Shown here in pieces: positions 1 through 64,000 of a stretch of 64,000 nucleotides of DNA. The position numbers and the translations under genes are program-made. The notes below the pieces were generated by a model that was not told where the DNA came from, made no database searches, and worked only from the letters and a program-made list of their open reading frames with translations. Numbering within the stretch: position 1 is the first letter of the stretch; every line of letters begins with the position of its first letter. Origin of the DNA: Desulfuromonadaceae bacterium. Its GTDB lineage: Bacteria > Desulfobacterota > Desulfuromonadia > Desulfuromonadales > JAAYDE01. The stretch is from assembly GCA_012512925.1 (NCBI GenBank), contig JAAZDE010000101.1, positions 7,326 to 71,325 on the forward strand, read 5' to 3'.

Positions 1-2
1 TT

Positions 3-497
3 TCCGCTACCTTGGCCGCCCTGGGATGCAATATCGAGGATTGCAGCCAGACCATCCTGCAGACGGAGTTCGCCGCCATCTTCATCATCAGCAACCGGGA
101 GGCGAGGCCCCTGGGGGAGGTGGAGCGTTCTCTTCGGGAGGAGTTGGCGGAGAGTGGACTGACGGCACGGATCAAGCCGATGGAAGAGAATGGCGGAAAC
201 TCCACGACTGAAACCTTCCTCCCCTTTGTGGTCACCACCAAGGGACCGGACCGCCTTGGCATGATTGCTGCTCTCTCCGGAGCCATGGCGGAACTCTGCT
301 GTAACATCAATAACTTCCGGGCTATCGTCCGTTCTGGTCAGAAACGGGAGGAGATGATCACTATTTTCGAGATATCCCTTCCCGGCACCGTTGAACTGAA
401 AACCCTCAAGGAGCGTCTCGAGACGGTGGCCCGCAGCTTCGCCCTGGAGGTTTCCGTGCAGCACAGCGCCATCTTCGAAGCCACCAATAAAATCTGA
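3..497 (+). CDS. ACT-domain regulatory protein (tandem ACT, GcvR/UPF0237-like); 5' end lies outside the window
   Basis: The frame is open to the window edge, upstream of the track Met at 12. ACT-like segments are present (KGPDRLGMIAALSGAMAELCCNI). It lies directly upstream of a UPF0210/DUF711 gene, the usual partner of small ACT proteins. Confidence 0.6.
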   Translation, partial: SATLAALGCNIEDCSQTILQTEFAAIFIISNREARPLGEVERSLREELAESGLTARIKPMEENGGNSTTETFLPFVVTTKGPDRLGMIAALSGAMAELCCNINNFRAIVRSGQKREEMITIFEISLPGTVELKTLKERLETVARSFALEVSVQHSAIFEATNKI

Positions 498-546
498 GAA
501 TTTTGCCAAAAAGTCCATTTAAACAATTTGCCGGAGACACCTCGAC

Positions 547-1920
547 ATGTTCAGCGATCGTGAAGTCCTTTCCACCCTGGAAATGATCAAAAGTGAGAAT
601 CTCGATCTGCGCACCGTCACTTTGGGCGTCAGCCTCTTTGACTGCTGCTCCGATGATGCAGAGCGTTTTCAGGAGAACATCTTTCGCAAGATCGTCGGCC
701 TTGCCTCGCAACTTGTTGGAGTTTGCGACGAGGTTGGAGAAAAATACGGCGTTCCCGTCGTCAACAAAAGGATTGCCGTCAGCCCCGTTGCTACTGTCGG
801 CGCCCCCTTCTCGACGGCACAGTTGGTGGAGATCGCCAGAGTTCTCGACCGCGCCGCCAAGGAAGTTGGGGTCGATTTCGTAGGCGGCTTCACCGCCCTG
901 GTGGAAAAAGGCTTCACCCGAGGGGACAGGGCCCTGATCGAGGCGATTCCGGAGGCCCTGGCCGTCACCGAGCGGCTCTGTTCCTCGGTGAATGTCGCTT
1001 CGACCCGTGCCGGCATCAATATGGACGCCGTCTGGTTGATGGGAAAGACCATCAAGCGGACCGCTGAAATGACCGCCGCCAGAGATGGCCTCGGCTGTGC
1101 TAAATTAGTAATTTTCGCCAATATTCCCCAGGATATACCCTTCATGGCCGGAGCCTATCTCGGCATTGGTGAGCCAGATTCGGTTATCAATGTCGGTGTC
1201 AGCGGGCCCGGCGTGGTCAACCAGGCTATTCTGCGGGCACGTCGGGAAAATTCTGACATTTCTTTGGGAGAACTCTCGGAAATCATCAAGAGAACCGCCT
1301 GCCGGGTGACCCGCGTCGGCGAGTTGATGGGGCGAGAAGTCGCTCAGAGACTAAAGGCCCGTTTCGGCATCGTCGATCTTTCGTTGGCTCCCACCCCCAA
1401 TGTCGGGGACAGCGTCGGGGAAATCTTTCAGAGCCTTGGCCTGTCCCGGATCGGGGTTCCCGGCTCCACGGCCGTTCTCGCCATGGTCAACGATGCCGTC
1501 AAGAAGGGGGGAGCCTTCGCCAGCTGCAACGTCGGCGGGCTCAGCGGCGCCTTCATCCCGGTCAGCGAGGATCTGAACATCGCGGCGGCGGCGGCCGACG
1601 GCTATCTTTGCCTGGAAAAACTGGAGGCAATGACCTCGGTCTGCTCCGTCGGGCTCGACATGGTCGCCCTGCCGGGGGATACCAGTGCGGAGACCCTGGC
1701 CGGGATCATCGCCGACGAGATGGCCATCGGAATGATCAACAAAAAGACTACCGCCGCCCGTCTCATCCCCGTTCCCGGCAAGAAAGCCGGAGAAAAGGCC
1801 GTTTTCGGCGGGCTGCTGGGGGAAGCGGTGATCATGCCGGTGCGCTGCAACGAGGCCTGCCACGACTTCATCAAACGGGGAGGGCTGATTCCGGCGCCGA
1901 TCCAGAGCATGACGAACTGA
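547..1920 (+). CDS. UPF0210/DUF711 family protein (annotated in databases as PFL family protein)
   Basis: 457-aa ORF. The N-terminus MFSDREVLSTLEMIKSENLDLRTVTLGVSLFDC and the overall length fit UPF0210 as I recall it. A hairpin plus T-run follows the stop. Confidence 0.8.
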   Translation: MFSDREVLSTLEMIKSENLDLRTVTLGVSLFDCCSDDAERFQENIFRKIVGLASQLVGVCDEVGEKYGVPVVNKRIAVSPVATVGAPFSTAQLVEIARVLDRAAKEVGVDFVGGFTALVEKGFTRGDRALIEAIPEALAVTERLCSSVNVASTRAGINMDAVWLMGKTIKRTAEMTAARDGLGCAKLVIFANIPQDIPFMAGAYLGIGEPDSVINVGVSGPGVVNQAILRARRENSDISLGELSEIIKRTACRVTRVGELMGREVAQRLKARFGIVDLSLAPTPNVGDSVGEIFQSLGLSRIGVPGSTAVLAMVNDAVKKGGAFASCNVGGLSGAFIPVSEDLNIAAAAADGYLCLEKLEAMTSVCSVGLDMVALPGDTSAETLAGIIADEMAIGMINKKTTAARLIPVPGKKAGEKAVFGGLLGEAVIMPVRCNEACHDFIKRGGLIPAPIQSMTN

Positions 1921-1946
1921 TTGCCGACTGTTTTTTTCAGTAAAGT

Positions 1947-1975
1947 GCCGGACCCGGTCTCCGGCCTTTTTCATT
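1947..1975 (+). terminator. Rho-independent terminator after the UPF0210 gene
   Basis: GCCGGA-cccggtc-TCCGGC hairpin followed by CTTTTTCATTTT. Confidence 0.6.
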
Positions 1976-2177
1976 TTGGGGATTTTTCTGTAACCTTAAT
2001 CCCATATTGTCCATTATCTCCGCAGAAGCGGTATGAAGCGGATAAGTGATGCTTTTCCGCCCTCCATTGGCTATTCTTGCTAACGAAAGGGCACCAACCT
2101 TGAATTTGAGTGCGGCGTTGGATCTGAATACAGGCCTCGGACGCCTAACCTTTTCCGCAGCGGAACTCGGAGGCTCA

Positions 2178-2789
2178 GTGGCTGAACAGGACGTGGCCGA
2201 ATCGAACGCTTTCCAGGGTGCTATTACCAGCGCCGATGATTTGCAGGCGATTCAGCATTGTCAGAATGGCGACCGCGAGGCGTTTCGGCACCTGGTGCAC
2301 AAATACCAGCACCAGGTTGCGGCCATCATGTGGAAATTCTCCAGGGATCCGGTCATCCATGAGGAGATGATTCAGGATGTTTTTGTGGAGGCTTTCACCA
2401 GCCTCCCTAATTATCGCCCGCAGGCGCCGTTTTTTCATTGGCTGTCCCGCATCGCGGTGCGGGTCGGCTACCGTTTGTGGCGGGAACAGAAGCAGGAGCG
2501 GAAATATCCCCAGGTGTCCCTGGAGGACTGGGATCATATTGCCGAGGGAGCGGATGACAGCGACCGTCTCGCCTCGCGGGAGGCGGCCGATATTCTTCAT
2601 CGCTTGCTTGGCCAACTCCCTCCCAGGGACCGGCTGGTGTTGACCCTTCGTTTTGTCGAGGAGCGTTCGGTCAAGGAGACGGCGGATCTCACCGGCTGGA
2701 GCCAGACATTGGTCAAGGTCCAGACTCTGAGGGCGAGAAGTAAACTCAGAAAACTTTTTGACAAAGCCCAACTCAAGGGAGAGTTATGA
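2178..2789 (+). CDS. ECF-type RNA polymerase sigma-70 factor
   Basis: Region 2 (DVFVEAFTSLPNYRPQAPFFHWLSRIAVRV) and a region 4 HTH (SVKETADLTGWSQTLVKVQTLRARSKLR) are present. The track ORF starts at 2046, but GTG 2178 preceded by GGAGG gives a typical ~200-aa ECF sigma. The start is uncertain. Confidence 0.8.
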   Translation: MAEQDVAESNAFQGAITSADDLQAIQHCQNGDREAFRHLVHKYQHQVAAIMWKFSRDPVIHEEMIQDVFVEAFTSLPNYRPQAPFFHWLSRIAVRVGYRLWREQKQERKYPQVSLEDWDHIAEGADDSDRLASREAADILHRLLGQLPPRDRLVLTLRFVEERSVKETADLTGWSQTLVKVQTLRARSKLRKLFDKAQLKGEL

Positions 2790-3043
2790 ATGAATTGAGG
2801 ATTCTGCAGAACCTGCGCGACAGGGCCCGCAACGATGAGGCCCCGCCGGTCGACGTAACGGCCAGGGTCATGGCCCGGGTGCGCGCCCAGGAGGTGAACG
2901 GCAGGGAGCTTTCAATTCTGCGTCCCCTGGAATGGCTGACCGCCTTCTCTTCGGCGGCGGCGGTCGCGGCGGGGTTTCTGATGGTCATCGGTTTTCAGGA
3001 ATGGGCCGACCCCCTGATCGTCTTTTTTCTCGATATCCAGTAG
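2786..3043 (+). CDS. Putative membrane-anchored anti-sigma factor
   Basis: The ATG overlaps the sigma stop (ATGA). It is 85 aa with one C-terminal hydrophobic helix (AFSSAAAVAAGFLMVIGF). The call rests on position and architecture only. Confidence 0.45.
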   Translation: MNELRILQNLRDRARNDEAPPVDVTARVMARVRAQEVNGRELSILRPLEWLTAFSSAAAVAAGFLMVIGFQEWADPLIVFFLDIQ

Positions 3044-3051
3044 GAGGCGTC

Positions 3052-3525
3052 GTGAACAATCACCCCGTATCTCCATCCAATCTTGAAAATCCCCTGTCAA
3101 AAAAGCCAAGGGGGAGTCTGCGGCTCAAGGTCATCTTTTTGGGTCTGGCCATTCTTCTTTGCGGCGTGATGATCGGAGCGGGGGGGATGCTTTTCTGGGG
3201 GCGCGAGTTGATTCTGAAACGCCTTCAACACGTCCGTCCCCGGCCGGAAATGATCTGTGAACGTCTGGGAAAGACCCTGAATCTAAACCCTGACCAGAAA
3301 ACCGAAGTGGCGAGGATTCTCAACGACTACTTTCCCCGCATCCGGGCCATCCGGCAAAGCAAGGATCAACTCACCCACGAGGAGTTTCGCGCCATGCACC
3401 GGGAGATCTTCGCTATCCTGGATCCCCGCCAGGCCGAGTTGTACGAACAGGAACTCGGCAAGATGCTCCCCCGGCACTGGCATCGCCGAGGTTTTCACCG
3501 CGGGGGGGCGCCACCTGATCGGTGA
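3052..3525 (+). CDS. Periplasmic CpxP/Spy/ZraP-like (LTXXQ-type) stress protein
   Basis: GTG 3052 lies just downstream of AGGAGG (3043-3048). An N-terminal anchor (LKVIFLGLAILLCGVMIGAGG) is followed by helical L-x-x-x-Q repeats (LNLNPDQK, ILDPRQAEL). The track ORF from 2932 is an upstream extension. Confidence 0.5.
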   Translation: MNNHPVSPSNLENPLSKKPRGSLRLKVIFLGLAILLCGVMIGAGGMLFWGRELILKRLQHVRPRPEMICERLGKTLNLNPDQKTEVARILNDYFPRIRAIRQSKDQLTHEEFRAMHREIFAILDPRQAELYEQELGKMLPRHWHRRGFHRGGAPPDR

Positions 3526-3613
3526 TTGGGAAAAATAAGGTCTTGCTAAAAATGACTATTTTGGTTATCTTTAAAGAAGAGAAGAGACTCGGCAAGAGAA
3601 TCTTCTTACTTTG

Positions 3614-3648
3614 CGCGTCGGTTGCCCTCCTGCCGGCGCGTTTTTTTT
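3614..3648 (+). terminator. Rho-independent terminator after the Spy-like gene
   Basis: CGCGTCGG...CCGGCGCG stem (one G-U pair) followed by T8. It lies in the gap between convergent genes. Confidence 0.6.
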
Positions 3649-3664
3649 GCCGGAATCCTCTCGT

Positions 3665-4624
3665 TCATGTTTTTTTTCCGGAAGTTCGCAGGTAGTGGAG
3701 GGAATCGGCCTCGAAGGGTCGCGGGTCGATCCCAAAAACCTTTTTCCATTCCTGTTCCGGACACTCATTTCCCTCCAGCAACAGTTCCAACTGCGTTCGG
3801 GTGAGCGGAAAAAGGGGGAGGTTTTCCCCCAGGCTGGCCAGCGGCCTGGCGATACTTTCCGGAATGAAGATCTTGCCGGGCGTTCTGCGCCCCAAAGATT
3901 CCGCTATGGTGTCGAGAATCCGTGTGTAGGTCAAAGCCGCCGGACCGCAGAGATGAAACTTCCTGCCGATGCTTTGCCGGGCTGAGAGAGCGGCCACGAA
4001 AGCGGCGGCCACGTCCGCCACTGCCACCGGCGCCAGACGGTAGGCGCCGTCCCCGAACACCGGCATCACCGGGGAGAAGCGCAGAACCCGGGCCAGGAGG
4101 TTGACGAAGCCGTCCCCTGGGCCGAAAATGACGGAAGGGCGGAAGATGGTCCACTCCAGGCCGCTTTCGGCGACGGAGCACTCCGCCCGCCATTTGGTCG
4201 CCAGATAGGGATTTTGCGTTTTTTCCCGGCAGCCGTTGGCGCTCATCTGGAGGAAACGCCTGACTCCCTGGTTTTGCGCCGCTCGAACCATGTTCAGGGT
4301 GGCCTGGAAATGCAGCTTTTCAAAGGTCACACCGCGGGAAGGGATTTCGCGGATGATGCCGATCAGATGGATTAACGCCTCACAGTCCGCCAGAGCCCCT
4401 TGCAAAGATTGCTCTTCTCTTGCATCCCCTTCATGAATTTCCAGGTCGATTCCACGCGGCAGCTTTCCTGCCGAACCGGGACGGATCAGACAGCGGACGA
4501 TATATCCCGCGCCAACCAGACGGCGCACCACCTCGCGGCCGACGAATCCCGTCGCGCCGGTGAGGAAAACCCTGTGCACCGCACCTGTTCCGTCCTTCAT
4601 CTCAATCGGCGTCATTTCGTTCAT
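3665..4624 (-). CDS. NAD(P)-binding SDR, NDUFA9/NmrA-like epimerase-dehydratase family
   Basis: Rossmann motif GATGFVGREVVRRL near the N-terminus and YxxxK (YLATK). ATG 4624 overlaps the rtcB stop (ATGA). The track ORF extending to 5068 is an Arg/Pro-rich artefact running inside rtcB. Confidence 0.75.
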   Translation of the reverse strand: MNEMTPIEMKDGTGAVHRVFLTGATGFVGREVVRRLVGAGYIVRCLIRPGSAGKLPRGIDLEIHEGDAREEQSLQGALADCEALIHLIGIIREIPSRGVTFEKLHFQATLNMVRAAQNQGVRRFLQMSANGCREKTQNPYLATKWRAECSVAESGLEWTIFRPSVIFGPGDGFVNLLARVLRFSPVMPVFGDGAYRLAPVAVADVAAAFVAALSARQSIGRKFHLCGPAALTYTRILDTIAESLGRRTPGKIFIPESIARPLASLGENLPLFPLTRTQLELLLEGNECPEQEWKKVFGIDPRPFEADSLHYLRTSGKKT

Positions 4625-6069
4625 CCTTTGATGACGATCAGCGGCTGCAAGCGAGCGACAATCTTTCCGATGCCGGCTTCCTGGACCACTCCCACCACCT
4701 CCGCCACATCCTTGTAGGCGGCCGAGATCTCCTCGGCCAGGGTGGCGTAGCCGGCGGCGCGGACGATGATCCCCTGCTTGGCCAGTTCGGCGGCGATGCG
4801 GTGGCCGCGGGCCTCTTTCTTGGCGGCGTGGCGGGACATGACCCGTCCGGCGCCATGGCAGGTGGAGCCGAAGGTTTCCTTGTAAGCCTCCTGGGTGCCC
4901 ACCAGAACATAGGAATAGCGCCCCATGTCTCCCGGGATCAGTACCGGCTGCCCCACGGCGCGATAGACGGCGGGGATGTCGGGGTGCCCCGGCGGGAAAG
5001 CGCGGGTGGCCCCCTTGCGGTGAACACAGAGACGGCGCTCCCGGCCGTCGAAGGGATGGGTCTCCCACTTGGCGATGTTGTGGCAGACATCGTAGACCAC
5101 CGAAAGCCCCAGGTCAGCGGGCCCTTTTTCCACAACCCGCTCGAAGGATTCCCGCACCCAGGCGGTGATCAACTGGCGGTTGGCGAAGGCAAAATTGGCC
5201 GCGCAGGCCATGGCCGCCAGATATTCCTTCCCTTCGGGACTGGACAGGGGGGCGCAGCAGAGCTGACGGTCGGGAAGTTCGATGCCGTATTTCTGGCTGG
5301 CGCGGTGCATGACTCGAAGGAAATCGTCACAGACCTGGTGCCCCAGGCCGCGGCTGCCGGTGTGGATGGTAACCGTGACCTGGTCGCGGAACAGGCCCAA
5401 GGCGGTGGCAGCGGTTTCATCGTAAATTTCGGCCACCAGATCGACCTCGATGAAGTGGTTGCCGCTGCCGAGGGTGCCGAGTTGGCTCCGGCCCCGTTCC
5501 AGGGCTTTCTCCGAAAGCAGTTCGGGGCGTCCCTCCGGCAGGCACCCCTGTTCCTCGATCCGGTCAAGATCCTCGAGTGTGCCGAAGCCCTGGTTCACCG
5601 CCCAACGGGCGCCCTGGCTCAGCACGCGGTTTTCGTCCTGGCGGGAGAGTTTCAAGTCACGGCGCTGTGAGCCGACGCCGCAGGGGATGTTGCGGAACAG
5701 GGTGTCAGCCAGTCGCTCTCGCAGACCGTTCAACTCGCCGACAGAGAGTCTGGAACGGAGCAGCCGCACCCCGCAGTTAATGTCATAGCCGACGCCGCCG
5801 GGGGAAACCACCCCCTCTGCCGGATCGAAGGCGGCCACACCTCCGATGGGGAAGCCGTAGCCCCAGTGGATGTCGGGCATGCCGATGGAAGGGCCGACGA
5901 TCCCCGGCAGGGTCGCCACGTTGCAGACCTGTTCCAGTGCCTGCTCCTGTTCCAGCGCCCTGAGCATTTTTTCCGTGGCGAATACCAACCCTTCGGTCCT
6001 CATTTTGCCGAAAGGAGGAATCCGCCACCGGCAGGCGTCGATTCTGTCGATCCTGATTTTCAACGGCAT
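4621..6069 (-). CDS. rtcB: RNA 3'-phosphate/2',3'-cyclic-phosphate ligase RtcB
   Basis: 482 aa. Contains GMPDIHWGYGFPIGGVAAFD, GSGNHF and GSRGLGHQV, the hallmark metal- and GMP-binding His motifs. Confidence 0.95.
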   Translation of the reverse strand: MPLKIRIDRIDACRWRIPPFGKMRTEGLVFATEKMLRALEQEQALEQVCNVATLPGIVGPSIGMPDIHWGYGFPIGGVAAFDPAEGVVSPGGVGYDINCGVRLLRSRLSVGELNGLRERLADTLFRNIPCGVGSQRRDLKLSRQDENRVLSQGARWAVNQGFGTLEDLDRIEEQGCLPEGRPELLSEKALERGRSQLGTLGSGNHFIEVDLVAEIYDETAATALGLFRDQVTVTIHTGSRGLGHQVCDDFLRVMHRASQKYGIELPDRQLCCAPLSSPEGKEYLAAMACAANFAFANRQLITAWVRESFERVVEKGPADLGLSVVYDVCHNIAKWETHPFDGRERRLCVHRKGATRAFPPGHPDIPAVYRAVGQPVLIPGDMGRYSYVLVGTQEAYKETFGSTCHGAGRVMSRHAAKKEARGHRIAAELAKQGIIVRAAGYATLAEEISAAYKDVAEVVGVVQEAGIGKIVARLQPLIVIKG

Positions 6070-6111
6070 TCCTTTGCGGTCAACTTGATCCGCGGTTTTC
6101 CTGCAACCCTG

Positions 6112-6564
6112 CTATAGATCCACGTAGAGACGGGCACGCCAGCCCCGATTCTTTTTTTCCACAGTCAAAAGGTGATAGGTCACTGCCTTGACCTCGCGCA
6201 ATACCCGAAATCTTCCCTCGGCAAAGGTGGTGCCGCCGACCAAGGCTGTCAGCTCCTCTCTGCCGATCCGTTTTATGCCAAAAGTAAGGGGGACGAAGCG
6301 GCGGGTTTCAAAGAGGAAAAGGAGTTCGTTCAGCCAGGTGACAAGCAGTTCCTCCACATCCTCCCCCGCCAAGGTGATCCGTTCCTCCCGGTCGGGGCTT
6401 CCGGCCGGGATCTCTCCCAAAATCATCTTCCGCAGGCCTTCGGCGGCATGGAGGAAAAGATCTTCCAGGGTCGCCCCCGTCACCTCAAGCCCCATATCGG
6501 CGGTATGTTCCAGGAAGCGGAAATTAACCAAGGAACCTCTCGCGCTCCGTTTTTGGCCTGCCAT
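6112..6564 (-). CDS. Archease (RtcB activator)
   Basis: 150 aa. FRFLEHTADMGLEV N-terminal motif, and C-terminal KAVTYH...ARLYVDL typical of archease. Confidence 0.9.
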   Translation of the reverse strand: MAGQKRSARGSLVNFRFLEHTADMGLEVTGATLEDLFLHAAEGLRKMILGEIPAGSPDREERITLAGEDVEELLVTWLNELLFLFETRRFVPLTFGIKRIGREELTALVGGTTFAEGRFRVLREVKAVTYHLLTVEKKNRGWRARLYVDL

Positions 6565-6567
6565 CCG

Positions 6568-7104
6568 CTACTCTTCCCGCTCCCAGAACACCCGGCAGCG
6601 GGCATGATCCTGATCCCAGGAAACCTGCAGTTCTCCCTGCTGGGCCTTGTGAACCGCCCTGCCGAAATGTTCCGCCAGCTTCTGTTCGGTGGTCCTGATG
6701 ACCAGGTCGTCCCCCTCCCGCTCCATGGAGATGATGCGCTGCAGAGGGTTTTTGCCCCTGGCTTTGGCCTCCTCGTGGCGGATCAGGTTGCGTATTTGTT
6801 CCTCATGTTTCCACAGGAAAGTACCCCGCAGGGTCACGATCCCTTCCGCGTAATCCCCGGCAATCTTGCGGCAGGCCGGACAGAGGACACTGGCGAGCCC
6901 CTCATCCTTTTTCCTCTTATCCGCAACCTCCTTGTCGATTCGCCAGCGTTTGTTTTCGTAAATGGCATGGCAATCGGGGCAGACCGCCGTTTCCGGCATG
7001 CCCTCTTTAGGGATAAACGGATCCTCGCTCCGCTCCACTCGTCCCTGTTTGTCGCCGATACCGAATTTGTGAACGCTCTGTCCCGGAATGAAATCCCGTT
7101 TCAT
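6568..7104 (-). CDS. Zinc-ribbon protein, bacterial NMD3-like (BCAM0308-type) family
   Basis: Two CxxC pairs (CPDCHAIYENKRW ... CPACRKIAGDY). The start at MKRDFIPG is preceded by GAAGGGAG, and the track start 7215 is an extension. The stop lies 3 nt before the archease ATG. The family name is from memory. Confidence 0.6.
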   Translation of the reverse strand: MKRDFIPGQSVHKFGIGDKQGRVERSEDPFIPKEGMPETAVCPDCHAIYENKRWRIDKEVADKRKKDEGLASVLCPACRKIAGDYAEGIVTLRGTFLWKHEEQIRNLIRHEEAKARGKNPLQRIISMEREGDDLVIRTTEQKLAEHFGRAVHKAQQGELQVSWDQDHARCRVFWEREE

Positions 7105-7127
7105 AGGCTTTCTCCCTTCGTTAGCCG

Positions 7128-7143
7128 GCAATTCCAAGTGCCA
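7128..7143 (-). promoter_or_regulatory. Sigma-54-like -24/-12 element upstream of the Zn-ribbon/archease/rtcB operon
   Basis: The minus strand reads cTTGGCACttggaaTTGCCg. The TGGCAC and TTGC boxes are present, but the spacer is one nt longer than the canonical TGGCAC-N5-TTGC. The element sits ~24 nt upstream of ATG 7104. Confidence 0.3.
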
Positions 7144-7319
7144 AGGCTCTATGGAAATTATAGCATTTTCCAATTCATTGTCGCCGCCGTCAAAGGATGA
7201 ACGGGTTGCGGACAAGGCCCCAGAAAGGCTAATAGGCTGGACTTTGATTCATTGTTTACGGTATGTTCTGGGAGATTCCCCCCACCGCAATAAATGATCA
7301 TTGGAGGAGGTTAAGCAGA

Positions 7320-9656
7320 ATGACGGCAGCCGAAACCTTAAACGACCATGAGGTTCTTCCCCTGGTCCCGCTCAGGGATGTGGTCGTTTTCCCCTACATG
7401 ATTCTTCCTCTTTTTATCGGCAGGGACAAATCCCTGGCTGCGGTAAATGCGGCGCTGGCTGGCAATCGCCTGCTTTTTGTCGCCACCCAGAAGGAGATGA
7501 TGGACTCTCCCGATATCTCCGAAATTCACATGGTCGGCACCGTGGTGCAGGTGATGCGCTCTTTCAATCTCCCCGACGGCCGCCTGAAAATCATGGTTCA
7601 GGGGGTCCACAAGGGGAAAATCATCGATTTCGCCGCCAAGGAACCCTTTTTTCAGGTCCGCATCGAGCCGCTTTCCGAGCCGGAAACGGCTGCTGTCGGC
7701 GTCGAGGAGGAAGCCCTTGTCCAACTGGTCAAGAACCGGGTCAACGAACTGGTTTCCCTCGGGAGAATCCTACCCAACGAAATGAACTCCGTGCTGCGCC
7801 ATGTCAAGGACCCCGGCAGCCTGGCCGATCTGGCGGCCGGCAACATTGGCCTGTCATTGGAGGAGATGCAGGAATTACTGGAAATTTTCGACCCCGTGGC
7901 CCGTTTGCGTCGCCTGCATGTGCTGCTGAGCCGAGAGATCGAGATGCAGTCGGTGCAGAACCGCATCCAGAATCAGGCGAGAGATGAGATGAATCGCCAT
8001 CAGAAGGAGTTTTTCCTGCGCGAACAGATACGGGCCATCCAATCGGAACTGGGGGAGGGGGATCCCAAAAGCGAGGATATCGACGATATCCATCAGCGCA
8101 TGGAAAAGGCGGGGATGCCGGAAAAGGTCAGAGCGGAGGCGGAAAAACAGCTGCGCCGGCTGGAGATGATGCACACCGAGGCCGCCGAATACTCCATGAT
8201 TCACACCTACCTCGACTGGCTGGTCGATCTTCCCTGGAACCATTCGACCCGCGACAACCTCGATCTGATCAAGGCGGCGCAGGTTCTCGACGAGGATCAC
8301 TATGATCTGGAAAAGGTCAAGGAGCGGATCCTCGAGTTTCTCGCCGTCCGCAAGCTCACCAAAAAACTCAGGGGACCGGTGCTTTGCTTTGTCGGCCCGC
8401 CGGGAGTCGGCAAGACCAGTCTCGGCAAATCGATCGCGCGGGCGCTGGGGCGCAAATTCACCCGCATCTCACTAGGAGGGATCCGCGACGAGGCCGAGAT
8501 CCGCGGCCATCGGCGCACCTACATCGGCGCCCTGCCGGGGCGGATCATCCAGGGCATCAAACAGGCCGGAACCAACAATCCGGTCTTCATGCTCGACGAA
8601 CTGGACAAAATCGGCGCCGACTTCCGCGGCGATCCTTCGGCGGCCCTGCTGGAACTGCTCGATCCCGAGCAGAATCACGCCTTTTCGGACCATTACATCA
8701 ACCTCCCCTTCGATCTCTCCAAGGTGATGTTCATCGTTACCGCCAACATTATCGATCCTATCCCCTCGGCGCTCAAGGACCGCCTCGAGATTCTTCGCCT
8801 CGCCGGCTATGCGACCGAGGAGAAGCTGGCCATCGCCCGGCGTTTCCTGGTTCCGCGGCAGTTGGAAGCCAACGGCCTGAAGGAGAATTCCCTCCGCTTT
8901 CCCGACGCCACCTTGCTCAAGCTGATAAGCGAATACACTTCGGAGGCGGGCCTGCGCAATCTGGAACGGGAGATCGGCGGCATCTGCCGCAAGGTGGCGC
9001 GCACCATCGCCGAAGAGAAGAAACCGCCCCTCGTCATCTCCGAATCCACCCTGGCCAAGCTCCTCGGTCCGCCCAAGTTCCTTCCCGAAGAGGAGCGCCG
9101 CGACAACGAAGTCGGCGTCTGCACCGGTCTGGCCTGGACCGAGACCGGCGGGGATGTCCTCTATGTGGAGGTCAATATCATGGAGGGGAAGGGGCAGCTC
9201 AACCTGACCGGCCATCTCGGCGACGTGATGAAGGAGAGCGCCCAGGCCGCCCTGTCCTACGCCCGGGCCCACGCACCGGCGCTGGGGATCGACCCGGCCC
9301 TTTTCGCCAGGAAGGATGTCCATGTCCATGTCCCTGCCGGCGCCATTCCCAAGGACGGTCCCAGCGCCGGTGTGACCCTCACCACCGCCATTGTCTCGGC
9401 GTTTACGGGACGCAAAGTAAAAAAGGATGTGGCCATGACCGGAGAGGTCACCCTGCGCGGCAAGGTGCTGCCGGTGGGGGGGCTCAAGGAGAAAATCCTT
9501 GCCGCCATCCGCGCCGGCATCCGCACCATCCTCATTCCTCGCCGCAACCTCAAGGACCTGGCGGAAATTCCGCCCAAGCTGAGAAAAAAGGTGATGATTC
9601 GCGGCGCCGACAACATGGATGAGATTCTGGCCGAAGCCTTGGAGGAAAAAGCATGA
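7320..9656 (+). CDS. lon: ATP-dependent Lon protease
   Basis: N-terminal LPLVPLRDVVVFPYMILPLFIGR, Walker A GPPGVGKTS, and protease motif DGPSAGVTL. ATG 7320 follows GGAGGAGG. The track start 7263 is an extension. Confidence 0.95.
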   Translation: MTAAETLNDHEVLPLVPLRDVVVFPYMILPLFIGRDKSLAAVNAALAGNRLLFVATQKEMMDSPDISEIHMVGTVVQVMRSFNLPDGRLKIMVQGVHKGKIIDFAAKEPFFQVRIEPLSEPETAAVGVEEEALVQLVKNRVNELVSLGRILPNEMNSVLRHVKDPGSLADLAAGNIGLSLEEMQELLEIFDPVARLRRLHVLLSREIEMQSVQNRIQNQARDEMNRHQKEFFLREQIRAIQSELGEGDPKSEDIDDIHQRMEKAGMPEKVRAEAEKQLRRLEMMHTEAAEYSMIHTYLDWLVDLPWNHSTRDNLDLIKAAQVLDEDHYDLEKVKERILEFLAVRKLTKKLRGPVLCFVGPPGVGKTSLGKSIARALGRKFTRISLGGIRDEAEIRGHRRTYIGALPGRIIQGIKQAGTNNPVFMLDELDKIGADFRGDPSAALLELLDPEQNHAFSDHYINLPFDLSKVMFIVTANIIDPIPSALKDRLEILRLAGYATEEKLAIARRFLVPRQLEANGLKENSLRFPDATLLKLISEYTSEAGLRNLEREIGGICRKVARTIAEEKKPPLVISESTLAKLLGPPKFLPEEERRDNEVGVCTGLAWTETGGDVLYVEVNIMEGKGQLNLTGHLGDVMKESAQAALSYARAHAPALGIDPALFARKDVHVHVPAGAIPKDGPSAGVTLTTAIVSAFTGRKVKKDVAMTGEVTLRGKVLPVGGLKEKILAAIRAGIRTILIPRRNLKDLAEIPPKLRKKVMIRGADNMDEILAEALEEKA

Positions 9657-10642
9657 AACTGGCCGACCTGGGCGAATTCGGCTTTATCGATCGGATCAAG
9701 GCCGGTGTCCATGCCGGTCCCGGTGTCCGTCTCGGTATCGGCGACGACTGCGCGGTGCTCGACCTGCCGCCGGGACATCAGCTGCTGACCACCACCGATA
9801 TGCTCATCGAAGAGATCCATTTTCGCCGGGAGTGGACCGATCTGGCCGATCTGGGCCGCAAAAGCGTTGCTGTCAATGTCAGCGATGTCGCCGCCATGGG
9901 GGGCATCCCCCGCCATCTCTACCTGAGCCTCGGTTTCCCCAAAACCTTTCCCTTGGAAGGCCTCGACAGCTTCGTGAGAGGATTTCTGGAGGCCTGCCGT
10001 TTCTATCGGGTCTCTCTGGTCGGCGGCGACACCTGCAGTTCCCCCGGTCCCTTGGTCATCTCCGTTACCGTCGAAGGGAGCGTCCCGGCAGGCCGTTATG
10101 TGTCCCGCGGCGGCGCCCGCCCCGGAGACGCCATCTATGCCTCGGGCACCCTGGGTGACAGCGCCCTGGCGCTCCACCTGCTGTCGGCCAAGGAAACCCC
10201 CCACCCCTTTCTCCTTGATCGCCATGTCAATCCGCAGGCCCGCACCCGTCTTGGCGCCGCCCTGGGAGAAAGCCGCCTTCCTTCGGCGATGATCGATCTC
10301 TCCGACGGGTTGCTGTCGGACTTGGGGCATATCCTTGAATGCTCCGAAGCGGGGGCCCTGGTGGAAGAGGGGCTTCTCCCCCTTTCCGATCCCTTTCGCG
10401 CCGCACTTCGGGATTCTCCTGAACTGATCCGTCTCGCCCTGGCGGGTGGGGAGGACTACGAGTTGCTGTTCACCGTTTCCCCGCAGCGGGAAAATGAACT
10501 GGCTCCCCTGGTCCAGAGAGTCGGCCTGCCCCTCACCAGGGTGGGGATTATCACCGAAAAGGGGGACGGTTTGACAGTCCGCGCCGGTGACGGGAGAATC
10601 TACCGCCCGGCCAAAGGGGGATTCAACCATTTCAGCGGCTGA
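9653..10642 (+). CDS. thiL: Thiamine-monophosphate kinase
   Basis: GEFGFIDRI, GIGDDCAVL, TTDMLIEEIHF and NVSDVAAMGG are AIR-synthase-fold ThiL motifs. The ATG overlaps the lon stop (ATGA). Confidence 0.9.
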   Translation: MKLADLGEFGFIDRIKAGVHAGPGVRLGIGDDCAVLDLPPGHQLLTTTDMLIEEIHFRREWTDLADLGRKSVAVNVSDVAAMGGIPRHLYLSLGFPKTFPLEGLDSFVRGFLEACRFYRVSLVGGDTCSSPGPLVISVTVEGSVPAGRYVSRGGARPGDAIYASGTLGDSALALHLLSAKETPHPFLLDRHVNPQARTRLGAALGESRLPSAMIDLSDGLLSDLGHILECSEAGALVEEGLLPLSDPFRAALRDSPELIRLALAGGEDYELLFTVSPQRENELAPLVQRVGLPLTRVGIITEKGDGLTVRAGDGRIYRPAKGGFNHFSG

Positions 10643-10828
10643 TCGTCGGTTTTGTTGCTGAGCGTCCTTTGTCCTTGTCTTGTCGGCCGGCGTCGCTTGG
10701 TTTCACCTATCTATGCCCAAAGTTCATTTTTCTCTTGCATTTCTGCCCCACAACTCCGGAAAATTGAAGTGGATTGTCCACCCGACAGGGCTGTACTTCA
10801 CCTCTTCTCGGAACAAGGAATATCGATC

Positions 10829-11602
10829 ATGAAATTTGCCGGTTTGTGGATTGGATTTCTTTTGACTGCATTTTTGCCGATCACCGCTGTTTCCGCCGAA
10901 CAGGAAGGCGTTTTGCTCCAGAAAGTGGTCGCCTCCCTGGAGGGCCCTTTCAAGACAGACTCCGGCAAATCGGACGCCATCAGCGATTTCCAGGTCGATT
11001 TTGTTCAGGAATCGGAGATTGCCTCCCTCGGTCAGAAGCAGACCGCGAGCGGCCAGGCGGTCTTCAAATTTCTTCCCTCCAGCGAAAAATCGCTGGTATC
11101 TCCCCTTTTCCGCTGGGAGTACAGAGAGCCCCATCAACAGAAGATCGTATCCGACGGGAAATCGGTCTGGTTTCATATCCCCGAAAACCAGCAGGCGATC
11201 CTTTCCGATGCCCGCCGTTCATTCACCGGCGACGAAAATGTCAATCCCTTGGCCTTTCTGACCAATATCGACGATCTCGGTCGCTTTTTCGAAATCGGCT
11301 GGGCCTCTCCCCGCCAGGACGACGACGGAAACTATCTTCTGCGCTTGATCCCCCGCGAGAAATCCCCGCTGCTGCAATCCCTCATTCTCGGGATTTCCAG
11401 ACAGGCGGTGGAGTTGAAAGGGAGAAAAGCCTCCTTCGCCCTGCGCACCATTCTGCTGACCAACGTCAATGGTGATAAAAGCCTCCTCACTCTCTCCAGT
11501 CCCCGCCTCAACAAGGGGATACCCATCGAGAGTTTTTGCTTCACCCCTCCGGAGGGGACCGACATTCTAACCCCGGAACAGTTCCGCCAGGCTTTTAAGT
11601 AG
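10829..11602 (+). CDS. LolA-like outer-membrane lipoprotein carrier protein
   Basis: Signal peptide MKFAGLWIGFLLTAFLPITAVSA. LolA-type body (SDFQVDFVQES...FRWEY...KIVSDGKSVWFHIP). The track start 10652 is an extension. Confidence 0.7.
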   Translation: MKFAGLWIGFLLTAFLPITAVSAEQEGVLLQKVVASLEGPFKTDSGKSDAISDFQVDFVQESEIASLGQKQTASGQAVFKFLPSSEKSLVSPLFRWEYREPHQQKIVSDGKSVWFHIPENQQAILSDARRSFTGDENVNPLAFLTNIDDLGRFFEIGWASPRQDDDGNYLLRLIPREKSPLLQSLILGISRQAVELKGRKASFALRTILLTNVNGDKSLLTLSSPRLNKGIPIESFCFTPPEGTDILTPEQFRQAFK

Positions 11603-11718
11603 GGTGCAAATAGCCTTTGCTTCGCAACACCGACATGTTATAGGATTTCAGGTCGTCCCGCCCTATTGACAAACCAGGGGGGGAACACTCATCTCCCCTT
11701 TCCCCCGACGGATATGTT

Positions 11719-13083
11719 TTGGAAAAATCAAAAGTTTGCCTGATCAGCCTCGGCTGCCCGAAAAATCTGGTCGATTCCGAAATCATGCTTGGTCACCTGG
11801 CCAAAGACCGCTATGAAATCGTCACCGACGAAAAGCAGGCCGAAATCATCATCGTCAACACCTGCGCTTTCATCAAGGAAGCCAAGGAAGAATCGGTGGA
11901 GGCGATTCTCGAGGCGGCCGGCCAGAAAATCACCGGCCGATGCCGACTGCTGGTGGTCTGCGGCTGTCTCCCTCAACGCTACGTCGAAGAACTGGCCCGG
12001 GAACTGCCCGAGGTCGATCTCTTCTTCGGCACCGGAGAGGTGCCGCGTATCGCGGAACTGCTGGAAGCGGCGGAAAAAGGCGAAAAGCGGGTCATTGAAA
12101 TCGGCGAGCCCTCTTTTCTTTACGACCACACCACCCCGCGGGCCAAATCCTCCCCTTTCTACTCCGCCTATGTCAAAATCTCCGAGGGGTGCGTCAACAA
12201 TTGTTCTTACTGTGTCATTCCCAAACTTCGGGGAACGCTCCGCTCCCGGGAAATATCCTCGGTGGTGGAGGAGGTGCGCGGCCTGGTTGCGGGAGGGGTC
12301 CGGGAGATCAACCTGATCGCCCAGGATATTACCGCCTTCGGCCTGGACCGAGGGAAAGGGACGCTTCCTGATCTGCTGCGGGAACTGGTCCAAATCGACG
12401 AACTGCGCTGGCTGAGGCTTCTCTATGCCCATCCTGCCGGTGTCACCGATGAACTGATCGAACTCATAGCCGAAGAAGAGAGAATTTGTAAATACTTTGA
12501 CATCCCCTTGCAGCACATCAACGATGATATCCTCCAGCGGATGAACCGTAAGGTCGGTACCAGCCGCATCCGCGAACTGATTGCCACGTTGCGCCGCCGC
12601 ATTCCGGAGATCACCCTGCGCACCTCTTTTATCGTCGGCTTTCCTGGGGAAAGTGATGAGCAGTTTACGCAACTTCTTCACTTCGTCCAGGAGGGGCTTT
12701 TCGACCGGGTCGGCGTTTTTCGCTTTTCCCGGGAGGAAGGGACTCCCGCCGCCGAATTTCCGGATCAGGTTCCCGCCCGCACCAGCAAAATCCGCTTTGA
12801 GAAGTTGATGAAGGCCCAGAAACGGGTCTCTTTCCAGAAAAACCGCGCCCTGGTCGGCCGAATCGAACCGGTGCTGATCGAAGGGGTGAGTGAAGAGACC
12901 GATCTGCTGCTGCGGGGGCGCAGCATCCGCCAGGCGCCCGATGTGGATGGTCAGGTCTACATCACTGCTGGTCACGCCGCCGTCGGCGATATCGTTCCCC
13001 TGCGCATTACCGACTCTTCCGACTACGACCTCATCGGAGAGATCGTCGAGGCTCCATGCTGCCTTTCAACCGCCCCGCCCTGA
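11719..13083 (+). CDS. rimO: Ribosomal protein S12 methylthiotransferase RimO (radical SAM)
   Basis: N-terminal [14 protein letters not shown], radical-SAM CxxxCxxC ([12 protein letters not shown]) and a C-terminal TRAM domain. The apparent start codon is TTG. Confidence 0.9.
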
Positions 13084-14063
13084 TTGTTGTTTTGGCCCTT
13101 GTTGCGGCCATCTTCGGTCTCCGCCAATGGGGTTCCTCCCAACCGGAAGAGATCCGCAAAAGCCGCATTCTTATGGATACGGTGGTGGAAATCACCGTAT
13201 TCGGTTCAGCTTCCATTCCCCTTCAGGAAAGTGTCGACGCGGCCTTCAAAGAAATCGAGCGGATCGAGGCTCTGACCAGTTTTTTTCAGGAAAAAAGCGA
13301 CCTGAGCCGCCTTAAGGGGGCCGGCAGCATGGAGGTCTCCCCCGAGACGGCGGCCATCATCGCCACCGGATTGGAGGTCGCCGCCGCCAGCGGCGGCGCC
13401 TTTGACATGACTCTGGGCAAGCTCAAGGATGTCTGGCAGATCGAGGGGGATCATCCCCGCCTTCCGCAACCGGAGGAAATAAAAGAGGCTTTGGCCGGCA
13501 GCGGCTTTGGAGCACTTGTTCTGGAGGGGGGGAGAGTGGTCAGAAGTTCCCCGGAAACAAGCATCGACCTGGGGGGAATCGCCAAAGGCTATGCCATCGA
13601 CCGCGCCATTGAGGTCCTGAAAAAGGCTGGGGTGGAGCATGCCGCGGTCAACGCCGGGGGGGATATCCGCCTTCTCGGCGACCGCCGCGGCCAACCGTGG
13701 CGCATTGCCATCCAGCACCCCCGTCAGCAGAACGGCTTCCTCGGCAGGCTTTTAATCCAGGGCGTCGCGCTGGTGACTTCCGGAGATTACGAGCGCTTTT
13801 TCGAAAAGGACGGTATCCGTTATCATCACCTTTTTGACCCGCGCACCGGCTATCCGGCCACGGCCTCCCAGAGCGTGACGGTGCTTGCCGACACAGCAGT
13901 TGTGGCCGATGCTCTGGCTACGGCGGCCTTCGTCCTTGGTCCGCAGGAAGGGATCGCCCTGCTGAAAAAGTTTCCCGGCAGTGAGGGGATGATTGTCGGG
14001 GCGGACGGCAAACCGGCTTACACGCCGGGATTCGGGAAACTGATCGAATGGCAGTCAAACTGA
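13056..14063 (+). CDS. apbE: FAD:protein FMN transferase (ApbE/Ftp family)
   Basis: [36 protein letters not shown] and HHLFDPRTG are ApbE motifs. There is an N-terminal membrane or signal segment. It overlaps the rimO 3' end by 28 nt. Confidence 0.9.
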
Positions 14064-14443
14064 TCCTTTCCCGTATGACCCTGCTGGACGGGGTCATCAT
14101 CGCCGCTCTGCTGGCCGGGATCGGTTTCTCCTTTTTTCTGTTGGGACAGCGCCAGGAGGGGAGCCGGGTGGTGGTGGAACGGGAAGGGAAGATTCTTTTC
14201 TCGGCATCTCTCGACCAGGATCGCCAGGTTTCCTTTGACGGCCCGGTGGGAAAGACCATCCTCGTTGTCGGGGGCGGGGAGGCGTTCATTCGCAGTTCCG
14301 ATTGCCGCGACAAGGTCTGCGTGCGCATGGCCGAGATCGGCAAGGTCGGCGAGTGGGTCGCCTGCGTTCCCAACCGCCTGCTGGTTCGCATCGAAGGGGA
14401 TAAGGCAGGCAGGGAGGGGAATTATGATATCCTCAGCCGCTGA
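14048..14443 (+). CDS. NusG domain II-containing (DUF1312-like) membrane-anchored protein
   Basis: N-terminal TM (VIIAALLAGIGFSFFLL), then a beta-rich domain with CRDKVCV...WVACVPNRLLVRIEG, as in NusG_II proteins that accompany Gx transporters. It overlaps apbE by 16 nt. Confidence 0.7.
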   Translation: MAVKLILSRMTLLDGVIIAALLAGIGFSFFLLGQRQEGSRVVVEREGKILFSASLDQDRQVSFDGPVGKTILVVGGGEAFIRSSDCRDKVCVRMAEIGKVGEWVACVPNRLLVRIEGDKAGREGNYDILSR

Positions 14444-14981
14444 GCCGGTCCAACTTGAAAAGATCCGCCGGGAAATATTCCTGGCCCTGTTCATCGCCCT
14501 GGCGGTGGCCATCTATACGGTGGAGGCGCTGCTGCCGTCGCCGGTCCTCGGCCTGCGCCTCGGTTTCGCCAACATCCTCGCCTTGACGGCCCTTTTTCTT
14601 TACGGTGTGCGAGCGGCCTGGACCGTCATGCTGGCGCGGATATTCATCGGTTCTCTGCTGCTGGGGAATCTTTTCTCCCCCGGTTTTCTTCTCTCCCTGT
14701 CGGGGGGGATCGCCGCCATGACCCTGATGAGCGCCGCCAAAATACTCGGCGGACGTTTCATCAGCCCCATCGGGGTTTCCGTGCTGGGAGCGGTGGGGCA
14801 CATCGCCGGGCAGATCCTGGTGGCATCCATGCTGCTCGTTCGCCATGCCGGCCTTTGGCATTTGGGGCCGGTTTTCATGCTGGTGGCTGTCGGCACCGGC
14901 ATGATGAACGGAGTGGCCGCCACGCTGCTGATTGAGACCCTCCGCGGTCATCCGGTTTTTCAGTTCAGCACAAACAAGTAG
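14424..14981 (+). CDS. Gx transporter family protein (Hpre_diP_synt_I-like integral membrane protein)
   Basis: About five hydrophobic helices, with LGLRLGFANILALTALFLYG. ATG 14424 follows GGGAGGGG. It overlaps the preceding gene by 20 nt. The track start 14235 is an out-of-context extension. Confidence 0.75.
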   Translation: MISSAAEPVQLEKIRREIFLALFIALAVAIYTVEALLPSPVLGLRLGFANILALTALFLYGVRAAWTVMLARIFIGSLLLGNLFSPGFLLSLSGGIAAMTLMSAAKILGGRFISPIGVSVLGAVGHIAGQILVASMLLVRHAGLWHLGPVFMLVAVGTGMMNGVAATLLIETLRGHPVFQFSTNK

Positions 14982-15028
14982 TTGATATTAAAATTTTTTC
15001 TTGCCACAATGGCTAAACAGAAATCAGC

Positions 15029-15055
15029 AAAGCCCGTCCACAGTGAACGGGCTTT
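15029..15055. terminator. Bidirectional hairpin between convergent genes
   Basis: Perfect 9-bp stem AAAGCCCGT-ccacagtga-ACGGGCTTT between the Gx transporter (+) and the OFA transporter (-). Confidence 0.5.
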
Positions 15056-15082
15056 GTCATTCTGCACTCCGGAATTCTCCGG

Positions 15083-16330
15083 TTATTTTCCGGGCGGCCT
15101 AAGCATCAGGGTGATTACCGCTGCAATGATGCAGAGAACACCGCATATGGTGAAGGCCAACGGGAAATTCCCCATATCCCCCAGACGTCCGCCCATGACC
15201 GGTCCGAATATTCCTCCGATTCCGTACGCCAGAAAAACCCAGCCATACAACTCGCCGATGTACTTGACGCCGAACGTGTCCGCTGTCAGGGTCGGAAACA
15301 GGGCGAAATTGCCGCCGAAATTGAATCCGATCAATGTCGCCGCCAGGAACAGAAGCACGGGCGTTCCAGCCATTTTGATGAACATGATCATAAAAACCCC
15401 CTGGGAGGCGGTCATGACGAATACCGACATTTTTCTTCCAAGTTTGTCGGAGAGGGAACCCCAGACGATCCTGCCGATGCCGTTGGCCAGGGAAAAAAAG
15501 ATGGCCATGGCCGTTCCCGCGATAGCGCTCGCCTCGCTTAACGTGTACCCTTTGGCCTGAAGCACCTCCAGGGGAAAAAGCTTCATCAGACCGATGGTCA
15601 TCAAACCGGCGCCGGCGCTGAACACGAAAGTCACAAAAATCATGTAGAACTGTGGAGTCTTAAGCATTTCCATGCTTCGCAAATTGACCGAGGCGGCCAC
15701 CTGCCCGGGCTTTGGCGCGGGAGCCTGCCAGTTTTCCGGTTTCCAGTTTTCAGGGGGGAAAACCATCCAGATGCCACCCAGCGACACCATGATTGCGAAG
15801 ATGACCCCGTACAAAGTGAACGTCGAACTGAGACCGATGTTTTGGATGATGTTCCCCCAGGAGCCTGCCAATTTGACCCAACCCATGGCGCCAAAACCAA
15901 ATCCCGCTACGGCCAGACCGGTTATCAGTCCCTTTTTGTCAGGGAACCAGCGCATACCGACGGCAATGGGCACGACATAGGCAAGGCCGATTCCGGCGCC
16001 GCCGATCACTCCAATGGTCAAAACCAGAAGCACCGGGTTTGTTCCCCCCAACAATCCACCCAGAACGTAGCCCAGACCAAGCAAAAGCCCGCCGGATACC
16101 GCGAGTTTTCTCGGTCCCCACTTGGGCAGAAGCCTGCCGGCCACAACCATGACCACGGCAAAGGACAAAAGTCCCGCGGAAAAAACAAACTGGGTCTGGG
16201 TTCTTTTCCAGCCCGCCTCCATAAGGGCGGGGGTAAAAACGGACCAGGCATAAATGGCGCCAAGGGCCAATTGAATTAAAATCGCGCCGATGACCGCGTT
16301 CCAACGATTCATTATCCTTTCTCCAGCCAT
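15083..16330 (-). CDS. MFS transporter, oxalate/formate antiporter (OFA) family
   Basis: NRWNAVIGAILIQLALGAIYAWSVF is an OFA signature, and 12 hydrophobic segments are present. ATG 16330 follows AGGGAGG. An alternative ATG at 16312 is also RBS-backed. Confidence 0.85.
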   Translation of the reverse strand: MAGERIMNRWNAVIGAILIQLALGAIYAWSVFTPALMEAGWKRTQTQFVFSAGLLSFAVVMVVAGRLLPKWGPRKLAVSGGLLLGLGYVLGGLLGGTNPVLLVLTIGVIGGAGIGLAYVVPIAVGMRWFPDKKGLITGLAVAGFGFGAMGWVKLAGSWGNIIQNIGLSSTFTLYGVIFAIMVSLGGIWMVFPPENWKPENWQAPAPKPGQVAASVNLRSMEMLKTPQFYMIFVTFVFSAGAGLMTIGLMKLFPLEVLQAKGYTLSEASAIAGTAMAIFFSLANGIGRIVWGSLSDKLGRKMSVFVMTASQGVFMIMFIKMAGTPVLLFLAATLIGFNFGGNFALFPTLTADTFGVKYIGELYGWVFLAYGIGGIFGPVMGGRLGDMGNFPLAFTICGVLCIIAAVITLMLRPPGK

Positions 16331-16919
16331 AAATCCTCCCTTCGCCCATTTTCCCAAAAAGGTTTTCTATGTTTCTCTTGACGGCATTTTTTACAACTGC
16401 TCGCTCAACAATTTGGCGCGGTGGTCCTTTTAACCGGTTTATGGAAGGTCTCCTGCCGACCCAATTCCCGGTGCTCCACGGCAACTTTGCAAAGGTGGCA
16501 GGCGTGTTCAATCATTGAGTTGAAAATATCAAAATTAAAATTATAAAACATCGTTTTAAATTAAATGTCAATATGTTTTTAGAAGAAAAATTTCGGAAAA
16601 ATTGAACCGGCTATTATTTTTCCAGGGCTTATGTAACAACACTTACCACATTTGGCCCTTAGTGTTTTTTTGTTTTTAAGATAATTGTTGGACGGTGTTG
16701 AGAATTCTAGAATATGGTTTTTGAATTCTTTTAGAATGGATCTCTGCACCTTGCCGCCGGATTTGAGGATAACGGGAGTTTCGCTGCCATGGTGGCGGCC
16801 GGAAATTTTGGCCGATAAATCGTCTTTAAAAGTTTGACGGATGTTTGACTCTTCCCGTAAAGTTAAATACTTGATTTTTAAGCGGCGTCCAACCTCGCAG
16901 CGATTCAATTAAGACTTTC

Positions 16920-18617
16920 ATGACTCTTTCCCGAAAACCACCTTTTGCCGTCCCGTCGGCCACCGAATCGATCCGCATCCTCCCCCTGGGGGGGCTCGGC
17001 GAGATCGGCCTCAACATGATGGTCGTCGAATACCGGGACAAGATCCTCATCATCGACTGCGGTCTGATGTTCCCCGAGTCGAACATGATGGGGATCGACT
17101 ACGCCATTCCCGATGTCATCGCCCTGGCCGATCGCGGCAGTGACATTGTCGGACTGATCCTGACCCATGGCCACGAGGATCATATCGGCGCCGTTCCCTT
17201 TTTGCTGGAAAGACTCGGCAATCCCCCTGTCTTTGGCACTCCGTTGACGCTGGGCCTGCTGCAGGGCAAACTTGAAGAGCATGATCTGGAAAAACAGCCC
17301 GATTTGCGGCTTATCGATCCTGCCGTGCGGCTTCCTCTTCCCCCCTTTGAAGTGGAATTCTTCCGCGCTGCCCACTCCATCGTCGATGGCGTCGGTCTGG
17401 CTATCCGCACTCCCGCCGGCCTGGTGGTCCATACCGGCGATTTCAAACTCGACCCTTCTCCCCTCGATGGCCAGGGAACCGACCTCGAACGGCTCAGGCA
17501 ACTTGGCGATGAAGGGACGCTGCTGCTCTTCTCCGATTCGACCAACGTGGAAAGCCCCGGCCACACCCCTTCGGAGCGGGAGGTGGGGAAGATGTTCGCG
17601 GAGATTTTCCCCCGCTGCCGGGGATGGATCATGGTGGCTGCCTTCGCCTCCAACATCCACCGCATCCAGCAGGCAATCGATGCCGCCCGGGCCAACAACA
17701 GGCGGATCCTGATCACCGGCCGCAGCATGCAGATGGTCTGCCGGGTGGGCCGTGAACTTGGCTATCTCCATTTCCCGGATCACGCCCTGATCGGCCTCGA
17801 CGACCTCGGCTCGCTCCCCCGCGATCGGGTCTTCATCATCACCACCGGCAGCCAAGGGGAGTTCCGCAGCGTCCTGACGCGGGTGGCATTGGGGGAACAC
17901 AGGCAGCTTCGCCTCGAAAAAGGGGACGTGGTGATCCTCTCCTCAAAATTCATTCCCGGCAACGAGAAGAGCATCCACCACACCATCAACAACCTTTTCC
18001 GGCGCGGCGCCGAGGTCTATTACCAAACCATCCATCCCGTGCATGTCTCCGGCCATGCCGGCCGTGACGACCTGCTGGAGGTCATCTCACTGGTCCGCCC
18101 CCGTTTTTTCGTTCCCGTTCACGGTGAGTACCGTCACCTGGTTCAGCATGCACGGCTTGCCGGGAAAGCGGGATTGGCCCCGGAAAACACCCTGGTGATC
18201 GAGAACGGTCAGCCACTCACGGTCTCCTGGGAGGGATGCCGTCTGGAGGAGAGTGTCCATTCTGGAAGAACCCTGGTGGACGGCAAGGGGGTCGGCGACC
18301 TCGGCTTCGATCAGCTTCGCGACCGCCGCCAGCTGGCCCACCACGGCATGGTAGTGGTGCAGATCGTCCTCGAGGCGGGGGGAACCAGAATCCTCAACGG
18401 GCCTCAATTCCATACCCGCGGCTTTATTCCGCAAGAGGAAAAGGAGTATTATGACTTGGCCGGGGAGGTGATCCGGGACCTGCTGGCGGAGGGAAACGCC
18501 GATTTCATCGATGATCGGGATCTGCTGCGGGAAGAGATCCGGCGGCGCCTGCAGCGCTTTTTCAACCGCACCTTGCAGAAGAGGCCCATGGTTTTGCCGC
18601 TGGTCCTGGAAAAGTAG
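16920..18617 (+). CDS. rnj: Ribonuclease J (metallo-beta-lactamase/beta-CASP)
   Basis: IRILPLGGLGEIGLNMMVVEY, LTHGHEDHIGAVPFLL and HVSGHA motifs. 565 aa. Confidence 0.9.
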   Translation: MTLSRKPPFAVPSATESIRILPLGGLGEIGLNMMVVEYRDKILIIDCGLMFPESNMMGIDYAIPDVIALADRGSDIVGLILTHGHEDHIGAVPFLLERLGNPPVFGTPLTLGLLQGKLEEHDLEKQPDLRLIDPAVRLPLPPFEVEFFRAAHSIVDGVGLAIRTPAGLVVHTGDFKLDPSPLDGQGTDLERLRQLGDEGTLLLFSDSTNVESPGHTPSEREVGKMFAEIFPRCRGWIMVAAFASNIHRIQQAIDAARANNRRILITGRSMQMVCRVGRELGYLHFPDHALIGLDDLGSLPRDRVFIITTGSQGEFRSVLTRVALGEHRQLRLEKGDVVILSSKFIPGNEKSIHHTINNLFRRGAEVYYQTIHPVHVSGHAGRDDLLEVISLVRPRFFVPVHGEYRHLVQHARLAGKAGLAPENTLVIENGQPLTVSWEGCRLEESVHSGRTLVDGKGVGDLGFDQLRDRRQLAHHGMVVVQIVLEAGGTRILNGPQFHTRGFIPQEEKEYYDLAGEVIRDLLAEGNADFIDDRDLLREEIRRRLQRFFNRTLQKRPMVLPLVLEK

Positions 18618-18649
18618 ATCAGGGAGGTCATGATCCTGTGCCATCCGGT

Positions 18650-18678
18650 TTGACAACCCTCTTCCGGTCCACCATAAT
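18650..18678 (+). promoter_or_regulatory. Sigma-70 promoter for uppP
   Basis: TTGACA-17 nt-CATAAT, about 70 nt upstream of ATG 18751. Confidence 0.5.
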
Positions 18679-18750
18679 CCGGACAGTTTTCTTGGCCAAA
18701 CCCGGCCGTTAATTTTCACGCGGTTCAGATAATCGGAAACCATTTCTACC

Positions 18751-19542
18751 ATGTCGATCTTCCACGCTGTCCTGCTCGGTCTTCTCCAGGGGCTGACCGA
18801 ATTTTTCCCGGTCTCCTCCTCGGGGCATCTCGCTATCGTTCAACATTTTCTCCCCGGTTTCCAGCAGCCGGGTGTGCTCTTCGACGTCATGCTGCACATG
18901 GGGACCATGCTGGCGGTGATTCTCTATTTCCGCCGGGAGATACTGCGGTTGGCTATCTCGCCTTTTCGCCGTGATGAGGAATCCAGGATCTATCGACGTT
19001 TGTTGGCGCTGCTGATTCTCGGTTCGCTGCCGACGGCGGTCATCGGTTTGACCTTCAAGGATTTTTTCGTGTCCATGTTCGAAAATATCGCGGCTGTTGC
19101 CCTCATGCTGCTGGTGACCGGCCTCCTGCTGTTTCTTTCCGAGCGGCTGCGCCGCGACGGCCGGCGCGAGGACCGGCTGACCTGGTCTGATGCGGTTTTT
19201 GTGGGGATTGCCCAGGGGTGTGCGGTGATGCCCGGTATCTCCCGTTCCGGGGCGACCATTTCCACCCTTCTGATCAAGGGGGTCGAGGGGGAAACGGCGG
19301 CCCGTTTCTCCTTTCTGCTGGCCCTGCCGGCGGTATTCGGAGCCGGGCTGCTCTCCCTCAGGGATGCTTCGCAAGTGGCTGCGGCGGAGATTCCCGCCTA
19401 TTTCCTCGGCGCTGCGGCGGCTTTTGTGGTCGGCTTTTTTTCCATTCATTTCCTGCTTGGCGTGATCCGCCGACGGCGCCTGATCGGTTTCGCCGTCTAT
19501 TGCTGGCTGGTCGGCGGGGCCTTTCTGGTGGGCACCCTGTGA
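18751..19542 (+). CDS. uppP: Undecaprenyl-diphosphate phosphatase
   Basis: LLGLLQGLTEFFPVSSSGHL and PGISRSGATI are BacA/UppP motifs. Confidence 0.95.
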   Translation: MSIFHAVLLGLLQGLTEFFPVSSSGHLAIVQHFLPGFQQPGVLFDVMLHMGTMLAVILYFRREILRLAISPFRRDEESRIYRRLLALLILGSLPTAVIGLTFKDFFVSMFENIAAVALMLLVTGLLLFLSERLRRDGRREDRLTWSDAVFVGIAQGCAVMPGISRSGATISTLLIKGVEGETAARFSFLLALPAVFGAGLLSLRDASQVAAAEIPAYFLGAAAAFVVGFFSIHFLLGVIRRRRLIGFAVYCWLVGGAFLVGTL

Positions 19543-19562
19543 ACAGGAGCAAAAAGAGAGTC

Positions 19563-21875
19563 ATGGCCAAAGATGCAAAAACTGACGTAGGAACCGGTTC
19601 CGGTTTTCTCCTCTATCTGCGCAAGGAACTCTCGGCCCTGTTGTGGCTGGCGCTGAGCGCCTTTCTGTTCCTTATTCTGATAACCTTCGATGGACGCGAC
19701 CCTTCCTTCAATAACAATCTTCATCCCGAGCAGATCCGCAACGCGGGGGGCGTCATCGGCTCGCATCTATCCGATATCCTCTTTCAGGCTTTCGGCCTTG
19801 TCAGCTTCATCTTTCCCGGCGCCGCTCTTGTCGTCGGTTGGAAGCTGCTCCGGTTGCGCGATGTGGAACTTCGCTTTCACAAGATTTTCTCCCTGGGGAC
19901 GCTGATTTTCTCTCTCTGCGGCCTTATTTCCCTTCATCTCCGCGTCGTCAAGATTTACCAACTTTCCCTAAAGGAGGCGGGCGGTGCTTTCGGTCATCTG
20001 CTGGCCTCTTTGCTGGGCAAATACCTCAACACCACCGGGGCCCTGCTGGTGCTGGGGGTGCTTTTCCTGGCATCCTTTCTGGTCACTTTCCGTTTTTCCC
20101 TGCTCTGGTTCATGAAGAAGTGCAAGGAACGCTGGCTGCTGCGCCGACAGAGGCGAGAAGAAGAGCGGCAGGAGGAGGAACAACGGCGCAAGGAGGAGAA
20201 GGTTCTTTCGGTGGAGGAAAAACCGGTGCCTGTCGTTATTTCCGAGGCGCCGTTTCTCCTTCCCGAGGTCAAGGCGGAACCAGCTCCCGCGGCCAGAAAG
20301 AAGAAGTTGACGGCCGATACCTTCCCCGATTTCAGTGAAATCCCCGAGACGCCAGGAATCTATCATCCCCCCACTCTGACCCTGCTGGAGCACGAAGAGC
20401 CCAACACTCCTCCCCAGAGCCGGGAGGCCATGATGGAAAATGCCCGCCTGCTGGAGAATAAGCTGCTTGATTTCGGTGTCGAAGGGAAGGTAGTGGAGGT
20501 CAAGCCGGGGCCGGTGGTAACCATGTATGAGTTTCTTCCCGCCCCCGGTATCAAGGTGAACAAGATCGCCGGGTTGCAGGATGACCTGACCATGGCCCTG
20601 CGGGCGCTCTCCATCCGCATCGTGGCGCCGATTCCGGGGCGCGGCGTGGTTGGCATCGAGATTCCCAACCAGACCCGCGAAACGGTTTTTCTCAAGGATA
20701 TTCTCGAATCCGCAGAGTTCCAGAATTCCGACGGCAAGTTGTCGATGGCACTGGGCAAGGACATCTTCGGGCGAACCGTGGTCGCCGACCTGGCCCAGAT
20801 GCCCCATCTGCTGGTGGCTGGCGCTACCGGCAGCGGCAAGTCGGTCTCCATCAACACCATGATCCTGTCGCTTCTCTACCGGGCAGCACCCGAGGACGTG
20901 CGCTTCATCATGGTCGATCCCAAACGGCTCGAACTCTCCATCTACGAAGGGATACCCCATCTTCTGCTGCCGGTGGTCACCGATCCAAAAAAAGCGGGGC
21001 TGGCCTTGAACTGGGCGCTGCGGGAGATGGAACGCCGCTACCGGCTGCTGAGCGACAAGCAGGTGCGCAACATTGAAGGCTACAATAAAAAGATCGCCCT
21101 GGAGCCACCGGTCCCGGAGCCGCCGCCGGCCGAGGATGAGGAAATCTCTTTCCCCGAGATGGACGACAGCGGGCAGTTCCTCCTCCCGCCTCAGGGGGAA
21201 GACATACTGGTGCATGGACATCTCCCCTACATCGTCATCATGGTGGATGAGCTGGCCGATCTGATGATGGTGGCGGGACGCGAAATAGAGGAGTCGATCA
21301 CCCGGCTGGCCCAAATGGCCCGCGCCGCCGGAATTCATCTGATCCTCGCCACGCAGCGTCCCAGTGTTGACGTGATCACCGGTCTGATCAAGGCCAACTT
21401 TCCCACCCGCATCTCCTTCAAGGTGGTATCCCGCACCGATTCCCGCACCATCCTCGACATCATGGGGGCCGAATCGCTGCTCGGCAACGGCGATATGCTC
21501 TTCCGCCCCCCCGGCAGCAGCATCCTCAAGCGGATCCACGGGGCCTATGTGTCGGAGCGGGAGGTGGAACGGGTGGTCGCTTTCCTCAAGAAGCAGGGGG
21601 AACCGGAGTACGACGAATCGATCCTCAACGCCTACGAGAACGGCGGCGGCGATTCCTCCAGCGGCGACACTGAATATGACGAGAAGTGGGACGAGGCCTT
21701 GGCCCTGGTTGCCCGCACCCGGCAGGCCTCCATCTCCATGCTGCAGCGCCATCTGCGGGTCGGTTACAACCGGGCTGCGCGGATGATCGAGCAGATGGAA
21801 AAGGAGGGAATAATCGGTCCTTCCGATGGTACCAGCAAGCCCCGCGAGGTCTTTATCAATCCTGTCGAACCGTAA
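19563..21875 (+). CDS. ftsK: DNA translocase FtsK
   Basis: N-terminal TM helices, a charged linker, Walker A GATGSGKS, ATQRPSVDVITG and a C-terminal gamma (winged-helix) domain. The track start 19218 reads through uppP in another frame. Confidence 0.95.
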   Translation: MAKDAKTDVGTGSGFLLYLRKELSALLWLALSAFLFLILITFDGRDPSFNNNLHPEQIRNAGGVIGSHLSDILFQAFGLVSFIFPGAALVVGWKLLRLRDVELRFHKIFSLGTLIFSLCGLISLHLRVVKIYQLSLKEAGGAFGHLLASLLGKYLNTTGALLVLGVLFLASFLVTFRFSLLWFMKKCKERWLLRRQRREEERQEEEQRRKEEKVLSVEEKPVPVVISEAPFLLPEVKAEPAPAARKKKLTADTFPDFSEIPETPGIYHPPTLTLLEHEEPNTPPQSREAMMENARLLENKLLDFGVEGKVVEVKPGPVVTMYEFLPAPGIKVNKIAGLQDDLTMALRALSIRIVAPIPGRGVVGIEIPNQTRETVFLKDILESAEFQNSDGKLSMALGKDIFGRTVVADLAQMPHLLVAGATGSGKSVSINTMILSLLYRAAPEDVRFIMVDPKRLELSIYEGIPHLLLPVVTDPKKAGLALNWALREMERRYRLLSDKQVRNIEGYNKKIALEPPVPEPPPAEDEEISFPEMDDSGQFLLPPQGEDILVHGHLPYIVIMVDELADLMMVAGREIEESITRLAQMARAAGIHLILATQRPSVDVITGLIKANFPTRISFKVVSRTDSRTILDIMGAESLLGNGDMLFRPPGSSILKRIHGAYVSEREVERVVAFLKKQGEPEYDESILNAYENGGGDSSSGDTEYDEKWDEALALVARTRQASISMLQRHLRVGYNRAARMIEQMEKEGIIGPSDGTSKPREVFINPVEP

Positions 21876-21991
21876 AATGGCAGGGTTTGGTGACCGGTGA
21901 AAACCAGTAGAAAGTTGAAAGGGGAAAGTGGCCAGAAAAATGGGCAGTCCAGCGCACCGACAGAGCAAAGCCAAGAGGGAGGCACCATCTT

Positions 21992-22516
21992 ATGTCCCGG
22001 GATGAAAAGGAAAACGATCCATCCGAACCGAGCCGGTCGGCGCTCAAACGGGCCGCCAAGGCGGTGGAAGAACTGGCCGAGCAGCTCGCCGGGCTTCCCC
22101 CTTCCCAGCTAGCCCGTCTTGCTCTCCCGGAGGATGTGGCTGCGGAGTTGCGGCTGGTCGCCAAGGCGGCTGGCCACGGCGCCCGCAAGCGTCAGATCAA
22201 ACACCTGGCTGGATTGATGCGTCGCAACGAAGAGTGGACCGCCAAGCTTCAGGAACTTCTGGACAACAGCGATCAGGTTCGTTACGAGGATCAAAAGCGT
22301 TTCCACCGACTGGAATCGCTGCGCGACCGGCTCTGTGATCCTGAAATGTTTCAAGCGGCCATGGAGGAGATTGGCGGCACTTTCCCTGCCATCGACCGGG
22401 AGCTGCTGGCCCGCCTTGCCGGTTCGGTCCATTCCAGTCGCGACAAACGGGCCTTCCGCGAAATCTTCCGTCTGTTGAAGAACGCTACCGAAACCCCGGA
22501 ATCTTCTCCGGAGTAA
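21992..22516 (+). CDS. yjgA: Ribosome-associated protein YjgA/DarP (DUF615, UPF0307)
   Basis: PSRSALKRAAKAVEELAEQL...ARKRQIKHLAGLMR matches my recollection of the YjgA family. Confidence 0.75.
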   Translation: MSRDEKENDPSEPSRSALKRAAKAVEELAEQLAGLPPSQLARLALPEDVAAELRLVAKAAGHGARKRQIKHLAGLMRRNEEWTAKLQELLDNSDQVRYEDQKRFHRLESLRDRLCDPEMFQAAMEEIGGTFPAIDRELLARLAGSVHSSRDKRAFREIFRLLKNATETPESSPE

Positions 22517-22617
22517 CCTAAATCCGTTTCGCTCTCCCGGCACTTATCCCCCCGCCTTCTCTTCCTTGTGTTAGAATTTAGGCAGTTTTCTTCGCTCGAT
22601 GTCAACAAGGAGGAACC

Positions 22618-23463
22618 ATGTGGGAATATACGGAAAAAGTCATGGATCATTTCACCCACCCGCGCAATGTCGGCGAGGTGGACAATCCCGACGGTGTCGG
22701 CGAGGTCGGCTCGCTTGCCTGCGGCGATGCGCTGCGCCTGACCTTCAAGCTGGATGATCAGGGGCGCATCAAAGAAGCCAAGTTTCAGACCTTCGGCTGC
22801 GCCAGCGCCATCGCTTCTTCGTCGGTGCTGACCGAGATGATCAAAGGGAAGACCCTGGAGGAGGCGGCGCGGATCACCAACAAGGACATCGCCGAATATC
22901 TCGGCGGCCTTCCCGAGGAGAAGATGCACTGCTCGGTGATGGGTATGGAGGCGCTGGAGGCGGCCATTGCCAACTACCGCGGCGAAAAGGCCGAAAAACA
23001 GGATTACGAAATCGTCTGCAAATGTTTCGGCATCACCGACAAGGAGATCGAACGGGTCGCCCGCGAGAACAAGCTGACCACGGTGGCGGAGGTCACCCAC
23101 TACACCAAGGCCGGCGGCGGTTGTCAGGGATGCCATCCCAAGATCGAGGCGATTCTGAAAAACCTTTGGGCAAGCGGAAAAACTGAAAAAGAGCCGGAAA
23201 AACCTGCCGCGCCCAAAAAACTCAGCAACCTGCAAAAGATCCGCCTTATCGAGGAGACCCTGGAGCGGGAGGTGATTCCGCCGATGCGCGCCGATGGCGG
23301 CGATCTGGAGCTGATCGACATCGACGGCAACACCGTCTACGTGGCGCTGCGCGGCACCTGCTCCTTCTGCCCCATGTCCGACGTCACTCTGAAGAAGTAC
23401 GTCGAGGCCAAACTGAAGGAATTCGTCCACCCCGACATCGTCGTGGAGGAGGTGAAGCCATGA
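22618..23463 (+). CDS. nifU: Fe-S cluster assembly scaffold NifU (IscU-like N-domain, BFD-like 2Fe-2S, Nfu C-domain)
   Basis: GSLACGDALRL, FGCASAIASSS, the central CKCFGITD...GGGCQGCH, and C-terminal GTCSFCPMS. Confidence 0.95.
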   Translation: MWEYTEKVMDHFTHPRNVGEVDNPDGVGEVGSLACGDALRLTFKLDDQGRIKEAKFQTFGCASAIASSSVLTEMIKGKTLEEAARITNKDIAEYLGGLPEEKMHCSVMGMEALEAAIANYRGEKAEKQDYEIVCKCFGITDKEIERVARENKLTTVAEVTHYTKAGGGCQGCHPKIEAILKNLWASGKTEKEPEKPAAPKKLSNLQKIRLIEETLEREVIPPMRADGGDLELIDIDGNTVYVALRGTCSFCPMSDVTLKKYVEAKLKEFVHPDIVVEEVKP

Positions 23464-24674
23464 GGACGGTCTATCTCGACAACAACGCCACGACACGGAC
23501 GGCCCCCGAGGTGGTCGAGGCGATGCTCCCCTTTTTCAGCGAACGCTACGGCAATCCTTCCAGCATGCACTCCTTCGGCGGTAAGGTGGCCCGCCATCTT
23601 CAAGCGGCCCGGGAGCAGGTTGCGGCCCTGCTCAACGCCGATCCTGCGGAAATCCTTTTTACCAGCTGCGGCACCGAGAGCGACAATGCCGCCATCATGG
23701 GAACGCTCCATTCCTACCCCGAGAAAAAGCATTTCATCATGACCCGGGTGGAGCATCCGGCGGTGCTCAATGTCGGCCACTACCTGCGGGCCCGCGGCTA
23801 CCGTGTGACAGAAATGGGGGTGGACGGGGAAGGGCGGCTCGATCTCGAGGAACTCCGCCACGCCCTCGACGACGACACCGCCCTGGTCAGCATCATGACG
23901 GCCAACAACGAGACCGGTGTTCTTTTCCCCCTCGACGAGATCGCCAAAATGGTTAAGGAGCGCGGCATCCCCTTCCACACCGACGCCGTCCAGGCCGTCG
24001 GCAAAATTCCCATTGACATGAAGAAGACACCGGTGGACATGCTTTCCCTTTCCGGGCATAAACTGCATGCCCCCAAGGGGATCGGCGCCCTCTATATCCG
24101 CAAGGGGACCCGTTTCACTCCCTTTGTCATCGGCGGCCATCAGGAGTCAGGAAAGCGGGGCGGCACCGAAAATGTCCCCTACATCGTCGGCCTCGGCAAG
24201 GCGGCCGAACTGGCCATGAAGCACATGGATGAGGAAAACGGTCGGGTCAGGGCCCTTCGCGACCGGCTGGAGATGGAACTGCTGAGCAGAATCCCCAACG
24301 CCATTCGCAACGGGACCGACAAGGATCGTCTCCCCAACACCACCAGTATCAGTTTCGAATATGTGGAGGGGGAATCGATCCTGCTGATGATGGATGCCGT
24401 CGGCATCTGCGCTTCCTCGGGGTCGGCCTGTACCTCCGGGTCGCTGGAGCCGTCCCACGTGCTGCGCGCCATGGGGGTTCCCTTCACCGCCGCCCATGGT
24501 TCGATCCGCTTCAGCCTCAGCATCTACAATACCGAAGCCGATGTGGACCACGTCATCACCCACCTGCCGCCGATCATCGAGCGAATCCGCGATATTTCCC
24601 CCTTCTGGAAGGATTACCAGGCCGGCAAGCCGTTGTCGGCGATGATGGCAGGAGAACACGCACACCATCATTGA
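23460..24674 (+). CDS. nifS: Cysteine desulfurase NifS (PLP-dependent)
   Basis: YLDNNATT, the SGHKLHAPKGIGALY PLP lysine motif, and the active-site loop SSGSACTSG. The ATG overlaps the nifU stop (ATGA). Confidence 0.95.
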   Translation: MRTVYLDNNATTRTAPEVVEAMLPFFSERYGNPSSMHSFGGKVARHLQAAREQVAALLNADPAEILFTSCGTESDNAAIMGTLHSYPEKKHFIMTRVEHPAVLNVGHYLRARGYRVTEMGVDGEGRLDLEELRHALDDDTALVSIMTANNETGVLFPLDEIAKMVKERGIPFHTDAVQAVGKIPIDMKKTPVDMLSLSGHKLHAPKGIGALYIRKGTRFTPFVIGGHQESGKRGGTENVPYIVGLGKAAELAMKHMDEENGRVRALRDRLEMELLSRIPNAIRNGTDKDRLPNTTSISFEYVEGESILLMMDAVGICASSGSACTSGSLEPSHVLRAMGVPFTAAHGSIRFSLSIYNTEADVDHVITHLPPIIERIRDISPFWKDYQAGKPLSAMMAGEHAHHH

Positions 24675-24690
24675 TCTGTTGGCGGTGACG

Positions 24691-24714
24691 GCAGGGAGTG
24701 ATTTCACTCCCTGC
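24691..24714. terminator. Hairpin at the convergent nifS/helicase junction (no T-run)
   Basis: GCAGGGAGTGA-tt-TCACTCCCTGC is a perfect 11-nt inverted repeat that includes the helicase stop codon. There is no flanking U-tract, so terminator function is uncertain. Confidence 0.3.
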
Positions 24715-27166
24715 CGCGGAGATGGGCGAGGACAAGTCTGATCTCGCCGTAAGAGCAGTCATCGCCGAGGGCGAGCTTCAGTTCCTTGAGAGAAGATCGC
24801 GGCGCGCGGTGAATGGCCTTCGCGAGCTTTTGCCGTTTCTCGTCTGCCACCAGAGCCTCGATTTTCAATTCGCCGTTTTCCACGAAAAAGGCCAGATGGG
24901 TCTCGATGGTGGAGACTGCCAAGCCCCGCCGACGGGCGATCTCGGGGATGTCCAGCCCCTGTTCCAGCAACTCCAGGCTCGCTCTTTTGGTGTCCTGTTT
25001 CTTGGCTGCGGGCCGGCTGGTCGCGTCTGAGCTTTCCGTCCGCCCGGGACCAAGTGGCGGAATCACCTCGGTGATACCTTTGGTGGCGCGGTAGTCGGCA
25101 ACAATTGTGACCAGTTCCTCTCCGTAGCGTTCTGCCAGCCGCGAGCCGATCCCCTTGATCTTTTTCAGTTCCGCAAGGGTGTCGGGCAACAGCACGGCGA
25201 TCTGCACCAGCGTCTTCTGGTGCAGTACCTGATAGGCCGGTACATCATCTTCGGCCGCTTTCCGCTTACGCCACTCCTTAAGACTTTGGAACAACTGCGG
25301 ATGACCGACATCCGTCTCCGAGTAGGTCACCGGAGATTTTTTCTGCGGCGGTTTTTGATTCTCGATGGCGACGGCGGAGATGGCGCGCAGGTAGCGGCAG
25401 GGGGAGAAGCCGCCGTCGCAGGATTGCACGGCGGCCCGTTTCACTGTCGCTTCCTCGCTCAGATGTTTGAGGGTATCGCGGCACCTTTTGCGGATCTCTT
25501 TGTTGTCCGTATCGATCTCGGCACCGGCCAGAACGTCAATCAGAATGGCCTCGATTTTTCCCTTGAAATAATCGGCAGCCTTGGCGAGACGTTCCAGAAT
25601 CGCCGGATCCTGCGTGGGGGCGACGGTCTCGCGGAAGAGTCCCCGCAGTTGGCGTTGGAAATTGTCGCCGACGGCACAGATCTCCTCAACTGCGGTTTTC
25701 GACATTTTTTCCGAATCGACGCCGGCAATCCGGAGCAGACCGGTGTTCAGCTCCACGATCAAAGTCAGACGGCCGAGCAGGGCGCGCAGTCTGCCGAAAT
25801 CGAAGCAGTCCAGGAGCAGCTGCTGCTGATAGCGGATTTTGGCCGACTCCAGGAGGGCCGGGGAGGGAGCCCTGTTCTGCGGCCGGCGGGCGAAGCGCTG
25901 TACCAAGGGATCGGTCTGGATGGCGGGTTCGGAGAGGGGCGAGCTGAGCACCATCCCTTCGAGAGTGCGACATCGACTCAGAGCCACGTAGACCTGGCCG
26001 TGGGCGAAGGCGGCCTGGGCATCGATGATGGCCTTGTCAAAGGTGAGCCCCTGGCTCTTGTGGATGGTAATGGCCCAGGCGAGTCTGAGAGGATACTGGA
26101 CGAAGGTGCCGATGATCTTCTCGGAGATCTGGGCGGTTTGGGGATCAACCCGGTATTCGATGTTTTCCCAGGTGCTTCTGCCGATCTCGATGGCCTCCGC
26201 ATCGCCGGGACAGCGTACCGTGATGGTGTCGCCGCCAATCCGGGTAACAGCGCCGATTTTACCGTTGAAGTAACGTTTCTCCGGGGTGCTGTCATTGCGC
26301 AGGAACATCACCTGTGCCCCGACCTTCAACTCCAGAGTGGCGGCGGTCGGATAGATGGTGTCGGGAAAATCCCCCGTCACCTCGGCATCGAAACGGCGAA
26401 CCGGAGTGTTCAGGATGGCCAGCTTCGAAGCGTTGAGGGCGTTGGCGCCATGATTGTGGGTACAGAGGGTGATATACCCTTCCTCCTCCGTGGGTGAGAA
26501 ATCCGGGAGATAGCGGCCGTTGAGCCGTTGCAGGGTGGAAGCATCGAGGTCGTTGTCCCGCACCCGATTGAGCAACTCAATGAAACGCTGGTCGGCCTGA
26601 CGGTAGATATGCCGAAGTTCTACGGGAATCACCTCGGTCCTGGCCAGCGCTGTGCTGCTGAAAAAATAGGGGGACTCGTAATAGGGCTGCAGAATCTGCC
26701 AGTCGCTCTCCTTGACCACCGGGGGAAGTTGATGCAGATCGCCGATCATCAGCAGCTGCACGCCGCCGAAGGGGAGCTGGGAGCGGCGGTATCGGCGCAG
26801 GATGCTGTCCACGCAATCGAGCAGATCGGCGCGCACCATGCTGATTTCGTCGATGACCAGCAGGTCGAGGCTGGCGATGATATTTTTCTTCTCTCTGCCG
26901 AGGTGATGCTGACGAAGGTAGGATTCGTTGCCGGGGACGAAAGGACCGAAGGGGATCTGGAAAAAAGAATGCAGAGTCACCCCGCCGGCATGGATGGCTG
27001 CCACCCCGGTGGGCGCCGTGACCACCAGCCGTTTTTGGGTTTGCATTTTTATCCTGTGCAAAAAGGTGGTCTTGCCGGTACCGGCCTTGCCGGTCAGGAA
27101 CAGATGGCAGTTGGTGTACTGGACAAATTCTTCGGCGAGTTGGAGGTCGGGATTGGGTAGGGACAT
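24704..27166 (-). CDS. PIF1/RecD-like superfamily-1 helicase with HRDC domain and C-terminal helix-turn-helix
   Basis: Walker A GKAGTGKTT, LLVIDEISMV, an HRDC-like segment (VPAYQVLHQKTLVQIAVLLPDTLAELKKIKGIGSRLAERYG) and a C-terminal HTH (IPEIARRRGLAVSTIETHL). Confidence 0.85.
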   Translation of the reverse strand: MSLPNPDLQLAEEFVQYTNCHLFLTGKAGTGKTTFLHRIKMQTQKRLVVTAPTGVAAIHAGGVTLHSFFQIPFGPFVPGNESYLRQHHLGREKKNIIASLDLLVIDEISMVRADLLDCVDSILRRYRRSQLPFGGVQLLMIGDLHQLPPVVKESDWQILQPYYESPYFFSSTALARTEVIPVELRHIYRQADQRFIELLNRVRDNDLDASTLQRLNGRYLPDFSPTEEEGYITLCTHNHGANALNASKLAILNTPVRRFDAEVTGDFPDTIYPTAATLELKVGAQVMFLRNDSTPEKRYFNGKIGAVTRIGGDTITVRCPGDAEAIEIGRSTWENIEYRVDPQTAQISEKIIGTFVQYPLRLAWAITIHKSQGLTFDKAIIDAQAAFAHGQVYVALSRCRTLEGMVLSSPLSEPAIQTDPLVQRFARRPQNRAPSPALLESAKIRYQQQLLLDCFDFGRLRALLGRLTLIVELNTGLLRIAGVDSEKMSKTAVEEICAVGDNFQRQLRGLFRETVAPTQDPAILERLAKAADYFKGKIEAILIDVLAGAEIDTDNKEIRKRCRDTLKHLSEEATVKRAAVQSCDGGFSPCRYLRAISAVAIENQKPPQKKSPVTYSETDVGHPQLFQSLKEWRKRKAAEDDVPAYQVLHQKTLVQIAVLLPDTLAELKKIKGIGSRLAERYGEELVTIVADYRATKGITEVIPPLGPGRTESSDATSRPAAKKQDTKRASLELLEQGLDIPEIARRRGLAVSTIETHLAFFVENGELKIEALVADEKRQKLAKAIHRAPRSSLKELKLALGDDCSYGEIRLVLAHLRGRE

Positions 27167-27820
27167 GAAGCCTGCCTGTGCGGTTGAAGGATTGTTATGG
27201 TCAGTCGGAGCTGTTCACAGCTGCCGCTCGGGATAGGCGGTTTAATGCGGAAATTTCCAGCATGGTAATTCCGGCATGTATTAATGAGGCAAAATTGCGG
27301 ATTCAAAACATAACCCAAGCCCGAAAATCACCGGGGGGACAAGGGGCCGGCTCCTGGCTCGGAAAATATTAGCAGAATAATAATTATAAAAATATTAACA
27401 TATTTTTATTGTCTTGGGTAGCTTTTGTCCGGCCACAAAACAGTTCATGGCTGTACATTGTTGAAAATAATGGCTCTTGGACATAATTGAGCTGTTTTTG
27501 AGTTGATTTGGCTTCGTCATTGGGGGAGATAACTTCTCTTTCGAAGGAGGGTATTCTGGATTCAGGGCATGCTGTTTTCAGGTGAATGCTGTGGTTTTTG
27601 CCGCGCCATGATTTCCATCCATTGGCGTTGAGTGTTACCCGGTAATATTTGGAGTATCAGCGGCTTTTTCTCCTGGCGGAAAGGTAAGGCCCTTTTGGAC
27701 AGGTTTGGCAGTTGCGAAGGAAGGCGATTTCAGGGATGGCACCCTAGAGGGATCGGCGGGGATTTGAAGCGAGACGGATAATTGATCCGCGTTGAATGAC
27801 AGCAGCTACATTAATCATAT

Positions 27821-27867
27821 AAAACAACAAGGGGCTACAGGAAAAAACCCATAACCCCTTGTTTTTA
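27821..27867. terminator. Long hairpin terminator downstream of tRNA-Arg (bidirectional)
   Basis: ACAAGGGG...CCCCTTGT outer stem, extendable through G-U pairs to ~15 bp around a T6 loop. It is flanked by T-rich tracts on both strands and begins 7 nt after the tRNA 3' end. Confidence 0.6.
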
Positions 27868-27868
27868 C

Positions 27869-27945
<77 letters not shown>

Positions 27946-27968
27946 AATAAATACCAAAAAACGCAGTA

Positions 27969-27997
27969 TTTATCATTCAATTCGGCTTCTTTGTCAA
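27969..27997 (-). promoter_or_regulatory. Sigma-70 promoter for tRNA-Arg
   Basis: The minus strand reads TTGACA-17 nt-GATAAA, about 24 nt upstream of the tRNA 5' end. Confidence 0.45.
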
Positions 27998-28005
27998 CAA
28001 TTTTC

Positions 28006-28041
28006 AAAAAACGCCCGCTCCATCCGGGTGTCCATGGAGCG
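28006..28041 (-). terminator. Rho-independent terminator after tRNA-Ser(GCU)
   Basis: The minus strand reads CGCTCCAT-ggacacccgg-ATGGAGCG followed by GGCGTTTTTT. Confidence 0.6.
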
Positions 28042-28052
28042 CAGCAAAAAAT

Positions 28053-28145
<93 letters not shown>

Positions 28146-28474
28146 GTTGCACATTGGTAAGAAAGATCTCAGGATGATTTCCAACCTGCCGCAACCGTCC
28201 CGTTTGTCCGCACCTTTAAAGGAGATTTTTTTACCCCCTTCATTACCCAAACTGGTATCGTTGCTGTGATAACCCGCTTGAAAGGGGTGCTTTTCCACCG
28301 TGTTGGAAGTCATCAATTTACCTGCTCCCTCCTTCCCTGTCAAGAATTGAAAGGAGGGAATTGCGGTTATAAATCCCAATGGGCAAGGTAAGTGTTAGAA
28401 TGCAACTGCCTGGATTCACTAAAAGCAAGAAAGGAACCGATTGGAACCGGGCTCTTGAAAAGAAAGAGGTTACC

Positions 28475-29977
28475 ATGAATATTTCTCTGCAAACTGAAAA
28501 ACCTTTGAAGATAGCAACCCCATGCCTGGTGATCGGGGTTTTTGAAAAGGAAATCGCTGTGGAACGGCTGGCGGCAGTATCCCGCCTTTTTGGCAAGGAT
28601 GTGTCGACGCTCATTGACGAAGGCGAGTTCAGCGGCAAGGCGAGGCAAACCCTGCTTCTCCATTCGGGAGGGGAAGCCCCCTGCCGGCGGATTTTGCTTG
28701 TCGGCCTCGGCCCGCGCCAGGAGGCCTCTCTGGAAAATCTCCGTCAGGGGATGGGAGTGGCGGCCGGCCTGCTCAAGGGGAAAAGGATCGATGCGTTGGC
28801 AGTGGATTTTTCCTCTTTTCTTTTCGACGTGGAAAGTCCCAAGGAGGTGGCCGCCGCTCTGGCGGAGGGGCTTTTCCTGGCCGATTACCACTTCTCCCGC
28901 TTCCTTACCGAAAAGCGGGAGGAACTTCCTGCCATGCTCCGGGATGTTGTTTTCTGCCTGGATGGGGAGGGCTGCCGCGGAGAGGTGGGCGAGGGTATCG
29001 ACGTTGCCCGCAAGATCTGCGCCGGTGTGGTCCTGGCCCGTGATCTGGTCAACGAACCGGGTAATGTCAAATCCCCCGCCTATCTGGCCAAACGGGCCAG
29101 GGAAATGGCGGAAAGCGCCGGACTGCAATGCACCATATTGGATAAAGAGGAGCTGATTCGAGAGAGAATGGGAGCGTTGCTTGGGGTTGCCCAGGGGAGC
29201 AGTCGGGAGCCTTGCCTGATCGTTCTGGAATACCTTGGCAATGGCGGCAAGGGAGACCCGATGGTGCTGGTCGGCAAGGGGGTTGTCTTTGATTCCGGAG
29301 GGATCTCCCTCAAGCCGGCGGAGAGTATGGACACCATGAAAATGGATATGGCCGGTGCCGCCGCCGTTCTGGGAACGCTGCTGGCTGCTTCAATGCTGGG
29401 TTTGCCGCAGCGCCTTGTCGGCATCATTCCGGCGGTGGAAAACCTCCCCTCCGGCACCGCCATTCGCCCCGGCGATATTCTCACCTCGCTGTCGGGAAAG
29501 ACCATCGAGGTGCTGAACACCGATGCCGAGGGACGGCTCATCCTGGCCGATGCCCTGGCCTATGCGGAACGCTTCCAGCCCTCCTGTGTCATAGACCTGG
29601 CCACCCTGACCGGGGCCTGCATCGTCGCCCTCGGCCATGAGGCCGCCGCCGTTCTCGGCAGCGACCAGGAACTGATCGACAAGCTGATAACCAGTGGCGA
29701 GCGGAGCGGCGATCGTCTCTGGCAGTTGCCCCTCTGGGACGACTATTGTGAACTGATCAAAAGTGATGTGGCCGATGTCAAGAACAGCGCCGGCAGACCC
29801 GCGGGCACCATTACCGGCGCTGCTTTTCTCAAAAAATTCGTTCATGAAATCCCTTGGGCCCATATCGATATTGCCGGCACCGCCTGGGAGGAGAAGGGAC
29901 GCCCCTGCCAGCCAAAGGGGGGAACCGGCTTTGGCGTTCGGTTGCTGATACGCTTTCTGCGATCCTGCAATGATTAA
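28475..29977 (+). CDS. pepA: Leucyl aminopeptidase (M17)
   Basis: VGKGVVFDSGGISLKP and NTDAEGRLILADAL are M17 motifs. ATG 28475 follows AAAGAGG. The track start 28379 is an extension. Confidence 0.9.
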   Translation: MNISLQTEKPLKIATPCLVIGVFEKEIAVERLAAVSRLFGKDVSTLIDEGEFSGKARQTLLLHSGGEAPCRRILLVGLGPRQEASLENLRQGMGVAAGLLKGKRIDALAVDFSSFLFDVESPKEVAAALAEGLFLADYHFSRFLTEKREELPAMLRDVVFCLDGEGCRGEVGEGIDVARKICAGVVLARDLVNEPGNVKSPAYLAKRAREMAESAGLQCTILDKEELIRERMGALLGVAQGSSREPCLIVLEYLGNGGKGDPMVLVGKGVVFDSGGISLKPAESMDTMKMDMAGAAAVLGTLLAASMLGLPQRLVGIIPAVENLPSGTAIRPGDILTSLSGKTIEVLNTDAEGRLILADALAYAERFQPSCVIDLATLTGACIVALGHEAAAVLGSDQELIDKLITSGERSGDRLWQLPLWDDYCELIKSDVADVKNSAGRPAGTITGAAFLKKFVHEIPWAHIDIAGTAWEEKGRPCQPKGGTGFGVRLLIRFLRSCND

Positions 29978-30170
29978 AGATCAGAGCGGATTCCTGGAAA
30001 AACTTTCTTGCCTTAACTTTTTTTTTTGTGCATTGTGAAGGGCTGGACCGGAGTTTCCTGATCTGCCGTGTTGCATCTTTCCTCTGCCCGTAAAGAGAAT
30101 TAGGAACAGGGGTTGGGTGTCGGCAAACTGTCCGCCACCGCTCCGGCAAGAATATAGTTGGGAGAATAGC

Positions 30171-31463
30171 ATGTCCACAGTCATAATCGTCGGCTCCCAA
30201 TGGGGAGATGAAGGCAAAGGCAAAATCGTCGATATCTATACCGAATATGCGGACGATGTGGTCCGCTTTCAGGGGGGAAACAACGCCGGTCACACCTTGG
30301 TTGTGGGGAATGAGACCACGGTGATGCACATCATCCCCTCCGGTATTCTCCATCCGGGAAAGCGCTGCCTGATCGGCAACGGCGTGGTTCTCGATCCCCA
30401 GGTTTTTTTCCAGGAGGTCGAATCCATCAAAGCAAAGGGCTATTTTCAGGACGAAGCGCAACTGGTGATTGATCCCGCTGTCCACATCATCATGCCCTAT
30501 CACCGCGCCATCGACATTGCCAGGGAAAAGAAGGCCGGCTGCCGTAAAATCGGCACCACCGGGCGCGGCATTGGTCCTGTCTACGAGGACAAGGTCGGGC
30601 GGCGCGGCATCCGTCTCGGCGACCTGGTTCATCCGCAAATCTTCGCCGCCAAACTGCGGGAGATGCTGCCGGAAAAGAATTTTCTGTTGGAAAAATTCCT
30701 TGGCGAGCCCCCTGTCGAAGAGGCTTCCATCTATGACGAATATATGGCCTATGGGGAAAGGCTGGGAAAATATCTCGGCAACACCTCGAAAATTCTCAAT
30801 GACAGCATCGACGCCAATAAAAATGTCCTTTTCGAAGGGGCGCAGGGTACCCTTCTCGATATTGACCACGGCACCTATCCCTTCGTAACCTCCTCCTCTA
30901 CCGTGGCTGGAGGTGCCTGCACCGGAACCGGGGTCGGCCCCTGCCGCATCGACGCGGTGGTCGGCATCTCGAAAGCCTATGTTACGCGAGTCGGCGAAGG
31001 ACCTTTCCCCACCGAACTCAAGGATGAAACCGGTGAGCTGCTGCGCCGCGAAGGGCATGAATACGGCGCCACCACCGGTCGCCCGCGGCGTACCGGCTGG
31101 CTCGACATGGTGGCACTTAAGAAGGGGGTCGAGATCAATGGGCTCACCGGCCTGGCTCTGACCAAGCTTGATGTACTCAACCAACTGGCCGCCATCCGCA
31201 TCTGCACGGCGTATCGCTGTGACGGGCAGTTGCTGACCGAGTTTCCTCAGGATGTCGACGTTCTCAATGGCTGCGAGCCTGTTTTTGATGAGGTTCCGGG
31301 ATGGCGCTGTGACATTTCCAAAGTCACCAGGGTGGCGGATCTCCCCAGCGAGGCTCGCGATTTCATCAAGGCGGTGGAGGAAATGAGTGGCTGCCCGGTG
31401 GTGCTGGTTTCGGTCGGGCCGCGCCGGGACCAGACCATCCAGATCGACAATCCCTTCCGGTAA
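30171..31463 (+). CDS. purA: Adenylosuccinate synthetase
   Basis: VIIVGSQWGDEGKGKIVD and GTTGRGIGPVYEDK motifs. ATG 30171 follows GGGAGAA. Confidence 0.95.
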   Translation: MSTVIIVGSQWGDEGKGKIVDIYTEYADDVVRFQGGNNAGHTLVVGNETTVMHIIPSGILHPGKRCLIGNGVVLDPQVFFQEVESIKAKGYFQDEAQLVIDPAVHIIMPYHRAIDIAREKKAGCRKIGTTGRGIGPVYEDKVGRRGIRLGDLVHPQIFAAKLREMLPEKNFLLEKFLGEPPVEEASIYDEYMAYGERLGKYLGNTSKILNDSIDANKNVLFEGAQGTLLDIDHGTYPFVTSSSTVAGGACTGTGVGPCRIDAVVGISKAYVTRVGEGPFPTELKDETGELLRREGHEYGATTGRPRRTGWLDMVALKKGVEINGLTGLALTKLDVLNQLAAIRICTAYRCDGQLLTEFPQDVDVLNGCEPVFDEVPGWRCDISKVTRVADLPSEARDFIKAVEEMSGCPVVLVSVGPRRDQTIQIDNPFR

Positions 31464-31542
31464 ACCGGGTGAAGATCTCGTCAATTTTCCCGGAAGCGGT
31501 TGGTGGAGGCATAAAAATAGCGCTTTGCCATGGATAAAAATG

Positions 31543-31571
31543 TTGACTTGGAACCTTAATTCCAGTATAAA
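31543..31571 (+). promoter_or_regulatory. Sigma-70 promoter for the tRNA-Lys/tRNA-Glu pair
   Basis: TTGACT-17 nt-TATAAA. The -10 element ends 17 nt before the tRNA-Lys 5' end. Confidence 0.6.
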
Positions 31572-31588
31572 TCTGGCTCTGTGCGTAG

Positions 31589-31664
31589 GAGCCGCTAGCT
31601 CAGTTGGTAGAGCATCTGACTTTTAATCAGATGGTCGTTGGTTCGACTCCAACGCGGCTCACCA
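31589..31664 (+). tRNA. tRNA-Lys (anticodon UUU)
   Basis: GAGCCGC/GCGGCTC acceptor, anticodon loop CTTTTAA, GGTTCGACTCC T-arm, encoded CCA. Confidence 0.9.
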
Positions 31665-31669
31665 TTCAG

Positions 31670-31747
<78 letters not shown>

Positions 31748-31753
31748 ACCTTT

Positions 31754-31795
31754 GAAGCCTCGCTGTCATCCGGCAGCGGGGCTTTCTGGTTTTTA
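31754..31795 (+). terminator. Rho-independent terminator after the tRNA pair
   Basis: About 12-bp stem GAAGCCTCGCTG...CAGCGGGGCTTT (with G-U pairs) followed by CTGGTTTTT. Confidence 0.6.
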
Positions 31796-31847
31796 ACCTG
31801 GAGGGCGGCAGAACGCCGCTTTGGGATTTCCCTACGGTTGACCAGCC

Positions 31848-32312
31848 ATGAACGAAATCAGCCACGGAAGAGTAGTAGAGATTTTCAGCGACGGCGCCTG
31901 TTCCGGAAATCCCGGGCCGGGAGGTTACGGAACCATCCTGCGCTGGGGGGATCGGCAGCGGGAACTCTCCGGGTATGAGTCGCAGACCACCAATAACCGA
32001 ATGGAACTGATGGGCGCTATCGCCGGGCTGGAAGTACTGAAGAGGGCCTGCCGGGTACGCCTGACCACCGATTCCCAATATCTCTTTCGTGGCATGACCG
32101 AATGGATCGAGGGCTGGCGGGGCAAGGGCTGGAAAAACTCTCGCAAGGAAGAGGTTCTCAACCGGGATCTGTGGGAGCGGCTCTACCAATTGTGCCGAAA
32201 GCACCAGGTGGAATGGGTCTGGGTCAGAGGCCATGCCGGACATGTTGAAAACGAGCGTTGCGATCAACTGGCGAGAGAGGCCATTCAAACTGGTAAAGGC
32301 AAATCTATCTGA
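31848..32312 (+). CDS. rnhA: Ribonuclease HI
   Basis: [31 protein letters not shown] and [17 protein letters not shown] are the catalytic DEDD/H motifs. Confidence 0.9.
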
Positions 32313-32356
32313 ACCTGTTGCCGGGGGGCCTTTTTCCCGGTAAAATTTCTCCAGTT

Positions 32357-32384
32357 CCAGAGTGGCGGGGAGTTTGGTTTTTTT
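32357..32384 (+). terminator. Candidate terminator after rnhA
   Basis: Short stem CCAGA...TTTGG followed by T7. Confidence 0.4.
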
Positions 32385-32522
32385 GTATCGCATTGATTTG
32401 ATATGAGTCAGCATGTAATATGACAGTGTTCAAAACAACTTTGTTTGGGGGATTGTTGACGGCAACGGAAACAAAGCCTTTTTTCCCTATTACCAAAGAT
32501 CACTTTTCCTGAGGATAGAGAA

Positions 32523-33065
32523 ATGGCGGACAGAAGATCAGGATGGGACATGCCGGATAACGATGGGGGAGATAAGGGAAGGTTCACCAACCAGGGGGAC
32601 GGGAATATCCCTGCTGACAAGATCATCTTTAAGCCGATCGGCTTTGTCAACAGCCCCTTTCAGGACTCCCGTTACATCCCCTCCCAGCCCCTGATAGCCA
32701 ACGACACCGAAGGGAGCATCGACATCCTGCCGGAGTACGCGGCGGGTCTCGAAGGACTGGAGGGATTCTCCCATATCTATGTCATTTACCACAACCACCG
32801 CCCCGGACGCCCTTCTCTCAAGGTGAAGCCCTTCATGGCCACCAAACAGTTCGGCATCTTCGCCACCCGCGCCCCGTGCCGACCCAACCCCATCGGCCTC
32901 AGTATCGTCGAACTGCTGAGAATCGAAGGGACTACTCTTCATGTCCGTGGTGTCGACATTCTGGATGGTTCGGCGGTCATCGACATCAAGGCCTACAGTG
33001 AAACCTTCGACAAGGTGATCGAACCCCGTTGCGGCTGGCAGGATGAGGTCGCCGGGAAGGAATAG
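32523..33065 (+). CDS. trmO: TsaA/TrmO-like SAM-dependent tRNA methyltransferase (YaeB family)
   Basis: FKPIGFVNSPF, LEGLEGFSHIYVIYHNH, RPNPIGLSIVELL and VRGVDILDGSAVIDIK motifs. The exact start is uncertain (32523 or 32550). Confidence 0.8.
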   Translation: MADRRSGWDMPDNDGGDKGRFTNQGDGNIPADKIIFKPIGFVNSPFQDSRYIPSQPLIANDTEGSIDILPEYAAGLEGLEGFSHIYVIYHNHRPGRPSLKVKPFMATKQFGIFATRAPCRPNPIGLSIVELLRIEGTTLHVRGVDILDGSAVIDIKAYSETFDKVIEPRCGWQDEVAGKE

Positions 33066-33135
33066 AAAAAATTGCTTTTCCGGTTCACCGGGACTTGTCC
33101 AAATCGTTAATATCTTTTGAAAGGAGAGTTGTTTT

Positions 33136-33246
33136 ATGGGAAAAGGTGATCAGCGCAGCCGCCGCGGCAAAATCTGGCGTGGCACTTCCGGCAAAACCCG
33201 TCCCAAGCAGGGGAAAAAGAACGAGGCCGCCGCGAAGAAAAAGTAA
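33136..33246 (+). CDS. 30S ribosomal protein bTHX (36 aa; not in the supplied ORF track)
   Basis: Translation [36 protein letters not shown] closely resembles Thermus THX ([19 protein letters not shown]) as I recall it. AAGGAGAG lies 7 nt upstream of the ATG, and the gene has its own terminator downstream. Confidence 0.8.
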
Positions 33247-33274
33247 CGCCCTTTCGCAGCCGATAAAACAACAA

Positions 33275-33308
33275 GGGAAGCCTGTATCCGGAACAGCTTC
33301 CCTTTTTT
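33275..33308 (+). terminator. Rho-independent terminator after the bTHX gene
   Basis: GGGAAGC-ctgtatccggaaca-GCTTCCC followed by T6. Confidence 0.7.
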
Positions 33309-33423
33309 CATCCGTTGGAAAACCCGAGTCCACCCTCCCGGTCAAGAAAAACGGTTTTCCACCGCGAGGCGATCTGTTCCATGCGCCCTTGTCCGCTGTT
33401 TGAATCGTCGGGAAAGGAAAACG

Positions 33424-36090
33424 ATGTCTCCCCCCCTCAGAACCTATCTGATCGACGGCTCCTCTTATATCTACCGAGCCTTTTACGCCCTTCCCCATCT
33501 TTCCACCCGCGAGGGTATTCCCACCAACGCCGTCTACGGCTTCGTCACCATGCTGCTCAAGATCATCCGCGAGGAAAAACCGGATCGCCTGGCGGTGGTG
33601 TTCGATGCCAGGGGACCGACCTTTCGCAAGCAGATCTATCCCGAATACAAGGCCAACCGCAAAGAGATGCCGGCGGAACTGGTGCCGCAGATTCCGCTCA
33701 TCAAGGAGGCGGTGCGGGTTTTCAATCTGGCCGCCCTTGAGAAGGAGGGGTTCGAGGCGGACGATGTCATTGCCACTGTGGCCGGGCGCCTGGCGGCGGC
33801 GGGCGAGGAGATCACCGTGGTCAGCGGCGACAAGGACCTGATGCAGATCATCGGCGACAAGGTGCGGATGCTCGACACCATGAAAAACAAGGTGTTCGGC
33901 CTTCAGGAAGTGGCCGAGCGTTTCGGCGGCAGTCCGGAGACGGTGGTGGAGGTGTTGGCTCTGGCGGGGGACAGTTCCGACAATGTTCCCGGCGTGCCGG
34001 GAATCGGGGAGAAGACGGCACGTGAGCTGATCGCCGAATTCGGCGATGTGGAAAAGCTGCTGGCTTCTCTCGACCGGGTCAAGGGGGCCAAGCGCCGCGA
34101 AAATCTGGAGCGCTTCGCCGACCAGGCGCGGTTGTCGCGGCGCCTGGTGACGTTGGAACGGGAAGTTCCCCTGGACCTGTCCCCTGATGAACTGGAACTG
34201 AAGCCGATCGATTTGGAGATGTTGGCCGGTTTTTTCCGCAAGCTGGAATTCCACACTCTGCTGGCGGAATTCAGCGCTCTGACACCGCCGCGGGATGCCG
34301 ATTACCGCGCCGTTGTTGCGGAAGCCGAACTCGAACGCCTGTTGGAAACTCTCCGCAAGGCTTCGGCTATCTGCCTCGATACGGAAACCACCAGCCTCGA
34401 CGCGGTTCGCGCCGATCTGGTCGGTATTTCTTTGTCGGTAAAGGAAAATGAAGCCTTCTACATCCCCGTCGGTCATGTCTGCGAAGGGGGGGCGGAGCAG
34501 TTGGACAGGGAACTGGTGGTCGGTAAACTCAGGCCGCTACTGGAGGATGAGACGATTTCCAAGGTCGGACAGAACCTCAAGTATGATGCCTTGGTGCTGC
34601 GACGGGCCGGCCTCCGCCTGCGCGGCATCGCTTTCGATACCATGCTGGCTTCCTATCTGACCGACGCCGGGACCCGCTCCCATTCCCTGGACCGTATGGC
34701 CCTCGATCTGCTCGGCCACAAAATGATCAGCTACGAGGCGGTAACCGGCGGCAAGAAAAAGAGTTTCGCCACGGTGCCGATCGATCGGGCGGCGGAATAT
34801 TCCTGTGAGGATGCCGATATCACTCTGCGTCTGATGGGAAGGTTGCGCCCCAGGCTGGCCGAATCGGGGCTGGAGAAGCTTTTCAATGAGGTGGAGATGC
34901 CGTTGCTGGCGGTGTTGGCCGAAATGGAGTGGAACGGCATCGGCATCGACAGCAAATTATTGGCAGAGCTGAGCCGCGATCTGGAGGGTCGTCTCTCCCA
35001 GTTGACGGAGGAGATTTACCGTCTCGCCGGAGCGGAGTTCAATATTGCCTCCCCTAAACAGTTGGGAGAGGTGCTTTTTGAAAAGCTGAAACTTCCCCGC
35101 GGCAGAAAGACCAAGACCGGCTGGTCTACCGATGTGGAGGTGTTGACCCATTTGGCCGAGGAGCACGAAATCTGCGCCCGGATTCTCGACTACCGCTCGG
35201 TGGCCAAGTTGAAATCGACCTATGCCGACGCCTTGCCCCAGATCGTCAACCCCGAAACGGGACGAATCCACACCTCCTTCAACCAGAGTGTTACGGTGAC
35301 AGGGCGCCTATCCTCCAGCGAACCCAACCTGCAGAACATCCCGGTGCGCACTGCTGAGGGAAAGCGCATTCGCGAAGCCTTCATCCCTGGAGCGGGATGC
35401 CTGTTGCTATCCGCCGATTATTCCCAGGTGGAACTGCGGATTCTGGCCCATATGGCGCAAGAGGAGGTACTGAGAGAGAGTTTCCGTCGCGGCGAGGACA
35501 TCCACCGTCGGACCGCCGGCGAGGTGTTTGGGCTGGCCCCCGAGGCGGTGACCCACGAACAGCGCCGCCAGGCCAAGGCGATCAATTTTGGCATCATCTA
35601 CGGCATGAGCGCCTTCGGCCTGAGCCGCCAGCTCGGCATCGGCCGCCAGGAGGCGCAGGAGTACATTGACCGTTATTTCGAAAGATATCCCCGTATCCGT
35701 GAATTCATGGAGGCATGCATCAATGAGGCACGGCAGAAACGCTATGTCACCACTTTGCTGGGGAGGCGTTGTCCGGTGCCCGATATCGACAGCAAAAACG
35801 GCGCGGTGCGCGGCAATGCGGAGCGCAACGCCATCAATTATCCGATACAGGGGAGCGCGGCGGACATCATCAAGCTCGCCATGATCCGCATCCACCGACG
35901 TCTGGAGGAAGGGGATTTCCGTTCCCGGATGGTGCTTCAGGTTCACGACGAGCTGCTGTTCGAAGTGCCGGAGGGGGAACTGATCAGGATCGAGGAATTG
36001 GTGCGCAGGGAAATGGAGGGGGCGGTAAGTCTCGATGTGCCGCTGGCGGTGGAATTGGGTAGCGGCAGTAACTGGAGCGCGGCACACTGA
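33424..36090 (+). CDS. polA: DNA polymerase I
   Basis: 5'-nuclease N-terminus (YLIDGSSYIYRAFYALP), 3'-5' exonuclease (CLDTETTSLD), and polymerase motifs (LLSADYSQVELRILAH, QVHDELLFEV). ATG 33424 follows AAAGGAAA. Confidence 0.95.
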   Translation: MSPPLRTYLIDGSSYIYRAFYALPHLSTREGIPTNAVYGFVTMLLKIIREEKPDRLAVVFDARGPTFRKQIYPEYKANRKEMPAELVPQIPLIKEAVRVFNLAALEKEGFEADDVIATVAGRLAAAGEEITVVSGDKDLMQIIGDKVRMLDTMKNKVFGLQEVAERFGGSPETVVEVLALAGDSSDNVPGVPGIGEKTARELIAEFGDVEKLLASLDRVKGAKRRENLERFADQARLSRRLVTLEREVPLDLSPDELELKPIDLEMLAGFFRKLEFHTLLAEFSALTPPRDADYRAVVAEAELERLLETLRKASAICLDTETTSLDAVRADLVGISLSVKENEAFYIPVGHVCEGGAEQLDRELVVGKLRPLLEDETISKVGQNLKYDALVLRRAGLRLRGIAFDTMLASYLTDAGTRSHSLDRMALDLLGHKMISYEAVTGGKKKSFATVPIDRAAEYSCEDADITLRLMGRLRPRLAESGLEKLFNEVEMPLLAVLAEMEWNGIGIDSKLLAELSRDLEGRLSQLTEEIYRLAGAEFNIASPKQLGEVLFEKLKLPRGRKTKTGWSTDVEVLTHLAEEHEICARILDYRSVAKLKSTYADALPQIVNPETGRIHTSFNQSVTVTGRLSSSEPNLQNIPVRTAEGKRIREAFIPGAGCLLLSADYSQVELRILAHMAQEEVLRESFRRGEDIHRRTAGEVFGLAPEAVTHEQRRQAKAINFGIIYGMSAFGLSRQLGIGRQEAQEYIDRYFERYPRIREFMEACINEARQKRYVTTLLGRRCPVPDIDSKNGAVRGNAERNAINYPIQGSAADIIKLAMIRIHRRLEEGDFRSRMVLQVHDELLFEVPEGELIRIEELVRREMEGAVSLDVPLAVELGSGSNWSAAH

Positions 36091-36105
36091 CCGGGGTTGA
36101 GAAAA

Positions 36106-36131
36106 AGCGGGCGACCAACAGGCCGCCCGCT
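36106..36131. terminator. Bidirectional hairpin between convergent polA and glgP
   Basis: AGCGGGCG-accaacaggc-CGCCCGCT, flanked by an A-run upstream and a T-rich tract downstream. Confidence 0.45.
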
Positions 36132-36160
36132 GTATTGATTTCCGGTTTGCTCTTTTCCCC

Positions 36161-38323
36161 CTACCCTCCGTTCAGTTTTTTCCCCTTTAGGTTGCCGTTG
36201 AGGGCTTTCGTGTAGAACTTGTCGATGTATTCCTTGACCATACGCCGGGCCGAAAAACGGGCGCCGGCGCTCTGGATGGTGTTTTTCATGATGCGCACCC
36301 AGCGAGTGGGAATTCCCCGGCTGGAAGCGTCGTAATAACAGGGGATGATTTCTTTTTCGAGGATGTCGTAGAGTTCCGCGGCGTCCGCCGGGTCGCGGTT
36401 GCCGCTGATTTCCCTTGCCCCGAATGACCAGCCGTTGGTTTTGTTGTACCCCTCGAGCCACCAACCGTCGGCGACGCTGCATTGGGGAACGCCGTTAAGG
36501 GCGGCTTTCATACCGCTGGTGCCGCTCGCTTCCAACGGCGGGATCGGATTGTTCAGCCAGACATCCACGCCATGGACCATGTACTGGCCGAGCTGTTCAT
36601 CATAATCCTCGACAAAGGCGATGCGGCCCGCCATTTCCGGGTCGCGGGCAATGTTGTAGATCCGCTGCAGGATGCTTTTGCCCGGTTCATCGGCGGGATG
36701 GGCCTTTCCCGCGAAGACGATTTGCACCGGGTGCCAGCGGTTTTTGACCAATCTTTTCAGCCGTTCCACGTCCTGGAGAATCAGATCGGCCCGTTTGTAG
36801 GTGGCGAAGCGGCGTGCAAAACCGAGGGTCAGGACGGTGGGATCCAACAGCGCGCCGAATGCGATGGGACAGTATTGGGCGGAGCATTCCTGAATCCACC
36901 GTTGCCGGGTCTTTTCCCGAATGAAATGGATAAGCTTGAGCTTCATCCAGTAGTGGGTGCGCCACAGTTCGTCATCGGGAATATCCTCCACCAGGTTCCA
37001 CACCAGCGGGTCATCCTGTTCATTGAGCCAGTTGGGACCCAGGTAACGGTTGTAAAGGAGGGCCATCTTGGGCTCCACCCAGAAGGGGACATGGACGCCG
37101 TTGGTGACATGGTCGATGGGGACCTCCTCCTCCGGCAGTGCCGGCCACAGACTCTTCCACATCTTTCGCGCCACTTCGCCATGTTTCTTGCTGACGCCGT
37201 TGCGGTAGTCGCAGAGACGCAGTGCAAAAGCGGTCATGTTGAATCCCGCCTGTGGTTCTTCGGGATGCAGACCCAGATTGAAAAACTGCTCGCGGGTGAT
37301 GCCGAAGGCTTTCCAGTAGGGGGCCAGATATTTTTCGATCAGTTCGTAGGAGAAGACGTCATGGCCGGCGGGAACGGGAGTATGGGTGGTGAAGACCGAG
37401 GTTCTTTTGACTCTTTCCAGTGCCTCGTCGAAACCGAGGCCGTCTTCCATGCGCCGCAGGATCCGGTCCAACAGGGCGAAGGCGGGATGCCCCTCATTGA
37501 GATGGGTGACGAAGTGGACGATGCCGAGGGTGTCGAGGAGTTTCGAGCCGCCGATGCCGAGAACGATCTCCTGGCGCAGGCGCTGTTCGCGGTCTCCCGC
37601 GTAGAGATGTGAGGAAATGCCCCGATTCCACGGGTCGTTCTGCTCGATGTCGGTGTCGAGAAGATAGAGGGTGATACGGCCGATGTCGATCCGCCAGGCG
37701 GTAAGGTAGAGGGGCGGGTCCATCAGCGGAACCTGCACCACCACCTGATTGCCGTTTTCATCGAGAACCCGGGAGATGGTGGCGGCGTCCCGGTCGAGGG
37801 GGGCTTCCATGCTCTCCTGCCAGCCGTCGGGCCGGATGCGCTGGCGCACATATCCTTTGGGGTACATGAAGCCGACCGCGACCAGCGGAAGGTGGAGATC
37901 GCTGCACTCCTTGAGGAAATCCCCGGCCAAAAAACCGAGGCCGCCGGCATAGAGGGGAAGGGAGTGGTGAAGACCATACTCGGCGGAGAAATAGGCTACC
38001 GCCTTGATGTTGGAATGGGAGCCGCCGTTCATGAAGAGGCACTTTTTCTCCTCCATGTAACGGTGGAATTTGGACATCACCAGATCGTGGTGGCGAAGAT
38101 ATTCGGGGTTGATGGCGGCCTTTTCCAGGAGGTCAGCGGAAACCTCGCCGAGCATCTTGACCGGATTGTGGCGGCTTTCCTTCCACAACTGGCGATCGAT
38201 GTTTTTGAACAGCATCCGCGCTTCGGGGTGCCAACTCCACCACAGATTGCCGGCGAGGGTTTCGAGTCCCTTCAGGCGATCGGGTATCTTGGCGAACTTC
38301 TTCTGTATGTCACTGTCCATCAT
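36161..38323 (-). CDS. glgP: Alpha-glucan (glycogen/maltodextrin) phosphorylase, GT35
   Basis: 720 aa. NLWWSWHPEA at the N-terminus, GGLGFLAGD, and the PLP-lysine motif EASGTSGMKAALNG. Confidence 0.9.
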   Translation of the reverse strand: MMDSDIQKKFAKIPDRLKGLETLAGNLWWSWHPEARMLFKNIDRQLWKESRHNPVKMLGEVSADLLEKAAINPEYLRHHDLVMSKFHRYMEEKKCLFMNGGSHSNIKAVAYFSAEYGLHHSLPLYAGGLGFLAGDFLKECSDLHLPLVAVGFMYPKGYVRQRIRPDGWQESMEAPLDRDAATISRVLDENGNQVVVQVPLMDPPLYLTAWRIDIGRITLYLLDTDIEQNDPWNRGISSHLYAGDREQRLRQEIVLGIGGSKLLDTLGIVHFVTHLNEGHPAFALLDRILRRMEDGLGFDEALERVKRTSVFTTHTPVPAGHDVFSYELIEKYLAPYWKAFGITREQFFNLGLHPEEPQAGFNMTAFALRLCDYRNGVSKKHGEVARKMWKSLWPALPEEEVPIDHVTNGVHVPFWVEPKMALLYNRYLGPNWLNEQDDPLVWNLVEDIPDDELWRTHYWMKLKLIHFIREKTRQRWIQECSAQYCPIAFGALLDPTVLTLGFARRFATYKRADLILQDVERLKRLVKNRWHPVQIVFAGKAHPADEPGKSILQRIYNIARDPEMAGRIAFVEDYDEQLGQYMVHGVDVWLNNPIPPLEASGTSGMKAALNGVPQCSVADGWWLEGYNKTNGWSFGAREISGNRDPADAAELYDILEKEIIPCYYDASSRGIPTRWVRIMKNTIQSAGARFSARRMVKEYIDKFYTKALNGNLKGKKLNGG

Positions 38324-38398
38324 GATTCTGTAACTTCCTTTCCAGAACGGCTATACTTGTCAGATATCGGCGATTAGAACCACTGAGAATAGTATGGT

Positions 38399-38426
38399 TG
38401 TCCTCCCCGGCGTCAAGGGGTTTTTG
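38399..38426 (-). promoter_or_regulatory. Sigma-70 promoter for glgP
   Basis: The minus strand reads TTGACG-16 nt-TACTAT, about 75 nt upstream of ATG 38323. Confidence 0.45.
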
Positions 38427-38555
38427 ATTTGGAAACGATTATTTATGTGCGTTATTTACGCAAAAGACGTGCCTTTCGAAAACATTTTGACAAAGAATAA
38501 CAGCCAACGAACAGGCTGCGCTAAACCTGGTTAAATCCATGGGAAGGAGAAGCGG

Positions 38556-39461
38556 ATGAAGATCGGTATGGTCGGTTTGGGGAGAATGGGGATGAATATG
38601 GGCCTGCGATTATTGCAAAAAGGCCATGGTGTGGTGGCTTTTAACCGCACCGCTGAGAAAACCCGCAAACTAATGGAGCAAGGCGCTGAGGGGAGTTTTT
38701 CCCTGGCGGAACTGGTCTCCAAACTCCCCGCGCCGAGAGTTGTCTGGCTGATGCTCCCCGCCGGAAAGGTTGTGGACGACCATATCGAAGCGCTGCGGGA
38801 CATCCTTGATCCCGGCGACATCATCGTCGAGGGGGGCAACTCCCACTACCGGGACGACATCCGCCGCGCCGAAGGGCTGAAATCGTCCGGCATCCACTAT
38901 CTGGACGCCGGGGTCAGCGGCGGCATCTGGGGGTTGCAGGTCGGTTACTGCACCATGATCGGCGGCGACTCGGAAGACGTGGTCCGCCTGGAGCCGGTCT
39001 TTCGCGACCTGGCGCCGGAGAACGGTTATCTGCATTGCGGACCGACGGGGGCCGGGCATTATGTCAAGATGATCCACAACGGCATCGAATACGGCATGAT
39101 GGAAGCTTACGGCGAAGGATTCGCCCTGCTGGAATCATCACCTTACCGCGACCACCTCGATTATGCGGCGGTGGCCGGGCTCTGGAACCAGGGGAGCGTC
39201 ATTCGCTCGTGGTTGCTCGAACTGCTGGAGAAGGCTTTCGCCGAGGATGGAAGGTTAAACGGGATCACCGGCCATGTCGAGGATTCCGGCGAGGGGAGAT
39301 GGACGGTGGACGAAGCGGTGGCCAACGGGGTGTCCGCCCCGGTCATCGCCCTGGCGCTGTTTCAACGTTTCCAGTCTCGTGACCCCAACAGCTTTGCCAA
39401 CCGGGTGTTGGCGGCCTTGCGCCGGGAGTTCGGCGGTCACGCGGTGAAAAAGGCCGAATGA
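38556..39461 (+). CDS. gnd: 6-phosphogluconate dehydrogenase, decarboxylating (short ~300-aa form)
   Basis: MKIGMVGLGRMGMNMGLRL Rossmann N-terminus, GAGHYVKMIHNGIEYG. GGAAGGAGAAG RBS. Confidence 0.9.
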   Translation: MKIGMVGLGRMGMNMGLRLLQKGHGVVAFNRTAEKTRKLMEQGAEGSFSLAELVSKLPAPRVVWLMLPAGKVVDDHIEALRDILDPGDIIVEGGNSHYRDDIRRAEGLKSSGIHYLDAGVSGGIWGLQVGYCTMIGGDSEDVVRLEPVFRDLAPENGYLHCGPTGAGHYVKMIHNGIEYGMMEAYGEGFALLESSPYRDHLDYAAVAGLWNQGSVIRSWLLELLEKAFAEDGRLNGITGHVEDSGEGRWTVDEAVANGVSAPVIALALFQRFQSRDPNSFANRVLAALRREFGGHAVKKAE

Positions 39462-39474
39462 AGGGGGCGCGGCA

Positions 39475-41037
39475 ATGACGGAAAACCAAAATAGCAGCCG
39501 CTTTGAAAAGGATGCCGGCAATTATCGTTTCTGCGATGCCCGGGCCGTGGGCCAACTTGAACCCTGCACCATCGTCATTTTCGGCGCCTCGGGGGATCTG
39601 ACCTCCCGCAAGCTGCTTCCTGCCCTTTTCCGGATGTATTGCGCCGGAGGTCTGCCTCATCCCGTCACCGTGGTTGGCTGTGCCCGCTCACGGATGGATA
39701 ACGACAAATTCCGCCGGTACCTAAAAGAGAGTGCAAAGCAGGAGACGGATTTCGATGACCATCTGTGGCAGGAGTTTGCCGCCCACCTTCATTATTTCGC
39801 CTTGAACTATGATGAAACCTCCTTCCGGCAATTGGCGGATCACTTGCGGGAACTGGATATCGTCACCGGAACCGGTGGCAACCGCCTCTTCCACCTGGCC
39901 GTTCCTCCCAGTCTCTATGGCACGATTGGCGGACTGCTCGGCGGCGCCGGCCTGAACCGCGAAAATATTGAAGGCAGCGGCTGGGCGCGGATCGTGGTGG
40001 AAAAGCCTTTCGGGAGAGATCTGGTCAGCGCGGTTCAACTCGATGAAAGCCTCCGCCGCCATTTCCATGAGAAACAGATCTTCCGCATCGACCACTATCT
40101 GGCCAAAGACACGGTGCAGAATGTGCTGATGCTGCGTTTTGCCAATGCCGTCTTTGAACCCCTGTGGAATCGGAACTTCATCGACCATGTGGGAATCATT
40201 GCCGCCGAAAGCCTGGGCATCGGCAAGCGAGCGGGGTATTATGAAGAGTCCGGGGTGATCCGCGACATGTTCCAGAATCACATGCTGCAACTGCTGGCGC
40301 TGACCGCCATGGAGCCCCCCTCCCAGTTCGAGGCGGAGCGGGTGCGCGACGAGAAGGTCAAGGTGCTGCGCTCCATCCGCCCGTTCAGTCTCAAGCCCGA
40401 CGACAATCTGGTGCTTGGCCAGTACGGGGAGGGTATCGTCGATGGAAATGCGGTGACGGGATATCGCCGGGAAGAGGGAGTGGACCCCCAATCGCTGACC
40501 CCAACCTTTGCCTTGATGCGGCTTTTCGTCGACAATTGGCGGTGGAAGGGAGTCCCCTTCTACCTGGTTTCCGGGAAGCGGCTCAAAAGCAAAGTGACAA
40601 GCATAGTGATCCAGTTCCGCGAGGTTCCTCATACCCTGTTCCAGAATATACTCGCCGCTCGGATCATCGCCAACCGTCTGGAACTATGGATCTATCCAGA
40701 GGAGGGGATTCGTCTCAGTTTCCAGGCCAAGGACCCCGGTCCCAGGCTCTGTCTGCAGACCAGGACCATGGACTTCAACTATAGGGACAACTTTGCAGGT
40801 CCCGGTTTCGACCCTTATGCCAAGATGCTTCTCGATGCCATGGCCGGCAACCAGATGCTGTTCTGGCGGCAGGATGCCGTCGAGGCCTCGTGGGAGTTGC
40901 TGACCCCCATCCTTCACGACTGTGAGGTATGCCGCGGACGCGCCACACTGCTTCATCCCTATCCGGCGGGAAGTTGGGGCCCGGAAGGGGCCTCGGCATG
41001 GGTGGAGCGGATCATTGGCTCCGGAGCAGAAAAATGA
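39475..41037 (+). CDS. zwf: Glucose-6-phosphate 1-dehydrogenase
   Basis: IFGASGDLTSRKLLPALF, the active-site motif RIDHYLAKD, and EKPFG. Confidence 0.95.
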   Translation: MTENQNSSRFEKDAGNYRFCDARAVGQLEPCTIVIFGASGDLTSRKLLPALFRMYCAGGLPHPVTVVGCARSRMDNDKFRRYLKESAKQETDFDDHLWQEFAAHLHYFALNYDETSFRQLADHLRELDIVTGTGGNRLFHLAVPPSLYGTIGGLLGGAGLNRENIEGSGWARIVVEKPFGRDLVSAVQLDESLRRHFHEKQIFRIDHYLAKDTVQNVLMLRFANAVFEPLWNRNFIDHVGIIAAESLGIGKRAGYYEESGVIRDMFQNHMLQLLALTAMEPPSQFEAERVRDEKVKVLRSIRPFSLKPDDNLVLGQYGEGIVDGNAVTGYRREEGVDPQSLTPTFALMRLFVDNWRWKGVPFYLVSGKRLKSKVTSIVIQFREVPHTLFQNILAARIIANRLELWIYPEEGIRLSFQAKDPGPRLCLQTRTMDFNYRDNFAGPGFDPYAKMLLDAMAGNQMLFWRQDAVEASWELLTPILHDCEVCRGRATLLHPYPAGSWGPEGASAWVERIIGSGAEK

Positions 41038-41807
41038 CGACCCGCATTGACTGCGTTGCCACTTTGGAGGAGAGCAGTCACCGTTGCGCCATGCAGATGA
41101 CCGAGATCGCCTGTGCCTGCATCACGGCGGCGGGGCGTTTCGCCATGGCCCTTTGCGGAGGTTCCACGCCGCGGCGCCTCTATCAAATTCTGGCCGAAGA
41201 ATCCTGTCGTTCCCGGATTGACTGGGAGCGGGTTTTCCTCTTCTGGGGGGACGAGCGCTGCGTCGCGCCCGGCCATCCGCAGAGCAATTTCCGCTTGGTC
41301 AAGGAGACGTTGCTCGACCATATTGCCATTCCTGCAGAGAATGTTTTCCCCATGCCTGGGAAGATGAGAGTTGAAGAAGCCGCCCGCCAATACGAAAAGA
41401 CCTTGCGGAAATTTTTCGGTTTTGCCGAAATGGACAGTGGGTTGCCCTGTTTCGATCTGATCCTTTTGGGGATGGGGGAGGATGGCCATTCCGCCTCTTT
41501 GTTCCCCGGTTCGGAGGTCTTGAGCGAGAGGCGTCGCTGGGTGGTGCCGGTGCTGCCGCCGTCCCGGGTATCGCCGGCCGTTCCTCGTCTCACCCTCACT
41601 CTGCCGGTCATCCAGCGGGCTGCCCACCGCTTCTTTCTGGTAGCCGGCAAGGCCAAAGAAAAGACAGCTGCGGCCGTTCTTCACCGGAAATCCCAGGCGG
41701 TCAATTATCCCGCCTTTCTCATCGATCCCCTGGGGGAGTGCCGTTGGTTTCTGAGCGAGGTCGATTGCTCGCTCTTTGCCCACATTCAAACAAAAGAGAT
41801 GACATGA
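41034..41807 (+). CDS. pgl: 6-phosphogluconolactonase
   Basis: ALCGGSTPRRLY, FWGDERCV and LLGMGEDGHSASLFPG motifs. The ATG overlaps the zwf stop (ATGA). The track start 40929 is an extension. Confidence 0.85.
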   Translation: MTTRIDCVATLEESSHRCAMQMTEIACACITAAGRFAMALCGGSTPRRLYQILAEESCRSRIDWERVFLFWGDERCVAPGHPQSNFRLVKETLLDHIAIPAENVFPMPGKMRVEEAARQYEKTLRKFFGFAEMDSGLPCFDLILLGMGEDGHSASLFPGSEVLSERRRWVVPVLPPSRVSPAVPRLTLTLPVIQRAAHRFFLVAGKAKEKTAAAVLHRKSQAVNYPAFLIDPLGECRWFLSEVDCSLFAHIQTKEMT

Positions 41808-43930
41808 AAAAGACAAAAAAAAGAACCGCGCCCCATGAGCGGCGCATTCTGCAGATGTTTGAACAGGCCTCCAGACCGCTGACCCGGAAGGATATCGGCA
41901 TCGAATTGGATATACCCAAGGCCCGCAAGGAGGAGATCGAGAACATCCTGGAGGATCTGATCGCTCAGGGAAAGCTGATCCGCATCGGCAGGGGTTACGG
42001 TCTGGTGAAAAAAATGCCGATGACACCGGGAATCCTCGAGGTGCAACGCAGCGGGGTCGGTTTTGTCCTTCCCGAAGACAAGCGCCTCAAGGATATCTTC
42101 ATTTCCCGCAGCCAGATGGGGGGCGCCTGGCATGGCGACCGGGTACTGGTTTCCATCCTTCCCCGCAGGAGGGGCAAGAACCCGGAAGGCCGCATCGTCC
42201 GCGTCGTCGAGCGCGCCCGTCCGGTCATCGCCGTCCGTGTGGTGCGTCAGGTCGGTCTGGATACCCTGCTCTGCCAGCCCACCGATCCCCGTCTCCATTT
42301 CAATGTCCTGCTGACGATCAACTCGGGGGAGGAAACTGCCAAGGTGGATGACATCGTGCTGGCGATTCCTGAGGAGGAGATTGAAAAAGGGGTCTGGTCG
42401 GCGAAAATCGACCGGGTCCTCGGCCGGGAGGAGGATGCTTCCGTCCAGGAGGCTCTGGTCAAGGTCAACTGGTCGGTTCCCACGGTTTTTCCGGAAGCGG
42501 TCGTGAATCAGGCAGAAGGGCTTCCGGATGTTCCCCAATCGGAGGATTGCAGGGAGCGGGAGGATCTCAGGGAACTTCCTTTCGTGACCATCGACGGCGC
42601 TTCCGCCCGCGATTTCGACGACGCCGTATTGGCCCGCCCCGAAAACGGGAAATGGCGCCTCTGGGTGGCCATCGCCGACGTCTCCCACTATGTCCCGCAG
42701 GGTTCCGCTTTGGACGAGGAGGCTCTGGAGCGGGGGAATTCCTACTATTTTCCCCAATCAGTGGAGCCGATGTTTCCGGAAAAGCTATCCAATGGGCTGT
42801 GCAGTCTGGTCCCGGGCGAGCCACGATTGTCGATGGTGGCTGAGATGCTTTTTTCTGCCGATGGTGATCCGGTCGAGGAACGCTTCTATCCGGCTGTAAT
42901 CCGCAGCCATGGGCGTCTCACCTATGAACAGGTGAAGCGCGTCCTTCTCGACAACGATGCCGCGGAGCAGGAGCGGCTGCGTGACCATCTGCCGATGCTG
43001 CGCGACGCCGAAAAATTAGCCCGCCGACTGCTGGCCAGGCGGGTGAAGCGGGGCGCCCTTGATTTCGATCTCCCCGAGCCGGAGATCCTAATCGATATCT
43101 GTGATCATCCCGAGGATATCCGTCCTCGTGCCCGCCATTTCGGCCATCAGATCGTTGAAGAGTTCATGCTCGCCGCCAACGAGGCGGTGGCCCGCTTTCT
43201 GGAGGGCCGCCAGGCCCGTCTGCTTTACCGCAACCATCCCGAGCCCGATCCGGACAAGCTCGACGCCCTCTTCAATCTGCTCAGAAACACCCCCTTGGGT
43301 GCCTCCCTCCCCGAACAGCGGGACGCCAAGGGGATTCAGCAGCTGTTCGCCGGCGCCCAGGGGAGTGAGATCGACTTTCTGGTCAACCGGCTGGCCCTGC
43401 GTTCCATGATGCAGGCCGAATACGCGCCGGAAAACAAAGGTCACTTCGGCCTCGCCTCCGACTGCTACTGCCATTTCACCTCGCCCATCCGCCGCTACGC
43501 CGACCTTGTGGTGCATCGTGCCCTCAAGGGGGCGTTGGGTTTTGGCTCCGGCGGCGGAACGGGGCAGAAAAAGCTCAAGGAGGTCGCCGATCAGGTCAAT
43601 GTCATGGAGAGGCGGGCGACGGGAGCCGAACGGGAGATCGTCAAGCGGCTCACTATTCTCTTTTTGAAGGACAAGGTGGGGCAGACCTTTAACGGCATCG
43701 TTTCCTCCATGGCCGACTTCGGCTTCTGGGTGGAGCTCAAGGAAGTCATGGCGGAAGGGATGGTGCCCCTGTCCAGCCTCGGTGACGATTACTACAACTA
43801 TCGGGAAAAGCAGCAGGAGATGCTTGGTGAACGCACCGGACGCCGATTCCGCCTCGGTCAAGAGCTGCGGGTGCGTCTCGAAGAGGTCAGTCTCTCCCGG
43901 ATCGAGGTTAACCTGACCCTGGCGGAGTAA
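41804..43930 (+). CDS. rnr: Ribonuclease R (RNB exoribonuclease with N-terminal HTH and C-terminal S1)
   Basis: FVTIDGASARDFDDAV, HFGLASDCYCHFTSPIRRYADLVVHR, and a C-terminal S1 domain (GIVSSMADFGFWVEL). The ATG overlaps the pgl stop (ATGA). Confidence 0.9.
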   Translation: MKKTKKRTAPHERRILQMFEQASRPLTRKDIGIELDIPKARKEEIENILEDLIAQGKLIRIGRGYGLVKKMPMTPGILEVQRSGVGFVLPEDKRLKDIFISRSQMGGAWHGDRVLVSILPRRRGKNPEGRIVRVVERARPVIAVRVVRQVGLDTLLCQPTDPRLHFNVLLTINSGEETAKVDDIVLAIPEEEIEKGVWSAKIDRVLGREEDASVQEALVKVNWSVPTVFPEAVVNQAEGLPDVPQSEDCREREDLRELPFVTIDGASARDFDDAVLARPENGKWRLWVAIADVSHYVPQGSALDEEALERGNSYYFPQSVEPMFPEKLSNGLCSLVPGEPRLSMVAEMLFSADGDPVEERFYPAVIRSHGRLTYEQVKRVLLDNDAAEQERLRDHLPMLRDAEKLARRLLARRVKRGALDFDLPEPEILIDICDHPEDIRPRARHFGHQIVEEFMLAANEAVARFLEGRQARLLYRNHPEPDPDKLDALFNLLRNTPLGASLPEQRDAKGIQQLFAGAQGSEIDFLVNRLALRSMMQAEYAPENKGHFGLASDCYCHFTSPIRRYADLVVHRALKGALGFGSGGGTGQKKLKEVADQVNVMERRATGAEREIVKRLTILFLKDKVGQTFNGIVSSMADFGFWVELKEVMAEGMVPLSSLGDDYYNYREKQQEMLGERTGRRFRLGQELRVRLEEVSLSRIEVNLTLAE

Positions 43931-44546
43931 GGGGAAGTCTTTCGGTCTGGTCACTGGGAGGGGCATGGCCGGATGGTTTCAGCTGACGGCATACGGCCCG
44001 GTGCAGTATTTCGGCGGGAAATTCGGTGCTCAGCTTGCCGAAAAATTCGCGGATCACCCGGGCATCGCCGAGAGCCCGGTGGCGGTTGCCGGTTGACAGG
44101 CCGTGGCGGTGGATGATGGTGTCGAGATTGTGCCGTGATTCTCTGGGAAAGAGGACCCGCGACAGCTTTACGGTGCAGAGGACCTGTTCCTGGAAGGCGA
44201 TCCCCATGCGATAAAATTCGTTTTTCAGGAATCCGTAGTCGAAGCGGGCGTTGTGGGCGACCAGGACCTTGCCGGCGATCAGTTCCAGGAGTTCTTCGGC
44301 CACAGCGGCGAAGGTAGGAGCTTCCGCCACCATGGCGTTGGTGATGCCGGTGAGGTTTTCGATAAAGGGGGAGAAGGTTTTCTGCGGATTGATGAGACTC
44401 GACCATTCTCGAACGGTTTCTCCCTTTTCCACCTCACAGAGGCCAATCTCGATGATCCGGTCCTGGAGAGGGGATATTCCGGTGGTTTCCAAATCGATGA
44501 AGACAAGGGTTTGGAAGGGTTTTGTTTCCGCCCGGTTACGATTCAT
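43908..44546 (-). CDS. DnaQ/epsilon-like 3'-5' exonuclease (DEDDh)
   Basis: VFIDLETTG (ExoI), LVAHNARFDYGFL (ExoII) and HRALGDARV (ExoIII). ATG 44546 follows GGAGGAAGGAAG and overlaps the upstream MFS stop (ATGA). The 3' end overlaps the rnr 3' end by 23 nt. Confidence 0.8.
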   Translation of the reverse strand: MNRNRAETKPFQTLVFIDLETTGISPLQDRIIEIGLCEVEKGETVREWSSLINPQKTFSPFIENLTGITNAMVAEAPTFAAVAEELLELIAGKVLVAHNARFDYGFLKNEFYRMGIAFQEQVLCTVKLSRVLFPRESRHNLDTIIHRHGLSTGNRHRALGDARVIREFFGKLSTEFPAEILHRAVCRQLKPSGHAPPSDQTERLPLTPPGSG

Positions 44547-45712
44547 CCAACTTCCTTCCTCCGAAAAAAGCGCTCTTTGAACCTGAGCCAGAAAATCAAT
44601 GTGGTCGTTCCCACGACACTCGCCATGATCCCCAGGACGGTTATTTTGTCTTCCCACGACAGGGAGATAATCCCCATGCTGAACGCGCCAATGGTCATAA
44701 AAGTGAAAATGATCAGGGACGAGGCGGCACCTACGTCGTGATCCACCTGTTCGATCATCAGATTATTGCTGGGGGGCCGACTCAGACCGAGGAAAAGGGT
44801 CAGCATCCACATGGGAAGAACCAGGCTCCAGTAGCTGTGGTGGGGCAGAACCAGCAACAGACAGCCGGCCGCGACAATTCCGACAAAACACGTTGTCATG
44901 ATGGCGCCTGAGGAAAACCGCCGGGACAATCTAGTGAAGAAAAAGGCGCCGATCAGTGAAGCGACGGCGTTGAAGCCGAAAAGATAGCCGAACTGCCGTT
45001 CATCCATGCCAAAACGGCCCATGTAGATCTCGGGAGCCCCGGCGATAAATCCAAAAAGGGGAAAGGTCAGAATCGACAGGGCCAACACCAGGCCGGCAAA
45101 TCGGCGGTTGCGGAATAAGCGGAAATAGACGGTCATGGCTGCTGTCGCCGACAATGGATGGAAGTGCTGCAACGGTTCGGGGATACGATATACTCCCGTC
45201 CAGGCCGCCATTCCCATAACCGCCTGGAGGACAAACACCAGCCGCCAACTGGAGTAATGAATGACCAAGCCGCCGATGACCGGTGCGCACATGGGGGCAA
45301 AGGCCATGATAATGGCGATGTAAGCCATGATTTGTTCCCGCTTCCTGGCCTCGAAAAGGTCTTTGGACATGGCCAGACTTAAAACCGACGCCGAGGCTGC
45401 CCCCGAGGCCTGAAGAATGCGTGCCGCGATCAGAGTGTAAACATTGATGGCCAAAGCACACATCAAACTGCCGACCACATAAATGGCGATCCCCACCAGC
45501 AGCGGCCGCCGCCGGCCGAACCGGTCGGAGATCGGTCCGTAAATCAACATGAACAGGCAATAGGTCAAAAAGAAGCAGATCAGGGTCAGGTTGACCACCA
45601 TCAGCGGCTGATTCCATTCCGCTTGTAATTGGGGTATGGCCGGCAGGTACATGTCGGTGGAAAGAGGCGGAAAAGCGGCCAGTAAAGCGATCAAAAATGT
45701 CATGCGAACCAT
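44543..45712 (-). CDS. MFS drug-efflux transporter, Bcr/CflA subfamily
   Basis: PPLSTDMYLPAIPQL and GPISDRFGRRRPLL are Bcr/CflA signatures. 12 hydrophobic segments are present. Confidence 0.85.
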   Translation of the reverse strand: MVRMTFLIALLAAFPPLSTDMYLPAIPQLQAEWNQPLMVVNLTLICFFLTYCLFMLIYGPISDRFGRRRPLLVGIAIYVVGSLMCALAINVYTLIAARILQASGAASASVLSLAMSKDLFEARKREQIMAYIAIIMAFAPMCAPVIGGLVIHYSSWRLVFVLQAVMGMAAWTGVYRIPEPLQHFHPLSATAAMTVYFRLFRNRRFAGLVLALSILTFPLFGFIAGAPEIYMGRFGMDERQFGYLFGFNAVASLIGAFFFTRLSRRFSSGAIMTTCFVGIVAAGCLLLVLPHHSYWSLVLPMWMLTLFLGLSRPPSNNLMIEQVDHDVGAASSLIIFTFMTIGAFSMGIISLSWEDKITVLGIMASVVGTTTLIFWLRFKERFFRRKEVG

Positions 45713-46073
45713 TTAGAGACCTGTGAATATCCTGATTGTTGAAAGGTTTTTAACCGATTCCAGCGGGGCCGCGAGAGTTCCTCTCCCGCCGCCGGGCAAG
45801 TCAGCAGGACCGGTGAGAAACCGCGGCCGACCATTGTGGTTCGGGAGAAAAGGGGGCAAGAGAACAGGCGCCAAGTCAAGACAGGCTTATCAAATCCGGC
45901 GCAAGCATGGAGTATCAGCACCGGCTGCCGCCGCTGCTTTTTCCATATCCGCCGCATGCCGGGCAAAATCAAATGTGAAGCCGCCTGAACCTTACCGGTA
46001 CAAGCGGCTTTGTTCCCATGGCTGGTTTCAAAAAAGTCCTTAATTCGCCGGGAAGGGACCGATATTTTGTGTT

Positions 46074-46955
46074 TCAGCTGTTGCCCTGCAGTGCGGTAAT
46101 CCGTTCCTCGAGAGATGGATGGGTCATGAAGAGGCGGCGCAGGCCGCTTCCTTTGCTCCCAGTGATGCCGAAAGAGGCCATCTGGTCAGGCAAGGGCCGG
46201 CTTACCGATTTCTGCAGACGCTGCAGGGCGGCGATCATTTTGTCGCGGCCAGCCAAAGAGGCGGCGCCGGCATCGGCGCGGAATTCCCTTTGGCGGCTGA
46301 ACCAGAAGACGATGATGGAGGCCAGCACGCCGAAAACCATCTGGGCCAGGATGGAGGTGATCAGGAACGCTGGTCCATGACCCCGCTCGGTCTTGAACAC
46401 GACGCGATCCACGAGGTGACCCACCACTCGGGAGAGGACGATGACGAACGTGTTCACCACCCCCTGGATCAAGGCCAGGGTGACCATGTCGCCATTGGCT
46501 ACGTGGCTGACTTCATGGGCGAGCACGGCTTCGGCCTCTGCTTCATTCATGGCCCGCAGCAGGCCGGTGCTGACCGCTACCAACGCGCTGTTGCGGCGCA
46601 TGCCGGTGGCGAAAGCGTTGACATCCGGTGAATCGTAGACGGCGACCTCGGGCATCCCGATTCCAGCTTGGTCGGCCTGTCGTTTGACGATGGTGACCAG
46701 CCAGGCTTCTGCCTGGTTTGCGGGCTGATCGATGATCCGGGCGCCGGTCAGGCGCTTGGCCGTCCACTTGGAAATCGCCAGTGATATGAACGCCCCCCCA
46801 AAGCCGAAAACCGCGGCGAAGACCAGCAGGTTGTAGAGGTCGAGGCCGACCCCTTGCTCGTCGAGAATGCGCCCGACGCCCAGCAGGCTCAGCACGATGC
46901 CGAGTACCAAAACAATCGCCAGGTTGGTGATGACAAACAATAGCACTCGTTTCAT
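46074..46955 (-). CDS. htpX: Membrane zinc metalloprotease HtpX (M48)
   Basis: [10 protein letters not shown] zinc motif and TM helices. ATG 46955 follows AAGGGA. The track start 47024 is an extension. Confidence 0.9.
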
Positions 46956-47271
46956 GGCTGTGAATCCCTTAAGGTTGGTTTTGTGATTGGACAACGAGTA
47001 TGGATTATGACGCTTGTCTGTCAATAGTATAGCGATAAATTTTCCCCAGGGCGTAGCGTTTGTTGACTGCTTTTCACCGCTGGGGCGCTTCCCGCAAGAG
47101 AGATGACTCCCGATAACCTGATGGCTGCACAGGAGGGCAAAACGGTCACGGTCGGTGGATCGGCTCCCGATTCAAATGTGAAGATTTCATTTGAACCCGC
47201 GGTGCGTTTATAGATCGTAAGGACGTCACCATCCCTTTGCAAAAGAAAGATGCCAACAAAGTAAAGTTGTT

Positions 47272-48666
47272 TTAACGAAGGGCAATCTTATTTTCAGGCT
47301 GTTCCATCACCGCCAAAAGTTCGGCTACTCGTTGATTGAATTGCTTACGCTTGTTTTTAGGTATGGAGACCAGGGTAGGGATTTCGGCTGTAAGGGGGTT
47401 GACCGGGCGCTCATTGATATGCAGCTCAAAGTGCAGGTGCGGCCCGGTAGAGCGTCCGGTATTGCCGGAAAGAGCGATATGTTGGCCACGGCGTACGCTT
47501 TGTCCGGGCTTGACGAGAACACGGTGGAGGTGCAGGTAACGGGTCGCAAAGCGACCGCCATGCCGGATTTCAAGGTACCTTCCGGCAAAAGGATGGTTTT
47601 CTACCCGGCTGACCCTTCCGTCGCCCATGGCCAGTATCGGAGTGCCAACCGGCATGGAGAAATCAACACCGTTATGTGGGGACATTCGCCGCGTGACCGG
47701 ATGACGGCGCGCTCGACTGAAATGCGAACTGACACGAGGACGGCTTTTAAATGGATAGCGTAGAAAAGAACGGGCCAGACTTTCTCCTTTCTCATTGTAG
47801 TAATTTCCGTCTTCAAACAGAAAAGCGCTGTGAAGGCGATGGCGGCGGATTATGCGTGCCCCCTCGACGCGGCTCTGACCGGTTAACTGCCCGTCGACAA
47901 ATTGCCGGCTGCGCACTACCTGAAACTGATCACCAGCCTGGATGTCGCGGGTGAAGTTCAATTGTTCCTTGAATGTATCGGTGATGGTGACCGTTTCCTG
48001 ATCGCTTAAGCCGGAACTGATGGCTGAATTGTAAAAGCTGCCGTGGATTTCTCCGCTCAGAACCTGCTGTCTCCACTCCCCCGGAATGAGAATCTCTTCA
48101 TAGTCAAAACTGGTTTCGTCAATGCGGTGATAGATGACCCGTTTACCAGCATCGACAAACAGTTCCATCCTGACAAGTTGGCGGGTTTTCTCATCCAAGG
48201 TGAAGGTGAGCACATTGCCGGGGCGCAGAATATCGAGTGCCAGCAGCGACTCGTCCGCCGCCATGATCTGGCACAAAGCGACCTGGCTGATCTCGAGACG
48301 GGCAAAGATTGCGCTTAGGTTGTCGCCTGGGACTATCTCACGAGTGAAAATGTGTTCAGGTTCAGCAGGAGGGGTTGGCGGTAACGGCGGTTGTGCTTCC
48401 CCATCGTTTTGGGAAGCCTGTCGTTGGTTTGTGGAAGAAGAGTGGCAGGCAGGGGGGTCTGGCGCTATGGTTTGGGGGGAGTGTGGCCCCCAGTAAAAAG
48501 TAATCATCAAAGCGACCAGAATCAGCAACAACCCCCAGACGCGGACCGGGAGGCTCCGCGACGGTTTGCCGATCTGTTTACGGGGTGGTTTCCAGTCCTG
48601 TTTCATATACGGATCAATAGAGCCATTTTTAATGCCTCTCCCCAGGATCTTTTGGGCTGGGGGCAT
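47272..48666 (-). CDS. M23 family peptidoglycan DD-metalloendopeptidase (MepM/YebA-like, with OapA/LysM-like N-region)
   Basis: HNGVDFSMPVGTPILAMGDGRV and GPHLHFELHIN are M23 motifs, and there is an N-terminal TM segment. An alternative start at MKQDWK (48606) is possible. Confidence 0.85.
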   Translation of the reverse strand: MPPAQKILGRGIKNGSIDPYMKQDWKPPRKQIGKPSRSLPVRVWGLLLILVALMITFYWGPHSPQTIAPDPPACHSSSTNQRQASQNDGEAQPPLPPTPPAEPEHIFTREIVPGDNLSAIFARLEISQVALCQIMAADESLLALDILRPGNVLTFTLDEKTRQLVRMELFVDAGKRVIYHRIDETSFDYEEILIPGEWRQQVLSGEIHGSFYNSAISSGLSDQETVTITDTFKEQLNFTRDIQAGDQFQVVRSRQFVDGQLTGQSRVEGARIIRRHRLHSAFLFEDGNYYNEKGESLARSFLRYPFKSRPRVSSHFSRARRHPVTRRMSPHNGVDFSMPVGTPILAMGDGRVSRVENHPFAGRYLEIRHGGRFATRYLHLHRVLVKPGQSVRRGQHIALSGNTGRSTGPHLHFELHINERPVNPLTAEIPTLVSIPKNKRKQFNQRVAELLAVMEQPENKIALR

Positions 48667-49102
48667 AAAATTTATTCAATCATTTTATGGCGGGGCAGTT
48701 TGATGGCCCCCAAATTATCAAACCTGCAGCAGGAAAACAAGGTAATCGGCAAACCCAGTCTTTATCGATCGCCGTCGACCGCCCGCAGAACCTTTGATCC
48801 AGCCACTTCTTCATAACCCCCGCCCGGGGGTTATCCAGCGCTGTGGTGTCCTGGGTGGGCTAACCAACCTGGACGACACCACGGCGCGGTTCTCAGAAAA
48901 CGTCGATTTCTTTCTTAGCCGCCATTTTTGAGCGATCACCGTCGCTGATCTGAAAAACTGCCGTCGACAGAGGAGAACCCGAGAGTAATCAACCATTATA
49001 AATAATTAAATTTTAATAGTTATCGTCGCTGAGGTAAGAAACGATTTCCGGGAGAAGGGAGGTAAAAAGGTTTTCTCTATACGGGGTAGGAAAAAAACGC
49101 CC

Positions 49103-49142
49103 AAAAAAATCAAGGGCTGACAGCGATTGCTGTCAGCCCTTG
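49103..49142 (-). terminator. Rho-independent terminator after tRNA-Asn
   Basis: Perfect 14-bp stem CAAGGGCTGACAGC-aatc-GCTGTCAGCCCTTG followed by T7 on the minus strand. Confidence 0.8.
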
Positions 49143-49151
49143 AATGCATTC

Positions 49152-49227
<76 letters not shown>

Positions 49228-49325
49228 AAATCGGTTTGGATATTTCTTTTTAATTTCAACCGGTTGAGATCTGTGGAAGAAGAGCCATCCCCGGTACAAA
49301 TCGATAACGGCTGGAATTATACCGA

Positions 49326-49353
49326 GGGGGGAAAGAATGTCAAGGGGTTTTGC
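49326..49353 (-). promoter_or_regulatory. Near-consensus sigma-70 promoter upstream of tRNA-Asn
   Basis: The minus strand reads TTGACA-16 nt-TATAAT. The predicted start lies ~90 nt before the tRNA 5' end. Confidence 0.6.
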
Positions 49354-49404
49354 AAGAATGAAAGCAATGGCCGATGGTTGTTTGATCCATAAAAATAAGG
49401 ATTG

Positions 49405-49432
49405 GTAAAAAGAAGGCCGCGAAATCGCGGCC
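49405..49432 (-). terminator. Rho-independent terminator after mglA
   Basis: GGCCGCG-attt-CGCGGCC followed by TTCTTTTT on the minus strand. Confidence 0.65.
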
Positions 49433-49480
49433 ACAAAGCCTTCTCAGAGGACTGTCTGCAGGTTGCCGGTTTCCGATGAT

Positions 49481-50071
49481 CTACCTCTCACTCTTTTTCA
49501 GGTTGATCAACATCAACTTGGCGACGGCTTTCAGGGTATCGAAAACGCCGTCACCCTTCGGGGCGCAGGCGCAGTATTCCGGAACGTTGCCGGGATTGAG
49601 AAGCTTGTTGAGTTCGTCCACCGGAGTGACATTGGGAAGGTCCCTTTTGTTGTATTGGACAACGTAGGGGAGCTTTTCCAGTTGATAGCCATATTCTTCA
49701 AGATTATCGCGGAGGTTTTCCAGGCTTTCCACGTTGGCGTCAAGACGCTCGGCTTGGGAGTCGGCGACGAACACCACACCATCCACCCCTTTCAGGATCA
49801 GTTTGCGGGAGGCATCGTAGAAAACCTGTCCAGGAACGGTGTAGAGGTGGAAACGTGTTTTGAACCCCTTGATCTCCCCCAGGGAAAGGGGCAGAAAGTC
49901 GAAGAACAGGGTTCTTTCCGTTTCTGTGGCCAGGGAAATCATCTTACCTTTGGCGTCGGGGGCAGTGCGCTGGTAGATGTAGTGGAGGTTGGTGGTTTTT
50001 CCACACAGCCCAGGCCCGTAATAGACGATTTTCAGATTGATTTCGCGGGAAGCGTAGTTGATGAATGACAT
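49481..50071 (-). CDS. mglA: Ras-like small GTPase MglA (polarity/motility regulator)
   Basis: [29 protein letters not shown]...[10 protein letters not shown]...QYNKRD is near-identical in pattern to Myxococcus MglA as I recall it. Confidence 0.95.
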
Positions 50072-50089
50072 GGAGTCGCCCCGTAGTTT

Positions 50090-50581
50090 TTACCGAAACA
50101 GATTATCGATATCCTCGTCGGTGATTTCGGCAAAAAAGCTCTGATTGGATGAACTTTTTTCTTTGGCTTTCTTTTCCAGTGCATTAAAGATCTTTTCCAA
50201 TTCCTCATTCCATTTCCGCACCCGGAGTCGAACCAGGCCGAGAGAACTCCGCTGATCAAAGATGACCACCAGAATCACCCGGCTGGCGACCAGAGAGAGA
50301 TGGAGATTGTCCTTTTCCCCCTCATGAAAGAGAACGGAAAACTCCTTTTCCCCCAACAATTTGGCCAGGCCTCCGGTGGCGGCGATATTGCCGGCAGTGA
50401 GAGAGGCCAGACTGGTGGTGTCCATCTGGTCGGTTTCGCCGGTGGAACTGATCAGCTGCCCATCTTTGTCAACCAGGAAAAGGGCTTTGGCATTGGCTTC
50501 AACTAAAAGCTTGTGCAGAATTGAGGAGATGTTGAGGCATTCTTCGTCAAACAAAACCAACGAAGATTGTGTTCCAAGCAT
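50090..50581 (-). CDS. mglB: MglB (Roadblock/LC7 domain, MglA GAP)
   Basis: Roadblock-type body (ALFLVDKDGQLISSTGE...TSLASLTAGNIAATGGLAKLLGE) with an acidic C-tail. It lies 18 nt upstream of mglA. ATG 50581 follows AAGGAG. Confidence 0.85.
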   Translation of the reverse strand: MLGTQSSLVLFDEECLNISSILHKLLVEANAKALFLVDKDGQLISSTGETDQMDTTSLASLTAGNIAATGGLAKLLGEKEFSVLFHEGEKDNLHLSLVASRVILVVIFDQRSSLGLVRLRVRKWNEELEKIFNALEKKAKEKSSSNQSFFAEITDEDIDNLFR

Positions 50582-50731
50582 TTTAGCACTCCTTGGTATT
50601 GGTGCTGTTCCCATGGGGAAAACGGATGACCATGTCGTTTGCTGATCTTAATGGATGCAAAAGGTACACCAAACAGGCCCGGAGTAATTCCTCCGGGCCT
50701 GTTTGGTCAAACGATATCTCGGCAAAACGGA

Positions 50732-54319
<3,588 letters not shown>

Positions 54320-54436
54320 GGGTTGATTTCCTCCTTCTATAAAAACTCTCGTGATAGCGGGCAGCCTTATCTGCCTTATCTATCGGCAAAAAGCTGTTGA
54401 CGGCGGCAATTCGCAAAAGGCGCGGCCATGCTCCGC

Positions 54437-55036
54437 TCAGAATTCCTGGCGGGCCTTGACGGCGCGTCCAACCGTGGCCTCGTCGATATATTCCAAGTCG
54501 CTCCCCAGGGGTATGCCGTGGGCGAGCCGAGTGACACGGATGTTCATGGGATGGATGAAGCGGGCCAGATATAGTGCCGTTGTCTCTCCTTTGACGTTGA
54601 AATTGGTGGCGATGATGACCTCTTTGACGGAGCCGTCGCTCAAACGGTTTTTTAACTCGGGAATCTTCAATGATTCGGGACCGATTCCATCAAGCGGGGA
54701 AAGCGCCCCGTGGAGGACATGGTAACGTCCCTGATAGCAATGACTGCGCTCGATGGCCATGACATCCTGTGGTTCCTCGACGATGCATAACAGGTTGCTA
54801 TCGCGACGCGGATCAAGGCAAAAGCGGCAGGGATCCTGTTCCGTCATCTGAAAGCATATGGAACAGAAACAGACCCTTTCTTTAAGAGATTTCAAGGCAT
54901 CCGCCAGCGCTTCGGCCTGCTCTCGGGGCTGTTTGAGAACAAAAAAGGCCAAACGAGTGGCTGTTTTCCGCCCGATGCCGGGGAATTTGGCCAATTCAGC
55001 AATGAGCCTGTCGAAAGACGGGACCGAGTCTAACAT
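54437..55036 (-). CDS. recR: Recombination protein RecR
   Basis: LAKFPGIGRKTATRLAF (HhH), the C4 zinc finger CSICFQMTEQDPCRFC, and a Toprim domain. ATG 55036 is preferred over the track TTG at 55045. Confidence 0.95.
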   Translation of the reverse strand: MLDSVPSFDRLIAELAKFPGIGRKTATRLAFFVLKQPREQAEALADALKSLKERVCFCSICFQMTEQDPCRFCLDPRRDSNLLCIVEEPQDVMAIERSHCYQGRYHVLHGALSPLDGIGPESLKIPELKNRLSDGSVKEVIIATNFNVKGETTALYLARFIHPMNIRVTRLAHGIPLGSDLEYIDEATVGRAVKARQEF

Positions 55037-55229
55037 GAGTGTCAAAACCGATTCAATAATATTTAAATTGATGTTCTATTTTTGCAAATTCTCTTTTTCA
55101 GAAGATAAGTCAAAGAGACCCGGAATGGCAATGCCCGGAAGGAAAAATTAAACAACTTTCGATTTCAGGAAAAGGTGAATATTGCCACCGGGATGCTGAA
55201 AATCATTTGTCCAGCCGGGACTTCTCCGG

Positions 55230-55544
55230 TCAGAAAAGACCTGGAATATTCATGCCGCCGGTAATCTTGCCCATTTCCTCCTGGACCATCTCCTGACTTT
55301 TCTTGAGGGCTTCGTTGACTGCGGCAAGGATCAGATCCTCGAGCATTTCGGTATCCTGCGGATCGACGGCGGCCGGCTCGATCTTCAGGCCGAGAAGCTG
55401 CTGTTTGCCGTTGACTCTGGCGGTGACCATGCCGCCTCCGGCCGTGGCTTCCACTTCACGTCCTTCCAACTCCTGCTGCAGACGCTGCATTTTCTGTTGC
55501 ATCATCTGTGCTTGTTTCATGATGTTGCCGAAACCTTTATTCAT
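55230..55544 (-). CDS. ybaB: Nucleoid-associated protein YbaB/EbfC
   Basis: 104 aa. [21 protein letters not shown]...[12 protein letters not shown]. Confidence 0.95.
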
Positions 55545-55580
55545 CCGATCGTCTCCTTTTCTTGAATTTTATTAAAAATT

Positions 55581-57254
55581 TTACGGGGAGTCGCCAGTGA
55601 GGGGATCGTCCTCGGAACAGGTTTCTCCCAGGACTGTCACCTCTTCCACCTGTCCGCCGAGGATCGTCAGGACCGATTTTACCGCGGGATGTTCCAGGGC
55701 ATCCCGTTTCACTCGATCCTCGGGAGCCATTGTGGAACCACCTTGAGCCGAAAATTCCTCTGCTGTCAAAGAAGTGGGCGCCAGGGTCACCTTCCGTCCA
55801 AAATAGCGCTCCATCAACTCCTCCATCGCCTGTCGGGTGGAGGCATCCTTCATCTGCCTTATTTCAAAGGTACCTTCCATAAAGCCGAGTTCAACCCGTG
55901 ACGGCATGAAGGAGAGGAGACGGCCGGCGCTTAGCTGGGCGGCAAGAAGCGGCTTTACGCTATTCAGATGGGCGAGGAATCCCGGCCAGTCCCCTGCCTT
56001 TTCAGGTGGAGTCTCCGGATGTTTGACCCTGGGGATCTCCGCCGCCGGCGGAACGGGTGAAAAGGTAGCGTCGGGAGGGGATGGAAAAGGGGGCAGTGAC
56101 TTGGCTCCCCCGAGCTGTTTTTCCAGGTCAGCCAGCCGCTCGATGAGATCGGCCAGGGGTTGAGCGGGAGGGAGGTGGCCGATGCGGAGGAGCCCCGCCT
56201 CCAGGGTGATGAGGGGAAAGGAAGCAGTAGCGATATCCTTCTCCAGTTTTAGCAGGAGGGCCAAATCCCTTTGCAGATCGGCCAGATCGGCCAGCTCTGT
56301 CAGCGGTTTGAGATCCTCCGCTTCCGCGTGGGGGCCGTCCGAAGCTCTCGGGGAATCCTGGAAGATCTTGACAAAGATCAATGAGCGGAAGGTTTCGATG
56401 AGATCCTTGCAGAAATGGCGGATGGAAAAACCGATCTCATCCACCCTCAGCACTGTTTCCAGGATCGCCCGGCTGTCGCGCTGCACCAGGGCGGCGGCCA
56501 TTTCCAGCAGGAGGCTGCGGTCGACCACTCCCAGCAGCGCCTCGACATCCTCGTCGACGACCGTTTCACCGCTGTAGGCCACCACCTGGTCGAGGGTGGA
56601 GAGGGCATCCCTCATGCTTCCTTCGGCTTGGCGGGAGATAAGGTGGATGGCCATGGGGGAGATGGCGATCGATTCCCGCTCGGTGATGGCTTTAAGGTGC
56701 GCGGCGATTTTTCCCGCTGGCAGGCGGCGGAAATCGAAACGCTGGCAGCGGGAGAGGATGGTGGCCGGGATCTTGTGCGATTCGGTGGTGGCAAAGATGA
56801 ATTTGGCGTGTTGCGGTGGTTCCTCCAAAACCTTGAGGAGGGCGTTGAAGGCGTTGATGGAGAGCATATGGACTTCATCGATGATAAAGATCTTGAAGCG
56901 TGAATGGGCCGGAAGATAACGGACGTTTTCCCGCAATTCGCGGATATCGTCGACACCGGTATTGGAGGCGCCGTCGATTTCAAAAACATCCACCCCGGTT
57001 CCCTGGGTGATCTCACGGCAGGAGAGACATTCGTTGCAGGGGGTCGGGGTAGGCCCGGATTCACAGTTGACAGCTTTGGCCAGGATGCGGGCAGCCGAGG
57101 TTTTGCCCACCCCCCGCGGTCCGCAGAACAGATAGGCATGATGGATGCGGCCGTTTTTTATGGCGTTTTCCAGAGTCCGGGCGACATGTTCCTGGCCGAC
57201 CATCTCCCCGAAGCGCTGTGGTCTCCACTTGCGAGCCAAAACAAGATAGGACAT
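55581..57254 (-). CDS. dnaX: DNA polymerase III subunit gamma/tau
   Basis: LARKWRPQRF, GPRGVGKTS, the zinc module CESGPTPTPCNECLSC, and IIDEVHML. Confidence 0.95.
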   Translation of the reverse strand: MSYLVLARKWRPQRFGEMVGQEHVARTLENAIKNGRIHHAYLFCGPRGVGKTSAARILAKAVNCESGPTPTPCNECLSCREITQGTGVDVFEIDGASNTGVDDIRELRENVRYLPAHSRFKIFIIDEVHMLSINAFNALLKVLEEPPQHAKFIFATTESHKIPATILSRCQRFDFRRLPAGKIAAHLKAITERESIAISPMAIHLISRQAEGSMRDALSTLDQVVAYSGETVVDEDVEALLGVVDRSLLLEMAAALVQRDSRAILETVLRVDEIGFSIRHFCKDLIETFRSLIFVKIFQDSPRASDGPHAEAEDLKPLTELADLADLQRDLALLLKLEKDIATASFPLITLEAGLLRIGHLPPAQPLADLIERLADLEKQLGGAKSLPPFPSPPDATFSPVPPAAEIPRVKHPETPPEKAGDWPGFLAHLNSVKPLLAAQLSAGRLLSFMPSRVELGFMEGTFEIRQMKDASTRQAMEELMERYFGRKVTLAPTSLTAEEFSAQGGSTMAPEDRVKRDALEHPAVKSVLTILGGQVEEVTVLGETCSEDDPLTGDSP

Positions 57255-57442
57255 TGTTCGGAATCACCTTACCGGAAATTGAAAACGCCGCATTTCGTTG
57301 TCACTGGGCGTTGCCTGGATCGGGACCGTGAGTTTCAATCCTCCAGCCGCTGGGCATAATCAAGGCGGTTTGCCCAAAATCTGCATCACGGCTTGTCTCG
57401 ACACTCTCTTGGACAGCGGAAGATGCCGAAAAACAGGGAAAA

Positions 57443-57465
57443 GAAAAAAACCGGCAACGATTGCC
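57443..57465 (-). terminator. Rho-independent terminator after SRP RNA
   Basis: GGCAA-tcg-TTGCC followed by GGTTTTTTTC on the minus strand. Confidence 0.55.
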
Positions 57466-57472
57466 ACCACAA

Positions 57473-57578
57473 GTGACAGCCAGGCGCCCCTGCGGCACAC
57501 GAAAAATGTCGTTACCGCTGCTCCCTTCCGGGCCTGACGGAGTTGGCGACCTTCCGTTGCACAGGACCCGGCTGTCAC
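57473..57578 (-). ncRNA. ffs: Signal recognition particle RNA (small 4.5S type)
   Basis: The minus strand contains GUCAGGCCCGGAAGGGAGCAGC, matching the conserved domain IV GUCAGGUCCGGAAGGAAGCAGC of E. coli 4.5S. Its partner strand is GUGUGCCGCAGGGG...CUGGC. The closing helix is GUGACAGCC/GGCUGUCAC. It occupies the classic position upstream of dnaX-ybaB-recR. Confidence 0.85.
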
Positions 57579-57631
57579 TTCTATTGGCAAATGAACCGGT
57601 TGTTGGCAAAAGTCGGGAAACAGAAAAATGG

Positions 57632-57720
<89 letters not shown>

Positions 57721-57731
57721 GCAAGGCGCCT

Positions 57732-57760
57732 AAACTACAACAGAAGAGGTGATATGTAAA
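57732..57760 (-). promoter_or_regulatory. Sigma-70 promoter for tRNA-Ser(GGA)
   Basis: The minus strand reads TTTACA-17 nt-TAGTTT. The -10 element ends 11 nt before the tRNA 5' end. Confidence 0.4.
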
Positions 57761-57922
57761 GGTTTTTCTGGTTCCAAAGGCCTTTGGCGCTTTCCTCGGA
57801 ATCCTCTTCTTCACCCGTAAAGGGTAAATTTTCAGAGGTGGGGATAAGGGGCGCGAAGGGGAGGGAGCAATAAGGAATTTACGATGGTCCCTTGGCCTGT
57901 GGCAGGGAAGAAGGTGGGGCCG

Positions 57923-58354
57923 TCACTCGATGATCCGTTGCAGTTTCTCCATCCGCTCGTGACGTTCCTGGGCTTCCACACACATGGTGGCGATCGGCCT
58001 GGCCTCCAGACGCCTGATCCCGATTTCCTCGCCGGTCTCTTCGCAGAAACCGTAACTTCCGTCATCGATACGTTCCAAGGCGGCATCGATCTTTTTGATC
58101 AACTTGCGATAGCGGTCTCGGGTGCGCAACTCAAAGGCGTTCTCCGTTTCCGAAAAGCCCTGATCGACCAGGTCAGTCTCCCGCAACTTTTCCTCCCGCA
58201 TCTGCTCCCTGGTTTTGGCCGATTCGGCAAGGAGCTCAGCCCGCCACTGGAGCAGTTTCTGGCGGAAATAGGCCAGTTGTCTGGGGCTCATGTAGGGCTC
58301 GTCTTCAGTGGGATGATATTCCTCTGCGAGTTCCTGCTGAAATTGGTTTACCAT
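57923..58354 (-). CDS. dksA: RNA polymerase-binding transcription factor DksA (CxxT-x17-CxxA variant)
   Basis: Coiled-coil region with DxxDxA-like tip (DLVDQGFSETE), and C-terminal GFCEETGEEIGIRRLEARPIATMCVEAQ. ATG 58354 is chosen; the track start 58516 is an extension. Confidence 0.85.
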   Translation of the reverse strand: MVNQFQQELAEEYHPTEDEPYMSPRQLAYFRQKLLQWRAELLAESAKTREQMREEKLRETDLVDQGFSETENAFELRTRDRYRKLIKKIDAALERIDDGSYGFCEETGEEIGIRRLEARPIATMCVEAQERHERMEKLQRIIE

Positions 58355-58578
58355 GAATGCTCCATTATGTTGCCGAAAGATAAAGTATGGGAAATAGGAT
58401 AGATGACAATGCCGCCTTGTCAATAGTGACGGCTGTATTTTAGCTTCAGGTATTTTCTCCACCGTTTTTCCGGCGACCCTCTGCTCGCGGCTGATAGAAT
58501 TGCATTGTATCGTCACAGGATTAATTTTGAGAAATGTTCCGGGGAATAATTCCGGTGCAGTAAAAAAGGGAGGTGGAA

Positions 58579-59331
58579 ATGGGCAATCTGATTCTGTTGC
58601 GTCATGGCGAAAGCGACTGGAACCGGGAAAACCGGTTCACCGGCTGGACCGATGTCGACCTGTCCGCGAAGGGGCTCGCCGAAGCTGAAAACGCCGGCAA
58701 GTTGCTGATGGAGGCGGAACTCCTGCCCGACGTGGCCTATACCTCGGTATTGAAACGGGCGATCCGTACCCTGTGGATCGTCCTTGACGTCATCGACCGG
58801 ATGTGGGTGCCGGTGCATCGTCACTGGCGCCTGAATGAGCGTCATTATGGCGCTCTGCAGGGGCTCAACAAGGCTGAGACCGCGGCTCTTCACGGTGAGG
58901 AGCAGGTCCTTCTGTGGCGGCGCAGCTACCAGACGCCGCCCCCTCCGCTGGATGGGTTGGACGAACGGTATCCGGGTTTCGATCCCCGCTACCGCCATCT
59001 CGACCCGGCCGTTCTCCCCCATGCCGAAAGTCTCGAAAATACCGTGAGACGTTTCCTTCCCTACTGGCAGGACGTGATTTCCCCGGAGGTGGCGCTGGGG
59101 CGCAACGTCCTGGTGGTGGCACATGGCAACAGCCTGCGGGCGCTGGTGAAACATCTAGATGGATTGAGTGACGAAGAGGTTGTTGCCTTGAACATTCCCA
59201 CCGGCGAACCCCTTCTCTATCGCCTGGACCCTGATCTGCGGATTCTTGAGTCCCGCTATCTGGGGGATGAAGAAAAAATCCGCGCCAAGATGTCGCAGGT
59301 CGCGGCGCAGGGAAAGGAAGTCAAAAAGTAA
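58579..59331 (+). CDS. gpmA: 2,3-bisphosphoglycerate-dependent phosphoglycerate mutase
   Basis: [20 protein letters not shown] and [12 protein letters not shown] motifs. ATG 58579 follows AAAGGGAGG. Confidence 0.95.
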
Positions 59332-59406
59332 TGTATTGAGTACAGAGGGCGCAATCTTATTGCAGCCGAAGCCGTTGGCCCGGAAAGCGTCGCTTTCGGC
59401 AGGCCG

Positions 59407-60234
59407 TCAAGGGCGGTGGAATTTTCGGCCCAGGCTGGAGAAAAGATAGCCGCAGCCGGCCAGGAGGACGATGGTGGCGCCGGCTGGAAGGTCGGGCTGA
59501 TAGGAAAGGGCCAGGCCGCTGCAGGTGAAGACAAGCCCGAGGAGGATGGCGAGCAGCATCGTTTTCGCCAGGGTACTGGTGTAGTGCCCGGCGATGGCGG
59601 CGGGGAGGGTGAGCAGAGCGATGACCAGCACCAGGCCGACCACCTGGATCAGGATAACCACCGTCAGCGCCACCAGAGAGAGGAGCAGCAGGGAAAATAA
59701 TTCCACCCGGATGCCGCGCAGGCGGGCGAATTCCTGGTCGAAAGAGACCGCCAGAAACTGTTTGAAAAAGAGCAGTACCGTTACGGCGATGCCGATGTCC
59801 AGGAGGGCTATGAAATAAAGCTCCCGCCGTGGGATCATGAGAATATTGCCGAACAGGTAGCTCATCAGATCGACGTTGTATCCGGGCGTCTGCGAGATGA
59901 AGAGAATGCCGGCGGCCATTCCCACCGCCCACAAGGCGCTGATCATGATGTCCTCCTGACGGTGTTCGCGGAGACTCACCCAGCCGATCAGCAGCGCTGC
60001 TCCGATGGCGGTGATCAGCGCTCCGCCTATGGGGCTCCTCCCCAGGAAATAGGCCGCTCCCATCCCTCCCAGCACGGCGTGGGCAATCCCTCCCGCCAGG
60101 TAGCCGATTTTGCGCACTACCACGTAGGGGCCGATGATGCCGCAGGCGATGCTGGCCAGGACACTGCCCCAGAGGGCGTTCTGCATGAAGGTCTGGGTGG
60201 TCACGGCATCAAGGAAGCTGTTCATGGTCGTCAC
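59407..60234 (-). CDS. znuB: Zinc/manganese ABC transporter permease (ABC-3 family)
   Basis: Polytopic ABC-3 protein (GPYVVVRKIGYLAGGIAHAVLGG...). The start could be 60225. Confidence 0.85.
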   Translation of the reverse strand: MTTMNSFLDAVTTQTFMQNALWGSVLASIACGIIGPYVVVRKIGYLAGGIAHAVLGGMGAAYFLGRSPIGGALITAIGAALLIGWVSLREHRQEDIMISALWAVGMAAGILFISQTPGYNVDLMSYLFGNILMIPRRELYFIALLDIGIAVTVLLFFKQFLAVSFDQEFARLRGIRVELFSLLLLSLVALTVVILIQVVGLVLVIALLTLPAAIAGHYTSTLAKTMLLAILLGLVFTCSGLALSYQPDLPAGATIVLLAGCGYLFSSLGRKFHRP

Positions 60235-60985
60235 CGTTCTCTTTGATTCGGGCGCTCAAGCGGGTTTCATGATGCACCATGCGGATCGGCGAACCATACA
60301 GTTTCTCGAGGAGCCCTCCGCTGATGGGGGAGGTGGTGTGACAGACGAGAGTCCGGTTCAGACATGCCACCCGGGTGATGTAGTTGGAGATGAAACCGAT
60401 ATCGTGGGAGACCACGATGATGGTGATCTTTTCGTTGAGCCTTTTGAGCAGGTCGAAAACATCCTCCTCCACCTTCGGATCGATGTTGGCGGTCGGCTCG
60501 TCGAGGAGCAGGATCTCCGGATCGCAGGCCAGAGCGCGGGCGATCAGCACCCGCTGCAGCTGCCCTCCGGAGAGGGCGGCGATGGGGCGCTGGGCCAGGT
60601 CGAGGATGTCGGTCTCCCCCATGGCCGCTACCGCGCGCTTCCGGTCCTGGCGGCTGTAGCCTAGAAGCGGCCTCGTTTTCCCCAGCCTTCCCTGAAGGAC
60701 GGTATCCCGCACGGTGATCGGGAAGTGGCGGTCGAAATAGACGAATTGGGGAACGTAGCCGAGCTGGCGGCAGGCCTGTTCGGGGGGGGCGCCGAGCACG
60801 GTAATGGCACCCTGAAGCGGTTTCAGCAGACCGAGAATCAGTTTCAACAGGGTGCTCTTGCCGCCGCCGTTGGGACCGACGATGCCCAGGAACTCCCCTT
60901 GCTCCACCGCCAGGCTGACCTTCTCCAAGACCGGCACGTCATTGTAGCGGAAGGAAACGTTATCGACGGTGATGACCGGGTTCAC
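60209..60985 (-). CDS. znuC: Zinc ABC transporter ATP-binding protein
   Basis: Walker A GPNGGGKST, signature LSGGQLQR, Walker B LLLDEP. The GTG start overlaps the znuA stop (GTGA). Confidence 0.9.
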   Translation of the reverse strand: MNPVITVDNVSFRYNDVPVLEKVSLAVEQGEFLGIVGPNGGGKSTLLKLILGLLKPLQGAITVLGAPPEQACRQLGYVPQFVYFDRHFPITVRDTVLQGRLGKTRPLLGYSRQDRKRAVAAMGETDILDLAQRPIAALSGGQLQRVLIARALACDPEILLLDEPTANIDPKVEEDVFDLLKRLNEKITIIVVSHDIGFISNYITRVACLNRTLVCHTTSPISGGLLEKLYGSPIRMVHHETRLSARIKENGDDHEQLP

Positions 60986-61896
60986 GGCTGCCTCATCGCT
61001 GCGGCCAAGACCTCCGCTACCCTGCGGAGGTTGGCGAAATAATCCTCCGCCAGTGGATCGATCGCGACCACTCGGCCGCCGATGGCCGCGGCGACGGTTG
61101 CGGCCGCGGTTCGGCTGAACTGCTCCTGGACGAAGATGACGCGGATTTCCTCTTGTTTCGCTCGCTCGATAAGAGCCGCCAGGGTTTTCGCTCCGGGTTC
61201 TTTGCCGCCGCTTTCAATGGCGATCTGTTCGAGGCCGAAGTCCCTGGCAAAATAGCCCCAGGAGGGATGAAAGACCAGAAAGCGCCTATTGCTCAGCGGC
61301 GCCAGCTTGACGCGGATTTCCTTTTCCAGAAGGTCGAGATCGGTGACGAACTTCTGGTAATTGATCTGGAATTCCCCAATGTTTTCCGGGGAGGCCTCAC
61401 AGAGGGCCTGCACGATATTGTCGGCCATGATTTTGACCAGGGCCGGACTGGTCCAGATATGGGGGTCGGGAGGGCCTGTTTCATGGCCTCCCGCTGATGG
61501 GGAATGGATCTCGCCCTCGTGATGATGGTGATATGAATTCATCGGCATCAGCTCGATGCCGCATTGACTGTCGATGACCTTCATTTGCGGGTTGTTGGCC
61601 GCCACCCGCTTCATCCATATTCTTTCAAAAGGAACGCCGATGGAGAAATAGAGGCGGGCGCGGGACAGCCCCGCCATCTGCCGGGGAGTCGGCTCATAGG
61701 TTGCGGGGCTGCGGCCGGGTGGCACCATGACCGAGACCTGGACGCGTTCTCCGCCGATCCGTTCGACGAACTGTTTCTGCGGCAAGACGCTGACAAAGAC
61801 AGGCAACGGGTCATTTCCTGCCAAGGTGGCTGCCGGGGCGAGGCAGAGGATCAGGAAGCCCACGAAAAGATTTGCGAGGAAGACCTGTCGGCGCAT
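60982..61896 (-). CDS. znuA: Periplasmic zinc-binding protein (ZnuA-like, cluster A-I SBP)
   Basis: Signal peptide MRRQVFLANLFVGFLILCLAPAATLA. A His-rich loop (NSYHHHHEGEIHSPSAGGHETGPPDPHIW) is typical of ZnuA. The track start 62049 is an extension. Confidence 0.85.
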   Translation of the reverse strand: MRRQVFLANLFVGFLILCLAPAATLAGNDPLPVFVSVLPQKQFVERIGGERVQVSVMVPPGRSPATYEPTPRQMAGLSRARLYFSIGVPFERIWMKRVAANNPQMKVIDSQCGIELMPMNSYHHHHEGEIHSPSAGGHETGPPDPHIWTSPALVKIMADNIVQALCEASPENIGEFQINYQKFVTDLDLLEKEIRVKLAPLSNRRFLVFHPSWGYFARDFGLEQIAIESGGKEPGAKTLAALIERAKQEEIRVIFVQEQFSRTAAATVAAAIGGRVVAIDPLAEDYFANLRRVAEVLAAAMRQP

Positions 61897-61928
61897 CACT
61901 TCTGTTCCTTTCGGATTATCGGGTGTTT

Positions 61929-62180
61929 TTATTTCCGGCAGCGGAAAATCACTTCCTGGCAATCCTGGCACTTTTCCAGTGTGTGACTGGTCAGAAACTT
62001 GGTCATATGTTCCTTTTGGGAGGGACTCAGAATTCCCGTCCCGTGGCACAGGGGGCAGGCATTATCGAGTGCTGAGAGGATGGCGTCGCGGATGAATTCG
62101 GAACGGTTGGGAATCCCCGTCAGGGCGCTTTTTAATGTGGAATCGGCCTTGAAGCTGATGATTTCCTGTTTTTTCTTCAT
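61929..62180 (-). CDS. Small ribbon-helix-helix (CopG/NikR-N-like) protein with C-terminal CxxC...CxxC; putative metalloregulator of znuACB
   Basis: 83 aa from MKKKQEIISFKADSTLKSAL. This gives a beta-strand plus two helices (NRSEFIRDAILSAL), then CPLCHGTG...CQDCQEV. It is the first gene of the znu operon, 32 nt upstream of znuA. The track start 62246 is an extension. Confidence 0.6.
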   Translation of the reverse strand: MKKKQEIISFKADSTLKSALTGIPNRSEFIRDAILSALDNACPLCHGTGILSPSQKEHMTKFLTSHTLEKCQDCQEVIFRCRK

Positions 62181-62218
62181 GGACGTTGCCTCGTGAAAGG
62201 AAAAAATTTCCGAAAGAA

Positions 62219-62246
62219 ATAATACAATGTAATACTGGCCTGTCAA
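62219..62246 (-). promoter_or_regulatory. Strong sigma-70 promoter of the RHH-znuACB operon, with direct-repeat operator-like heptamers
   Basis: The minus strand reads TTGACA-16 nt-TATTAT. GTATTAC-att-GTATTAT (two GTATTAY heptamers 10 nt apart) covers the spacer and the -10 element. Confidence 0.6.
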
Positions 62247-62324
62247 CAGGGAAAGTGACTAAAGCTTGGGAGAGGAAACAGAAGTGTCACCGGGCAAGGG
62301 AGGCACAGCCCATTCACTACCGGG

Positions 62325-63011
62325 TCAGGCCATGCCGAAGACCCACATCAGGGCGGGAACGATGAAGATGCCGGGCAGGAGGTTGCCGATGGGCAGGCGT
62401 TTGATGCTCAAGAGGTCGAGGGCGATGGCGCAGATGAGCAGCCCTCCGACGGCGTTCATTTCGATGACCACCGGGTCGGTGAGAATGGCTTTGGCCAAGC
62501 CGGCGAAGAGGGTGATCCCCCCCTGATAGAGGGCCAGGGGGATGATGGAGAAGAGAACGCCGATGCCCAGAGTCGAGGTCAGCGCTACCGAGGCGATACC
62601 GTCCAGGGCGGCTTTGGCGTAGAGGATGGTCGGTCGGCCGCCGAGGCCGTCCTGGAGCGAACCCATGATGGCCATGGCGCCGACGCAGTAGATGAGACTG
62701 GCGGTGACGAAACCCTTGGCGATCTGGCCGCTGCCGGAAAAACGCCGCTGCAGGAACAGGCCGAAATTTTCCAGGCGGGTTTCGATCCCCAGCAGTTCGC
62801 CGCACAGCCCTCCGCCGATCAGGCCGCCGATGACGATAAGGGGCTGGCGGCTCTGCAGCGACAGTTGCATGCCGATCAGCAGAACGGCCAGGCCGAGGCC
62901 GGCCATGATGGTGAGGCGAGCCTTTTCGCTGATGAGCCGGCCGCACAGCCGTCCGATGAGACAGCCGATGGCGATGGCGGCGATATTGACCAGGGTTCCT
63001 TGCAGGATCAT
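62325..63011 (-). CDS. DUF554 family integral membrane protein (YqgA/YdfK-like)
   Basis: MILQGTLVNIAAIAIGCLIGRL... and GIETRLENFG resemble DUF554 as I recall it. The protein is polytopic. The track start 63179 is an extension. Confidence 0.7.
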   Translation of the reverse strand: MILQGTLVNIAAIAIGCLIGRLCGRLISEKARLTIMAGLGLAVLLIGMQLSLQSRQPLIVIGGLIGGGLCGELLGIETRLENFGLFLQRRFSGSGQIAKGFVTASLIYCVGAMAIMGSLQDGLGGRPTILYAKAALDGIASVALTSTLGIGVLFSIIPLALYQGGITLFAGLAKAILTDPVVIEMNAVGGLLICAIALDLLSIKRLPIGNLLPGIFIVPALMWVFGMA

Positions 63012-63273
63012 GGCGGAAAATTCTTCCGGGAAAAAGGGGGGAAGCCGGATCAAATCTAATGCGTAAAGATGCATTTTGGCAATGCCAAACCTTGTCCGGG
63101 GAGAAAAACATTTCCGGCGGGGGTCAAAAGGGAGAGAAAAGCCAATTATTGCCGAAGGCGGCAACCGGCGCGGTTTCATGTTGGCCTTGGAGGAATATCC
63201 GGATAGAATATTACATTAAAGGCAAGGAAAGCTTTTCCTTGGCCGGCAACATTCACGGATTGAGGAGGGTGTC

Positions 63274-63840
63274 ATGCGGATTTTTGTCAAAACGATAGTT
63301 TTCTTTGCGATCACAGGTCTTTTGGCCGGTTGTCTGCAGCCCAAAGCGGACAAGTTCCAGACCCAAAGGCTCATTGACGAGATGGCCAATGAAACTTTGG
63401 CAAAGCTTTATCACGCCCACCCTGAAACCCGCAACAAGGTGCGCCTCGCTGCCGGGTACGCGGTTTTTGACAGCACCAATGCCAACCTTCTCTTCATCGG
63501 CGGCGGTAGCGGTTACGGACTTTGCGTCAACAATGGAAATGGTTCCAAGGTCTATATGAATATGGCTCAGGTCGGCATCGGTCCGGGGCTGGGGATCAAG
63601 GATTACCGCCTGGTTTTCATCTTCAAAAGCCAGGAGGTGCTGACCCGATTCATGGATCAGGGGTGGGAGTTCGGCGGCCAGGCGGATGCCGCGGCCAAGT
63701 CCCCCGACAAGGGAGGGGCTATTGGCGGTCAGGTTTCCTTCCAGCGGGATGTGGAGATCTACTCCCTGACCAGCGCCGGGGCGACCCTGCAGGCGATGGT
63801 CGCCGGCACCAGATACTGGCGGAGTTCCGACCTCAACTAA
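63274..63840 (+). CDS. Lipoprotein with SYLF (Ysc84/DUF500-like) lipid-binding domain
   Basis: Lipobox LLAGC, then AAGYAVFD...GGGSGYGLCV...GPGLGIKDYRLVFIF...GGQADAAA, which is SYLF-like. Confidence 0.7.
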   Translation: MRIFVKTIVFFAITGLLAGCLQPKADKFQTQRLIDEMANETLAKLYHAHPETRNKVRLAAGYAVFDSTNANLLFIGGGSGYGLCVNNGNGSKVYMNMAQVGIGPGLGIKDYRLVFIFKSQEVLTRFMDQGWEFGGQADAAAKSPDKGGAIGGQVSFQRDVEIYSLTSAGATLQAMVAGTRYWRSSDLN

Positions 63841-63888
63841 GGATTTAAAATCATTTTCAAGGGAAAAACCGAAAAGAAGTTTTCCGCG

Positions 63889-63916
63889 GGCGGCTGTTTT
63901 TCAGCCGCCTGTTTTA
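63889..63916 (+). terminator. Rho-independent terminator after the SYLF lipoprotein gene
   Basis: GGCGGCTG-ttttt-CAGCCGCC followed by TGTTTTACTTTT. Confidence 0.7.
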
Positions 63917-64000
63917 CTTTTAAAGAAACGACGCTTTCTACATTTCAAGGAAAAGAGGTCAGCAACTCCCTGAGAAAGCGGTGCACCCTGGCGATGGAGG

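Follow-up and report, generated by a model that had tools for sequence, protein, structure and literature searches.

Introduction

Operons that pair archease with the RNA ligase RtcB are known from diverse bacteria and archaea, and the RtcB of Thermus thermophilus is a characterised, archease-dependent bacterial enzyme (PMC3973293, PMC4604427). The substrates of bacterial RtcB enzymes, and the means by which these substrates are found, are known for only a few systems, namely RtcR-RtcBA of Escherichia coli and Salmonella (PMC7790460) and PrfH-RtcB2. The latter, described in E. coli ATCC25922, is a ribosome rescue and repair module in which a small ribosome-directed protein aids RtcB on cleaved rRNA (PMC9223846, PMC13166195), and it thus sets a precedent for RtcB acting with a ribosome-binding partner. 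Two further proteins bear on the present locus: NMD3, the eukaryotic and archaeal export and maturation factor of the 60S subunit (PF04981; PMC7363849, PMC10068337), and BCAM0308, encoded in the low-oxygen-activated (lxa) locus of Burkholderia cenocepacia (PMC3721108).

Here we analyse an archease-RtcB locus in a 64-kb stretch of Desulfuromonadaceae DNA (hereafter the window). The locus is an ordinary bacterial archease-RtcB RNA-repair ligase operon and no new kind of system. Its archease-RtcB core is already known; the novelty resides in the gene that leads the operon in the order Desulfuromonadales, a Zn-ribbon gene that makes the locus a lead toward a new RtcB partner.

Results

A four-gene run with a conventional archease-RtcB core

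Four genes follow one another on the minus strand of the window, at the position where a first-pass annotation had placed them, and both the four identities and the tight spacing given there agree with our reading frames and HMM searches. The first gene encodes a Zn-ribbon protein of 178 aa (ATG 7104 to TAG 6568) and is followed after 3 nt by archease (150 aa; ATG 6564 to TAG 6112) and, after a further 42 nt, by rtcB (482 aa; ATG 6069 to TGA 4621). The last gene, an NDUFA9-like extended SDR at 3665..4624 (TGA at 3665), has two candidate starts: (i) ATG 4624, which overlaps the rtcB stop codon as ATGA; and (ii) ATG 4615, which leaves a 5-nt gap, is preceded by a well-spaced AAGGA Shine-Dalgarno sequence and agrees with the start of the NCBI protein P0269 (316 aa, 100% identical to the SDR). 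The earlier description of the SDR as ‘fused translationally’ to RtcB is correct for the first start and fails for the second.

RtcB matched Pfam PF01139 over the full length of the model (590 bits, cutoff 27; positions 1-426 of 426), and its best PDB match was T. thermophilus TTHA1785 (E 4e-186), followed by Pyrococcus horikoshii RtcB. In the alignment the motifs GYDINCG, GSGNHF, HTGSRG, CHN and STCHGAGR were identical to those of both enzymes. By this motif alignment the metal-binding and guanylylation residues, which we take to be Asp95, Cys98, Asn202, His203, His234, His329 and His404 in P. horikoshii numbering, are present, and the protein is predicted to ligate RNA 3'-phosphate or 2',3'-cyclic phosphate ends to 5'-OH ends in a reaction that depends on GTP and Mn. 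Archease likewise covered its whole Pfam model (PF01951, 125 bits, positions 1-136 of 136), matched MTH1598 and P. horikoshii archease in the PDB and retained the motifs EHTADMG and VKAVTYH when aligned to these two proteins; against the NCBIfam equivalog PRK00407 it scored 85.8, below the cutoff of 126. It is a predicted activator of RtcB guanylylation and turnover, and the two proteins form an unremarkable example of the known archease-dependent ligase pair of the Thermus type.

Searches of the 64-kb window by tblastn revealed neither RtcA nor a second RtcB, and no homologue of a sigma-54 activator (bEBP), as the first-pass annotation had noted for RtcA and RtcR. What had been presented there as a departure from the E. 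coli paradigm is, however, normal for operons of this type: archease-RtcB operons occur in diverse bacteria and archaea (PMC3973293, PMC4604427), and this RtcB is closest to the T. thermophilus enzyme.

A probable promoter conserved ahead of the Zn-ribbon gene alone

A probable sigma-70 promoter lies at 7157..7184 on the minus strand (-35 GCGACA at 7184-7179, 16-nt spacer, TG at 7165-7164, -10 TATAAT at 7162-7157), scoring 10/12 in a consensus scan with the extended TG in addition, and its -10 element terminates 52 nt ahead of the Zn-ribbon ATG. Between the four genes of the window we found no sigma-70-like promoter at 10/12 and no intergenic terminator; a canonical terminator was not found downstream of the SDR either. 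The extended -10 motif TGnTATA[ACT]T recurred upstream of the Zn-ribbon gene in 35/44 related loci, where shuffled sequences would be expected to give 0.25, with a median of 43 nt between motif and start codon, and occurred before archease in 0/49, before rtcB in 0/49 and before the SDR in 0/33 loci. These features of the sequence point to co-transcription, and the four genes most likely form one stress-repair transcription unit.

An alternative is regulation akin to that of the E. coli Rtc system, in which the unit would depend on sigma-54 and on a distantly encoded, RtcR-like activator that senses damaged tRNA. Such a reading could appeal to the sequence TGGCAC-N6-TTGC at 7143-7128 (minus strand), just 5' of the Zn-ribbon ATG, but the spacing of this motif exceeds that of a sigma-54 promoter by one base and the motif was present in 0/80 related loci, the closest (L001) included. 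As the window also contains neither RtcA nor a homologue of the activator, and the conserved sigma-70 extended -10 element accounts for transcription, we consider sigma-54 control barely credible.

The Zn-ribbon gene and the ligase pair are linked in most Desulfuromonadales loci sampled

The order Zn-ribbon, archease, RtcB is retained in 49 species-level Desulfuromonadales genomes, and 49 of 52 loci also keep the genes on one strand; in four loci of the order (L033, L034, L053, L054) the Zn-ribbon gene is located elsewhere. Median gaps are 38 nt between Zn-ribbon and archease, 34 nt between archease and rtcB (48 loci) and 52 nt between rtcB and the SDR. Across these loci Zn-ribbon identity drops to 45%, RtcB identity ranges from 68 to 92%, and the upstream neighbours belong to 23 different families among 46 loci. 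The SDR follows RtcB in 34 of the 42 informative loci and is absent from the other 8. The synteny anticipated for both partner genes is thus found within the order, and around the Zn-ribbon gene the flanks vary and one promoter is conserved. That the three genes, the short distances between them and the position of the promoter are kept despite reshuffled flanks argues for selection on co-expression, which by itself is no proof of joint function.

Conservation of the quartet in other phyla, also envisaged at first, was not observed (0 of ~30 non-Desulfuromonadales genome loci). No RtcB gene was adjacent to the BCAM0308 relatives at ~120 loci outside Desulfuromonadales, and among 80 metagenome loci RtcB was encountered only in L165, 4.4 kb away and on the opposite strand. 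In these other lineages the BCAM0308 genes keep different company: MTH1187 is the partner in 71/80 loci, a phasin gene together with UbiB marks another neighbourhood, and proteobacterial members reside in stress or low-oxygen loci with Hsp20, USP, BON and FtsH. As RtcB adjacency is absent from the loci sampled outside Desulfuromonadales, the link could reflect one inherited gene arrangement. The Zn-ribbon protein and the SDR would then be hitch-hikers unrelated to ligation that share the promoter through one ancestral rearrangement; the former could, for instance, serve in general stress or dormancy and the latter in housekeeping as a reductase. The restriction to a single order, the other partners of BCAM0308 genes elsewhere, the stand-alone orthologues of the SDR and its absence from 8/42 operons are all consistent with this explanation, but it fits less well with a trio, short gaps and promoter position that persist down to 45% Zn-ribbon identity and through at least 23 flank contexts. 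We regard hitch-hiking as possible, if on the doubtful side.

The Zn-ribbon protein belongs to the BCAM0308 family and is distantly related to part of NMD3

The Zn-ribbon protein matched the NCBIfam model NF040826 ‘BCAM0308 family’ with 151 bits (cutoff 100; positions 8-153 of 153) and Pfam NMD3 (PF04981) with 35 bits (cutoff 24.9), the latter over model positions 131-220 of 243 only; this partial match was the sole Pfam domain in its 178 aa. Both similarities named in the first-pass annotation are therefore real. Two CxxC pairs (C42, C45, C75 and C78) are invariant across 40 aligned sequences and mark the protein as a putative zinc binder; the C-terminal part forms an alpha/beta domain, and the AF2 model has a pLDDT of 83, with disorder at residues 1-24. 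NMD3 itself comprises a complete N-terminal Zn domain and C-terminal eIF5A-like SH3 and OB domains in about 400-500 aa, and it carries four CxxC pairs as opposed to the two seen here. We rejected the possibility that the protein is an NMD3 orthologue, since the match is confined to part of the N-terminal model and the remaining NMD3 architecture is absent. The earlier claim of kinship to a ribosome factor holds to the extent of this partial match and not as orthology: the protein is, as judged from its sequence, only distantly related to part of NMD3.

Foldseek searches of the model against the PDB returned nothing at E<=0.001, and NMD3 was not clearly recovered. The best natural matches were chains of 243 and 245 residues from pre-60S entries, which by their length are probably eIF6/Tif6, and chains of ~100 residues from 80S ribosome entries, probably eL22.

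The family is large, with 1013 clusters (50% identity) matching the Zn-ribbon protein at E<=1e-3. Among the BCAM0308-family members listed, most carry a precomputed PF04981 assignment, and some are annotated at source as ‘NMD protein affecting ribosome stability’. One member, P0160, is naturally fused to a ribosome-hibernation domain (Ribosomal_S30AE, HPF); this fusion was seen on a single 1.8-kb contig. In the literature searched we found no experimental function for any BCAM0308 member, the sole mention being a row in an expression table (PMC4981469). The NMD3 match, the HPF fusion and the proteobacterial stress loci together underlie our reading of the family as related to ribosomes and stress, and the Zn-ribbon protein probably serves as an accessory that is specific to the order and directed to RNA or the ribosome.

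The SDR resembles a loosely attached passenger

The SDR matched the Pfam families Epimerase, NAD_binding_10 and NmrA, and its closest PDB relatives are NDUFA9 subunits (E 1e-29 to 1e-14); no complex I subunit was named among the Pfam families of the neighbours in the SDR orthologue loci examined. The NAD(P)-binding motif TGATGFVG (G20/G23/G26) and the residues S125, Y137 and K141 (Ser, YxxxK) are invariant in 11 orthologues, and these invariant residues are common to operon-linked and stand-alone proteins. Orthologues of 45-50% identity in Geobacter, Brevibacillus, Nitrospinae and Rokubacteria stand alone, with no RtcB nearby, which is why the SDR resembles a passenger.

An intact NAD(P) motif and Ser/Tyr/Lys triad, and a location 0-5 nt from rtcB in the window and <=100 nt from it in 28/33 loci, would also be compatible with a role for the SDR akin to that of PYROXD1, the NAD(P)H-dependent oxidoreductase whose protection human RTCB requires before archease-mediated guanylylation (PMC12263435). 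The SDR would on that account guard the oxidation-sensitive active-site Cys and the metal centre of RtcB, and the quartet would comprise ligase, activator, protector and targeting factor. PYROXD1, however, is a flavoprotein of different fold, an FAD-dependent pyridine-nucleotide oxidoreductase that reaches the RtcB active site with its C-terminal tail, and the SDR matches none of the Pfam Pyr_redox models; moreover, the stand-alone orthologues have the same invariant residues without RtcB nearby, and 8 informative operons lack the SDR. We judge such functional analogy highly unlikely; most likely, the SDR is an ordinary NAD(P)-binding reductase and a loosely attached passenger.

Discussion

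The reading that we favour, to which we give an even chance of being right as a whole, is that of a single sigma-70 unit with an archease-dependent RtcB core, a Zn-ribbon accessory directed to RNA or the ribosome, and an SDR passenger. As established for the two families, archease would enable multiple turnovers by promoting the GTP-dependent guanylylation of the active-site histidine of RtcB, and RtcB would seal 2',3'-cyclic-phosphate or 3'-phosphate RNA ends to 5'-OH ends; the ends may arise from tRNA or rRNA cut by stress-induced or toxin ribonucleases. Desulfuromonadales would have recruited a BCAM0308-family gene into the unit, so that an RNA- or ribosome-binding accessory is produced together with the ligase. 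This accessory may guide the ligase to ribosomes whose RNA is broken, or hold these; alternatively, the two may act side by side in one stress-recovery response. The SDR belongs to a widespread family of stand-alone genes and looks like an active NAD(P)H oxidoreductase; most likely it travels in the transcript without a role of its own in RNA ligation.

A more specific proposal is that the Zn-ribbon protein is what remains of the N-terminal module of NMD3, or a relative of it, and serves bacteria as a ribosome-docking factor; it would recognise damaged or idle ribosomes and steer archease-activated RtcB to broken rRNA or ribosome-bound tRNA, by analogy with PrfH-RtcB2 and with an unrelated adaptor. 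We consider this proposal unlikely as it stands; if true, it would give a first function to a family of ~1000 sequence clusters whose genes occupy stress and dormancy loci in many phyla. The ‘expanded RNA or ribosome repair module’ of the first-pass annotation is likewise a suggestion drawn from sequence. A partner that is conserved within an order, shares the promoter and is kin to a ribosome-binding factor nevertheless makes a concrete candidate, open to test, for directing RtcB to its substrates, and it would provide a first way into the function of the BCAM0308 family, including the gene from the Burkholderia low-oxygen persistence locus. Should the partner prove unrelated to ligation, the ‘expanded module’ would be a lineage-specific operon arrangement and no general system, which would still be useful to know.

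Comparison with known systems places the locus as follows. With NMD3 it shares a significant HMM match to the N-terminal part of the model that covers the CxxC...CxxC Zn site, although the Zn-ribbon protein is bacterial, has 178 aa compared to about 500 and lacks the SH3 and OB (eIF5A-like) domains. BCAM0308 of B. cenocepacia is a small stress-associated protein of the same NCBIfam family, but its identity to the Zn-ribbon protein of the window is only about 25-34% and the Burkholderia neighbours are a BON-domain protein, FtsH, a B12-dependent ribonucleotide reductase and phosphofructokinase, with no RtcB-archease. The rtcBA system of E. coli and Salmonella likewise centres on an RtcB ligase, presumably for stress repair; the present locus differs from it in having archease and a sigma-70-type promoter in place of an RtcA cyclase, a CARF/sigma-54 activator (within the window) and a sigma-54 promoter. 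Akin to PrfH-RtcB2, RtcB here lies beside the gene of a small protein for which the same kind of role may be proposed by analogy, yet PrfH is a release-factor homologue, whereas ribosome binding by the Zn-ribbon/NMD3-like protein is conjectural, and RtcB2 acts without archease. The literature searched held no description of a Zn-ribbon protein or an SDR as a partner of archease-RtcB. The archease-RtcB operons for ‘tRNA splicing / RNA repair’ in T. thermophilus and P. horikoshii (Desai et al., 2014, 2015; PMC3973293, PMC4604427) have the same adjacent and co-oriented archease and RtcB genes, with all catalytic motifs kept in both proteins, and the same lack of RtcA and RtcR, whereas in the present operon a BCAM0308-family gene precedes archease under the only recognisable promoter and an SDR gene usually comes after rtcB.

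The archease-rtcB locus

Four closely packed ORFs run from 7104 to 3665 on the minus strand of the window, as the first-pass annotation had observed, and HMM searches bore out the labels it had given to all four proteins. The first gene (ATG 7104 to TAG 6568) encodes a Zn-ribbon protein of the BCAM0308 family (NF040826, 151 bits against a cutoff of 100); archease follows after a 3-nt gap (ATG 6564 to TAG 6112; 125 bits, full length), and rtcB after a further gap of 42 nt (ATG 6069 to TGA 4621; 590 bits, full length). The fourth gene, ending at TGA 3665, encodes an extended short-chain NAD(P)-binding reductase (SDR) by HMM and has two candidate start codons. The ATGA overlap with rtcB that had been described holds if translation begins at ATG 4624, but not if it begins at ATG 4615, 5 nt past the rtcB stop. 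The latter start has an AAGGA Shine-Dalgarno motif at better spacing than ATG 4624, and is also the start of an NCBI protein (P0269, 'NAD(P)H-binding protein [Desulfuromonadaceae bacterium]') that is 100% identical to the window SDR. Whichever start holds, rtcB and the SDR gene are tightly coupled.

The ligase itself is closest to Thermus thermophilus TTHA1785 (E 4e-186) and Pyrococcus horikoshii RtcB and keeps all metal-binding and guanylylation motifs, while the TAD and KAVTYH motifs are kept in archease. The 64-kb window contains neither RtcA nor a sigma-54 activator, in agreement with the first-pass annotation, nor a second RtcB; both the archease-RtcB pairing and the absence of RtcA/RtcR are ordinary. 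Nothing supports reading the locus as a defence system: none of the four proteins had a PADLOC match. Elsewhere in the window (57475-57573; 27869-28145; 31589-31747; 49152-49227; 57633-57720) are one bacterial SRP RNA gene and genes for six tRNAs (Arg-ACG, Ser-GCT, Lys-TTT, Glu-TTC, Asn-GTT and Ser-GGA). As ARAGORN reports no intron in these six tRNAs, the window holds no tRNA-splicing substrate for RtcB. We also note that G+C is 62-66% at 4001-6000, a stretch covering rtcB and 5' SDR sequence, compared to 51-59% in the adjoining Zn-ribbon, archease and lon-promoter regions; either the amino-acid make-up of a highly conserved protein or a different origin may account for this.

Conservation across the Desulfuromonadales

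With each species represented by a single genome, a scan for relatives of the Zn-ribbon protein yielded 80 loci, the 52 closest of which all come from Desulfuromonadales or from bins clearly belonging there. In 50 of these 52, archease is the next gene 3' of the Zn-ribbon gene and shares its strand, with rtcB next in 49 of the 50 (in the remaining one the contig ends first). Zn-ribbon identity across these loci falls as low as 45%, that of RtcB is 68-92%, and spacing is tight: the median gap is 38 nt between the Zn-ribbon gene and archease (≤100 nt in 43/49 loci) and 34 nt between archease and rtcB (≤100 nt in 41/48). The flanks are variable, with 23 families of nearest upstream gene among 46 loci, and the lon-thiL flank of the window is common to only four loci. 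An SDR gene follows rtcB in 34 loci (median gap 52 nt); seven loci are truncated by the end of their contig, and in eight (L019, L024, L030, L032, L036, L041, L045 and L052) the SDR is missing despite sequence 3' of rtcB.

No RtcB adjacency was found at two Geopsychrobacteraceae loci (L033 and L034), whose neighbours differ: at 5573-8495 the BCAM0308 gene comes after a NifU-like gene and an ORF of 400-410 aa, and does not lead archease-rtcB. L053 and L054 likewise have their BCAM0308 gene at another site. On two MAG contigs (L004, 9046-10490; L046, 8976-10340) rtcB was recovered by tblastn in several segments in different frames, reflecting either frameshift sequencing errors or pseudogenes.

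Transcription signals

A strong sigma-70-like promoter at 7184-7157 (GCGACA, 16 nt, TG-n-TATAAT) precedes the Zn-ribbon ATG by 52 nt. Its extended -10 motif, TGnTATA[ACT]T, recurs upstream of the Zn-ribbon gene in 35/44 related loci (median distance to the start codon 43 nt), compared to an average of 0.25 loci in shuffled sequences, and was absent from the 200 nt before archease (0/49), rtcB (0/49) and the SDR gene (0/33). A promoter conserved beside ever-changing upstream genes is the best available evidence, of a comparative kind, that the transcription unit would start at the Zn-ribbon gene and read through. A candidate sigma-54 promoter, as in the E. coli rtc paradigm (TGGCAC-N6-TTGC at 7143-7128, minus strand, just upstream of the Zn-ribbon start), was rejected because its spacing is one base over consensus and not one of the 80 related loci carries the motif, which is probably a chance match. 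A pattern scan found no intrinsic terminator after the SDR stop (fold z-score -1.4); about 150 nt before that stop, at 3814-3830 on the minus strand, the SDR coding sequence contains a hairpin and T-run (GGGGGAAAACCTCCCCC TTTTT) resembling a terminator.

The trailing reductase

The nearest solved relatives of the window SDR are the NDUFA9 subunits of complex I, and the protein keeps TGxxGxxG, Ser and YxxxK. Geobacter, Brevibacillus, Nitrospinae and Rokubacteria have orthologues with 45-50% identity and the same invariant residues, encoded there by genes that stand alone amid unrelated neighbours. Given these stand-alone orthologues, and with one informative operon in five lacking the SDR, the protein is unlikely to be dedicated to RNA ligation. 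PYROXD1, which protects human RTCB in an NAD(P)H-dependent manner (PMC12263435), offers a tempting parallel: an SDR whose gene adjoins rtcB might conceivably, if improbably, shield the ligase in a similar way, but the SDR fold differs from that of PYROXD1.

The Zn-ribbon family outside the order

The Zn-ribbon family is large: 1013 clusters (50% identity) match at E≤1e-3, and a profile gathered 1754 clusters at 90% identity. In the non-Desulfuromonadales lineages sampled we found no link to RtcB: there was no adjacency in the 28 remaining genome loci (L053-L080; Nitrospirota, Armatimonadota and others), nor among 80 metagenome loci from an independent scan seeded with a distant subclade, nor for five further family members checked on their own contigs. 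The only RtcB near such a family member in the loci sampled is on metagenome locus L165, where MTH1187, RtcB (46% identity to the window RtcB) and archease share one strand (1469-4531); the group lies 3.5 kb, and its RtcB and archease 4.4 kb, from a BCAM0308 gene on the opposite strand.

When 69 neighbours of Zn-ribbon genes outside the operon were scanned with Pfam, no family predominated; the ORF calls had missed MTH1187, which tblastn found. An MTH1187-family gene (PF01910, 'thiamine-binding protein'; for example L163, 7414-7716) lies directly upstream of the BCAM0308 gene in 71/80 metagenome loci (L095-L174), and the same order occurs at eight Nitrospirota genome loci (L057, L061, L067, L072, L073 and L078-L080). 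This conserved pair sits beside prfC and the mraZ-rsmH-ftsI cluster. Other recurrent neighbours are a phasin with UbiB, and an AIR-synthase-like gene or an AmmeMemoRadiSam radical SAM gene.

On proteobacterial replicons the BCAM0308 genes occur in stress or hypoxia loci. Azospirillum plasmid p3 (L175) carries Hsp20, BCAM0308, PncB (nicotinate phosphoribosyltransferase) and PRPP synthetase, and a universal stress protein is encoded close by; a replicon of Burkholderia sp. FXe9 (L176) carries, as in the lxa locus (PMC3721108), a BON-domain gene, BCAM0308, FtsH, a B12-dependent RNR and phosphofructokinase, and has RbbA upstream. In a single case, on a 1.8-kb contig (L092, 60-986), a 308-aa protein (P0160) has a BCAM0308/NMD3-like domain and, fused to it at the C-terminus, the hibernation-factor domain Ribosomal_S30AE (HPF/RaiA), which hints that the family may act on ribosomes.

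One further locus (L093, 1415-7425) holds, co-oriented, AIR-synthase-like, BCAM0308, AmmeMemoRadiSam radical SAM, MTH1187, RtcA, HGPRT and APH/AAA_33 kinase-like genes, so that a bona fide RtcA is encoded three genes downstream of the Zn-ribbon gene. Relatives of its APH/AAA_33 protein are encoded directly 3' of rtcB in L019 (10583-11845) and near rtcB in L041 and L045, all three loci without SDR. These RtcA and APH/AAA_33 links are single cases and may be due to chance.

Structure of the Zn-ribbon protein and its similarity to NMD3

The NMD3/BCAM0308 similarity proposed in the first-pass annotation was upheld, the Zn-ribbon protein passing the thresholds of both NF040826 and Pfam NMD3, the latter with 35 bits (cutoff 24.9) over model positions 131-220 of 243 only. 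An AlphaFold2 model (alignment n=40; pLDDT 83, pTM 0.75), confident beyond a disordered N-terminus of 24 residues, predicts a small beta-rich Zn-ribbon region with four invariant Cys and an alpha/beta domain. Foldseek against the PDB gave no match at E≤0.001; the best natural matches, all short of that threshold, were pre-60S chains of 243 and 245 residues, which from their length we suspect to be eIF6/Tif6 and not NMD3, along with chains of ~100 residues in 80S ribosome entries, suspected from the chain naming to be eL22. PDB sequence searches with the profile and with the single sequence returned nothing meaningful. The proposed relationship to NMD3 thus derives from the HMM match, and the Zn-ribbon protein cannot be an NMD3 orthologue because most of NMD3 is missing.

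Discussion

Taken together, these results bear out the first-pass observation and, in part, its interpretation: the four identities stand, and the linkage holds in Desulfuromonadales but was seen in no other lineage sampled. Across that order, the archease-rtcB operon has gained a BCAM0308-family Zn-ribbon gene at its head, with one conserved promoter in front, and usually an NDUFA9-like SDR gene at its tail. There appears to be selection for making the Zn-ribbon protein together with the ligase. This partnership is undescribed in the searchable literature, where nothing relevant links NMD3, COG1499 or BCAM0308 with RtcB or archease; that search does not cover Burroughs and Aravind (2016), the chief comparative study of such RNA-repair operons. 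The locus itself is a standard operon for an archease-dependent RtcB ligase. Its Zn-ribbon protein may plausibly be an RNA- or ribosome-directed accessory of this ligase, in view of its homology to part of NMD3, the fusion of one relative to an HPF domain, the occurrence of family members in stress loci, and PrfH-RtcB2 as a precedent for a ribosome-directed RtcB accessory (PMC9223846, PMC13166195).
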